Assembly: GCA_951406725.2 (NCBI GenBank)
Contig: OX597827.1
Span: 50,158,001 to 50,222,000, forward strand
Source of the DNA: Octopus vulgaris
Taxonomy: Eukaryota
Direction of reading: 5' to 3'
DNA length: 64,000 nucleotides
A program made the position numbers and the translations under genes. The first letter of the stretch is position 1; the number at the start of each line of letters is the position of its first letter. Below are positions 1 to 64,000 of this stretch, in pieces. The notes below the pieces were generated by a model, which worked only from the letters and a program-made list of their open reading frames with translations, was not told the DNA's origin and made no database searches.

Positions 1-399
1 GAATTTATCTTTACTTCTGTATGATTAATTAACGGCGCGAAACCTGCGATATTATTTACGAAATATAATGCATTTTCCCATATCTCTTTCAGTACTGGTC
101 TTGCGTGTACGCTTGCGTCTATATCACAAATGGAGAGAAATATTAAAACCGTGCCAAAGACAATAACAACAAGTGTGGACTATGTCAACGACTATATTGA
201 CAAATTATTTGAAGTAAGTTTTTATTTCTTAAAATAATAATGCTGCTGACGATAATAAAATAATAATAATAATTTCATTTATTTGTAACCAGGGCGAAGG
301 ATGAGGGGGACAACACAAAATAGGTATAAAGTAAGGGGGTTTACATATAATGAAATGGTAAAATAAATTAATAAACAAAAAAGTATAAATATATATGGT

Positions 400-562
400 G
401 AGTGGCTGTGAGGTATGTAGCTTGCTAACCAACCACATGGTTCCGGGTTCAGTCCCACTGCGTGGCACCTTGGGCAAGTGTCTTCTACTATAGCCTCGGG
501 CCGACCAAAGCCTTGTGAGTAGATTTGGTAGACGGAAACTGAAAGAAGCCTGTCGTATATAT

Positions 563-598
<36 letters not shown>

Positions 599-807
599 AT
601 ATGTTTGTGTGTCTGAGTTTGTCCCTCTAGCATTGCTTGACAACCGATGCTGGTGTGTTTACGTCCCCGTCAGTTAGCGGTTCGACAAAAGAGACCGATA
701 GAATAAGTACTGGGCTTACAAAGAATAAGTCTCGGGGTCGATTTGCTCGACTAAAGGCGGTGCTCCAGCATGGCCGCAGTCAAATGACTGAAACAAGTAA
801 AAGAGTA
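400..807 (+). mobile_element. SINE family A (tRNA-derived, CORE-like ACCTTGGGCAAG, internal (TA)/(TG) microsatellite, AAAAGAGT tail)
   Basis: A-box-like TGGCTGTGTGG and B-box-like GGTTCAGTCCC; about 15 related copies in the window. Confidence 0.9.
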
Positions 808-905
808 ACGAAAAGGAAGGGAAATATACATAGTATACAAGGGTTAAAAAAACAAAGGAGGGTTGATAGCTATGTAGTCATCCTGATCCTAAAAGACCTC
901 TAGGG

Positions 906-1490
906 ATAATTGAGGAACCTCATTCTCCAAGATCTCCATGAACACTAAGGGAAAGTGCCCTCTCCAGTTCTTTTTCTCCGACTCACTAGTCTTCACTTAT
1001 AGAGTACCATCCACTCTGTCCATTTTCGCAACTTCCACTCACCTTTCAATAAACTCACTCGAAGTTAGCACTTCCCTCTCCACCCTCAATTTCCTTTTCA
1101 AGTGAAACTTGATGAAGTCAATGAGACCTCTACCAAAGAAGAACGTATCTGTCCTCAAGCCTTTCAGTCTCCTCCATCAGGCAACCTCTTTTACCGCAGC
1201 CACCAGGCAAAGGAAAACTGCTTTGACGGGCCGATTAAAGGAGAGCGGCGGGGCAATTATCACTATGGACTCGGCCAATAGACAGATTCGCCCCACACAT
1301 GACAGTAGCTGTTCGACATAACCTCACAAGTCAGCAATGCTCAGGCACTGAACGAGTGAGTGCGTGCAGAACGGTTTCAACTGCGCGCACCTCAGATAAG
1401 CCTGTCTGACAGTACATCCGCGCTTGTAGAGTTTATCTCGAACCGGTAGCGCTGGTCCGAAAGCTGATATCAGCTGGCTGTACTTGAGGA
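906..1490 (-). mobile_element. L1/Tx1-clade LINE 3' fragment (zf-RVT/C-terminal region), degenerate
   Basis: Minus-strand translation 'LPVRDKLYKRG...LRC...HSLVQC' and 'KRKLRVEREVL...FIERW', with stops. Confidence 0.6.
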
Positions 1491-1669
1491 GAGACCAGAG
1501 CAGAAGAGGCTTAATAGCAGTAGAAGAATGTGAACAAATGGAAAAAAAAGTATAGTAGAGAAGCACAGTAAAAAAACTACCAAAGGGAGCTAATAAAGAA
1601 TAGGTGATGAAGCGCGAAATAGGAGAAAAGGACAAGAATGAAATACAAAGAGAGAAGGTCAGAGAGATC

Positions 1670-2380
1670 GAACAGAAACCTCTGCATGGCCAATTTTGGA
1701 GAGCCACTGAAGACATGCGGAACAAAATCCTGGGATAGGTTAAAAATGGGGCAATTAAAAAAGGAAACATCATAATTGTAGCAGACCAAGATCAAACAAT
1801 AAAAACAAACAACTTAAGAAAAATATATATGGAGAGAGTGTCCCAAAAATGTAGAGCCTGTGGAACTTGGAACGAGGCAGTGGCAGAATGCCCACAGTTG
1901 TCACATAAAGAATATAAGAAATGGAGGCACGACCATGTTGTAAAAGATTTACACTGGAAATTGTGCCAGATATGGGGATTTGAAGCTGAAAACACATGGT
2001 ACAATCACCGAGTAGAAATGGTACAGGAGTCGGAGAAATGTAAGATCTTGTGGGACTTTCCTATTCAACCAGACAAGTTAGAAAACATTAGACCAGACAT
2101 AATTATTGATAAGGAAAAGCGAAGTTGCTTACTTATCGACCCATCATGCCCTTTTGATTCCAGGATCGTAAAGAAAGAGGAAGAAACAGAAAAGTGGTAT
2201 GATAGCGAACAAGATGCTGTGATAGAAAACAAGAACAACAAGATCTTTTAGAATTACCCCATAAAGACTGACTCTGCTATTGAAGCAAGAAGATCAGATA
2301 TTATCATAGAGGATAACAACAGTGTAAGATTATAGATTTTGCACTTATGAGAGCAAAGTCGATACAAAAGAAATTGAAAA
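1670..2380 (+). mobile_element. R4/Dong-clade non-LTR retrotransposon fragment (zinc knuckle plus restriction-like endonuclease), degenerate
   Basis: 'KPLHGQF', 'CRAC..ECP', 'RHDHV', 'KILWDFPIQ', 'RPDIII', 'LID' motifs. Confidence 0.85.
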
Positions 2381-2382
2381 GG

Positions 2383-2642
2383 CTTCTTCTTCTTCTTCTT
2401 CTTCTTCTTCTTCTTCTTCTTCTTCTTCTTCTTCTTCTCCTTCTTCTTCTTCTTCTTCTTCTTCTTCTTCTTCTTCTTCTTCTTCATTCTCCTCCCCTCC
2501 CCCTCCTCCTCCTCCTCTTCTTCTTCTTCTTCTTCATCATCATCTTCTTCTTCCTTCTCCCCCTCCCCTCCCTATTCTTCTTCCCCTCCCCTCCCCTATT
2601 CTTCTCCCCCTCCCTCTTCTTCTTCTTCTTCTTCTTCTTCTT
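2383..2642. repeat. (CTT)n microsatellite and polypyrimidine tract
   Basis: direct inspection. Confidence 0.95.
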
Positions 2643-3172
2643 AATGAGTCAGAGAGCAGTGAATACCATCAAATTGACACTGGGATAAAATATACGAAGC
2701 CCAGTATACCCATCATGACTGCCCGTCTGATAAGAGTACACCTGGCACATGCATCACAACCATATGTGCGCGACATGGTGATCTCATATCAAGGTAAAGT
2801 GCACATGACTTTGCAGGTGGGGCCCAGTTAGAATTTTCTTCAAGTCGGGTAGCTCAAAAGGTTCCTGAATAAGGGTTGTTTAAAGATGTTGAACGAAACA
2901 CCCATGTTTCCAGAGGTGAATTATTCTAACCCCAAATAATTCCTCTCAACACATGGTTATGATGCTCTACCACTACTTCTGCTCATAATCAGAGATGCAC
3001 ATATCGTCAGCCACTAAGGGACATGCTTAACCGGTTAAGGTCAAATAACTGACAAGCAAATCTGTGGTATTGAGCAGAGTATTTGCTGTAGCTCATATTT
3101 TATAACAAGGCAGAACAATGTACATGATACACTTTACAGTCAGTTAAGATCTGAAGCCAATGCCTGGTATTG

Positions 3173-3207
3173 CATTATTATTATTATTATTATCATTATT
3201 ATTATTA

Positions 3208-3259
<52 letters not shown>

Positions 3260-3288
3260 CATTATTATTATTATCATTATTATTATTA

Positions 3289-3365
<77 letters not shown>
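3173..3365. repeat. (TTA)n microsatellite
   Basis: direct inspection. Confidence 0.95.
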
Positions 3366-3366
<1 letters not shown>

Positions 3367-3492
3367 TATGTTTGACTTTTGCTTTACATTTGCACAAGCT
3401 GGTTCCAAGTCTCACCCAGAGAACTCAAGAGACAACAAGTTGGAAGTTCATGTTGGTGTTATGCCTAGGGTGCCATATATTTGGTTCTGTAC
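3366..3492 (-). mobile_element. 3' end of R4/Dong-like LINE abutting (TAA)n
   Basis: Near-identical to 20789-20889, the 3' UTR downstream of an REL endonuclease. Confidence 0.75.
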
Positions 3493-3585
3493 TTAGTGTT
3501 GTACTATCATAGAGGATAATAACAGTGTAAGATTATAGATTTTGCACTTCGATATGAGAGCAAAGTCGATATTATTATTATTATT

Positions 3586-3656
<71 letters not shown>

Positions 3657-3693
3657 CAGTATCATCATCATTAATGTTTTGCTTTATTTTTAG

Positions 3694-3760
3694 CAAGTAG
3701 ATTTCATTGGCAGCAAAACCGAATCATTACTCATGGACGAAATTGAAAGAGAAATGGAGA
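3694..3760 (+). CDS. prominin exon (first in window) [22 protein letters not shown]
   Basis: ttttag|CAA acceptor, A|gtaagt donor; phase matches next exon. Confidence 0.8.
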
Positions 3761-6700
3761 GTAAGTAATCGAGCTCATTTACTAAAACTAGAGAACGTAA
3801 TTACATATAAAAGGATTATCATTCTTCAAATCAAATTTAATTGATGAAATGAAAAGAGAAATTAGTTTATAAGGTGTTATTTACATAATAGACATATATA
3901 TATACTATAATGACATATATATACTATAATGGAGAAAGCTGCTTATTAATTAGATATGTAAGAATTACTAAAAGTACGAAAAGAAAGCAATGTTAAAAAC
4001 TTGACCGTCTGGAAATATTTTTATAAATTCATCTTCTTAGAAATTTCCTATAGTTTCGATTTCTAAAGATTATTGAATTTTTTAACTCCAATTTCTCGTA
4101 AATTTAAGTATTCATTGCATTCACTGCGTCCAATTCTTCATAAATTTAAATATTCATTGTATTCCCTGTGGAGTAGATTTTAATGTTTAACAATACACAA
4201 TATCAATTCGTTGCAGGCGACAGTTTACGTTTTTATTTGCAACAGTCTCTCATGCCCATTCACTTCTATTTTCATTAACGATAATTTAATCATAACTATA
4301 TAACTTTGATATGAGGCAAAATTTCAAGAATATTATCAGTTTCCGGAATTTGTTAAATGAATATTTTTGATAAAATGAAAATTTTTTAATATGCCGGTAT
4401 AATATTTTTTTTAAATGAAGAAGTGATTTTGTTGGTATGGCTGCTTGGACCGCTATAAGCCTTACAATAATAACTATGTGATCGCTGCAATTTCTAGCAC
4501 ACTAAACGAGATGGTTTTTAACGAGCTTTCACTTATGCTACTTTTTCATTTCATGTTTACACAAATAGCTTTCATATGAGGCATAATTTCGTTAAAAGGT
4601 ATCCAGTCGGAGATGTAGACATCTGTAGTTATGCCCTTTAATTTATACGATTTTTTTCATTTCATGTTTATTTCATTCATTGTTTGCAATGTTCTCTCTC
4701 CCCTGCCTCTCCCCCTCGCACATACACACACGCACACACACTGCAAAGCTTACAGATTGTTGGCTGAATTGAAATCTCTATGTTGCTTTGACAGGAAGGT
4801 AAAACTTAACAAATTGCTCCCACCTCCGTAGTTGGACTACCTTGATGTTTATTTAAAGAACAGAGATTATGACTGTGATAAAATAATGAAAGCACTATTT
4901 ACTACGCAAGTGAGCACTATTATACAAAGAAATAATTAAACATAAAATATCATAAAAATCATTAGAATTGGGAATCAAATGTGAAAATATTATCAAGTGA
5001 GTAGCAGAAAACCGTCCAGAGGGCGATCTTTCTGCTAGTATATAGCAACTAAGGTAGATCTTATTTATGTTTTAAATGGGAGTCTACTACTCCTTTTATG
5101 TACTGTTTTTATTTCGGTCCGTTCATTTCACTTGTTCTGCAATGCATCAAGGAAGGGATCTGAATACTTGATGTCAAAAGGCAAAAAGTAAAGTAATGGA
5201 CCCCTTTTATAGAATATATACATATTTACTCCTTTTAATATTTGCGCCCCGATTTGAAACAAAAACCTCCACCATTAACATTCTACCTATACTGCAATCA
5301 GTGTTTACACTGTTAATCGAAAGGTAATTTAACGGTGTAACCAATAGAATACTTTCTTGATACTTAATGCACTTTAAAAAAATCTGATGTGATTTAGTCT
5401 ATAAACAAATTTTCGTGGTTATTCTTATTTGAAAGTGAATATTTCTCGTATGATTTTTACATATTTTTAGATTGATGTTATATTAATCAGTGAAATTAGT
5501 TCATTTAATATTGTTTAAACCTTATTTTTATAGATATTGGAACAAATGTTGGTGGTAAATTACAAACAGATATTGATACTGCGACACACATTAGGGAACA
5601 TTTTAGAAGTCTTCGTCAGTTTGAAAAAAGTAAGTTTTCTCTTTTTACAACGTTCCAGATAATTTAACATCAAACTCATTAAAAGCAAACGTACCACGAG
5701 TAACTGTCTAAGACGGCAAATCGTATTAATATAGTTTACTTCCAAAACTACGTAGTAAGTTTCTCTAACAAACCAGTATAATTTCTGAAATACAACCGGA
5801 TGTAACGTAGCTTAAAGATTGACACCTAAAGTTATGGGGAATCCTGAATATATTCAATTATAAATACACTTAAGAGTATATCTCCAGAAATATCAGAATC
5901 GAGTTTCAGCTTGCTATAAAAAACAATGAACAGATTCAATTTTGATCTGTTAGCTGATGTCAACTGAATCACCCATAATTTACTGAAATAAAAGGTTTCC
6001 AGAAAGCAAGGTAATTTGTTTTGATATTAGTGTTAGAACTCAACATTATTGTTAATAGTTTCGATGTGCATGCAACAACGCACGTATATACTCACTCCTC
6101 TTTATTTGAATTATTCTGCTCTATTGCTATCATAAAAAATTAATATCCATGTAAATATTTATAGCAACGAGCTAGAAGAATCGTAAGCACCCCGGGCAAA
6201 ATACTTAGCGGCACTTCGTCCGTCTTTGCGTTCTGTGGTCAAATGCTGTCAAGGTCGTTTTTGCCTTTCATCTTTTCGGGGTCGATAAAATAAATACCAG
6301 TTAAGCACTGAAGTCGATGCAATCGACTTTTCCCCTCCACAAAACGGAATTTGAAATTATTATCCGTGTAAACATTTTTGTATACACAGAGTACAATAAT
6401 TATTTGCACAATAAATAAATAAATTAGCTAAGTACATAAATAAATAAACAAATAGCTAAATAAATGATATTCGGAGTAAATAGATGTTCAATACAGCATT
6501 TTTGGTACAAAAAGTTTAAATTAAAGGAGTTTATTCATAGCAAAGGAAATATGTATTATACAAGTATTATCTTTCAATATTTATTTATAAGTTATTAATA
6601 TGAATGTTGTTTAACTAATATTTAATTGATATCTAACTAATACATCATTATTTAGGAAATATTAGTACGATGTTAATTTAAATCGTTAGAGGTTCATGAA

Positions 6701-7644
6701 GTGTTGAATTGGAAGCATCTTAAGAGTTGGAAACATCTTAAGTTCCAGGTATGATAGGAAATGTATAGTTAGAGGGTGGCATCGAAGCAAGCGAATGTAT
6801 TTGGGAGAAAAGCAACACGGAAAATTGCCTAGATAAAAAGAGTAAAGATCATTGTAAGATGACAATATTTAGGGGAAAGTGTAGGATAAAGATAAAAAGA
6901 GTAAATACTGTATCGCATTTTACCTAGTTTCAACTGACTCAGGTACCACCGAAGTACTAATATTATTTACAATACTAACAACATTTAAGTTCTTCAAGGA
7001 AACAAATATTTTCTAAAATATTTACTTTCAATATATTGTTTTATTTTCCTTTTTTATTAGATATGAGTACTATTCAAAGCATAATTCATGATGTAAATTC
7101 TACAGTGGTGTCTTTAGAATCAGCCGTAAACACATTGAATACTAGTCTGTTAACCCTCCGAACTGATATTAAAAATGCATGTGGCAACTGTATGAATACG
7201 GACAAACTTGAAACACACTTTGATACAAATAATGTAAGATAATTTATAACTACATTTCAATTTTTCTACTTTGAATTGCATAATTCAAGGTAGGCAATTC
7301 AAAAATAATAAAACAATGAAATGATACAATGTGGTATTCAAAGGTCATTCGGACAAATGACCTTTGAATATCGAATTGTATCACATTTGCACGGTCTTAT
7401 TGAGTCTCGGATGTGGTCTTACTCGGTCACGAATTGAATGTGACCGCGTGGCGATTTTTTTCCTCCGTCTTCCCTTCCTTGGATCTTTTCTTTTCCTATG
7501 TTTCTGATGAAGAGCTCCGCTCGAAACGTTAAATCCTCCTTCTTTCTTTCCTTTCCCGAGCGTCCAATAACATTATACTTGTTCCACGTCTTCGCGTTGT
7601 TGTGTTTTCTCTTTGTTTTCATGTTTGGATTAACTTTATATGTA

Positions 7645-7705
<61 letters not shown>

Positions 7706-9530
7706 GGGAATATAATTCGAAAACTTACAGGGAAAAATTCAATTTAACAATTTTAAATCAAATTTCACAATATATAATGTATGTATATACTTTAGATAAA
7801 AACCGCTATTAAACAATTCAATCAAGAAATATGTTATTCACACCATATAAAAACAAATGCTCTAAAAAACCTTTTTTCATATCAATAAAGTACAATAAAT
7901 AGTAAACAGTAGTAAAAAGACCACGCACGTTTCATGGCTATATTTTCAAATAGATAATAATAATAAAATCAATTCGATTCAAAATTAAATCGAACTAAAA
8001 TTAATTCTATTTAAATATATAGTCACTCATCAGGTCTAAGATAATAAATAAAAAATAAAAATAGATAATAATAGGCGCAGGAGTGGCTGTGTGGTAAGTA
8101 GCTTGCTAACCAACCACATGGTTCCGGGTTCAGTCCCACTGCGTGGCATCTTGGGCAAGTGTCTTCTGCTATAGCCCCGGGCCGACCAATGCCTTGTGAG
8201 TGGATTTGGTAGACGGAAACTGAAAGAAGCCTGTCGTATATATGTGTGTGTGTGTGTGTGAGTGTGTGTTTGTGTGTCTGTGTTTGTCCCCCTAGCATTG
8301 CTTGACAACCGATGCTGGTGTGTTTACGTCCCCGTCACTTAGCGGTTCGGCAAAAGAGACCGATAGAATAAGTACTGGACTTACAAAGAATAAGTCCCGG
8401 GGTCGAGTTGCTCCACTAAAGGCGGTGCTCCAGCATGGCCGCAGTCAAATGACTGAAACAAGTAAGAGAGTAAAAGAGTAATAGAATAAATGCACTTATC
8501 TTAATATATACTAATTATCAAATAAATATATAAAAAATAGTGTATTAACTATAAATAATCTAAAAGCATTTAACAATTTGTCTTAAAATGAAAATATAAA
8601 CTTACCTTGTCAAAGGATTTTCGTTAACTACCAATTTAAACGTAAAATGTGGAACTTAGCGTTTATAAGGAATATGAGAAATATATCGCGTAAAAATATG
8701 GCGAAAATAGAATTTATAGAAGAAATAGCTAGAAATATATATTTAAGCTATTAAAATTGAAATTATAAATGTATTTTAGCTGTAAGAATAAGGAAAAAAA
8801 TTAACTTCAATATACTATTAACTGGAAAAATTGTAAAGTCTAACTAATTTAACTACTAAATACGTAAAAAACAAAATATAATAAACATAAATTAAGCTAA
8901 AATTCTATAATTTAATCTATTTTCATTAATTAATTAATTTATTTTATAAACATCTAATTTTTAACTTATTCTAATTATGTAATATAGACTATATAATCTC
9001 GTGCTAATTTATACATATTTTACTACTGCAAATTATAACTACTACAATTAGTAACATAAAACAGGGTTTATATATATATACACAAATTAGCTAAACTTAT
9101 TATATAAGTAATTCAATTTATGTATACATTTAATTTTTCGTTCGTCGAGTGAGTTAATAAAATTTTATCATTAGTGAGTTAATAAAATGTTATCATTAAA
9201 TTCGTTAGTAAACGAAAATTACTACCTATTCGATATAATTCTGCTTTACAAACTATCTCCAAATTTAAATTGTACTTAATATTTTTAGATTTTAGTTCCC
9301 ATATATATTTACTAAGGCCAGTAGAATTGATTAAATTTCTATTCTTAAAAGAATTCATGTTTTGAGCCACCCGTAATTTAATTTTATCAGAAATCGTCCC
9401 TATGTGAATTGCATTTAATTTATAATCATTCCTGTTATTACCACCAATTAAAGTCACTACACATTTATATACTACATCATCGAATTTATTATTAAATTTA
9501 AAATTAGTTTTATCCCTACATGTACAATTA

Positions 9531-9602
<72 letters not shown>

Positions 9603-10318
9603 TGATTTATTCTTTTAAAACTTATTCAGCATAAATTTATGAAAAGAAGAAATAATGTTACCTACATTATTAGTAGTAGAATAACCAACTCCAAAATTAT
9701 TACTAGAAAATTGTTATATTTTTTAAATTTCTAATGAATACTTCAATTATACTTAAAATTTCTTTAATAATATTTGTTTTAACTTGAGCTCCATAAGGAA
9801 TAATTAACCAAATTTTGTTCTCATTAATATTATTATATTTCTTTTTTATATTATTAAATTTATTATTATCATTAAATGAATTAAATTTTATCTTGTTTTT
9901 TAGTCTATTATTATATTTATGCTTTGTATTATCATAATACATATTATTAATACCATAATTATCAGATTATTTATAGTTAATACACTATTTTTTATATATT
10001 TATCTGATAATTAGTATAAGTTAAGATAAGTAAATTTATTCTATTATTATTTATTATTATTTATTATCTTAGACCTTATGAGTGACTATATTTTTAAATA
10101 GAATTAATTTTAGTTCGATTTAATTTCGAATCGAATTGAATTTATTATTATTATCTATTTGAAAATATAGCCATGAAACGTGCGTGGTCTTTTTACTACT
10201 GTTTACTATTTATTGTACTTTATTGATATGAAATAAGGTTTTTTATAGTATATGTTTTCTATATGGTGTGAATAACATATTTCTTGATTGAATTGTTTAA
10301 TAATGGTTTTCTCTAAAT

Positions 10319-10363
<45 letters not shown>

Positions 10364-10385
10364 GTATATATATATATATATATAT

Positions 10386-10452
<67 letters not shown>

Positions 10453-11201
10453 TGTACATTTGTGTGCGTGTTTATAATTTCTTTTAGATATTTTAATATC
10501 AATATGTGCATGAACGAACATATACTCACACATTTACATGTATTGTGCTTTTTATTTTTCAGCTTCCTGATATAACAAGCAATATAAACGCAATCGACGC
10601 TGTGGTTGCCAAGGGGCTTGGTAGTTTGATAGATCCGGTATGAATTTATTTTTTAAAAACTTTCTGCACTGCAATCTATCCACTAACAATTTCTACAGTT
10701 TAACGCATGTCTAACTACATTTATGTATTATGTATAACGTATATTATCTGCATTCTAAACAAATTACGTGATTTGAGTTGATAAAAATAAAATAGTGCTT
10801 CCGTGTTCTGTCAGCTTGTATCTGATTTCAAGTTTTGCTCATATACAAACAAAAGCAAAAGTGAAAAAAAACCAAAAACTCCAGTGATTTTAATTGTTTA
10901 GCCAAAGGCAAAATATAACCCAGCAGACCTATGATCAAAAGAATTTCAGACGTGAACATATCGTCCTTCATACTCAGTGTATCCAATCTAACCTTGTAAA
11001 AAAAAAAAAAGAAAAAAGAGAAAAAGAAACCGGCATTGTTTCATTCAAGAAATATTAGTCGCTGGTCGAATTATCGTTTAGAAACTCGAATAAATACAAA
11101 CCATATACTTCTGCTTTAATCATAGGCTAGTATTATTTTCCTTCTGCAAAGGGCCGAAATGGATAACTGCATTGCATTTTGTCAAACCCCATGCATTCTA
11201 T

Positions 11202-11234
<33 letters not shown>

Positions 11235-11932
11235 CTTCATCAGCGTGTGACAATCACCGATTGTCACTTAGAAAGTGTGTCAATAACCAGTTGGAGGAGG
11301 TGTCCTACAAGCAACAGTAGTATCCACCCTTAGTGGTTAGCCACATTTAAGTGGCAAATATGCTTCACGTATATATATATATATATATATATATCAGCCG
11401 AAATTACTACGATGATCCGGTTCTTGACTGAAGACTGAGGGCTTCGAATGTCCTGTCTGTGTTTGTTGTATCGTCTTCTAAGTGTTATGCGTTCTTGTCA
11501 CAGTTTGTATTTTTTTACATATCATTATATATATATATATATATATATATATGGAGGTGCAATGGCCTAGTGGTTAGGGCAGCGGATTCGCGGTCGGAAG
11601 ATCGCGGTTTCGATTCCCAGACCGGGCATTGTGAGTGTTTATTGAGCGAAAGCATCTAAAGCTCCACGAGGCTCCGGCAGGGGATGGTGGTGAACCCTGC
11701 TGTACTCTTTCACCACAACTTTCTCTCGCAATTTCTTCCTGTTTCTCTTGTACCTGTATTTAAAAGGGCCAGTCTTGTCACACTCTGTGTCACGCTGAAT
11801 CTCCTCGAGAACTACGTTAAGGGTACACGTGTCTGTGGAGTGCTCAGCCACTTGCACGTTAATATCACGAGCAAGCTGTTCCATTGATCGTATCAGCTGG
11901 GACCCTCATCGTCGCAACCGACGGAGTGCTCC

Positions 11933-11971
<39 letters not shown>

Positions 11972-11978
11972 GGATATA

Positions 11979-12010
<32 letters not shown>

Positions 12011-12264
12011 CACCTATATATATGTATATATATATAGATATATATATTACTCTTTACTCTTTTACTCTTTTACTTGTTTCTGTCATTTGACTGCGGCCAT
12101 ACTGGAGCACCGCCTTTAGTCGAGCAAATCGACTCCGGGACTTAGTCTTTGTAAGCCCAGTACTTATTCTATCGGTCTCTTTTGCCGAACCGCTAATGAC
12201 GGGGACGTAAACACGCCAGCATCGGTTGTCAAGCAATGCTAGGGGGACAGACACAGACACACAA

Positions 12265-12310
<46 letters not shown>

Positions 12311-12867
12311 GACAGGCTTCTTTCAGTTTCCGTCTACCAAATCCACTCACAAGGCATTGGTCGGCCCGGGGCTATAGCAGAAGACACTTGCCCAAGATGC
12401 CACGCAGTGGGACTGAACCCGGAACCATGTGGTTGGTTAGCAAGCTACTTTATATATATATTTATATATATATTTGCTTTCAGGGCAAATGGTTTTGTTA
12501 TACGACGCCGTATTTTACAATCTTGTAAATAATAAAAATAATGGTATTTTTATAAGCTTAAAGTCTATGGCGTTCACCGTGCAATGACTAAGGAAAATAG
12601 TCTAATAACGGGGCACATAAGGCTTCCCCATTCGCGTGTGAAGGTAACACAGTCATGTTAACCAGCAGATGTATGTTCGCGTCCCACGCGGATGGGAAAG
12701 CCTTCTTTTTTTCTGTCGCGTGCTTATATGCCCCGTTATTAGACTATTTTCCCTAGTCATTGCACGGTGAACGCCATAAGCTTTAAGCTAATATAAAAAT
12801 ACCATTGTTATTATTTACAGGATTGTAAAATACGGCACCGTATAATAAAGTCATTCGCAGCGAAAGC

Positions 12868-12898
<31 letters not shown>

Positions 12899-12986
12899 TA
12901 CACACATACATACATACATACATACATACATACATACATACATACATACATACATACATACATACATACATACATACATACATACA

Positions 12987-13033
<47 letters not shown>

Positions 13034-16000
13034 GCTTATCATAGCCTATATATTTGTGAGTGGATCTCGTACTCGGAAACTGAAAGAAGACTATCGTGTA
13101 TATTTGTGTATGTGTGTGCCTGTGTCTTGTGTTTGTACCCCACTATTGCTTGACGACTGATGTTACTGTGTTTCCATTCCTCTAACTTAACGGTTTGGTA
13201 AAATACGCTGAGAGAATGAGTACTAGGCTTACAAAGAATAAATCCTGTGGCTGATGTCTTCGACCAACGGTGGTGCTCCAGCATGGCCGCTGTCACATGA
13301 CTGAAACAAATAAAACAATAAAAATGTATGCTATTTTAATCCCGAGCAAGGCCTTGTATCTCTGTTAGTTAACACTAAAATAGTGTGAATACCAAGTTGT
13401 TAAAGGTGTTTGATGACAGACACACTGGATGATGCTGATCAAAGGTTCCACAAAAACGAAGTAACTGACTAGACTTTTGAAGATATTAATTACATGAATT
13501 ATTAATTGTTATAATACTCTTTGTCTTGCGTGTCCACTAACTCTTGCACAGAGAGTAAGGAAAGTTTCCAGCATGATGAGATATTTGAATCCTTGTAGCA
13601 AATAATTGGTAACTGAAAATCTTATGTAATTTATCTTGTTCGATCCACATATTATTTGAAGACTACCGAGAAGACTGATGTATTTAATTTGTTCGTTTAT
13701 ATATAATTCTAATCTATGCTGTCGTCATTTAGCCCCTGGTCAGCCTTCATCAAGCATACCTATGAATAAAGGCATTCTAGCGGTGACCAGTTCATCTTAT
13801 TTTAGATATAGTGCATCTAGGATCACATTAATGATCCCATAAGATGTTAGAATATGATTGTTCGTTGTTTCTAGCATATCAAGCAACCAAGCAGAGTTTT
13901 CTTTATTGACTAGAATTCAATATTTGGTTAATAAGGGAGTGTTTCCAAAATTAAAATTATCAATACTACTAACGACAAATACAAGCAAACAAAAGATTGT
14001 ATTATTTGTAAGAGAATGATCAGAAACAAGTTTCATAAATTTGGTACTTTCTGATGCCACTAAATATTAATAAACCTTTTATTTATCATTTTAGTCAGAA
14101 AAGGCTTTCAATGACATTCCAGAAGTAGTCCAAAATAATTCAGAGGCAATGTCTAAAGGTATGTATGCAGATATGTCAATTTGAAGTTTTTGTGCTATAT
14201 AAATTTAATTTTATTTACTCAGCTTTGATGGTTAATTACTTTTCTGTAAGAAAAATAATCTTCAATAATTGGTTTCACTTTTATTTGTTATTCTTTTTGC
14301 TGATGTTGTGTCACCAATTGTGGGTTATTTTTTTTATATGCATTTGTGGAATATTTCTTGCAATACAATCAACACTGATTTGCTCGCTAATCTCTGCTCA
14401 CTCGCTTCTGACTGCCATAAACTTACCCAGAATGGAATACCACCATACCATATACTCATTTTCTCATTAGGTTCAACCACACTAAAAGATCTTTCGTACT
14501 TAATGTTAGTGCTCCGTTTATTTCTCACTCTGATCACAATTACTTGACTTATTTCTGTCGTTACTCTCCATCTTGTCTTCCGTTCCGTTCCATTCCCTCT
14601 CCTTCTTTAAAAGTTTATGCACCACATCAGTAACTTTAAAAAATTTCATTCAACGAACCATTCTACAAATAAAACGTCTATAGCAACAGTGAAGACATTG
14701 TCTGAGAGTATTGGTCTCTTTGAATTACTAACAGAGAATACTGGTCTCTTTGAATCGTTAACCAATAACAGGATTGTGAGCGAGATAACCGTTCATTAGT
14801 TTTGGTGGCACGATAAACATCACATCCCCCACTTTTGTTTGGTGCTATGAGTAGCAATCACACGCAATCTAATATAACAATTTCTAGCTCATGAGTATCT
14901 AGACATTTTGGAATATGATGACACGACGTGTTACTGTGCTACCGTATGCATGAGTACTCGGTTTGTATAGGGGAAAAAGATACTTCTTTTTGTTTCTGAG
15001 GACTTGACCGATACTCCTGTGCGCACAGATTCCAAAGCATCTAGTCGAGATTACTGACACCCAACTGATACTATTGTAATATTAATAACTATTAACACAA
15101 CTAACACAGTCATTATAATAACTGTTTATTTATTTATTTTATCGCTTTTACTTTCAGACATAAAAAATATCATTACAAAGTTTCGGTCTACTATTGAAAA
15201 GTATAGAAAAGACACGTTGAAACTTAAAGAAAGTATTGGCGATTCAATAGTAAGGAATATCTTTGAATTTTCAATATTTTAAAGACATTTAAAGTTGTTT
15301 TAATGACAATGATATCATAAAGATGTTTGAAGGGGTTTTCTGCAACCATTTATCTGCGAGGAAACGCTTTCGTTTATTTGTGTAAAACATATTGAATTTG
15401 TGAGAACCTACTTAGTATATAGAAAGATTAAACAACCTTATGCTGCTTTACGAAGAGCTGGAGATAGTTGTGGAAATGTATATGCTAGAAGGGAATTTTA
15501 AGGGTAAGTTTAACGAATAAGTATTCTGATTTTGCGAGATCGATTTCAACTGAAAGGCAAATGAAAATTCAATGTCAATTGCATTCATATAAGTTCTGCA
15601 TTAATACTGAGCTACCGTGGTGTTTTCACGTTGAACACATCTGGTTTTAATAGCTGATTTCTGTTTACAAGCTTTAAGTTATAAACGAAAATTCACTTGT
15701 GCACTCCAGCAGGCAATTTTCAATAAACATTTCAATAAACAAATAAATTATAGAAAAATACATAAAAGAGTAAAATGTCAAATATACCACGCGACCTTGG
15801 ATATTTATATTCTATTTGAGGTTGAATGATTTCAATAGATTCGAAATGTTATAAAGCATTATAACAGTAAAGCGTTTCTATGTTCGGCAATGTCCTTACC
15901 CATTCGTCCTCTACCCATTCCCTGTCCAACTATCTTTCCATCTTCTCAGCCAACTATTCCATGGAGGGTCATGGGGGTAGAATCCCCAGGCACCTCCTTC

Positions 16001-16978
16001 ATGGGGTCCTATCAGAAGTAACTGTCACTTGACTTTCCTGATGGATTTCTAAGCGTGATATTATCCAATCATTTTTTTTCTTGGTCTAACCTCTTGTTGG
16101 CTTAGAAGAAACTGTGATTCTTTCCCGTGACATTCTAAGTATATGCCGGTAGTATCGGAACTGTGACTTCTCAAGGCGGAGAAGTAGCAGCTCAACCGGG
16201 TGATAACTCACTGTTCTCCGAGTTTTTTAAAACCCCTTGTGGGTTTATTGGTCGGGCGTTTGATTATTATATATCTTCAAAGACATAACTGCTATTGAAT
16301 GGATCGTTTTAACATGCAAAAGTGAAACTGCAACCTATTCGTCTAATACATAAAAAGTATATGTCGTACTTTTATAACTAAGTTGCCATTACATAGATAA
16401 CAACATATTCATCTACCTCTGTTTGTATTGATTAAAGTCTATCTTCAAATAAAATGGGTTTACCTAATAAATTAAAAAAATTGTTGGACTATGGCTTTGT
16501 CATTTGTATAGACACAACACAAAAAACGCTTCAGCGTTATATAACAACCATGAATTTAATTTAGTCCATACTATATTTCATAGTTTTATTTCTGATGCTA
16601 ACTTAGTTTATTTTATTTTGTAGAGAACAACAACGGATCTTCGGAAACAGGGATTATCACTAAGTTACGACGATATCGGTGATGAAGCTGACGCTTACTG
16701 GTTGGTTTATTTTGTAGAAATATAGTTTTTTTCTTATATTGATTGATGTATAACCAAAGTGAAGGAAACACTTTAAACACAAGTACATGCATCCTTCTAA
16801 GAGGTTATAAGATTTCACGCTTACGGAAATTGTAAAGTATGTCCATTAATAGAGCGATACGGCCTGTAATTTAGCTCTTACGGAAACTTGGATTGCGTAG
16901 TTTAAATGAACAATTTGAAAAACAATCCGCGCATTACCCACATACACATATGTATATATAATCCACATAATGTGAGTG

Positions 16979-17055
<77 letters not shown>

Positions 17056-17089
17056 ATCTAGCTAGCTATATATGTATGTATATAAATTT

Positions 17090-17145
<56 letters not shown>

Positions 17146-20100
17146 GTCATCCCATAAATAATACGGTTTTTTTAATACTCCTTTTTTGAAAATTAAGATA
17201 AAGTTCTTTTTTAAACTAAAATATATTCTCCTTCATTTTCTACAATGCTCTTCCATCTATCTGGTAGGCTTGCAAGGCCCCTCTTCCAAAATTCTCTTGT
17301 CCGTGACGAATACTACTCCTCCAGTACTGTTCTGACCTCGTCTGATTTTGAAAACTGCGGAAAAAATGATAATCAGATGAGGCAATGCCCATAGAATATG
17401 GTGGGTGGGGCATCGTTTTCCATTCAAACTGCTCCAGCCCTTGGAATGTCATCCTCGCTGTATGGAGCCAAGCACTATACTGATGGAAGAACACCTTTCG
17501 TCTTGAAACCCAAGATGGTCGGTTTTCTTCTAGCGCTGACTTAAGCCGCTCAAGCTGCTCGCAGTAGATCGCCATTGTTATCGTTTGGCTTGGATTTAAA
17601 AGTTCAAAGTAGACTAAAGCTTTCACATCCCACCAAACAAATAACAACACCTTACGAGGTTGAAGACCTTCTTTAGCCCAGGGTGTCGTTGTTTCTCCTT
17701 CCCCTATCCACTGTCTTTGGTGCTTGGCATTTTTATATAGGACCCATTTCTAGTCACCAGTCAGTATTCAGTCCAAAAAAGGTTCATTCGTGAGATGTGA
17801 CAGCAAAGAAGAGCACACATTCAGTCTCTGCGCGCGATTAGACTCAGAAAGTTTGTGAAGAATCCATTGACTCAATTTGCTGCCTCTTCTGCCGGCACGC
17901 AGGTGTCGAATGATTGAATGTCTAAATCCAAGCTTCTCTGCCAGTTCCTCAACAGTTAGCATGAGATTTTCTTCCGCCAGGGTTTTCAGGACTCCCTCGT
18001 CGAGCTCTACAGATCTTCTGTGACGAGGCTCGTTTTCTAAGCTTAGTTTTCGGCTCGGAATTTCTGGAACCACCATTGACACTGGCTTACGCTTATTGTC
18101 CGATCCCCATATACTGTATTAATATTCATCGCACCGTTACGTTGTTGCCTTTACTGAACTTATAAAGCAAAATATACAGAATATACTCCTTTGTCACTTC
18201 TATTATAGCTTTGAAAAAAATAACTGTTAAAATTGAACTGCACTCTTCAAAAATTGCGCTAAGAATAAGTACAAGGTATAATTACTACCTGCTTTTATAG
18301 CAAGTTGATGCAGGTAGTTTATCTGTCTCTCTCCGACTTTTAACCCATGCAGTTGAAAACACTGCATCATTTATGGGATGACCCAATATATACACGAGTG
18401 ATAAAAAGACAAAGAAAATTCTTTAGCACATCTTTAATGATTCGTTTCAGTTGTTTTTGAACTAACTCTATTTGCAACCCTAGTTTACGCAAAAACTTAT
18501 GTAATGTTTGCAGCTATAGACATTAGAGAGGCATTTCATCAGACTTGTATTAAAGATGTACTGTCACATTGTGTGTCTTTCAGACCTTGTATTTTGGCTC
18601 ATATCAGGAGGAAACAAAAACAATTAGTAAAAGTGTGAATATGGGGTGAGTAAGTGGGGTAGAGATTATGTAGTGGGGGTGGGGGAATCAAAAGGAAGGA
18701 TACGCAGAAGGAGGAGGAGGAGAAGAAGAAGAAAAGGGAACTATACAACATAGATAAATTATGTAGGGCCATATATAGCAGATTGGTTTTCCTTCGCCTA
18801 TGCTCGTGGTCGGTCAGTACGATCAGTTCCACTGTAACCGGATTTCGTCTGATGGGTGAACATTTATTTGACCGCCAGGCGATATTCACCAGCGACTACT
18901 GAAAGTGAAAAAAAAATGTTATGTAGATAACTTCGCAATTGTCTAGGAATCAAATGATAAGGATATTTATGATGTTTGTGGTTTGGGGAGTTCTGTGGTC
19001 AGTGGTGGGGTAGCATAAATCGCCTCACAGCTATCAGACCATCTTCGTGAGCCTAGAGTGGGCAGGCACGGGAAAAGAGGTACAAAGAGAAACAAAATGA
19101 AGAGGAAGAAAAGGTGAACGTAGCATAAGAATTAACATGAGTTTATAATGAGCTCAGTTCCTATACTGTGCAAAGGGATGACGCATCATAAATAACAAAC
19201 AAGTTTGGATAAGTTCTTCACTCATCCAGCTGATATTGGTGATAATGAAAATAGTAAATATTGTCCTTTATCCTTCTTGCAACGCTCATTCCACTACCAC
19301 CTCTCACACAATAGTCAACATCTTTTGTGGTAAGAACGAACGATATTACGATTCAAATTAATTCCCTAACATATTTCTATTGATTATGTATTTATATTAC
19401 ACTGTTTTTAGAAATCATTTCCTTCTTTATCATCTGATCACGTTGCTTGTTTTCTTGTGTTTCTTTTTTTCAGAAAAAGTCTGTAGGAATGTAATCTCAA
19501 TTGATAACATGACAATCAAAAAGAAAATTAATTTCGCATCGCGAGATTTGACGTTACGGTCAGATTTTCCAGAACAAATTACTTCCGTAAAGCGAGGGAA
19601 TCTTGTAATTAACAATTATACAATAAGGAACCCCACTCTTCGTCACTCTACCTTCTAGAAATAGAAGCTAAATTTCGCTCGGATCTCATTAAAACATTTT
19701 TAGAAAAAAAGACGATAGCTAAAACTTAATTGCAAAAATGTAGCATTTGTAACACGGGCTCGACAGAAAAAAGCTAGCCATGGCTGGAATGCTTTTGGTT
19801 GATGTTGATTTAGTAAATATTTTTCAACAAATATCCATCGAATGAAGGAGGATACTGCTTCATGGTCACTCGATATGTTAGAAATTGCAGCTAAATCCCG
19901 CGCAAATCATGAAAGAATCATTTTGGATAAATTGGGTTTGAAAAATAAAAGACGAGGTGGTAATTGTTAACTGACAACATCAATAACAACAACAATGAAT
20001 ATGGATTTTTCTTCTTCCGTGTAAGAATCAACAGAATGGCCGATAAATCATGTAATGTCAAAAACTATCAAGTCCTTTAGGCCAAATAACGACAACCGTC

Positions 20101-23100
20101 CATGTGCAGCCCTTTCGGTTATGGTTGAACACGAATTTCTTCACCTGGAAAGTTCCTTCCTTAGGTGTTGACATGAAAAAGTTTATGTGATGGACCAGCA
20201 GTTGCTCTTCGTGCTTTCAACCCCACTGAGGTTTTCCAAGGAAAAGGCAAGGTTGACATTGATGACGTCACACAACAAGGATGGTAATACAAACGATTAG
20301 ATTGAATAAGGGTTATTTCTCTTTAGAATCAATAACAATAAATGTAAACAGATAGCTAAATGACATTCATTTTATGTGATTTTTATTTACAGGCTGGCCA
20401 TTATTGTCCCTTTTGGGTGCATTACTGCTCTCATACCAATCTTTCAACTTCTTGGAATAATACTTGGCACATGTGGAAATGGAGACATGGAGAAACCCAC
20501 TAAAAGGAATTCAACATCCAACTGTGGTGGAATTTGTTTGATGTTGTGAGTTGGATTTTAAATTCATCTCCTCCTCCTCCTCCTCCTCCTCCTCCTCATT
20601 CTCATCATCAACATTATCATACATTCAACACTATCATCAAAATAAAACCATAAACCGCAGATTTGTAAAAATCAAAGCAACCGATGAGAATTAAGAAAAG
20701 TACATGGAATTCTTTCATCTATTGAAACGAATTTGTTCACCTTGATGGTGGCGATAATACATTCTGTTATCATTATTATTATTATTTTATGTTTGACTTT
20801 TGCTTTGCATTTGTACAAGTTGGCTCCAAGTCTCACCCAGAAGTTCATGTTGGTGTTATGCCTAGGGTACCATATATTTGGTTTTGTACATGGAATTGTC
20901 CTAGAGAATGTTTAAGAAACCATAAGAAAATTAAGTATTTTAAAATTACATAGACAGTATTTTACGTAGGATATGGGCAGTTCCTATGAGCACTAACATT
21001 TGAATTTCTGCCATTTTGGGGATTTCTGGTATCTGAGCTAGGTAGCAATCAGCACCTTTTGCCATCATTCCTAGGGCACCTATGACAACAGGTGTTGTTT
21101 TAGTCTTGAGGTTCCACACTTTGCTAATTTCTATTTCATGATCTTTATACTTGCTCAGTTTTTGGTAGGTCTTGACAATTATATTGTGCAGCTCTAAACT
21201 CCATCTTAATATCACTGGAGAAAATTCGCACAGACAGGACTATGCTGACCAGTTCTGCCTCACTTATTGTGAATAACTTCAGGTCGTCCATGAATAGCAA
21301 GTGGTTTAGTTTTAGTTTTCCCTTACCTCTTCCCAGATCATACCCCAACTTTATTTTGTAGCATTTCACTCAAGGGGATTATTCCCAGCTCGAATATCAG
21401 TCGGAAGACATTGTCCCTCTGGAAGATTCCTCTCTTAATTTTCACCTCTCCTAGTACTTGTTTCCCTGCTGTCCATATAAGGCTTCTCATATTCTCTTCT
21501 ATTCCATTGTTCTTATTATCCAGGAGTGTGGTATCATATCGTATACTTTACTATAGTCATCCCATGCCATGCTCAGATGTTTATGTCTTCTCTTGCATTT
21601 CCTGATAGATTATCAATTAAGAGCTGATCCTTCGTTCCCCGGTTCCTCTTTCGGCACCCTTTCTGTTTAATGGGTAGCAGCCCACTTTTTTCCAAGTATC
21701 TGTACAGTTAATCGGCCAAAGTAACTGACATTAGTTTCCACATTAGCGGAAGGCATGTTATTTGTCTAAAGTTGGATGTAACATTTCCCTTTTTAGGATC
21801 CTTGGCACGTAACACTGTCTTACCCATTGTTATCCAGCTGGGTACTGCACCTTTCTGCAAGTATTCATCTAGTTGTTATGTTATGCTATCCTTTTATGGA
21901 CCCCCTCAGCTTCTTTATCCAATGCCCGTGGACCGCCTCTGGTCCTGGGCTCTTTCAATTTGGGAATTTTCTTAACAGCTTTTTAATCATTTCTGTAGTT
22001 ATCGTTATGTCTTCTTGGACTTCTACATTTCTTAACCTAATTTGGATTTCATGCTCTACAGGTTGGTCCCAGATCCCTCTCCAGATTGCCTTGCTTTCCT
22101 CTGCGTTTGGTATAATTGCCCATCTGGTTCCCTAAACCGTTTCTTCTTATTTTCTTCAAACAATTTGTTTTCCTGAACTGTTGTCCGAAATGTCTTTTTA
22201 ACTTTGTTTCTCACAAACTCGCCTACACCAGTATGGTTCCTTACCTTCTGTTTCTTTATTTTTTTCTATTGTATCCAACTCTATTTTCAGCAACCATAGC
22301 TGCAGCCCAAATAATATTGTTAGTTTCAGTTATATTTCTCGTCCGGAACAGCCGGAGAACCGAATCTTTTCGGTTTCAACCTTGAGTTTGCGTCGGTCAA
22401 TGTACCTCAGGTTTTGTGGTTCTTTATCCTGGTCTTTTCGAATATATCTGCGCAGCGTCCACACTATGTCTCGTTGGTCATCATCGTATTCTTCCGATAT
22501 AGCTCTTCCTATTACTTCTGCTTCTTTTGCTGAGAATGCATTTACATTTAGACTTTGCTCTACTTCTTCACTGTCACCCTTCGTTTTTCTGTTCTCGCTG
22601 GGCACGTTATCTGTTGACGAAGTATTAACTTCTACTTTCCTTTTTATCTCTACTGTTTCTATGTCTGTTACCCTTTTGTTCTTATTGCTCCTGCCTGGTC
22701 GGCTAACCGTTGCTTACTTGTTTGGAAGAGTCCTATCTAATCCCATTTTGCTTTCATTCGTTCTCGGAATCCCCTTCTGCTGGGTTCACTCCTGATACAG
22801 CAATCAATTATCGGTCGGTTTGCCTCCTTATCCCACCTTCTTCTCTGCTTCTGGCTTTGTTTATGCAGTCTCTGGATGACAACTTGGCCTGCGCTGCTCA
22901 ACCACAGGGCACCTACCGGGCGAAAGGGTTATTTCTCTGTGGTTATGGGTATGATTTTCATAGAGGAACGTATGTTGAGGAGTTTATTTTTGATGGTTTT
23001 GTAATTTAAAAGCTCAAAAAAATGTATGTTAAATAACTCGACCTTACTAATGAGGCATTATATCGTATCGTACGTTTTAATGAAAACTATATTAACTTTA

Positions 23101-26100
23101 GAGTAATTTGTTTAAACGAGTATTACTTAAAGTAAATCTGATAGTAGCTAGTAGTAGATAGGTAACATAATCACTTCCGAATACAGGAATTACGAAGAAA
23201 GAACAAAACGAGATAGGCTATATAGAATTTGTATAAGAACACGATTATAGAAATCACAAAATTTAGAAATTATATTTTTATACGTAAATAAGTAAAAAAA
23301 TTATGTAAGGCAAATTGTAAAATTATTATGAAGGAATCATTTATAAAAATAAATAAAATAAATAAATTGCACTTTATATTTCAAAATAGTTTAATAAGAA
23401 GGTATGTATCTAAACAAAATACATTCAATGATAAATATTATATTAATCATTTCGGCTAGTGTGGGGAGAAAATTCTAGGTGTATTTTAATATTTTAAGAC
23501 CTTCACAGCAAAACATAGACTTAAAGTACTATTTGCCATAGTATTCATTTTGTCTCAATACACTGTCTCAACACAGTGTTAGCCCGCTTTCACCACCTTC
23601 TGTTTACTTCATACATTCAGCTAAAACTATCTTTATTATTTTATGATACAGATGTTTCAGTTACGTAATACGATGTCATTCTTTTTCTAGCTCCGTTGGT
23701 TTTATGTTTTTCTTTGGCTGGTTACTTATGATATTGACAACTGTCACCTACATACCGGGTTCCATAGTCGAACGATATGGCTGCGATTTGGTACGAAATA
23801 TTGACACAAATTTAGAAAAGGTAGGTTTTTAAAGAAATATTACTGTACGCATCCTTACAGCCACACAGTTTCAATTCTTTTCGTTAAATATAATTTGCAA
23901 TATTTTCACTCATGTTTTCTCATCGCTTTCATAGTATTTTACTTCCTGCTCATTTATTACTTTGTTGACAAACTAGACGTCATTGATTGGTTGAAATTGC
24001 TGAAATGCAAGAAATTTAACAACAAATAGCTTACAAACTACAGGATTTTCTCAAGAAAGCCAATAGAAAAAGATGTTTTATGTAACACATTCTACCAGTA
24101 TACGAAGTTTAAAAGTGTTTAGTTAGTTACAAGGAAATTATTTTTAAAATCTGCCGGTCAAAGTGAAAAGATCCAGGCGGCGAGCTGGCAGAAACGTTAG
24201 CATGCTGGGCGAAATGCTTAGTAGTATTTCGTCTGCTGCTACGTTCTGAGTTTAAATTTCGCCGAGGTCGACTTTGCCTTTCATTCTTTCGGGATCGATT
24301 AAATAAGTACCAGTTACGCACTGGGGTCGATATAGTCGACTTAATCCGTTTGTCTGTCCTTGTTTGTCCCCTTTGTGTTTAGCCCCTTGTGGGTAGTAAA
24401 GAAATAGGTATTTCGTCTGCTTCTAAGTTCTGAGTTCAAATTCCGCCGAGGTTGGCTTCGCCTTTCATCGTTGAGGGGTCGAATAAATAAGTACCAATTA
24501 CGCACTAGGATTGATGTAATCGACTTAATCCCTTTGTTTGTCCTTGTTTGTTCTCTCTATGTTTATCCCACTGTGGGCAATAAAGTTATGAATATTTCTA
24601 GAGTGAAAAGGCAGCTAGCTGGCAGAAACGTTAGCAAGCCGGGCAAATGCTTAGCGGTATTTTACCCGTCGCTACGTTCTCAGTTCAAATTCCGCCGAGG
24701 TCGACTTTGCCTTTCATCCTTTTGAGGTTGATAAATTAAGTACCCGTTGCACACTGGGGTCGATCTAATCGACGGGCCCCCCTCACCTAAAGTTTCGGGC
24801 CTTGTGCCTAGAGTAGAAAAGAATATTCCTAGAATGAAGTGAAGCAACTTCCTTATAGTTGATAATTTTAGCATAAGAAACTCACTGAGTACATTTTCGG
24901 CATAAAAGAATAGAAATATTCCGTGAACAAATTATACTTGACACTTTTCGTATGACGACATAATAGTTCCACTATAGTTAACACTAGCAGTATAGCCCTG
25001 CTTTGCCCGGTATTAAGTTAGAATGATTAAGCTAATCAAGTTCTTTATTTCAAACCAAACTAAGTAACATCGACGTCAAATTTGGGCGAAATCCGTCGAA
25101 ATTGGTACACTTTTGGCTGAAAAGGAGTTGCAGACAACTTGATTGGGTAATCCCATAAGGAATCGGCTTATTGATTTTTTCCACTCATCGATCGTTTTTT
25201 TTTTTTCGTTTTTGGAGAACTTAAAGCATTCAAAGATCCCACTAGTCCTAAGTAATGCTGGCATCAAGTTTGAACAAAATACATAAAAATTGTAAACATT
25301 ATGGTTGAAAATCGGTTTATCATCGATTTTTTTATCCTGATTAAATGGAAACCCCCATAAGGAATAGTTTATAGATTTTTCACCCCAAATAGGACTTAAC
25401 CGAACACAAAATTGCTGATTCAAAAACATCTATATTTATACTTTAAAGTTGGTTTTCACACCCAACCCAGTTCTGCAGAATCAGTGTCGCGACGGGAGCG
25501 CATGGGTGGGAGTTTGATCAGAAGAGGTGATCAGGTTGCATATGCCAGCCCTTTAAAAACACCACCCCATCATCTAACTCCCTTTGCCCATGGGTTGGAA
25601 ACCCTTCCAGCAAGCAAAACAGAATGCTCAAAAGGGCCCCCGATTCTCTGTGTCAGAAGTAGTTATGTTCAGATGACAACTAAGTATATATATATGGGCA
25701 ACACATACACATACACACAGGTACGGTACGTACGTACACCTATTGTATACATGTTTTTTATACGCAATCATGTTCGTGTGTTGCCCGTATATCAACAAAA
25801 CACTTTTTTCCTAGATGGGAAAAAACAACAAAAGTCTTTAAAAAATTTACTCGTCGCTAGAAGGGGACTTAACTCCTGTTTGTAAACAATGGTGATCTCT
25901 CCGACTTGAAAATTGTTAAAAGTTTTGGTTGAAAATTTATTTTTACTGCTATTCGCTGGTGCCTCTGGGAAAAATAAGTTGACGAAAATATGGCTAGTGT
26001 CATGACGTATGTCTTCTAAAATTGGAGCAACATGCGTGCTAATTTGTGGACTTGCATAAATTACATTCACATACACACACACACACTCACTCACACACAC

Positions 26101-28289
26101 ACACACACCATGCCTTTTATATATACAGATATTGAATGCAGTGAGATGTAATCTATGATTTATTTATTTACTAATCGTTGCCTTCCTTTTACTAATAGAT
26201 TATATTTCGATCATTTTCACAAAATTTTCATTATAATGTTAAAATACTTTCATTTTTCTTTCCAGTTAATAGATACGGCACTTCCAAATAAAAAAGTGTT
26301 TGGCGATATCCTGCCGTTAGAAATAAATGCATCAATTTCTGATGTCTACAGGTAAATACACTTTACATAGCTTTTAAATCTTAGTTTAACAAAATTAAGT
26401 TATATATTTATCAGTTTATTTTGGAATTATTCAATATATTCATTAGTGATAGGTCAATTAATGTTTCATTGCAATTATGAAGGCTGACAAGGGATTATAC
26501 AACTCAGTGGAACAAATGTAACACAGGGATTATATTAGGATGTACGTTTTTCCGGTTATGTCGAAAAATACAGACACACACAAACACACTCTCAGATACA
26601 CACAGACATATTAAATGCATGTACGTGAGTATGTGTGTCTGTGTGGGTATGTGAATGTGCATTTTTCGACGGAAACGGCATGTTGTGGCTCCTGACGTGC
26701 AGACACGAATAGTATCACCTACACATCTTCCTGGACGGTGAGTCATCATCAACATTGTTCGACCGTGGTCGAGACAATGGAATTTACTATGTTACGCCAG
26801 ACTTCACGGTCCATCATAGCATTACGGAGGTCCTGTTGCTGGATGCCTGTATCCCTGGAGATTACATCAGGGTAGGAGAGTGTGCGCCCTCTGGTATTGC
26901 GAGTAGATGGCTTCCAGAGGAGAAGAGTAGAAATTACTTCTTTTTCAGCTCTACAACAATGTCCAGCAAACTGGACTCTCCTACCTTTCACAAGAGATGA
27001 CACAGGTGGTAGTTTCCCATATATTTGCATTTTAGTTGGATGGCGCTTCCACGAGAGGTTTTGAGCTCTCATAAGGAGGCGAGTGTAGGTTCCATCCAAC
27101 CGCCTCTCAAGCTTCTTTGATAACGTCCAGGTTTCTGAGCCATATAGTAGAATTGGTTCGACTGTGGCTTTGAATATTTCAAAGTGAGTAGGTGTAGTTT
27201 CCATTTGACAGACACGCTTTTCGCTGCTTATCTCTTTGACGAATGTGCAATCCTGGGTCGAAAGAAGACTAACATTGGAAACCTTGCATCTGTAACCTCG
27301 TCATATGCTTACCGTCCACTACAACTCGGGCACTGTTGTTGATGGAAGTACCAATTTAGCTACAATTAATTTAGCGATGAATATAGAAACAGGAGTGGGT
27401 AAGAGCGACGAAATCAAGTTCTTGGAGTAAGTCTCAGTGTATCGAGTACAAGGTAAACTCTACTGGCGAGGATGACTACCAAAGCAGGACTGTCCGAGAT
27501 GTGCGCAGAGCGACAAAACCGTACAACACCGTACATTACCTTCTTCCTTTGCGCTTATATAGGCGTAGGAGTGGCTGTGTGTTAAGTAGCTTGTTTACCA
27601 ACCACACGGTTCCGGGTTCAGTCCCACTGCGTGGCACCTTGGGCAAGTGTCTTCTACTATAGCCTCGGGCTGACCAAAGCCTTGTGAGTGGATTTGGTAG
27701 ACGGAAACTGAAAGAAGCCCGTCGTATATATGTATATACATATGTGTGTGTATATGTTTGTGTGTCTGTGTTTGTCCCTCCAACATCACTTGACAACCTA
27801 TTTCTTTATTACCCACAAGGGGCTAAACACAGAGGGGACAAACAAGGACAGGCATAGGTATTAAGTCGATTACATCGACCCCGGTGCGTAACTGGTACTT
27901 AATTTATCGACCCCGAAAGGATGAAAGGCAAAGTCGACCTCGGCGGAATTTGAACTCACAACGTAACGCAGACGAAATACCGCTAAGCATTTCGGCCGGC
28001 GTGCTAACGTTTCTGCCAGCTCGCCGCCTTGACAACACTTGACAACCGATGCTGGTGTGTTTACGTCCCCGTTACTTAGCGGTTCGGCAAAAGAGACCGA
28101 TAGAGTAAGTACTAGGCTAACAAAGAATAAGTCCTGGGTCGAGTTGCTCGACTAAAGGCGGTGCTCCAGCATGGACGCAGTCAAATGACTGAAACAAGTA
28201 AAAGAGTAAAAGAGAGAGTATATGTATGTGTATTTATGCAGTCATCTCTTATGCAGGTATACTTATGGGTTGTAAACAAGGTTGCATGC

Positions 28290-28325
<36 letters not shown>

Positions 28326-29633
28326 TCGTGAATGTTTCAGTGCGTGTGTGTGCATGCTTTAAGACAAATCAATCACATCTGTATATTTATTCAACAATTC
28401 ACATGAGCTCTACCTTTATCCGCATCATTATTTTCCATATAATGTATTTGCATTATATTCTGCACTACTTCCATCAACCGAAAGATGAGGTTCAACTATT
28501 AGGTCAGTTTGATCTGTCTGAAATAGTGATAGAAACCGTGGAAACTCCAGAGTAACAGGTCAGTGAACTGGCCTAAAACCACGATGTAACTACTGAAGCA
28601 GTATTTGTAATATAGGAGAAACTAACAACCCTAAAATGTATGTTGAAATGTGAAAACATAAACAAAAATCCACTGGTCAAAATTTTCAAATAACAGCGTT
28701 CTATGAGGTAACGGAAATAGAATAATCTAATAAGAGGGGAAGTGACGAGAGAGTGAACAGGAAAATAATTTAGGTGAAAATTATAAAATAAGGAGGGAGT
28801 AAATCAACATTTTCAAATAAAGGCATAAAAAGGATTAATATGTCAGAATTTACTAATAATTGATTTTTATGAGGTTGGCTTCGATACCGGAAATAAGAAT
28901 TTAGTTTGGAGAGAAAAAAATAACAAGGAAGAGGGGAAGAGAAGAGTAACGTAGAAGGAAATCTATATAATACAAAATGGAAGTTCGTCAATGAAAAATA
29001 ATATATATTTCTTTACTACCCACAAGGGGCTAAACACAGAGAGGACAAACAAGAACAAACAAACGGATTAAGTCGATTATATCGACCCCAGTGTGTAACT
29101 GGTGCTTATTTAATCGACCCCGAAAGGATGAAAGGCAAAGTCGACCTCGGCGGAGGGATACAATGCCATATTTACTATTGAACTATAGTTTGTTGTTAAT
29201 GTATTTAAATAAATAAAGAGGTTAATAAATTTATTAACAAGGAGCGGAAGTGATTTAGGTTTATATGTATACTAGCTGAAGGTGACCCGCTCTACGCGCG
29301 GGTAAGAGTGTGGTTGTTACTTTCTGTTGCTTCCTTTCAGCACGTAAAAAACACCATCCGAACGTGGCGGGTTGCAGCGCCGCCTTGACTGGCTTCTGTG
29401 CTGTTGGCACGTAAAAAGCACCAACCGATCGTGGCCGCTGCCAGCCCCCCCTGGCACCTGTGCCGGCGGCACGAAAAAAGCACCCACTACGCTCACAGAG
29501 TGGTTGGCGTTAGGAAGGGCATCCACCTGTAGAAACACTGCCAGATCAGACTGGAGCCTGGTGCAGCCTCCTGGCTTCCCAGACCCCGGTCAAACTGTCC
29601 AACCCGTGCTAGCACGGAAAACGGACGTTAAAC

Positions 29634-29691
<58 letters not shown>

Positions 29692-30483
29692 CTCCCTCCT
29701 TTCTCTCTCACTTTCCCACTCTCTTACTTTTCCTTTCTCTCGGACTCTCCCTCGCTTTCTCTTACTCTCTATCTTTATCTATCTCTCTCCCATTTATAAA
29801 CAACAAAAGATCTTGAGTAAGTTGAGAAATAAAATATTTAGAAAGATCAATCATAAATATCAGGCAGTAACAACGGAAAGGTCTGCTTAAAGGCAGACAG
29901 CAAAACACTAACAATTAAAAGGGACAGACGAACTTACGAGGTGAATAAAAATAATAAAATATTGGAAACCAAAGTTTGAAGGGATAGAATTTGAGGATAG
30001 TAGAGTCACCATGGCTGGCATTTCTTAACGACGGACAGCAACGTATTGACAGTTTAACGGCTGGCGTAAAATTTTGAACTTGATGTAAAAGAAAATCCCT
30101 AAACACCAAGTTTTGAATTGATTCTTTCTCACGACAGTAGACTCACCATGGCAAGCATTGAAAACTTCTTCATCATGGACGGCAACACATTGACGATTAA
30201 AAGGCTGGCGCAAATTTTTTAGCTTGATGTAACAGAGAATTGCTAAACACCCGCTCCAGTAAATTTTAATCCCCTTCAAGCCCCATTTAGACCCCATTTC
30301 ACATTTTGGTTAATATAACCCGATTTCATTCGGGTCTACTGGGGCCACATTTTATAAGATGAGGAATTTTGTCCTAGAGGTCACGCCTTTCATTTGAGGA
30401 AAAAAATAGTTGTCATGCAAACTTGCCAGCACTTTTAACATAGGTGTGAATATTTTCAGCTCAACCGACCACATAATGCACAC

Positions 30484-30554
<71 letters not shown>

Positions 30555-31286
30555 TGGAGTCTCTCTCATACGTGAGCGTTGACGCTGAATTCGACTGGTA
30601 AGCAGGTAACCCTGTCTTTGTTGAAATAGTTGTGAGCTGTTGGAGTTATTTCTCTGACGGGTAATAAGAATTTCCATATCCTCCGAGGAAACGAACTGTT
30701 GACCCAGACAATTAGAATTAATTTTAATAAAAACATCAATTTAAGAAAAAAATAATAAAGTAGTAAAAAATGAAAATTTAGCACGAAAAATTTGCAGGGT
30801 TCTAAATAAGTGTTAAAATGTAATAGATACGAAAAACCTATGTTATCACTATGTTCTGTTTGTATTTGGTCGATCGGCGCGTTGACAGGTAGACAATAGA
30901 ATGCGATGGCGATGGCGATGGAATATTTGTTTCTCTGTATGAATGCAGACAGATACATGAGTAAAAGTTATGGGAAAATAAGAAATAGAGTGAGTGAAAA
31001 TGTGCTGGGAAGAGAGGAAGTAGCGAGAGTGAGTTGAGGAAGGCAGATACATTAAATAACGAGAGTGGAATTGTCAAAGTTATAAATGAAGGGGAGTTAG
31101 AGGGGAATGGAGGAAATAGCGTGAGTGAGGAAGATGTCCCCTAGCAACCACACCTTTTAAGGTAGGGATTTCTAAGGTAGCCCACGGGCATTGTCACCTC
31201 ATTTTACATGTCCCTGTAAATTTTGGAGTGAATCGGACGGGATTTAGTGGCATTGAAAGCGATCCAAGCGGTAAAAACGCATTTCA

Positions 31287-31321
<35 letters not shown>

Positions 31322-33715
31322 GCGCGCATTTTGACATGTGGGCTCACAAACATGTATCTTTATAACGATCAAATGGTGTGTGAATAATATATTTAATATT
31401 TTTCTGAAGGAATTACTGTTGTTTATTCCACCCATATTTATTACCTTTCAAATGGAAAAGAGTATTCAAAATAAGGATGTAATCTGTATACACACACACA
31501 CACACTAACACACTCATACACATACACACTCAAACAGACATACACACACATATGTATATTCCATAACTGTTTAAAACTGAATACAGTTTGAATAATACTT
31601 CTACTCTATTCTTTCACTCTCAGTCGGTGTAAGGCAGGTGAAAGTATTCCTGAAGCCACAGAATTGAACACTATCATCAATGATACAATTAAAGATTTTG
31701 AAAAAGTATGTACTTTTATACGTTTTCTTTATATTTTTTCCGATTATATTTTCCCGCTCTTTGTTTTATATTATTTAATATTGTTTAATATACTGACATA
31801 AAAATTACGTAAATAAATACGCTGTTTAAATGTTACGAAACAAAAGAAGAGAGGAAGGGCTAGAAAGCGTGCTAATAAATTAGACATCAAAACTCTAAGA
31901 GCAACAAAACGTGACACCACACTTATTCTCAAAACACTACTGTATATATCATCTCACAGCTCTAGACACAGTAAGACATGCAACACTATTGTACAAGATC
32001 TACCTATGCTCACTAGAGATCAATGAGCAACATTCTGAAAACACGTAAATTCATCAATTGCAAAAAGCATTATAAATCGCTAAAAACAAATGCGAAGCTT
32101 TACACAACAACCACGAAATCAAACAGTGAAAATCATAAGCCAATACATAGAAATAAAATTAATTAAAAAATATATAAAAAATATAAAATATAAAATATAA
32201 AAATCCATTTAAAATATTTAAATTAAAGTTAAAATTTTTAAAAAATTATTTAAATTAATAATTTAAACTTATAAATTATAAATATATATATATATATTTA
32301 TTATTATTTTATTTAATTATTTATTTTTTTATATTTTTATATTTTTATATATTTTTTTATTATTTATATTTTTTATTTTTTTAGTTTTTATTTTATTTTT
32401 TTAATTTTTTAATTTTTTATATTTTTATATTTTTATATTTATTTATTTATTTATTTAAACTATCAAAAAGTATTAAAAGTTTAATACGATAAAGAGTAAA
32501 AACACTACGATCGTTTCATGCCCGTAACCAATTCGAATAACAATAATTTAAATTCAATTGATAATTCGAGTTATGGTTACAGTCAATCTTCAGGTTAATT
32601 GTAATATTTTAATAAATAATCAAAAATATTTAAACAATATTTTATAAGAAATAAATAATATAATAAATTTTCTTATAAAAAATTCTATTATCAAACTAGA
32701 AACTTAACGATTATGATTATGTCAAAACAACGATTATAATGTTAAATATTAATTTTAATTTTTAAGTATTAATTTTTAAGGTAATAAACCCACTAATAAT
32801 CTAATATCAGTAATAGTCAATATCTAATTACATAAATATTTTACAAAAAAAATGATTATTCATATTATTAAAATATAAAATATCAATGAACATATATAAA
32901 TGTATATAAATATATAATTAAGATCTAAATAATCTCTATAAATAAATATATATGCACATATAATAAAGACCTAATAAATTAATTTTTCATATTTAAAGAT
33001 GAAATAGCTAATTTCCAAAATACAAACAAACAATCTTAAACGAACGCTATAGTAAATTAACTATCTTTATCTCTTTGGCTAAATAATAACTTTCAAAAAT
33101 CTTATCTTTAAAGTACTTAAAGAAATAATCAATTCGTAGTTATATAGTAACAAGTAAATACTATAAATATATTTATCAATGGGAATAATGTAACTAGCAA
33201 ATAACAATTTAAAAAGACAATATATAAGTTAAAATAATAATTATAAGAAATTTAAAACTACAATTAATGCTATTAATACATGTATATACATGAATCTAAC
33301 TTATACAAACTCATATACTTGCTATCAAACAACATATCTATCGCTAAGTAAATTCTTAAGAATAAACTTAAAGTTAATATCTAATAATTATATAGAAAAT
33401 TACGATAATTGGATATACAACGATATATACATAAAAAAAACAATAATATTATACCATAAGACTTATAAATATTAAAATTTAAAGATCTTAAATATAAATA
33501 TATACTTATGTTAGCGAGGTTTTGTAATGAACTAAAATTTTGAATCGGAAAACGTCTTTACAGTGTTTATAAGAATACTCGTGGAATTACGTTATTAGCA
33601 AAAGAAGAATAAATTGTTGAAGAATTCATTAAGCGTGAGGAACAGATACGCTTTATCAATGAAGATTGTGAATGGGAACAGTTATGGTTTATCAATAAAT
33701 GTAAATAGAATGAAG

Positions 33716-33781
<66 letters not shown>

Positions 33782-36700
33782 GTGTGTGCATGTATTGGCT
33801 ATTGATGCTTTTTGAAAGATGATATATAACATCGGAAAATTGCCTGCACTGATCCCAAGCCTTTACTTCCTTCATCTTTTCGGAGGTATAGCCTGTTTGC
33901 AGCACTGTTTCTATAGACGTTTCCAGATAATGTTAATATATTATGCATTTTAATGCCTATAGAGCGGATTTCCTCTACAGACCAGTCATGTATCCCAAAT
34001 GCTGGCATATGTACTAGTACTGCGAATGCTTGCGGGATATGACTTTCTTGTATCAGGAGAACTTCGACTCCCATATTTTTCGATCTCTGGTGTAATATTC
34101 TCGTGTGGCATTCTGCGTGTGGAGCTGGAGAGCTAATGAAAGCATTGATGCACGGATTTTGGAATTTGGAGTCTGTGTATATACAGAATGTATATGGTGT
34201 TATATTATAATACATTTACATGTGTACATTTAATACATATGCATTTAGCTTTGTAAATGAACCATGTGGTTAAACGACACGACATTATTTTCCAGCTTAA
34301 AGGGAATGAAAGGAAATAGAGATTCTTCGTGGTGCATGTAATAAGCAAGCAAAACCAATGGATCTACTTTCTGCTTCATTCTGCTGAGATAGCTGTGTGG
34401 TTTAAGCATAAGGTCTCTTTTAACAGATTAAATGTAGGGTTATTAAACTTAGGCATGTGATTATACGCACAATTTCCCCACAATCAATACTGTCTCGGCA
34501 CTTTGCTTAATTAACATCGTATTTTTCTGGATTGGAGCTTTTATTAAAATCTATAAATTAATCAGCTAATACAGATTATAATGCATTTATTTTATCTATA
34601 AATGACAGCAAATAACAATTAAAGACAAAATCGAGAGTATTTCGGTGGATTTGAGCCATATTGAAATAATGAGTGGTGATGTTGACAAGTGGTTTGCGGA
34701 TATGAAAGGTGGATTAGATATCAACTTTGGAAACTTTACATCTGAAGTAAGTAAACAACTGTCTTTTTCTAATAGAAATTAGACGTTGCCAAACTTCTAC
34801 ATTTTTCACCCAAATTAAATGATAAGTACTATATCAACCTCATTTCCAGTTATAACTGGGCCTGAGCTTATTTAATAGTTTCAGTGAATTGTCGAAGAGA
34901 TCTTTTTGCTGTTTAGGATTTGCATTTAACTCAAACTTCCAATGTATTACACTTGCTATGACTTTCTGTAACATACTACTCGTTGAATCAATCTAAAAAT
35001 ATTTTCGACAAATTCATCTCTAGTGCGACTTCCATGAAATTTTGCATTACAGTTGATAGTCAATAATTTCAGGTTAACAATATAGAACACTGTAAAGAGG
35101 TCGGTAACATGCACCGTGTAGTGAGCCAAGGGATTACTTACTTGTAATTAATAAATAAAAAAAAGTTTCTATCTAGCAATTAATTCTAGTTAAGAAGGGC
35201 ATAATATAATACGAGGGGCGTTCAATAAGTAATGCCCCTGACCCACTCCCCATAGCAGTAGAGCAACGAAACTTGGCACAGTTATTAGTCTTTTTCTACA
35301 TAGGAACCACTCAGAGTTACACATTTCTCCCATCGTTTGATGCAACTCTGGAGACCGTTTTTGTAGAAGACCCTAGCTTGGTCCTCCAACCACGACGTGA
35401 CTTCAGAAACCAAGGCTGCATCATCTGGGAAACGCTTTCCTTTCAAAAACAACTTCATGGCTAGGAAGAGGTGAAAATCAGAGGGTGCAAGGTCAGGAGA
35501 GTAGGGGGATGGGGGAGGAGTTCATAGCCGCACGCCTGTGCTTCTGATCTGGCGACACGCGAGTTGTAGACCGGAGCGTTGTCCTGCAGGAGGAGGATGC
35601 CTTTGCTGATCTTGGCGAATAGTTATGCGTCGAACTTCCAAAATGGCAGCCTCAACTTGACGGACAGATGCCTCATCAATGGCAGAAGGGGGGCGACCAT
35701 ATTTGGGAGCTGTTTCCACAGAGTTCCAACCATGTTTGAATTCACGATGCCAGCGTTTTACAAGGTCATATGATGGGGTATCATCACCATAAGTTACTTT
35801 CATTTCATCAAAAGTCTCCCGTGGTGTGCGTCCTTTCAAATACAAAAACCGGATCACTGCTCGACACTCAACAGGCTCCATTTCACACTTGACTCAGTTC
35901 AAGCACCTGTATATCAGAAACCACAATTAGTTCAGAGCTGTAATTTGCCACCTAATCTATAGAGATATAAATAATTGCACATGTAAATTTTCAGCTAGAC
36001 CAAACAACTGCAAGTGGGTCAGAGGCATTACTTATTGAACGCCCCTCGTATATTCAGTATTTGTGTAGATCACCTTACTTGCCTGAAACTTCAAAAATCT
36101 TAATCTTTCTTGAATGTCCTCCGACCCTCTTTGTATTTATAACTACTTTGATCTAACAGTACTATTTTATCTCAACAACTGATTGTCCTGTAAATGCCGA
36201 TGTCCTACTGGTTAGAATATTGGATTTAATTCTGAGGCTGGACAGTGTGTTGTGGTATTGTGCAAAGCTCTTCATTCTACGTTGTTTTGATATACTCACC
36301 TAAAACTGAACGTGAGTGGTACCTGGATGATTAATCCAGTAATGGATTGGCATCCTGTTCAGAGAGGAGTTTTTTTTACTTCACCCTTAAATACCCTAAA
36401 TATCTAGATAAGCTCCAACCTCATGAGCCTGTGGGCTTGAGGTAAACGTTTTTTTTCGATTAACCGTCTTGTTTTAATTCTCTCATCTATACTCTTTCAC
36501 AGAAATCTTTGTGACGCGCAGTTGCCCTTTTCATTATTATTAAAAGCAAGTAGATTCATATCATCTTGAACATAATGATTTTTTTTCTTGTACATCTTTG
36601 CCTGCAGAGCTTTTGTAATATGTTTTTTCTCTGCCAAGTTTATGGCATTGTCCCACCATTAAACTTTTCATTCTTTTGGTAAAAAGGCAACTTGTAACAT

Positions 36701-39700
36701 GTGGGAACATATCTATACTTAGAGAAATAGTTTTTAAAATTCATAGGAAACGTATATCAAAGGACCGTTTTAGTCTTAAAGCTTAAATTTTCTTTCGTCA
36801 TATAGGCTTTTAGAGCCTTCATTATGTGGTTTAAAATTATGACCGGATATGAGTGGGTTGTTTTTTACTTCTGGCCTACACATATATTTGTTTTAACTTC
36901 ATATTTTGAGTGTAGCTGGAAGAAAGTTTTCTTTTAGAAATCCCCAATCTCTAACCATACTTCCAATTGTTTCACACTTTTGTTGACTTTTGATCATATA
37001 AACCATTTGGATGATAGTTTACTGTGAAATCTGTTTATTGAAATGTATTTTACACTAAATGAATTAAGCAACATCACTTTTGCTTCATGGTAGAATGACT
37101 AACATTAAGCTGAGTACGTGGCTTTTAAAGTATCTTAAAAATATATAACATTCAAATTTGCTTAATGGTATAGCATGGAAATATAAATTAATGAACTTTG
37201 AAATTAGCATGAATTTTAATTTTGTAAAAGTTCATGAAAATTATGTCGTTATGATTTTCGGTAGTGTGATATTCAATATTTTCATGCAGCTCCAGAAAGA
37301 ATCTACTCAAGCAAATCTTACCGCGATTTCAAGTGAGCTAAATAGACTAGCCACTACTTTATCTCAACCAGTCCTTAGCGTTTTAGCAATAGAGGCAGAA
37401 CGTATCGACAAAAATGAAGTGAAAAATGTGACAGATTTGAAAAACAGATTGGAGCAGGATATCCATTTATTAAAGGCTAAGAGTCAGCAAAGCCTGGTAA
37501 GTCCATTTTCGTTTATCTATATTTCATTTCTTTTGACAGAGAATTCTTTCTATTGCTTTTTTTTGTTACATATTTGATAGCTTTAAAATATTTTTTACTA
37601 ATATCATTCACACAGTCTTGCGTTCATCTTTGCCTCAGTTCATTACTACTACACATCATCATCATTTAGCGTCTGTTTTCCATACTGGCTTGGATTAGGC
37701 GGTTTGATTGGAGCTGGTAAATCGGAGAGTTGTACCAGGCTCCACCAGTCTGCTTTAGTTTAATTTCTTTGGCTAGATACCCTTCGTAACGGCAAATACT
37801 CTACAGATTCTACTGATTGCCTTTACGTGTCACAAGCACAGGTGCCTTTCATATATCACTGGCACTGGACACGGCCACGATTTCACTTAGCATGACGTGT
37901 CTTCTTAAGCACAGCAAATCGCCAGAAGTTTCGATTACTTGTCATCACTTTCGTGAGTCTCAGCAACCGAGGGTCATATTTCACCATCTCGTCCCACGTC
38001 TTCTTGGGACTACAGGTTCCCTCCACAATTAAAAAAGGGTACTTCTTTATGTCCTCGTCCATACACATAATATGACCATACATCGTTTGTACGGCGTTCA
38101 ACTATACCTAGCTTTTGCATTGACCACCAGTTAAGGAGCGGAGAACCCTGTCAAAGCTTTCTCCATAACAACAAAAGCCAAGTAAAGAGGGTTCTTTTTG
38201 CTAAGTACTTCTCCTGCAGCTGGTGCCTTATCAGGAATATCAGTAGTGCTTCTCCCTGGCACAAAATCAACCTACATCTTGTCTAAACTAATTCTCTTCC
38301 TAACTACTTGTGCTGTGACCCTTACTGTAATTTTCATCATCTGGTCGAGCAATTTGAATAGATAGAAATAATTACATAGAAATAATTACATCCTTCATGT
38401 TAAACATTATGGCTGTCATCAGCCATGTTTCTTTCAGTTCTGAGGGCTCTTTGCCAACTCGTACTCTAGCCACACGCTTGCCACAGTACGATGGCAAAAG
38501 CACCCACTCCTCCGATCTCATTGCCTCCGTGGAGTGCTTAAATGCCTCCTCCTCTGTCGCAAAGCGCACCTCCACGGTAACGTACTCCCTTCCTCTTGTT
38601 ATGAATGTCATTAGTTTTTAATATTTTTTAAACACTCTTCAATTTCCTCCACTGTCGCTATTTCTATCTTCCTCGTTGCTATTTTCATCGTCTTGAATAT
38701 TACTGTACTTTTCGTTACATTGTTTGTCAATTCTGCAGGCAGCGTTAACTTCAATGTATCTCCGTCTTTTTCCAGCAACCTCTTACATTCCTTCATTTTT
38801 CTTGGCTCCACCTTTATTTCACGGATTTCCAGCGTTTCTGCTTCTATCCCTTTTCAAGTTGCGGCCGCATAACTGTGACCACCTGTTGTTGTTTTCTCCA
38901 TTTTTCTCCCAATGGAGAAATAAAACAACAATTCCACTTAACAATAGCAACAATTGAGGAAAAATAATTTAATGTAATTTACCATTAATGCTACATAATA
39001 TCAGATATACACATTTAGAATATTTGTTTTTTCTTATGCAAGAGAAAAAGTTTTAAACATTTTCATTGTTTCGTAAAATAATAATAAAAAAAATACTTTA
39101 TACATAAATTCAAGTATGCAATCAAGTTGCATCATCAATCAAACATATAACCAAATTTGCCTATTTACACACATAATACAATGCACAAGAAAGAATATAT
39201 TTCATAACCATTAATTTAAAATTTTCGTTTCAGAAAATATATAACGACCTCGTATCAGCCATTAATGCTTCGGAAGACTTCTTGAAAAATCGCCTAGATA
39301 GCACAATTAAAAATCGATTACTGCTTTTTGCTGACTATTTACTAGGGATCTGGAATAATTTTGTTTCCAACATTCTCCGTTTGGTAAGAATTTGATATTT
39401 TAATATTATTTTTATATATAATTTTATAGATTATTACGTATTTACATGTGTCACATATATTATACATAATAGGCACGTGAACACCATATGTACGCTTAAA
39501 ACACTGATACACTTATTCCTACTGTTTAGTCCCACGTTGGCCTTGATAAAGCTAACCTAATATAAAATATATTGAAACCACCACCATCTCACATTTTTTC
39601 CGAAATAGCATATACCGGAGTACATTCTCGAAATTAGCCTTTTTTATGATGGTAAGGTGTAATGTGAGGGACATTCGGCTCGTATTTCTAGAATGTAAGT

Positions 39701-41040
39701 TGAACCAAGTAGAGCAGCGGTTCAGTGTTAGTATGTATCACAGAACAAACAACATACATAAATTATGTTTTTAGTAGTTTCATCTCATTTAACATTTTAT
39801 TTTTATTTAAATGAGATTTTTTAATTCAGTGTTGCACGAAATTTGTTTTCGATTATGCATATTGTTGAAAAACCTTGTTCAAAATGATATTTTGATATGA
39901 CCAACGAAAGAATTTCTATGCATTTTGTAGACATAGATACGGCAAAATTCAACATGTGATAAAGCAGAATCTTGTTAGGGAAGAGATTTTAATCTACACA
40001 TTAATCTTTTTGATTCAAATTGATCTGTGATTAATTCTAAAACGATTTCGAATGATTTCCAATTCACTGTCAAGAAGATAGTTATTACCTGGACTCCATT
40101 GATGCCTTTTGTATTCAAAAACGTTTCAACATGGCGTGGTCAGGTTTCAGCAATGCGTGTTTATTCCACAATTCAACATTCATCTGTATTGATTTTAATT
40201 TGTCTACGCAGTCTCTAATAATAGCTAGGTTACCTTGAAATGACTTGTTGGATGTTCGTGCTATAAGAAAGTATTCAAGCTAGTTTTGCCCTTCATTTGT
40301 TGTCAGAAAGTTTATCTGCAGTTCTTAAAAAGAATTCTCTTAGTTCATCATTCCAACTCGAGCTACTGTATTATTCCTGGGAAGTCATCTTCTGTGTGAA
40401 AGAAGTGTCCCTTCCCTAGTCTTCAAATCCTGATGCAACAAACCAATTGTTCTTACGCTTAGATGATAAGATTTGACAATGTTCCTGGCAGAAACGTTAG
40501 CACGCCGGGCGAAATTCGTAGCCGTATTTCGTCTGTCGTTACGTTGTGAGTCCAAATTCTGCCGAGGTCGACTTTGCTTTTCATCCTTTCAGGGTCGATA
40601 AATTAAGTACCAGTTACGCACTGGGGTCGATGTAATCGACTTAATACCTATGTCTGTCCTTGTTTGTCCCCTCTGTGTTTATCCCCTTGTGGGTAATAAA
40701 GAAATAGGTATTGAGAGCTGATGACACTGCTTTATCCTTTAAGCATAAGGAAAATGGGTTTCTAGCATACATATGAATTATACAGGGTATATTGATATTT
40801 ACTGATGCTACGATATCAGATCCACAAGCCAGTATTGCAGTAGCTCCATCAGTTGTGAGGACAGGGATTTACCGAACGACCATTTTCATAGAAACAAGAA
40901 AAAATTCATATAATGCCTGCTTCTTTTGTAGTGTTCTCTAAGGGATGACAAAACAAGGGTTCTCTTTAAATTCTGGACATCTGATGAGACGTATGTAGTC
41001 AGATTAAGTTGGATTAAGCTAGTTAGCGGAATCTGTGATA

Positions 41041-41083
<43 letters not shown>

Positions 41084-43211
41084 TCACACGTATATATCAG
41101 ACATATCACGCACACACATGTTAGATAATATAAAAATAATGCAACTCTACAGACAGAATCTTTCGATAGAGTATTTTCAACATTTCCTCCTAACACGAGT
41201 CAGCTATATCTTTGCAACAGGGCAAGATCGAAGTTTCACTGAGTGAGATTTTTCAATTTTGTAACTCACAAGGTAACTCTATACTCGTAGTTGACATTTT
41301 AGCTATTTGGAGGGAAATATCCATGAAAAATGCAAAGAAAGCAACCCTGTATGAACCAACATATAACGTAATAGAAAAGTGGTGGCGTTTGCTTCCTACA
41401 TGTCAAATTTATAAGATATACTGGTTGCATTTAATCGACTGTGATTCCTTCAAAATTCCAGTATTTTACAAATCTCACCTAAAATAGAGCGTATGTATAT
41501 ATGTGTGTGTGGGCGTGTGTCATGAAGAATTCTGCCGGGAATTTATGGTTGTATATAAGCGTTAGCTTCATTCCCCTTGTATATTTCCGTTGACTGAAGG
41601 CGGCGAGCTGGCAGAAACGTTAGCACGCCGGGCGAAATTCGTAGCCGTATTTCGTCTGCTGTTACGTTCTGAGTTCAAATTCCGCCGAGGTCGACTTTGC
41701 CTTTCATCTTTTCGGGGTCGATAAATTAAGTACCAGTTACGCACTGGGGTTGATATAATTGACTTAATCCGTTTGTCTGTCCTTGTTTGTCCCCTCTATT
41801 TTTAGCCCCATGTGGGCAATAAAGAAATATATATTTCCGTCGACTTTCTTGATCGACACGGAAGTGAAGGAAGGAAATGGTGGCAAAAGGGAAGTCAACA
41901 CCTGCTTATATACGATCTTTACCCTGTAAAGTTTGAGTAATAAGCAACCTTAGATGGACTGAGATATTTTTTCTCGGAGAGAAATAAGATATCAGCTGTG
42001 CGTGCTAATAAGTGACTATGTGTAAGTCTAGGTTGATAGAGACAAGGAAGGAAAATTGTTCACTAGGTATAGTTTTAGATTTTGGCATCTAGATACGTAA
42101 AGCAGATGCCGGTGTGTCATGGTTTTTACGATAATCTCTTGATGGGAGCTGCTTCGATGTCTTGTAGCAAAGCAAACTCTACATTCATAGATGTATTTAC
42201 ATCTATGAAGCAAGTGGAACTGTTGAACATATGATATACCTATCCCATCAAAGAGAGGAAGCCTACTATATCATATATGATATGATCACATTAGACATCA
42301 AATAGCGATATTACACTAAAAAATACACATGCCATCCCACACATAATGATAATGAAGAATTATCGTGTATTCTTTTACTCTTTTATTTGTTTCAGTCATT
42401 TGACTGTGGTCATGCTGGAGCACCGCCTTTAGTCGAGAAAATCGACTTCAGGACTTATTCGTTGGAAGCCTAGTACTTACTCTGTTGGTCTCTTTTGCCG
42501 AACCGCTAAGTTACGTGGATGTAAACACACCACCATCGGCTGTCAAGCGATTTTTTGGTGGGGGGGAGGGGAGAAAACACAGACACACAAACATACACTC
42601 ACATACATATATACATATATACGATGGGCTTCTTTCAGTTTCCGTCTACCAAACTCACTCACGAGACTTTGGTCGGCCCGAGGCTATAGTAGAAGACACT
42701 TGCCCAAGGTGCCACGCAGTGGGAATGAACCCGAAACCATGTGGTTGGTAAGCAAGCTACTTACCACACAGCTACTCCTGCGCCTATATATATATATGTG
42801 CGTGTGTGTGTGTGTGTATGTGTATGTGTGTGTGTGTATATATTTGCTTACCGACTACATGGTTCAGAGTTCATTCCCACTGCGTGGCACCTTGGGCAAG
42901 TGTCTTTACTATAGCCTCGGGCCAACCAAAGCCCTGTGAGTGGATTTGGTAGACGGAAACTGAAAGAAGCCTGTCGTATATATGTATATATATGTATGTG
43001 TGTGTGAGTGTTTGCGTGTCTGTATTTGTTCTCCCAACACCGCTTAACAACCGATGTTGGTGTGTTTACGTCCCCGTAACTTAGCGGTTCGGCAAAAGAG
43101 ACCGATAGAATAAGTACTGGCCTTACAAAGAATAAGATTTGGGGTCGATTTGCTCGACTAAATGTGGTACTCCAGCATGGCCACAGTCAAATGATTGAAA
43201 CAAGTAAAAGA

Positions 43212-43252
<41 letters not shown>

Positions 43253-44948
43253 AGCAAAGTAGATAAACATAGTAAGACTTGAGACATATTTACATGGAAC
43301 ACAAAATACAAATATAAAATAAAGAAAATTTATCTGTAATGAAAGGACACTGTGTAATGTGTTATTTCGACAGCTTATTCAAAAGACTAAACTTACGTAA
43401 TAACCATGTTCGTAGGTGATGTGCATGATATCATAGATATGCAGTCCAGAGGAGATTGTTAAGTAAATTTGGCCTTCCTTTTCAAAAACAGTGGCAAGTG
43501 CGTGTCGTTTAGTACTGTTTACAAATATAAAGAGAACAGAGAGGAATAGTGGTTGGCGGAAATAGACGGAAATAGTGAAAGACAGGGAATAGTTTAGAGG
43601 CAAGACAGGGATAAACCGATATAAAGAAGTTAAATTTTTTCATTATATATAATTTTTCGTTATTTTACAATCTGCATTTTGTGCTCCATGCCAATATATG
43701 TCTCAAACCTAACAGTATTTATTTCCCTTACTACCTTCATAATAGCTCGATTTGGAGCTCTTATAGGAACTTCCGTGCTGTGGTCTCGACCATGGATGAT
43801 GAAGTTGGAATTTAAGCCTTATGAGTGAAATTGTATCGACAGAAACTGTGATGAATCTCGTAAGCGGGGCATTCGTGTTCGTGGGTGCTTAACTTAATCC
43901 ATCACTCTATTTACTACCGCCACTGACAACACTTGCTTCCTAAAACGGTTGCATCTTGACTGTAGAAACATTACTAAAATTTGTCAAGAAACCTGTGGGA
44001 AGTGACTGATTGTACAGCTGGTATACATTGAGTCTTTGCTCAGAAAATATCATCCCTTATATGTTAACAATGTTTGCACACGAGCTAACTTCCTTAACAA
44101 CTATGCGGTTGTGTATTTGGTCTTTTGCGGTATATCACAGAACTATATATCCCGCTCGCAAACTGTACATCCACATTGAAGAACACCTTCATACAAATTC
44201 TCCTTTACGGTCAGTATTAAAATCACGCAATTAATAAGTCAAATCTCGCATCAATATCAGACATCATATATATAAAAGACCCCCTTCGGTCATGAATGAC
44301 CATGGGATTGCACCTAGAAAGTTACCCTCCTAGACACAAGTCCGGGCAAGGTTGTTTATGGAAGACCAGCAGTCGCCCATGCATACCAGCCTCCCCTCTC
44401 CACGCCACCAGTGTTATCCAAGGGAAAGACAAAGGTCGATACAGCTTGGCACCAGTGACGTCGCAACTCATTTCTACAGCTGAGTGAACTGGAGCAACGT
44501 GAAATAAAGTGCTTTGCTCAAGAACACGACACGCAGCCCGGTCCGGGATTCGAGCTCACAACCTCACGATCGTAAGCTCGACGCTCTAACCACTGAGCCA
44601 TGCGCCTTCACACGCATCATATATATATATATATATTGCCAGATATATAGTGATCTACATAATCTTAATATTCACTTTTTCTTCGTAAACGCTCGATAAA
44701 GCAGAAATATTGAAATGCAAGTCTGTTTACTCTTTACTCTTTTACTCTTTTACTTGTTTCAGTCATTTGACTGTGGCCATGCTGGAGCACCGCCTTTAGA
44801 CGAGCAAATCGACCCCGGGACTTATTCTTTGTAAGCCCAGTACTTATTCTATCGGTCTCTTTTGCCAAACCGCTAACTTACGGAAACATAAACACACCAG
44901 CATCGGTTGTCAAGCAATGTTCTGGGGACAAACAGTGACACACAAACA

Positions 44949-45012
<64 letters not shown>

Positions 45013-45670
45013 CATATATACAACGGGCTTCTTTCAGTTTCCGTCTACCAAATCCACTCACAAGGCATTGGTCGGCCTGGGGCTATAGCAGAAGACACTT
45101 GCCCAAGATGCCACGCAGTGGGACTGAACCCGGAACCATGTGGTTGGTTAGGAAGCTACTTACCACACAGCCACTCCTGCGCCTATGTTTGTTTCACTTT
45201 CGTTCTCATTTCTTCATTTCCAAGCACCATTGCTTTGTAAAAACACAAGCACATGTATGTTCGTACTGTATGCGTATATGTACATGTAAATGTGTGTGTA
45301 AGTATGTATGTCCGTACGAAAAATATTTGTTTATACTTATGCTGGATATTTTCTCTCTTTTTTTTTTTTTTACCTCGAACAGCTCAACAACATGTTATCT
45401 TGCAAACCAGCTGTGGATCTGTTTGAGTACTTGGTTATAGGATTTGTATGTGGTACAGTTGATGCGTTCAACGGATTTTGGTTTGGTCTTGGCTGGTTCG
45501 TATTATTTTTTATTCCGGGAATAATTTTTTCAGTTAAACTTGCAAAATACTACCACAGAATGACTTTGTGTGACGAAGAGGATTCAAGTGACATACAAAT
45601 GACCTATAATAACCAAGGATATGATTCACCACGATCCCCTTTGCCTTATAACAAAGTTGGGCAAATGTAG
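3694..45670 (+). CDS. PROM1: Prominin-family pentaspan membrane glycoprotein (PROM1/CD133-like), 5'-partial, 15 exons: join(3694..3760,5534..5629,7061..7233,10563..10637,14095..14158,15158..15249,16624..16700,20393..20545,23691..23820,26266..26351,31624..31705,34609..34746,37290..37496,39234..39383,45383..45670)
   Basis: Manually spliced. Every intron is GT..AG, phases join into one open frame of 1878 nt. Prominin hallmarks: TM3-loop-TM4 '[42 protein letters not shown]', 'FNDIPE', and 'CKP...[32 protein letters not shown]'. Many N-x-S/T sequons. The symbol denotes the family, not proven orthology. Confidence 0.93.
5534..5629 (+). CDS. prominin exon (N)[31 protein letters not shown]
   Basis: ttttatag| acceptor, |gtaagt donor, 96 nt, phase 1-1. 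Confidence 0.85.
6165..6360 (+). mobile_element. SINE family B, old copy
   Basis: GCCTTTCATC.TTTCGGGGTCGATAAA core; flanked by imperfect ATCC(A/G)TGTAAA(T/C)ATTT duplication. Confidence 0.8.
7061..7233 (+). CDS. prominin exon (N)[14 protein letters not shown]...[21 protein letters not shown]
   Basis: ttattag| and |gtaaga; Cys pair of the first large extracellular loop. Confidence 0.88.
7438..7641 (+). mobile_element. About 200-bp Penelope pLTR-like repeat carrying a minimal type I hammerhead
   Basis: TTT-CTGATGA-A-GAGC-tcc-GCTC-GAAAC-GTT-AAA at 7501-7533; second copy inverted at 51556-51761. Confidence 0.75.
7501..7533 (+). ncRNA. minimal type I hammerhead ribozyme motif
   Basis: Core CUGAUGA/GAAA, 3-bp stem I, 4-bp stem II, palindromic AACGTT in place of stem III. 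Confidence 0.65.
7917..8037 (-). ncRNA. hammerhead-like motif with about 95-nt stem II (pLTR copy)
   Basis: AGAC-CTGATGA-gtgactatat...atatagccat-GAAAC-gtgc-GTG-GTCT; mirror copy at 10071-10190 has CTTATGA. Confidence 0.6.
8074..8479 (+). mobile_element. SINE family A, full length, inserted in the left Penelope IR
   Basis: Family consensus; absent from the right IR. Confidence 0.92.
10563..10637 (+). CDS. prominin exon [25 protein letters not shown]
   Basis: tttttcag| and |gtatga, 75 nt, phase 0-0. Confidence 0.87.
11553..11931 (+). mobile_element. tRNA-derived SINE family D in a (TA)n tract
   Basis: tRNA-like head TGGCCTAGTGGTTAG...GGTTTCGATTCCC followed by an unrelated body. Confidence 0.8.
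12047..12450 (-). mobile_element. SINE family A
   Basis: reverse complement of family consensus, head truncated. Confidence 0.9.
12475..12868. mobile_element. Foldback MITE with about 145-bp terminal inverted repeats, within (TA)n
   Basis: TGCTTTC...GAAAGCA ends; arm TATGGCGTTCACCGTGCAATGACTA / TAGTCATTGCACGGTGAACGCCATA. Confidence 0.85.
13050..13322 (+). mobile_element. SINE family A, degenerate and 5'-truncated
   Basis: similarity to family body and tail. Confidence 0.75.
14095..14158 (+). CDS. prominin exon [21 protein letters not shown]
   Basis: ttttag| and |gtatgt; conserved FNDIP motif. Confidence 0.9.
15158..15249 (+). CDS. prominin exon (D)[30 protein letters not shown]
   Basis: ctttcag| and |gtaagg, phase 1-0. 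Confidence 0.85.
16624..16700 (+). CDS. prominin exon [25 protein letters not shown](W)
   Basis: ttttgtag| and weaker |gttggt donor; supplies the phase 0-2 needed to join its neighbours. Confidence 0.75.
17142..18386 (-). mobile_element. mariner transposon, full length, transposase pseudogenised
   Basis: TIR TTGGGTCATCCCATAAAT / ATTTATGGGATGACCCAA with TA flanks; WILHKLS (WVPHEL-like) and [13 protein letters not shown] motifs; frameshifts and stops. Confidence 0.93.
20393..20545 (+). CDS. prominin exon, TM3 and cytoplasmic loop LAIIVPFGC...GTCG...[16 protein letters not shown]
   Basis: tttacag| and |gtgagt; signature PT.R...SN.GG..LM. Confidence 0.95.
20789..22920 (-). mobile_element. R4/Dong-clade LINE, degenerate and internally deleted (RT fragments joined to the endonuclease C-terminus and 3' UTR)
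   Basis: '[13 protein letters not shown]', 'GTKDQL', '[10 protein letters not shown]', 'PVVIGALG...[10 protein letters not shown]'; ends at (TAA)n. Confidence 0.88.
23691..23820 (+). CDS. prominin exon, TM4 [43 protein letters not shown]
   Basis: ttttctag| and |gtaggt. Confidence 0.94.
23965..24175 (+). mobile_element. partial copy of the MITE at 50167-50576
   Basis: Shared ACACATTCTACCAGTATACGAAGTTTAAAAGTGTTTAG and terminal GAAAAGATCC. Confidence 0.8.
24176..24822 (+). mobile_element. three SINE family B copies (nested or tandem)
   Basis: copies at 24176-24406, 24407-24583 and 24611-24822. Confidence 0.9.
24984..26129 (-). mobile_element. non-autonomous Helitron-like element
   Basis: Minus strand starts a|TCTGTATATATAAAA plus (TG)n, ends with a GC-rich subterminal hairpin-like sequence and CTAG|t; no TSD. 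Confidence 0.7.
26266..26351 (+). CDS. prominin exon [28 protein letters not shown]
   Basis: tttccag| and |gtaaat. Confidence 0.9.
26744..27183 (-). mobile_element. 5'-truncated RTE-clade LINE, C-terminal frame intact
   Basis: '[18 protein letters not shown]...[10 protein letters not shown]...AMMDREVWR'; (TGA)n tail; GTGAGT duplicated at 26738-26743 and 27184-27189. Confidence 0.9.
27561..28213 (+). mobile_element. SINE family A interrupted by an antisense family B copy (27799-28028)
   Basis: ACTTGACAAC duplicated on both sides of the B copy. Confidence 0.92.
29005..29153 (-). mobile_element. SINE family B, 5'-truncated
   Basis: family 3' half. Confidence 0.85.
29272..31320 (-). mobile_element. 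probable Helitron-like element with internal tandem duplication (29968-30251) and nested inserts
   Basis: 3' end hairpin ACCCGC-gcgtaga-GCGGGT followed by CTAG|t on the minus strand; 5' end inferred at the (TA)n-AAAACTG junction. Confidence 0.55.
29317..29690 (+). mobile_element. RTE-type LINE 3' UTR (or derived SINE tail) ending in (GAT)n
   Basis: Three GCACG(T/A)AAAAA..CACC subrepeats and GGCGTTAGGAAGGGCATCC; related to the tail at 37655-37880. Confidence 0.75.
31624..31705 (+). CDS. prominin exon (S)[27 protein letters not shown]
   Basis: ctctcag| and |gtatgt; conserved Cys. Confidence 0.88.
32501..32598 (-). ncRNA. hammerhead-like motif with long stem II in an AT-rich Penelope-like remnant
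   Basis: AC-CTGAAGA-ttgactgtaacca...tggttacgggcat-GAAAC-gatc-GTA-GT; palindromic ACGATCGT. Confidence 0.6.
33800..34150 (-). mobile_element. R4/Dong-like LINE RT C-terminal fragment
   Basis: '[14 protein letters not shown]...[13 protein letters not shown]' (LY.PR..GGRGL motif). Confidence 0.7.
34609..34746 (+). CDS. prominin exon [21 protein letters not shown]...[10 protein letters not shown]
   Basis: gacag| and |gtaagt, 138 nt open. Confidence 0.87.
35212..36048 (-). mobile_element. internally deleted mariner retaining the N-terminal HTH ORF (35522-35881)
   Basis: Near-perfect TIR CGAGGGGCGTTCAATAAGTAATGCC with TA TSD; '[24 protein letters not shown]...GRP'. Confidence 0.93.
36200..36445 (+). 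mobile_element. old degenerate SINE-like repeat
   Basis: GATTGGCATCCTGTTCAG..GGAG and GATAAGCTCC..CCTCATGAGCC resemble central and tail domains of ancient SINEs. Confidence 0.4.
37290..37496 (+). CDS. prominin exon [11 protein letters not shown]...[10 protein letters not shown]
   Basis: atgcag| and |gtaagt, 207 nt open. Confidence 0.88.
37655..38112 (-). mobile_element. RTE-clade LINE 3' end
   Basis: '[10 protein letters not shown]...VEG...PKKTW..MVK.D' plus 3' UTR ending (GAT)n. Confidence 0.8.
38300..38830 (-). mobile_element. L1/Tx1-type ORF1 fragment, degenerate
   Basis: '[11 protein letters not shown]...[18 protein letters not shown]...W' aligns by eye with ORF1 at 61004-61671. Confidence 0.6.
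39234..39383 (+). CDS. prominin exon [17 protein letters not shown]...[10 protein letters not shown]
   Basis: tttcag| and |gtaaga, 150 nt open. Confidence 0.9.
40485..40706 (+). mobile_element. SINE family B
   Basis: family consensus. Confidence 0.9.
41599..41829 (+). mobile_element. SINE family B, full length, with TSD
   Basis: TATATTTCCGT(T/C)GACT at 41580-41595 and 41830-41845. Confidence 0.93.
42373..43213. mobile_element. head-to-head inverted pair of SINE family A (42373-42784 minus, 42843-43213 plus)
   Basis: family consensus in both orientations. Confidence 0.92.
44276..44611 (-). mobile_element. tRNA-derived SINE family C
   Basis: Minus-strand head TGGCTCAGTGGTTAGAGCG...GAGCTCGAATCCC, CORE-like TTCTTGAGCAAAGCACTT; CATCATATATATA on both flanks. 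Confidence 0.85.
44728..45183 (-). mobile_element. SINE family A, full length
   Basis: family consensus. Confidence 0.92.
45383..45670 (+). CDS. prominin terminal coding exon: end of second loop, TM5 and cytoplasmic tail
   Basis: Poly-T tract then aacag|; NGFWFGLGW...VKLAKYY motif; TAG stop at 45668-45670. Confidence 0.95.
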   Translation, partial: LNNMLSCKPAVDLFEYLVIGFVCGTVDAFNGFWFGLGWFVLFFIPGIIFSVKLAKYYHRMTLCDEEDSSDIQMTYNNQGYDSPRSPLPYNKVGQM

Positions 45671-45679
45671 AGAACACGC

Positions 45680-45685
45680 AATAAA
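45680..45685 (+). promoter_or_regulatory. candidate proximal polyadenylation signal AATAAA (alternatives at about 48095-48161)
   Basis: Hexamer 10 nt after the stop; a cluster of AATAAA followed by T-rich sequence near 48100-48200. Confidence 0.3.
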
Positions 45686-45811
45686 GTAAAAGATGCTGCA
45701 CTGCAGCTGCAGGAAATGAGTGTACTGTTGCTGCAGCTACTACTACTACTACTATTACTACTAACTACTAACGTGGCAGCCAACATCTTTCAAGATTGTT
45801 GGCCTTCTTTT

Positions 45812-47910
45812 CTACTGTAGGCACAAATTCTAAAATGTTTGTGGAAAGGGAAAGTCGATCACATTTATGGACCCCGAAAGTATGAAAGTCGAAGTCTACC
45901 TCTCGGCGGAAATTGAACTCGGAACGTAATGACTAGCTAAATACCGCTAAGCATTTCGTATTATTACTACTACTACTACTATTATCATTATTATTAGTAG
46001 TAGTAGTACGAAATGCTTAGCGGTATTTCGCCAGTCGCTACCTTTTGAGTTCAGATTCCGCCGAGGTTGACTTTGCCTTTCATCGTCTCATCCCCATCGT
46101 AGCACATTTTGTGAGTCCAAACTCCATCTTAATATCATTGGAGAAAATTCGCACAGACTGGTCTAGGCTGTCCAGTTCTGGGCTCAGTTTCTGTGAATAG
46201 CTTCGAGTTGTCCATGTGGTTCTGTTTTCCTTTACCTCTTCCCAGATCACACCCCAACTTTGTTTTCTGTGGTATTTCATTTAAGGCGATCATTCCCAGC
46301 ACAAATATCAGTGAGGACACACTGACCCAGGAAAATAACTATCTTGATTTTCACCTCTCATAATACTTGATTCCGTGCTGTCAATTCCATTCTCTTGCAT
46401 TTCCTGCTATCCCATATAAGGCTTCTCATATTTTCTTCTACTCCACGCATTTCCATTGTTTTTATTATTCAAGAGTGTAGTATCATATCTATTCATATCG
46501 TATGCTTTACGATAGTCAATCCATGCCATGCTCAGATTCGTGTGTCTTCTCTTGCAGTTCCTCCTGGTAATTAAATTATCAAGTAAGAGCTGATCCTTCG
46601 TTCCCTGGCTCCTCATTCGGCACCTTTTCTGTTCAATAGGTAGTTACCCACTGTTTTCCAGATATCTATACAGATCGCCGACCAACGCAACTGACATTAG
46701 TTTCCACATTAGCATTATTATTATTATTAAGGCGGTGAACTTTCAGAATAGTTAGCACGTCGGGCAAAATGCTTAACGGAATTGCGTCCGAATTTACGTT
46801 CTGAGTTCAAATACCACCGGGATCGACTTCGCCTTTCATCCTTTCGAGATCGATAAATCAAGTATCAGTTGAGTACTGGGGTCGATGTAATCGACTATCT
46901 CCCTCCTCCAAATTTCAGGCCTTGGGCCTTTAGTAAAAAAGATTATTATTATTATTATTGTTGTTGGTGGTGGCGAGCTGGCAGAATCGATAGCGCAATG
47001 GACTAAATGCTTAACGGTATTTTGCCCATCGGCCAGTTGGCAGAAACGTTAGCACACCGGGCGAAATGCTTAGCGGTATTTCGTGTACCGCTACGTTCAG
47101 GGTTCAAATTCCGCCGAGGTCGACTTTGCCTTTCATCCTTCCGGGGTCGATTAGATAAGTACCAGTTACGCACTGGGGTCGATATAATCGACTTAATCCG
47201 TTTGTCTGTCCTTGTTTGTCCTCTCTGTGTTTAGCTCCTTGTGGGTAGTAAAGAAATAGGTATTTTGCCCATCGCTAGGTTCTGAGATCAAATTCTGCCG
47301 AAGGCAACCAACTGGCCGAATTGTTAGCTCGTTGGACGAAATGCCTAGTGGTATTTCGCCCGTCGCTACGTTCTGAGTTCAAATTTCGCCGAGATCGACT
47401 GTGCCTTTCATCCTTTCAGGGTCGATAAATTAAGTGCCAGTTGAATATTGGGGTCGATGTGATCGACTATCCCCCTCCTCCAAAGATCCAGGCTGTGTAG
47501 AAATGATTATTAGGGCAGCAAACTGGCAGAATCGTTAACATGACGGGTGAAATGCTTAGCGGTATTTTGTCTGCGCTACGTTCTGAGTTCAAATTCTGCC
47601 GAGGTCGACCTTGCCTTTCATCCTTTTGGGGTCGATTAAATAAGTACCAGTTACGCACTGGGGTCGATGTAATCGACTTAATCCGTTTGTCTGTCCTTGT
47701 TTGTCCCCTCTGCGTTTAGCCCCTTGTAGGTAGTAAAGAAATAGGTATTTTGTCTGCCGCTACGTTCTGTGCTCAAATTTCGCCGAGAACGACTGTGCCT
47801 TTCACCTTTCGGGGTTGATAGATTAAGTACCAGTTGTGTACTGGGGTCGATGTTATCGACTGTTCCCCTCCCTACAAAATCCAGGCCATGTGCCTATAGT
47901 AGAAAAGATT
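45812..47910. mobile_element. cluster of about 8 SINE family B copies or fragments plus an R4/Dong RT fragment (46082-46712, minus)
   Basis: Repeated family core; RT fragment '[34 protein letters not shown]'. Confidence 0.88.
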
Positions 47911-48669
47911 ATTATCAACACCTGATTTAACTTTGTTATGAAATCTAAATTGATTAAATGTGATTTATAAATTATGCTTGATTGCATTTTGAACCTTTGT
48001 TTACTTATTACACAGAAAGTGTATCTAATCAGTTTTCATTCAATCCTTTCTTACTTTCAATTCAATTTTCTTTTCTTTCTCGTATGACTTTTAAAATAAA
48101 TGTTAATTACAATATGAATACCTTTCATATATATATATGAAATAAATAAATGAACAATAAAACTAATTTTCTGGAAGAAATTTCTCCGTTTTTGTTTTTA
48201 TATGATTCACTTCATTTCGGAGTCTCAAGACCTTTAATATTGTTTTCATGCTATTAGCATAATATTCTAGAGAAAATGCTTTTGTTAAAATGTATTCGTT
48301 GATTTGAGCTGCACATATCACCGTTTTCTGAGAACTGAGTATGTTAAGAACGTAAATATTTCAGTTTAAAATCATTGAACCCTATTATGATATTTTTAAC
48401 CAGTATTGATATTTCCGTAAAATGTTTCGCACAACAAATTAGAATTGTTTACTAGGCTTTCGATTCAGCGTCAGACAAACTGTTTTTAACCCCCAATTAA
48501 CTATATGTTTTTCATGCTGAAAGCAACCAAAGGATAATTGTGAATACTTCTAATGTTGTTATTAGTTCTTAAATTCTAGTTGAAATTTTGTTAATATCAA
48601 TTTGTTGAAAACACGCTTTTCTGTTAAAACTTGATATAATTTTACAGTTTTCATATATCTTATCTACAT

Positions 48670-48786
48670 CTTTTATCTGTTCCTTGCTTCAGCAAGTGAA
48701 CTGCGACCGTACTAAAGCACTTCACCGAACCGCTAAATTACGGGGATGCAAACATGCCAACACTGGTTGTCAAGCAATGAAGGAGA

Positions 48787-48861
<75 letters not shown>

Positions 48862-48946
48862 AGGCAGCCTTCCACAGTTTCCGTCTACCAAATTCACTCA
48901 GAGCATCGGTCGGCCCGGCGGAGCTATAATGGAAGACACTTGCCCA
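48670..48946 (-). mobile_element. SINE family A, degenerate
   Basis: family similarity. Confidence 0.75.
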
Positions 48947-49439
48947 AACCAAACCAAACCAAACCAGCGCCTATATGCCCATTAACCATAAAGATATTTT
49001 CTAACATTGACAAACGGTCTGAAATCCCAGTGACTTTTTTTCTGTATAAAAGAACATGCATTAGCCTTGTCACCACAATTGGAAATTTTTAATAACCGCT
49101 TTCAAGTGCTATTACAAAAAATGAAACCAACTAACCATCTATTGTTATTTTAATTCACAGTTCACTGTTTACACTTAATCTATACAAAATGATTTAGTGG
49201 CAAATATATAAATGGTCCATTACAACAACACAGCTACGTTTATATATACATTTCTTTGACAAATCAACAAACTTTAATTATTTGATTTTATATAAATTTC
49301 TAATTAGTTTTGTTCGATCTCCAATGTTATCATATCAAATTAGCTTTTTTAAAGATACTGGGCTTGTTTTTTACAAGCCAGTTCTCCCTTTAACTTTGAA
49401 AATATATATAAAAACTCGGTGCGGTTGCTAGTTTACTCA

Positions 49440-49850
49440 TCGACCACCCGATAATGCAACAGGTTGTACTGGGTTACATGTTACCATAAGCGTTCAAGAG
49501 CGACCTCACCTCAAGACCGACATGACCTCAAGGGCGACCTGACCTTAAGAGCGACGTCTTTCTTGCCACTTGATTCTGATCATCATCCTATAACAGCAAG
49601 GACCAGATTACCACCGAGATATAAGAAAACTTACAAGACAAAGAAAATTCCCTTTGCCTAGTCTACACTAAACACAAAAGAGAACATCAGGGAAAATTAC
49701 GCAGTTGAAATTAGTAACACATACCATGCTCTCCAAGGTTAATCAGCCAACGAATTGTTTGGGAACACCATTGAAGTAAAAGGAAAAAAAAAAGCAGAAT
49801 TCAACAAACCTTTGAAACTGCGAAAAGTAAAGTGGGTTCCATGAAAAAAC
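49440..49850 (+). mobile_element. RTE-like LINE fragment (end of APE endonuclease)
   Basis: 'LDSDHHPITA' (SDH motif) and 'YAVEISNTYHALQ'. Confidence 0.6.
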
Positions 49851-50166
49851 CAAGAAATGGTGGTTTTATATCCTGCGACAGGTTGGTGTGCATAAATTAT
49901 GTAGCGGAGGTTTAATCAATATGTTCACACGACGTACTTCGCGAGACTACCAAAACACTCTCCTTTTCTTTATTTAGCCAAACAGGGCCTAACATAGAGG
50001 CAACAAACAAGGATGGACAATGTAGGAGTAAAAAAAAAAAACGAATGAAAGGGTTATGGAATTGAAAAATGAAATGAACGCCACTCGTTGTGTGTGTGAT
50101 ATTTCTTTCCTTGATAAATCTTGTGCTGTTGCTGGGGGTGGGGGTGACAGCCTCACTTCATGTCCT

Positions 50167-50576
50167 GGATCTTTTCGGTTTGAACGGCAGTTTTTTCTAG
50201 CGGTGTCGTTTGAAATTGTCACCCATAATTATGACCCTGGTATCGATCTATTGCATTTCAATCTGTTTTAGGGTTAGGAGTGGGGGAAGGGTATCTTTTT
50301 TTCTTCACAAATGTAAATAAACCCAATCTGTTTCTTAAACGAGGGACATGTTCATACGACACAGAATGTTTTCACCTCAATAGACGTCGTTGATTGGTTT
50401 AAATTGCAGAAACTGAAGAATAACAACAACAAATATCTTACAAAATATAGAATTTTCTCAAAAAAGCCAAGAGAAAAAGATGTTTTGTAAACACATTCTA
50501 CCAGTATACGAAGTTTAAAAGTGTTTAGTTAGGTGGAAATTATTTTTAAAAACTGCTATTCAAATCGAAAAGATCC
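50167..50576. mobile_element. 410-bp MITE with GG-terminal TIRs and 8-bp TSD (Merlin- or hAT-like)
   Basis: GGATCTTTTCG.TTTGAA / TTCAAATCGAAAAGATCC; CATGTCCT at 50159-50166 and 50577-50584. Confidence 0.88.
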
Positions 50577-51078
50577 CATGTCCTTTTCTCTTATACAGTG
50601 TCATTTAACTGTTTACGTATCACATTAACTTACAGTTCATTATTCCTTTTTTTTTTTGCATCATTTTTTTAAAAAGTCCGTATTTAAAAATTCTTTAATA
50701 TTTCACTTACTTTCTTTTACATTAGATAGTCTATTATGCTCTCAAATGCCTCCAATGGTGGCAACTCGTCGAATCGAAACTGTAATGGTGATATATCTAT
50801 CATTTCCCCGAGTAGTTCCTTCAACTTTTCACCTTTCTCTTTTACAAGCAAGACTGCTTTTAATCCTTCATTGTATTCATTGGGTGCTAACTTCACCCTA
50901 ATTACATTTTTCATTTTGGTGATCTTTTTTTTCAATCTCCACATTTTTTCTGTACTGTATCCTATGATACAGTTTTTTTCGTAAGTGTTTTCCCTTCAGT
51001 GATTCTTTCTGATTTCCATCACTAATCTCATCATTCTCCAACTGAATTTGCTACGCTGTCTGATGAACGAATCTGAAG

Positions 51079-51099
<21 letters not shown>

Positions 51100-51109
<10 letters not shown>

Positions 51110-51512
51110 ATGTTATGTCTGTGTTTGTGCCCTCATTACCGCTTGACAAGCAGTGTTGGTGTATTTACGTCCCCATTACTTAGCGGTTTGGGGAAAGAGG
51201 TTGATAGAATAAGTATTAGGCTTAAACAAATAAGTCCTGGGGTTGACTTGTTCCACTGAAACACTTCAAGGCTGCAGTCAAAACGGTTGACAGAAGTCAA
51301 ACATTTAAACGAATAAAAGAATATACTCTCTCTTTTTACTCTTTTACTTGTTTCAGTCATTTGACTGTGGCCATGCTGGAGCACCGCCTTTAGTTGAGCG
51401 TATCGACCCCAGGACTTATTTTTTGTAAGCCTAGTACTTATTCAATCGGTCACTTTTGCTGAACCGCTAAGTTACGGGAACGTAAACACACCAGGATCGG
51501 TTGTCAAGACAA

Positions 51513-51515
<3 letters not shown>
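51100..51515. mobile_element. tail-to-tail SINE family A 3' halves
   Basis: 51100-51320 plus, 51335-51515 minus. Confidence 0.8.
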
Positions 51516-51555
<40 letters not shown>

Positions 51556-51557
<2 letters not shown>

Positions 51558-51761
51558 GTGAATCCAAACATGAAAATACAAAGAGAAAGGACAACAACGC
51601 GAGGACGTGGAACAAGTATATGTTATTGGACGTCCAGGAAAGGAAAGAGAGGAGGATTTAACGTTTCGAGCGGAGCTCTTCATCAGAAACAGAGGAAAAG
51701 GAAAGATCTAAGGAAGGGAAGACGGAGGAAAAAATCGCCAACGATACATACGCGGTCACAT
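51556..51761 (-). mobile_element. second copy of the 200-bp hammerhead-bearing repeat
   Basis: 51657-51689 is the exact reverse complement of 7501-7533. Confidence 0.8.
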
Positions 51762-52081
51762 ATAAAAAAAATTTGCCATAAAGGCATGATACGGAGTAGC
51801 TTGCGGGCTGGACAGAAACATTGATGAGGTGAATGATGAAATAAAATGATATTCATGGGAGAAGACAAAAAAACGCCCGCCGATTTTTTGCTTCTCTAAA
51901 ACATTATTTTTTAACACAAAAAACAACCGAGGTATTGAACCTCTTACTTCCGTTTTACAATTATTGGACTTGATAGTCCATTTACAAATTAAAACATTAT
52001 TATTTTTAGCACAGAAAACAAACACAGGCATTGAACATCTTACTTCCGTTTTTACAATTATTGGACTTAATAGTCCATTTA

Positions 52082-53424
52082 GAAATTATATATCTTGCAA
52101 ACAACTTGCACATGCAAGTGCTACCAGTTAAAAGCTCCGTATATCGGAAGCTAGCAAGTGTATAGGGTCATCAGGAGAGAATGCGCGCCGTTTCGGGGCC
52201 TACCTCTCGACGGCATCAATGCGCACCGGCCCCCCTCACTGATATGAGGCCCCGCTTGCTAGATCAGCTGGTTATGATGAACTCAATATACTTCTAGCCA
52301 TCGCTCATCGTCTCTTTTTAACCAAATCCAGTGGCTAGCCTTCTCCACTGTAGATTGGATATCAGTCATGGTGGTATTGACTTTACGATGAGTTAGGCCT
52401 AACGATAACAACAGTCGTCTCACGCTGTGTCCTACAAACCCTCTACATCCGACTTCGATAGGAAAATGTTCCGCTTTCCAGCCTGCGTCTTCACATTCCT
52501 CGAGGAGGTTTTCATAACGGTTTAATTTTCGAGCTCGAGCGGCGTCCATATTATCTTCGTGAGGAACCGTTAGCTCGACTATATTTACAACTTTCTTTCT
52601 TTCACACCACATCAAAATATCTGGTTTTTTCGAAACTGGGATGGGAAAGAAAACCTGGCACCCAGGTAAATCTGCAGTTACCTCCCAATAGCCGTTCCAC
52701 TTTTCATTTTTCTCAGGAAGTTTCTTGGTCTTCTTCTTGAAACGGATCTGCTGACCTGGTCGCACGAAGGTAATGAACTCTCTTGATGGTACTTTTAACG
52801 ATTTTTCCTCAGTGTTGTTGAGATGAATTTGGTTCTTTATAGCATTGAAGATAACCTTAAGGACCAAGTTGTGCCTCCATGTGTACCTGTTCAATGCTAA
52901 TGAACAGTTGGAAAGAATATGTTTTAGTGTACCGACTTTTCCACATTTGCAGATGTCATTCTCTAAGACGTTCCATCTTACTAGATTCGTAGGTGATGGC
53001 AAAACATCATAAGATGAACGAATCAGGAAACTCAGCCGAGATGTTGTCCACTTCCACATCTCATCCCAACTTATCTTCCTCTCAACATGTTCTTCCCATC
53101 TCGTCATCTGACCTTGATGAACACATCGGATCAAATGAAGCTCTCTTCTCTCTGCTTCTCTTGTTTTGACGCCGTTGCTAACAACAGATCTGCGTTCACA
53201 CGGCATCATGCTTGCAAACGGTCTGAACTGATCTGCGCCAAGACCAAATCCTTTCCGATGGTTCTGCGTTGCTCCCACCATATCTCTGTGTGTAAGAGAA
53301 GACAAGATGTTGTCAGTTTCTGCTTCTGCTTTCCACTTCCTGGCTGTTTTCACCTCTGGTGGGTTACGCCTGATTTCCATATCCTTCGATTCTCTCAGCA
53401 TCATGACCGTCCGTACCTTCCCCA
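52082..53424 (-). mobile_element. 5'-truncated HERO/NeSL-type non-LTR retrotransposon with intact C-terminal frame (CCHC zinc knuckle plus restriction-like endonuclease)
   Basis: 'CKCGKVGTLKHILSNC', 'RYTWRHNLVL', 'KPDIL', 'VELTVPHE', 'RKLNRY', 'PIEVGCRG'; perfect 17-bp TSD ACTTAATAGTCCATTTA at 52065-52081 and 53425-53441. Confidence 0.92.
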
Positions 53425-53673
53425 ACTTAATAGTCCATTTACAAATTGAGGCGCCGAGCCTCTTACACACTTAAAGATTATAACACTGAGGCTTTTCAAC
53501 CTCTTGTCAATTTTCCTCCCCAACATCGCTTGTGCCCGTATACTCCGCCATCGTCCACGCCTCGTTTAAAACCAAGGCGAGCTCCGAGTCGGCGTCGCCC
53601 GGCCACAAGCGATATTCATCTTTGAGTCCGTGCAACTTACGCATCACGGGCAACGTTATGGCCTCCACAGCTA

Positions 53674-53802
53674 TCTGTTCGAAGGATTATTTACCTAATT
53701 TCAGTAGTCTCCTTTAGAGAGACTTAGAAATAATAATATTTCTATTTTTGAAGACCAGTGGATGTATTTCACTGAAATTCGGTAAATAATCCTTCGAACA
53801 GA
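53674..53802. repeat. 129-bp hairpin element with 32-bp inverted repeats
   Basis: 53674-53705 versus 53771-53802, one mismatch. Confidence 0.85.
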
Positions 53803-54045
53803 CGGTCAGCAGCGACGCCTACTGGGTTTGGCTACTCTGCATTGATAGAGGGTAAATACCCTGAAACATGTCTGCAGATGCCTGACCAGCAAGGGGAAGC
53901 GGCTGACCTTCCCTGTTCGAAGAAGGTTATAATGGACACAGTTTCGCGTGTCATATAGCTATCTAGAGGCGATGGCTTCTTGGAACTAATCAACGGCAGC
54001 TTTAGTCCTATATTTATGGACTGCCATATTAGATTGGCGATAACT

Positions 54046-54083
<38 letters not shown>

Positions 54084-54394
54084 TAATAATAATAATAATA
54101 ATAATGATAATAATAATAATAATAATTCCAGGCTTACCATCCTTACAGGAAGTGCAAAAAATCGTATTAACTGGAACGGCTCATGTACTGAGAAGAGCAC
54201 TATCACTGCGAAAATAACATTCATCCATGAATTTATTTATTTATTAATTTTTAAATACATATTTTATCTGTGAATTTGCGCGTGTAATCTAGGAATGCAT
54301 ACAATGAGCTTCTCTGTCCTAGGTGTATGGAAAACACTCGGCGAGAAACGGAAGAAAATTTGAAGAAAGAAGGAAAAAACATAATAATAACAAT

Positions 54395-54590
54395 TTCTAC
54401 TAAAGGCACGAGGCCTGAAATTTTGGGTGGGCATGGACTAGTCGATTTTATCGACCTCAGTATTTGACTTAATTTATCGACCTCGAAAGGATGAAAGGCA
54501 AAGTCGACCTCGGCGGAATTTGAACTCAGAACGTAAAGACAGATGAAATACCGCTAACGGCGTGCTAACGATGCAGCCAGCTCGCCGCCT
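54395..54590 (-). mobile_element. SINE family B
   Basis: family consensus, short-tail subfamily. Confidence 0.85.
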
Positions 54591-55944
54591 TAATAATAAT
54601 GATAATAATAACAATAATATCGTATGGGTATGTATGCGAGCGCGCGTATATATAGTGTGTGTATGTGTGCGTATGCGTGTATATGTGAATAGGGCAAAAC
54701 ATTGCTATGAACATATCGAATTTGATATTTCGGAGACATTGGTATCGTAACAGAAGAGGACGACCATTTAATTATATTTTTATTTTTAGAGAAATCGAAC
54801 ATAAAATTGAGGGCTTGCTAAAGCTAATCCGAGGGAATTTCTGACGCTACCATGAAATTGATCCGAGTTGCGGACTCTTGAAAACTATAATTAGGAATAG
54901 TTTCCCTTACATCGGGTGGTTGTTTTACAGAGTAGTTTCCCTTGTTCTTAAGATTTACGTATTCTACTTTCTGCGGAAGAAAAAGCGAATTCGAAATTTT
55001 CTGAAAACATCTTTTCAGAGTTGCTGGAACATTATTATGAAAGTTCAAAACTCATTGAGCAAGAGGTGACAAAGCCACCTAAATGTAACCGAACTTATGT
55101 TAATGAGGAAAAAAAATGAAATTGTTATAACATAAAGAACCTTAAAATTTTAACAGTGTAATTCTAACCGATAAAGAACATAAAGAAATTATAAATATGA
55201 ATTTTCTGATCATTGAGCCGAAATTATGAACAAAATAAAGAAAAGTGACAATTTCCCTACGGATGAAACAGAAATGCAGCACCCAACCAGTGTAATGCCG
55301 CAATAGGCTGTGCATTTCATGAAGGGCGTGTGTTATGCTGAATTTGAGAAGAGAAATTGTTTTCAGTTTATATTTTCATATAATTCTACTCTGATTGTAA
55401 AGAAAGCATTCCGTGACAGTCGTCAATGCTCATTTTCTTACGATTACTTATTTCGATTTTAAAGATTTTATGGCTTAGTAAGAAAAGTATTTCCCATGAA
55501 TCTTTACAAGTAATTGATAAGGAGGAAAAGGACGAAATAAACCCTAACCCATGTTGCAACAACTGACTCTGCTAAAAAAAATTAGGGTTAAACCAGGTTG
55601 GCGGTTGAATAAACCGTGTCTTTAATCCATAGACTACGTGAGGAAAATTTGTGGAAAAGTTGTGCATGGTCAATTGTGTAGTTCTATATCTGTGAAATGT
55701 GACACTTATATGGATAACAAAAGGAAGACAAATAAGTGTGTTGAGTGGTACTTTTTATATATATGGCAAATTAATTTATTTGATCATTAATACACAAACT
55801 CGAGTTTGGGATTAACTATAAATAATTGTTTTCATTCTCTTTGGAATTACTTTGTTCGTGGTTTGGGCTTCCCTCTCTAGCATGTAAGGCGTCCAGTAGA
55901 GGGTCTCCTCTCTGTGTATAAATACTATACACTTATAACCAGTC

Positions 55945-56436
55945 TCGACGGTGGTTCCAGAAATTCCGAGCTGGAATCTACAACCTAGAAGACGAACCTC
56001 ATCTTCGAAGATCTGTAGAGCTCGACGAGAACGTCGTGCAAACCCTGGTGGAACAAAATCTCATCAACTGTTGAGGAACTATTAGCGAAGCTTGGATTTA
56101 GTCATTCAACTATTTATCGAGAAGTGTCATCGAAAAAGTCAGCAAATTGGGTCACTGGGTTCCTCACAAACTTTCCGAGTCTAATCGCACGCAGAAAGTG
56201 AATGTGTGCTCTTCTTTGCTCTCACGTCTCACGAAATGAACCATTTTTGGACCGAATAGTGACTGGTGACGAGTAATGGGTTCTCTATAAAAATATAGCG
56301 AGGACGATATTCTAAAGACTGGAGCAGTTTAAATGAGAAACGATGCCCCATCTGATTGTCATTTATTTTGCAGTCTTCAAAATCATTTGGAAGGAAAAAA
56401 GTTTGAATTCTGTAGACGAGGAGTATTTTTCGTCAC
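55945..56436 (+). mobile_element. deleted mariner fragment, same family as 17142-18386
   Basis: TGGGTTCCTCACAAACTT (WVPHKL) and GTGACTGGTGACGAG (VTGDE). Confidence 0.8.
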
Positions 56437-56622
56437 GGATAATAATACTAATATTTAGAGGTACTATTTCTACTGCTACGACCACTACCACTAACAACAA
56501 CAACAATATTAAAGGTGCTCATGATGATGATAGCAGGAAAATACTAGCTAAGCAAAGAGAAAAGTCAGTAAAGATAATCTTATTTTGGGGTTTAAAGTTC
56601 TATCGCCACAGCTACTCCTACC

Positions 56623-56653
<31 letters not shown>

Positions 56654-57019
56654 GCCGTCCAAGAATTTGGACCTGGAGATCTCCATTTCCAGCGACTTCG
56701 AGGGCCACCTCCCAGTGGTTTCGGGCATCAACGAAGAGCCCTCGACTACAACAAGAAGACCAAAGTTGTTTTTTTTCTAAGGTCTGGGGTCTCCTGCTCC
56801 TAAGCCCTAGACCATCACCTAATCACCTTTACCCGTCTTAACAACGACAATAACCAGCAACAACAACAGCAACAACGACAATAATAATACAGGAGTTGAT
56901 AACGGTGATGAGGATAATTGAAATGTAGAAATCGCTGGGAAATGTTGTTTACAACATTTCTAAAAATGAGATAGCATAAGATGACCTCCATTACACGACA
57001 ATCCTAAATCAATCACAGT

Positions 57020-57480
57020 TACTGGAAAGTTAGTGAACATTAACCCGAGGACATCAGAAGGATCTGCACATAACCATCTGTCATTTCTCTTGTTGTATGT
57101 TTGGTCTTAGTCGAAGTTTTTCTCATCGGACAACCAAAGCTTATCATACTCTCGTGAGAGTTTTTAACCTCGTTAAGAAGCCGTTTAAAACGGATCAAAC
57201 AGTTTTCCTGTGTCTTTGCACACATGATATAATCTCTCCTCAGTACAAACTACTAGGTAATGAATGTCCTCGTGCATCATATTTCTGGTAGTCCGATCCA
57301 TCAACTGAAGTTATATGGGGCTATAGCCATCATTGATTTCAGAACTCAATGGATGAATTGGGGATGTTTTTATAGTGTGCAGAAAAGCTTATGCAACACT
57401 GAGAGTTGGCATTTTCTAAATCGCTGTGTTCCACATATATAAGGCAACAATGACTGCATGTTTTTTTCATTTCTTGTGTT
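57020..57480 (-). mobile_element. Tc1/mariner-superfamily transposase fragment (maT-like)
   Basis: 'RFKRLLNEVK...LSDEKNFD*DQ..N.RNDRWL' across frames. Confidence 0.6.
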
Positions 57481-58008
57481 AGCATTTTATCTACCATGGA
57501 AATTCTAAAAGAGACAAAACCTTTTCAGTTGGTTTGAAGTGCGTAATATATTGATAATTTAGTGTCCCCAAACACCCCTTGCACACAGCACACAGCATAC
57601 ATGCCTGCATACATACATACATACATACATACATACATACATACATACATACATACATAGAAAAATACCCTGTTGATGTTGAAATTCCAATGAAGGGACC
57701 TTGGATCTAAGCTAGAAACCGATTCTATCTCTATTGGCAAGAAATCTTGAAATAAAATTGGATAATGAGATACATAGGTTTCGTAGAACAGCTTGGGGAA
57801 CTACAACTACAATACGTGAGTATATATATTTTATTATTTTAATCGACAGATATTACAATGTGACTTATGGGTTACGTAGGGAACATTTACCTCTTGTATC
57901 GCTTCATATGTCTACCGATTAAAATAATAGGTATGTATGTATGTATGTATGTATGTATGTATGTATGTATGTATGTATGTATGTATGTATGTATGTATGT
58001 ATGTATGT

Positions 58009-58048
<40 letters not shown>

Positions 58049-58087
58049 ATGTATGTATGTATGTATGTATATATGTATGTATCTATG

Positions 58088-58173
<86 letters not shown>

Positions 58174-58497
58174 AGTTCAACTTGCAAAAAATACAAAACA
58201 AAACAAAACACGGAGACAAGTGAGAGCACAACAAGCGGATGTATTAGTTTGACGCTCGGGAAGAATGGAAAAGCTGTCGACGTTTCGAGCCTACGATCTT
58301 TGACAGAAAGAGTTGAGAGGGAAAAAAATGGAGAGAGAACGAAACAAAACGGACAGAGAAAAAATGTGTAACGATTAATGCTACACCATGATGAAATGAC
58401 AGGAAGAAAGAGGCTGAGTGGATGGGAAGTAATAATGGTGACCCGGAAGAACTAGAGTGCACAAGCGCGTGTGTGTATAAGAGGATGGTATTTGTGA

Positions 58498-58714
58498 GCG
58501 AGCTGGCAGAAACGTTAGCACGCCGGACGAAATGCGTAGCCGTATTTCGTCTGCCGTTACGTTCTGAGTTCAAATTCCACCGAGGTCGACTTTGCCTTTC
58601 ATCCTTTCGGGGTCGATAAATTAAGTACCAGTTACGCACTGGGGTCGATGTAATCGACTTAATCTCCTTGTCTGTCCTCTCTGTGTTTAGCCCCTTGTGG
58701 GTAGTAAAGAAATA
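58498..58714 (+). mobile_element. SINE family B with TSD
   Basis: GTATTTGTGAGCG at 58488-58500 and 58716-58728. Confidence 0.93.
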
Positions 58715-59017
58715 AGTATTTGTGAGCGCCAGTGAAAGTATGTGTGGTCAAGCTTAAAATTATGTGGCCTCTGTGTGTGTGCATATGGGAGTGTGTGTGT
58801 GTGTGTGTGTGTGTGTATAGCATGAGTAACCTAGTGCGTGCATTGTGTGGAGTTATATGCGTTTCATGTGTTTGTGTGCGTGTGTGTGTGTATGGACGTG
58901 TGTATATGGACGTGTGTATATGAATGTAAGGCTGTGTATAGTATGTGTGTGAAGCTATCGTGTATGTGTGTGCGCATGTGCAAAAGCTTGTAAGTAGCAG
59001 TTATGTATGTGCTTGTA

Positions 59018-59843
59018 TCAGGTCATCCCATTAGTTCTGTCCGAATTTTGAATAAAGAAAACAAGTGATCAAATGTTATATTTAATTGAAATTTAATTAT
59101 CGATGTACTTTCCCTGATTATCTATGACTTCCTTCCATCTATTTACAAGCTTTTTTAATCCCATCAATGTAAAACTCTTTTGGTTTCAATGCGAAGAACG
59201 TTGACATGTCAGTTTCGACCTCCTCCTGACTTGCGAAAGTTATGTCCCCCAAATGATTCTGTAAACTACTAAACAAATGGTAGTATGAAGCAGCATGGTC
59301 GTGAGAACAAGGTGGATGAGGAATTTTTTCCCAACCAAGCACTTCGATCTTCTGTGGTGTGATCTTTGCAGTGTGGGGTCACGCATTGTCCCGATGAAAC
59401 ATCACTCCTTTTCAATTCACTAAAGCGTGTCTTTTTTCTTCAAAGATTGGTTCAAACGCTCTCATTGCTGACAGTATACTTGAGCATTGATTGTTGCATT
59501 AGGTGGTAACAATTCAAAGTGAATTACTTCTTTGCAATACCACCAGATAGAGAAAAGAACCTTTTCCCCATGAAGTTCCCTTCTCGGTTGTAGTTGAGCT
59601 TTGCCCCTTTTACGAAGCCACTTTCTTTTATTCTTTTATTTGTTTCAGTCATTTGACTGTGGTCATGCTGGAGCACCACCTTTAGTCGAGCAAATCGACC
59701 CCAGGACTTATTCTTTGTAAGCCTAGTACTTATTCTAACGGTCTCTTTTGCCGAACCGCTAAATTACGGGGACGTAAACGCACCAGCATCAGTTGTCAAG
59801 CGGTGTTGGAGGGACAAACACAGACACACAAACATACACACAC

Positions 59844-59930
<87 letters not shown>

Positions 59931-60781
59931 TATATATATACGACGGGCTTCTTTCAGTTTCCGTTTACCAAATCCACTCACAAGGCTTTGGTCGGCTCAA
60001 GGCTATAGTAGAAGACATTTATCCAAGGTACCACGCAGTGGAACTGAACCCGGAACCACGAGATTGGTAAGCAAGCTACTTACCACACAGCCACTCCTGC
60101 GCCTGTTTACGACGTTTAACATTTCGATAGAAGACCCATTTTTCGTCACCAGTCACAAGTCTATCCAAAAAGGGTGAAATAAGTTCGTGCGAATGGAGAG
60201 AAGAGTAGATTCGGGATTCGCGGTTGCTTTCGAACAATTCATGAGGCACCCATTTTCCAAGGTTAGGAACCTTTCCAAGTTGTTGAAGATGACAAGGAAT
60301 AGTTGTATGGTTTGAACTAAGCTTTATTGACAATTCTTCAACTGATAATGCAGGATTTTCTTCAAGTAATGCCTCAAGGAGCTTATCATCAAACTCAACT
60401 GGACGCCTTCTTCGATTTTCATCTTCAAGGCTGAAATCTCCACTTCTCAATTTTGCAAACCATCTTCTGCAAGTTCTTTCATTCAAGCATTCTTTCCCAT
60501 AAACTGAGTGTATGTTTCGAGTCGCTTCGGCTGCAGGGTTTCCTTTTTTGTACTCATAAAGCATTATGTGCCTCAAATGCTCTTTGGATACTTCCACGCT
60601 ATAAAAGGTTTTAATCAAAGAGATCTTAATTCTACTATTCTGTAAAATAATATTTAATTAGTTTAAATGTACACAAATGCATAAAAATAATTTTTAATTC
60701 CATTAGACATTCTAAAATACTATTAAATTTCATTCAATTTTAAAAAAGTTCAAATCGGACACAACTTATGGGATGACCTGA
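59018..60781 (-). mobile_element. mariner transposon interrupted by SINE family A (59623-60103)
   Basis: TIR TCAGGTCATCCCAT with TA TSD; 'EHLRHIMLYEY..G', 'WVPHEL', 'VTGDEKW', 'HPPCSHDHA'. Confidence 0.93.
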
Positions 60782-61003
60782 TATGTGCTTGTTCGAGCGG
60801 TATGTGCACGTGTGTATGTGTGTGTGTGTGTGTCAGTACATAAAGTGTGTGTGCGTTACTCTAGTGTGCGTGTGTATTGTGTTTGTTTATGTGCTAAGGT
60901 TGTATGAGTTTATGTGTGTTGTGTGCATGTGTATGTTGTCTGTGTTCAGGCGTGATCTTTGCATATGTATTTCTTCCTTTTTCTCCCCTTTTTTCGGGGG
61001 AGG

Positions 61004-61890
61004 TCACTCTCTCCTCCTCCATCTCTCCTTCTGGAGGAGAAGGGGCAGGTGGTTCTTCCACAACTCCAGGACCCTGCTCTGGTCCTTGGGACAGTTCTTC
61101 TTAATGTGGCCATTAATGTGGCCAGGGTCTAGGCACTGATGACACTTGGTGGGGCGCCCCTCAAGAATCACCAGATACCTGGACCCGGCCATCCTCAAAA
61201 AATCCGGGAACACCAGATCATCGGCTGATTGGGTCCACAAAGTCAAAACTGCTTTTGACCCCACCCAATCAGCAGCAGGCATCATTTTAACATTTAAGAG
61301 CTTGGCTCCGCTGCCACCCAGATCCCGGCGGATAGTGTCCTTTATCCACTCGGGCTCTATTCCGAGTGGCAGCCCACACAAGCAAGCTCTTGTCAATTTC
61401 CTCCCACGATATTTGGGCAGAAACAGAATTTTTCCCCTTCCAAGGGTTGGCTCGCAAAAATGCGAGCCTCCTCAGGGTTATCGAATAGCAACCACATTGT
61501 TGCATATTTGACACCCCTTTCAATAAACTTGATGGTTGGCAGGTATTCTTCCAACTCCTTCTCAATATCTACTTGAGTGATGGTGATGGTGTCGAGAGAC
61601 TTGGAATATGTCCTCAACACCACCGTTCTCTCATTAAGGTCATTTACTTGCTTGCTGGGTACGTTTTCCACTCCAAGACAGTGTTTTTATTTTTTACCAT
61701 GCTTTGCAAAAAACACAGGAAAATGTTAAAAAAAGTTCAAAGAAACACACAGAAAGAACAGAAAGACAGATCAGAGAAAAGAAGGAAAGAAGACAGTTCC
61801 AGCACGGCAACACAATTCCGACACTTAGGTAATCCGGGTTCACAGGTAATCCTTCAGAATATTGCTTCACACAGGTACTCCAGTTCACCG
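61004..61890 (-). mobile_element. L1/Tx1-type LINE 5' region, ORF1 (gag-like CCHC knuckle), frameshifted
   Basis: ORFs 61393-61671 and 61004-61396; 'GRPTKCHQCLDPGH..KNCP'. Confidence 0.7.
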
Positions 61891-62245
61891 TAACAAAAAA
61901 AAAAAAAAAATTCATCCACGATGGGTCGAATTTTTATAAACGCCCACCAAAACAAAACAATTCTCACCGCTCAGTGAGTTACTCAGCGCGACTGCAGTAG
62001 ACAAATGTTCGAGACCCAGTGGGATTTCTTACATGAAAAAGGAAAAACAATGTCATACAACAAATTCCCCACTAAATCCCTTAAAAAAAAACAAGTGCCT
62101 ACCTTGCAGTCGCGCCTCTTCAAAGGTTCTTTAATCGAAGACACCTTCCGAGCACGTTTTGACACTGTTCACTCTCGTAAGTTACTGACAAACTCACGCA
62201 TGCATAAGCGGTAAGCAAGCTACTTACCACACAGCCACTCCTACG

Positions 62246-63248
<1,003 letters not shown>

Positions 63249-63602
63249 GTAATAATAATGTATATATCATTTTATTCTTTTATTTGTTTCAGTCAATTGA
63301 CTGTGGTGATGCTGGAGCACCGCCTTGAAGGGTTTTTGTCGAACAAATTGACCCCAGCCGAGGACAGAATGGGATAGATGGAAATATGTTTGCTGAGTGT
63401 GGGCTGATGGGAAAGACATTCTTGAAAGATCTTGTTCGGTTTGAAGGAAAGAGTTGCAGTATCGAATTGAGTTAAACATTTCTTTATCTATGGACCCCTT
63501 TGATTACTATTTACTTTGGTGGATCTTCATTGCTTTCAGAATTCCTATATTACTTTTCACACGCTAACCCTTTAGCATTCCGACTACTCTATCAAAATGT
63601 AA

Positions 63603-64000
63603 GGCGCAGGAGTGGCTGTGTGGTAAGTAGCTTGCTTACCAACCACATAGTTCCGGGTTCAGTCCCACTGCGTGGCACCTTGGGCAAGTGTCTTCTACTA
63701 TAGCCTCGCGCCGACCAAAGCCTTGTGAGAGGATTTGATAGACGGAAACTGAAAGAAGCCCGTCGTATATATGTATATATATGTATGTGTATGTATATAT
63801 GTTTGTGTGTCTGTGTTTGTCCCCCCCAAATAGCTTGACAACCGATGCTGGTGTGTTTACGTCCCCGTCACTTAGCGATTCGGCAAAAGAGACCGATAGA
63901 ATAAGTACTAAGCTTACAAAGAATAAGTCCCGGGGTCGATTTGCTAGACTAAATGCGGTGCTCCAGCATGGCCGCAGTCAAATGACTGAGACAAGTAAAA
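63603..64000 (+). mobile_element. SINE family A
   Basis: family consensus. Confidence 0.92.

Follow-up and report, generated by a model that had tools for sequence, protein, structure and literature searches.

The window analyzed here, a 64,000-nucleotide stretch of Octopus vulgaris DNA, holds on its minus strand a retrotransposon whose 3′ untranslated region (UTR) contains every core segment of a hammerhead ribozyme, arranged in an unfamiliar order. This raises two questions: whether these segments form a genuine hammerhead-type RNA that cuts itself, and what such an RNA would do in the tail of a protein-coding element. A preliminary description, made from the letters of the DNA, had proposed a permuted and knotted hammerhead with a specific cleavage site; the segments that it named are all present at the minus-strand coordinates that it gave, and some of its helix assignments are revised below.

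The host element and the anatomy of its 3′ UTR motif

The element is a 5′-truncated copy of a non-LTR retrotransposon (Table 1) that is 98 to 99% identical to other copies up to position 53429. Complete units measure 3,737 nt (~3.74 kb) and contain one open reading frame (ORF), intact at 1,175 aa in locus L129, that encodes a reverse transcriptase (RT) and a C-terminal restriction-like endonuclease (RLE) region, the RLE motif being judged by eye against its consensus. The part of this ORF that is retained in the window presumably comprises a zinc-knuckle-like region together with the endonuclease region. RVT_1 is the only Pfam assignment of the intact frame (E = 5.7e-19), and its top PDB matches are R2 proteins, with L1 also among the best; neither a telomerase-like RT nor a GIY-YIG domain was assigned. 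The closest named relative of the protein is from Argonauta, and its RT motifs (in the L129 frame) closely resemble, by eye, two HERO rows of the PMC7650587 supplement, HERO-1_BF and HEROTn, in agreement with the HERO affiliation proposed in the preliminary description. A search of the octopus's own genome (2.8 Gb) yielded 40 scored copies at 99 to 100% identity from among 2,544 candidates, and an exact 24-mer spanning the predicted cut occurs 523 times, such that the genome holds at least 523 copies. No relatives of the element were found among the viral contigs searched.

Other repeats occur nearby. Upstream of the element, positions 53672 to 53806 form a long, nearly perfect inverted repeat that has weak matches to miRNA families and is probably a small DNA transposon, and a mariner-like transposase fragment (60076 to 60657) and a gag-like zinc-knuckle frame (61004 to 61471), both on the minus strand, were recognized by eye.

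Table 1. Features of the HERO-type element and its hammerhead-like motif (window coordinates)
Feature	Position	Strand	Remarks
HERO-type RLE non-LTR retrotransposon, 5′-truncated	52090..53424	(-)	Last 1.33 kb of the 3.74-kb unit
C-terminal part of the ORF	52283..53424	(-)	Stop TGA at 52285-52283 ends a 395-aa open frame
P4, 5′ strand (distal 52262-52255, proximal 52253-52250)	52250..52262	(-)	Pairs with 52158-52151 and 52167-52164
P6 hairpin, second inserted helix between A9 and G10.1	52234..52249	(-)	Zero-linker junction in homologues
Stem II, 5′ strand (10.x), corrected register	52228..52233	(-)	Homologue anatomy and covariation; GGGGCC with 52200-52195
P5, 5′ strand, equivalent of the type-SGC stem I-II interaction helix	52221..52227	(-)	Pairs with 52186-52180; covariation; PMC10085705
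Block S: stem III strand, U16.1 (52210), C17 (52209), predicted cut 52209^52208, stem I strand	52204..52214	(-)	
Block G: stem II 3′ strand, GAAA (52194-52191), stem III 3′ strand	52187..52200	(-)	Preceded by 3-nt linker 52203-52201
P5 3′ strand, stem I 3′ strand (52179-52175), CUGAUGA (52174-52168)	52168..52186	(-)	Homologue anatomy and alignment
P4, 3′ strand	52151..52167	(-)	CCCU in the window copy; CCCC in 27/30 young copies
Hairpin P7 with TA-rich loop (+64..+66)	52134..52151	(-)	Loop is the second 5′-truncation hot spot
Terminal hairpin, with the ragged 3′ termini of copies	52083..52122	(-)	Putative internal RT start at +119..+126
17-nt sequence, repeated at 53441-53425	52065..52081	(-)	Possible target-site duplication; flank itself a short tandem repeat

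The motif lies 3′ of the ORF stop. Read 5′ to 3′, it consists of P4a, the P6 hairpin, stem IIa, P5a, a joint, stem IIIa, UH, the cut, and stem Ia, followed by a short linker, stem IIb, GAAA, stem IIIb, a joint, P5b, stem Ib, CUGAnGA, and P4b. Helices P4, P6, P5, and III are nested, and stems I and II form pseudoknots. In the notation of Eckert et al. 2023 (PMC10085705), which defines blocks C, G, and S and their six permutations, the order is S-G-C and not the circular-permutation order of types I to III, as had been recognized from the strand order at the outset. A9 is not directly followed by stem II (P4 and P6 intervene), and no uninterrupted block C closes the motif (the 5′ strand of stem II lies upstream); in the modeled fold, the core, P4, P6, and stem II would form a perfect four-way junction. 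Pair probabilities in P4 range from 0.88 to 1.0, with a single pair at 0.5. The nested minimum-free-energy (MFE) fold is unremarkable (z = −0.08) and is uninformative for stems I and II because both are pseudoknots and fall outside the scope of the program. An Rfam scan of positions 50000 to 58000 returned no hammerhead match at E ≤ 10, bearing out the expectation that standard models would miss the motif.

Homologous elements correct the preliminary description at two points. It had placed the 5′ strand of stem II at 52253-52247; the junction of P4, P6, and stem II in homologues puts this strand at 52233-52228 instead, and the former segment comprises the GGGG of P4, which pairs with the bases right after CUGAUGA, plus the start of the P6 hairpin. 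Likewise, what had been drawn as a single 8-bp helix between A9 and G10.1 is actually two helices, P4 and P6, and neither the P6 hairpin nor P5 had appeared in that description. Hairpin P7, downstream of the motif, has similar counterparts in L151 to L155.

Conservation and covariation among homologous elements

An alignment of 45 C-terminal domains served to gather homologues; of 261 metagenome stretches, the 80 best were used. The descriptor applied to their 3′ UTRs consisted of block S, a short linker, block G, stem I with CUGAnGA, and a stem II partner upstream; U16.1 and H17 were required, G16.2 was not, and P4 and P6 formed no part of it. It matches 46 of the 80 homologous 3′ UTRs as well as the window, versus none of 81 reverse complements and none of 810 dinucleotide shuffles (0/891 in total), and across both strands of the entire window it has one match, the motif itself (52262-52151). 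Allowing one defect adds 9 of the 34 remaining homologues (controls, 0/162). Among the 67 loci with a tail of at least 150 nt, 45 match strictly, 8 match under the relaxed form, and 14 are blank; about 6 of these 14, among those listed, look decayed or interrupted by eye.

The proteins of motif carriers are 30 to 100% identical (median, 43%), and the carriers are spread over the whole of a FastTree tree (built without support values), in which named fish, amphioxus, sea-urchin, mussel, and hydrozoan proteins are interleaved. A MAFFT alignment of 29 descriptor-selected motifs, which is blind to structure, has a mean identity of 42%, and GAAAC and CUGA-GA alone are invariant. On this alignment, 88.6% of the cells in stems I, II, III, and P5 pair, and double changes occur at 18 of 21 pairs; none of 500 shuffles reaches either the paired share or the covariation score, and slid controls pair at 31 to 49%, with the qualification that the pairing counts lean toward the model because the sequences were selected for pairing in stems I to III. 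Among 31 non-redundant motifs, the cleavage-site triplet is always GUH (GUC in 12, GUU in 11, and GUA in 8), G16.2 pairs with C15.2 throughout, the closing pair G10.1-C11.1 is GC in 27 and GU in 4, and N7 takes all four bases. Zero-linker junctions of A9 with P4, P4a with P6, and P6 with stem II are present in 26 of these 31 motifs, versus a mean of 0.66 and a maximum of 4 over 500 shuffles. The joint between stem III and P5 fits the kink-turn pattern (GA opposite NNN-GA) in 19 of 31, and the subgroup of the window has a bulge instead. The preliminary description had suggested that homologous 3′ UTRs be aligned and inspected for covariation and core invariance: the core is kept and the helices covary, and the hammerhead blocks, each beside its correct flanking helix, are conserved across the HERO-like clade. 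That the hammerhead-type fold is real is nearly certain.

The P6 loops of 16 of the 31 non-redundant homologues (e.g., L162, L173, L160, and L207) present self-complementary hexamers with compensating variants (TGATCA, TGGCCA, GACGTC, and AGTACT), which are absent from the short-P6 subgroup that includes the window. Their palindromic sequence suggests that these loops may form kissing-loop dimers like those of retroviral dimer initiation.

Genomic copies and the predicted cut

If the RNA is cut, run-off by the RT would produce copies that start at the first base after the cut, which we number +1 (52208), the preceding base (52209) being −1. A pattern designed to catch 5′ truncations from −12 to +33 returned 66 matches, all of which were examined: 29 end within this interval (including one inversion and one ambiguous case), and 7 of the 29 start exactly at +1, against a null of 0.024 per end derived from real flanks under the same filter (P = 4e-6; P = 1.8e-4 for any position). 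Among copies with a base other than C at −1, 10 of 51 start at +1. The cleavage site originally predicted, between 52209 and 52208, is thus matched by a spike of genomic 5′ ends at 52208. Fourteen distinct +1 copies are known in total; their unrelated flanks and several subfamily variants rule out a single short SINE-like master. A T precedes +1 in 13 of the 14, and for the first 13 copies the count was 12, versus 45 of 93 at other truncations (P = 0.001). This T suits the addition of a non-templated A at RT run-off, A being the preferred base in such additions. The R2 RT does add non-templated nucleotides (PMC8857657).

The +1 site is not the only place at which truncations cluster. With a wider pattern (139 matches, 106 examined), 6 of 46 ends fall at +1 (5 shared with the earlier sets), and another 10 of the 46 were placed at +65/+66 against 2.8 expected, one of them being a duplicate. 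By eye, this second cluster is spread over +64 to +66, in the TA-rich loop of P7, and is similar in size to the +1 cluster; it may stem from microhomology with TA-rich targets or from nicking of the loop. No TA microhomology exists at the +1 site. The second cluster implies that truncation hot spots have more than one cause and that a ribozyme is not required.

About 98% of copies (523 intact) cross the predicted cut seamlessly, and most templates must therefore have been uncut or re-joined. No copies with 1 to 12 extra bases at the cut junction were found, versus the 523 seamless ones, and variants with C to T at −1 and G to A at +1 are about equally common, as decay of a CpG predicts. Priming at the cleaved 3′ end was also considered and was rejected, with no copy ending at the cut at the 30 loci examined of 37 matches. 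Judged from sequence evidence, it is quite probable that the motif RNA self-cleaves.

Some copies are rearranged within this region. Single-copy internal deletions between short motif repeats have removed parts of the ribozyme in L076, L113, L115, and L122, and L118 and L125 have one junction in common, at which a piece that ends at +18 gives way to sequence that resumes at −139; this may reflect a template switch.

The element's own 3′ end stands in front of all 19 copies that hold the ORF start, joined to them via one invariant junction. The upstream pieces begin anywhere from +96 to about −1850 (the longest is 1,979 nt); 16 of the 19 extend past the cut, none of the 19 starts at +1, and at 8 of the 19 loci two whole ribozymes flank a full unit. 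The N terminus of a next ORF follows the tail at 9 of the 80 homologous loci. Contigs bridge the end-to-start junction in three of four Logan runs, tentatively of RNA; contigs show no ends, and for this reason they are given no weight here. Across 94 copies, the 3′ terminus is ragged and lies between +116 and +126, except in two copies that continue into the following unit. Of 88 such ends, 39 continue with the C of the junction, against a background of 0.18, an excess from which it follows that the template continues beyond the RT start. The ~120 nt of element beyond the cut, for which the preliminary description had invoked regulated cleavage or paired products, cease for the most part to be a puzzle, given that the element is organized as a permuted unit, head to tail. 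Outside microsatellites, no clear target-site duplications were seen at the ORF-start loci, so that a partial plus a full unit may, but need not, have been inserted in a single event.

Several further features accompany these junctions and tails. Following the end-to-start junction of L129 (3120 to 3215) are four small hairpins with a GAAAGA-like loop, and arrays of two to four occur in the tails of nine homologues (L172, L173, L182, L189, L196, L199, L202, L207, and L208); the array is a candidate protein-binding or translation element. L185 and L208, on one 9.1-kb contig, are two different family members arranged head to tail 3,730 nt apart, either a mixed tandem or an assembly chimera. Between the ORF stop and the ribozyme, tRNA-like A and B boxes were detected by pattern in L164, L165, L190, L199, L201, and L230 and by eye in L214; these loci are not independent, because six of the seven form one clade, and ARAGORN found no tRNA genes in 25 loci. 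On the sense strand of the A/B-box loci, 11.4 kb contains a single stretch of at least four T, and none occurs in the last 600 nt versus 6.5 expected. Boxes and scarce T runs, as read from the sequence, suggest possible Pol III transcription from the 3′ UTR.

A proposed replication cycle, its rivals, and known systems

Our preferred reading is that HERO elements carry a hammerhead-type RNA with S-G-C order and a split CUGAnGA that cuts after GUC, yielding unit RNAs that become circles and undergo multi-turn reverse transcription; we consider this moderately probable. The circle-based replication cycle in itself stands at slightly better than an even prospect. A fuller version, in which HERO elements would be autonomous LINE-type elements replicating via a protein-coding circular RNA and would possess a seventh hammerhead topology whose core is broken by a four-way junction, with junction stacking or the kissing of palindromic P6 loops as a possible cleavage switch, falls a little below even and is offered tentatively.

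The catalytic core could survive the break if A9-G12 stacks on G10.1-C11.1 while P4 stacks on P6, and the alternative stacking of the junction would constitute an off state. P5 and the short I-II linker would stand in for the loop contact between stems I and II, and the kink-turn-like or bulged joint would bend stem III into P5. A locus with a partial upstream repeat would carry two ribozymes, and cuts at both would release a monomer of 3.74 kb, extending from +1 to −1, that could be closed by a host RtcB-type ligase (retrozyme monomers are circularized by RtcB; PMC7229834) or by the ribozyme. The RT would prime internally at +119 to +126 on a nicked TA-rich target, internal priming by a Penelope-like RT in partial tandems having been described (PMC11167929). 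Most cDNAs would terminate early, a few would pass the junction and rebuild a partial tandem (the two-ribozyme master), and templates still open at the cut would give rise to the copies of 119 to 122 nt. We favor this model because it is the simplest account of the fixed junction, of inserts of up to 1.5 units, of seamless read-through, and of the minority of run-off copies.

The alternatives differ in how much of this they deny. Chance resemblance, which might be entertained from the MFE z score of −0.08 and the lack of an Rfam match, is hardly credible: it is already refuted by the 46 of 80 matches versus 0 of 891 controls, by the zero-linker P4/P6 junction, and by the covariation. We also hold it to be very unlikely that the fold is catalytically dead, a hammerhead derivative kept for protein binding or RT recognition. 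Such a fold would accommodate a core broken between A9 and G10.1, which is seen in no hammerhead alignment described in the portion of PMC10085705 drawn on here, as well as the position of the motif adjoining the RT start and the existence of a truncation hot spot owing nothing to a ribozyme; however, all catalytic-core positions and GUH are kept across proteins down to 30% identity, and the single-base spike fell on a scissile bond that had been predicted beforehand, at a site without TA microhomology.

Other rivals accept a ribozyme and dispute its role. One holds that it is slow or regulated and merely trims or down-regulates transcripts, with the tandems originating from uncut read-through RNA or from insertion beside older copies, a view that we rate as unlikely but deserving of some weight: most copies do cross the site, type-SGC RNAs cleave at rates as low as 0.007 to 0.19 per min (PMC10085705), and no target-site duplication proves single-event tandems. 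Insertion beside old copies, however, predicts many free or variable 5′ ends, yet all 19 share one junction, and with uncut linear templates, truncation would remove the upstream repeat, which nothing would then rebuild. Cleavage without a covalent circle is quite unlikely; here, the products would stay held together by stems I, II, III, P4, and P5, and the RT would jump the nick. The extensive pairing that spans the cut and the ability of the R2 RT to jump templates after non-templated addition (PMC8857657) are in keeping with such a jump, from which a +1 spike with a preceding T is equally expected, but the junction has no extra bases in any copy, and the near equality of the −1 and +1 transitions is what CpG decay predicts.

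A split form widespread in animal genomes would extend the design rules of the hammerhead and would mean that descriptor searches have overlooked a large family. Under the proposed cycle, the strategy of Penelope-like elements and retrozymes (partial tandems, hammerhead processing, and probably circles) would have arisen by convergence in an R2-like clade, in contrast with the usual view, in which a LINE RNA is linear and priming takes place at its 3′ end. A 112-nt RNA suffices for a direct test, and a young family with intact frames could bear on genome-writing tools derived from RLE elements. A search of mainly openly accessible papers found no hammerhead or tandem organization reported for HERO, and in this same literature the term type SGC appears in one paper only; HERO does not come up in a term search of two 2026 preprints, and the single occurrence of Hero in a 2026 review of R2 is not linked to a ribozyme.

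As with the 5′ HDV-like ribozymes of R2 and L1Tc, a ribozyme is predicted here to define the 5′ terminus of the template RNA of a non-LTR element (PMC13580325, PMC3185411); those ribozymes, however, belong to another class and sit at the true 5′ end, and R2 is not a permuted tandem. HERO shares with Penelope-like elements and their pseudo-LTRs an autonomous nature, partial tandems, a hammerhead in the repeated end, a ragged tail, and AT-rich targets (PMC11167929, PMC4209133), and an internal RT start has been shown for a Penelope-like element (PMC11167929) and is inferred for HERO. Penelope-like elements have a telomerase-like RT, a GIY-YIG domain, and atypical type I hammerheads, whereas the HERO element, which is R2-like and of the RLE kind, has a knotted core. 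Tandem repeats are also found in retrozymes, whose hammerhead-cut and ligated circles are the proposed RT templates that yield tandem cDNA (PMC7229834); unlike these non-autonomous elements of 170 to 400 nt with classical type I hammerheads, HERO is a coding 3.74-kb unit.

The closest structural parallel is type SGC, represented by HRIMA-1 and its variants, which has a 3-nt I-II linker and an interaction helix (PMC10085705). The HERO motif resembles it in the S-G-C order, the ~3-nt I-II linker, a P5-type helix that connects stems I and II at their other side, a double pseudoknot, and intact CUGAnGA and GAAA. It departs from type SGC in that block C is split, with the 5′ strand of stem II first and P4 and P6 between A9 and G10.1, and it corresponds to none of the six permutations, in which block C (CUGAnGA) was assumed to be uninterruptible (PMC10085705); natural core insertions reported elsewhere comprise one or two nucleotides, and some of them slow cleavage (PMC3088659), a point against the preferred reading. 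The settings differ as well: type-SGC motifs come from sequence collections without a named host, and the portion of that paper drawn on here reports such permuted motifs in no genome of a known organism except for one weak type-GCS candidate (PMC10085705), whereas the HERO motif resides in chromosomal animal retrotransposons. The preliminary description's suggestion of an undescribed topology accordingly holds for the split of block C and the HERO retrotransposon setting, and not for the S-G-C order, which was already known. In sum, the HERO motif and type SGC have the same cyclic wiring, opened in HERO inside block C.
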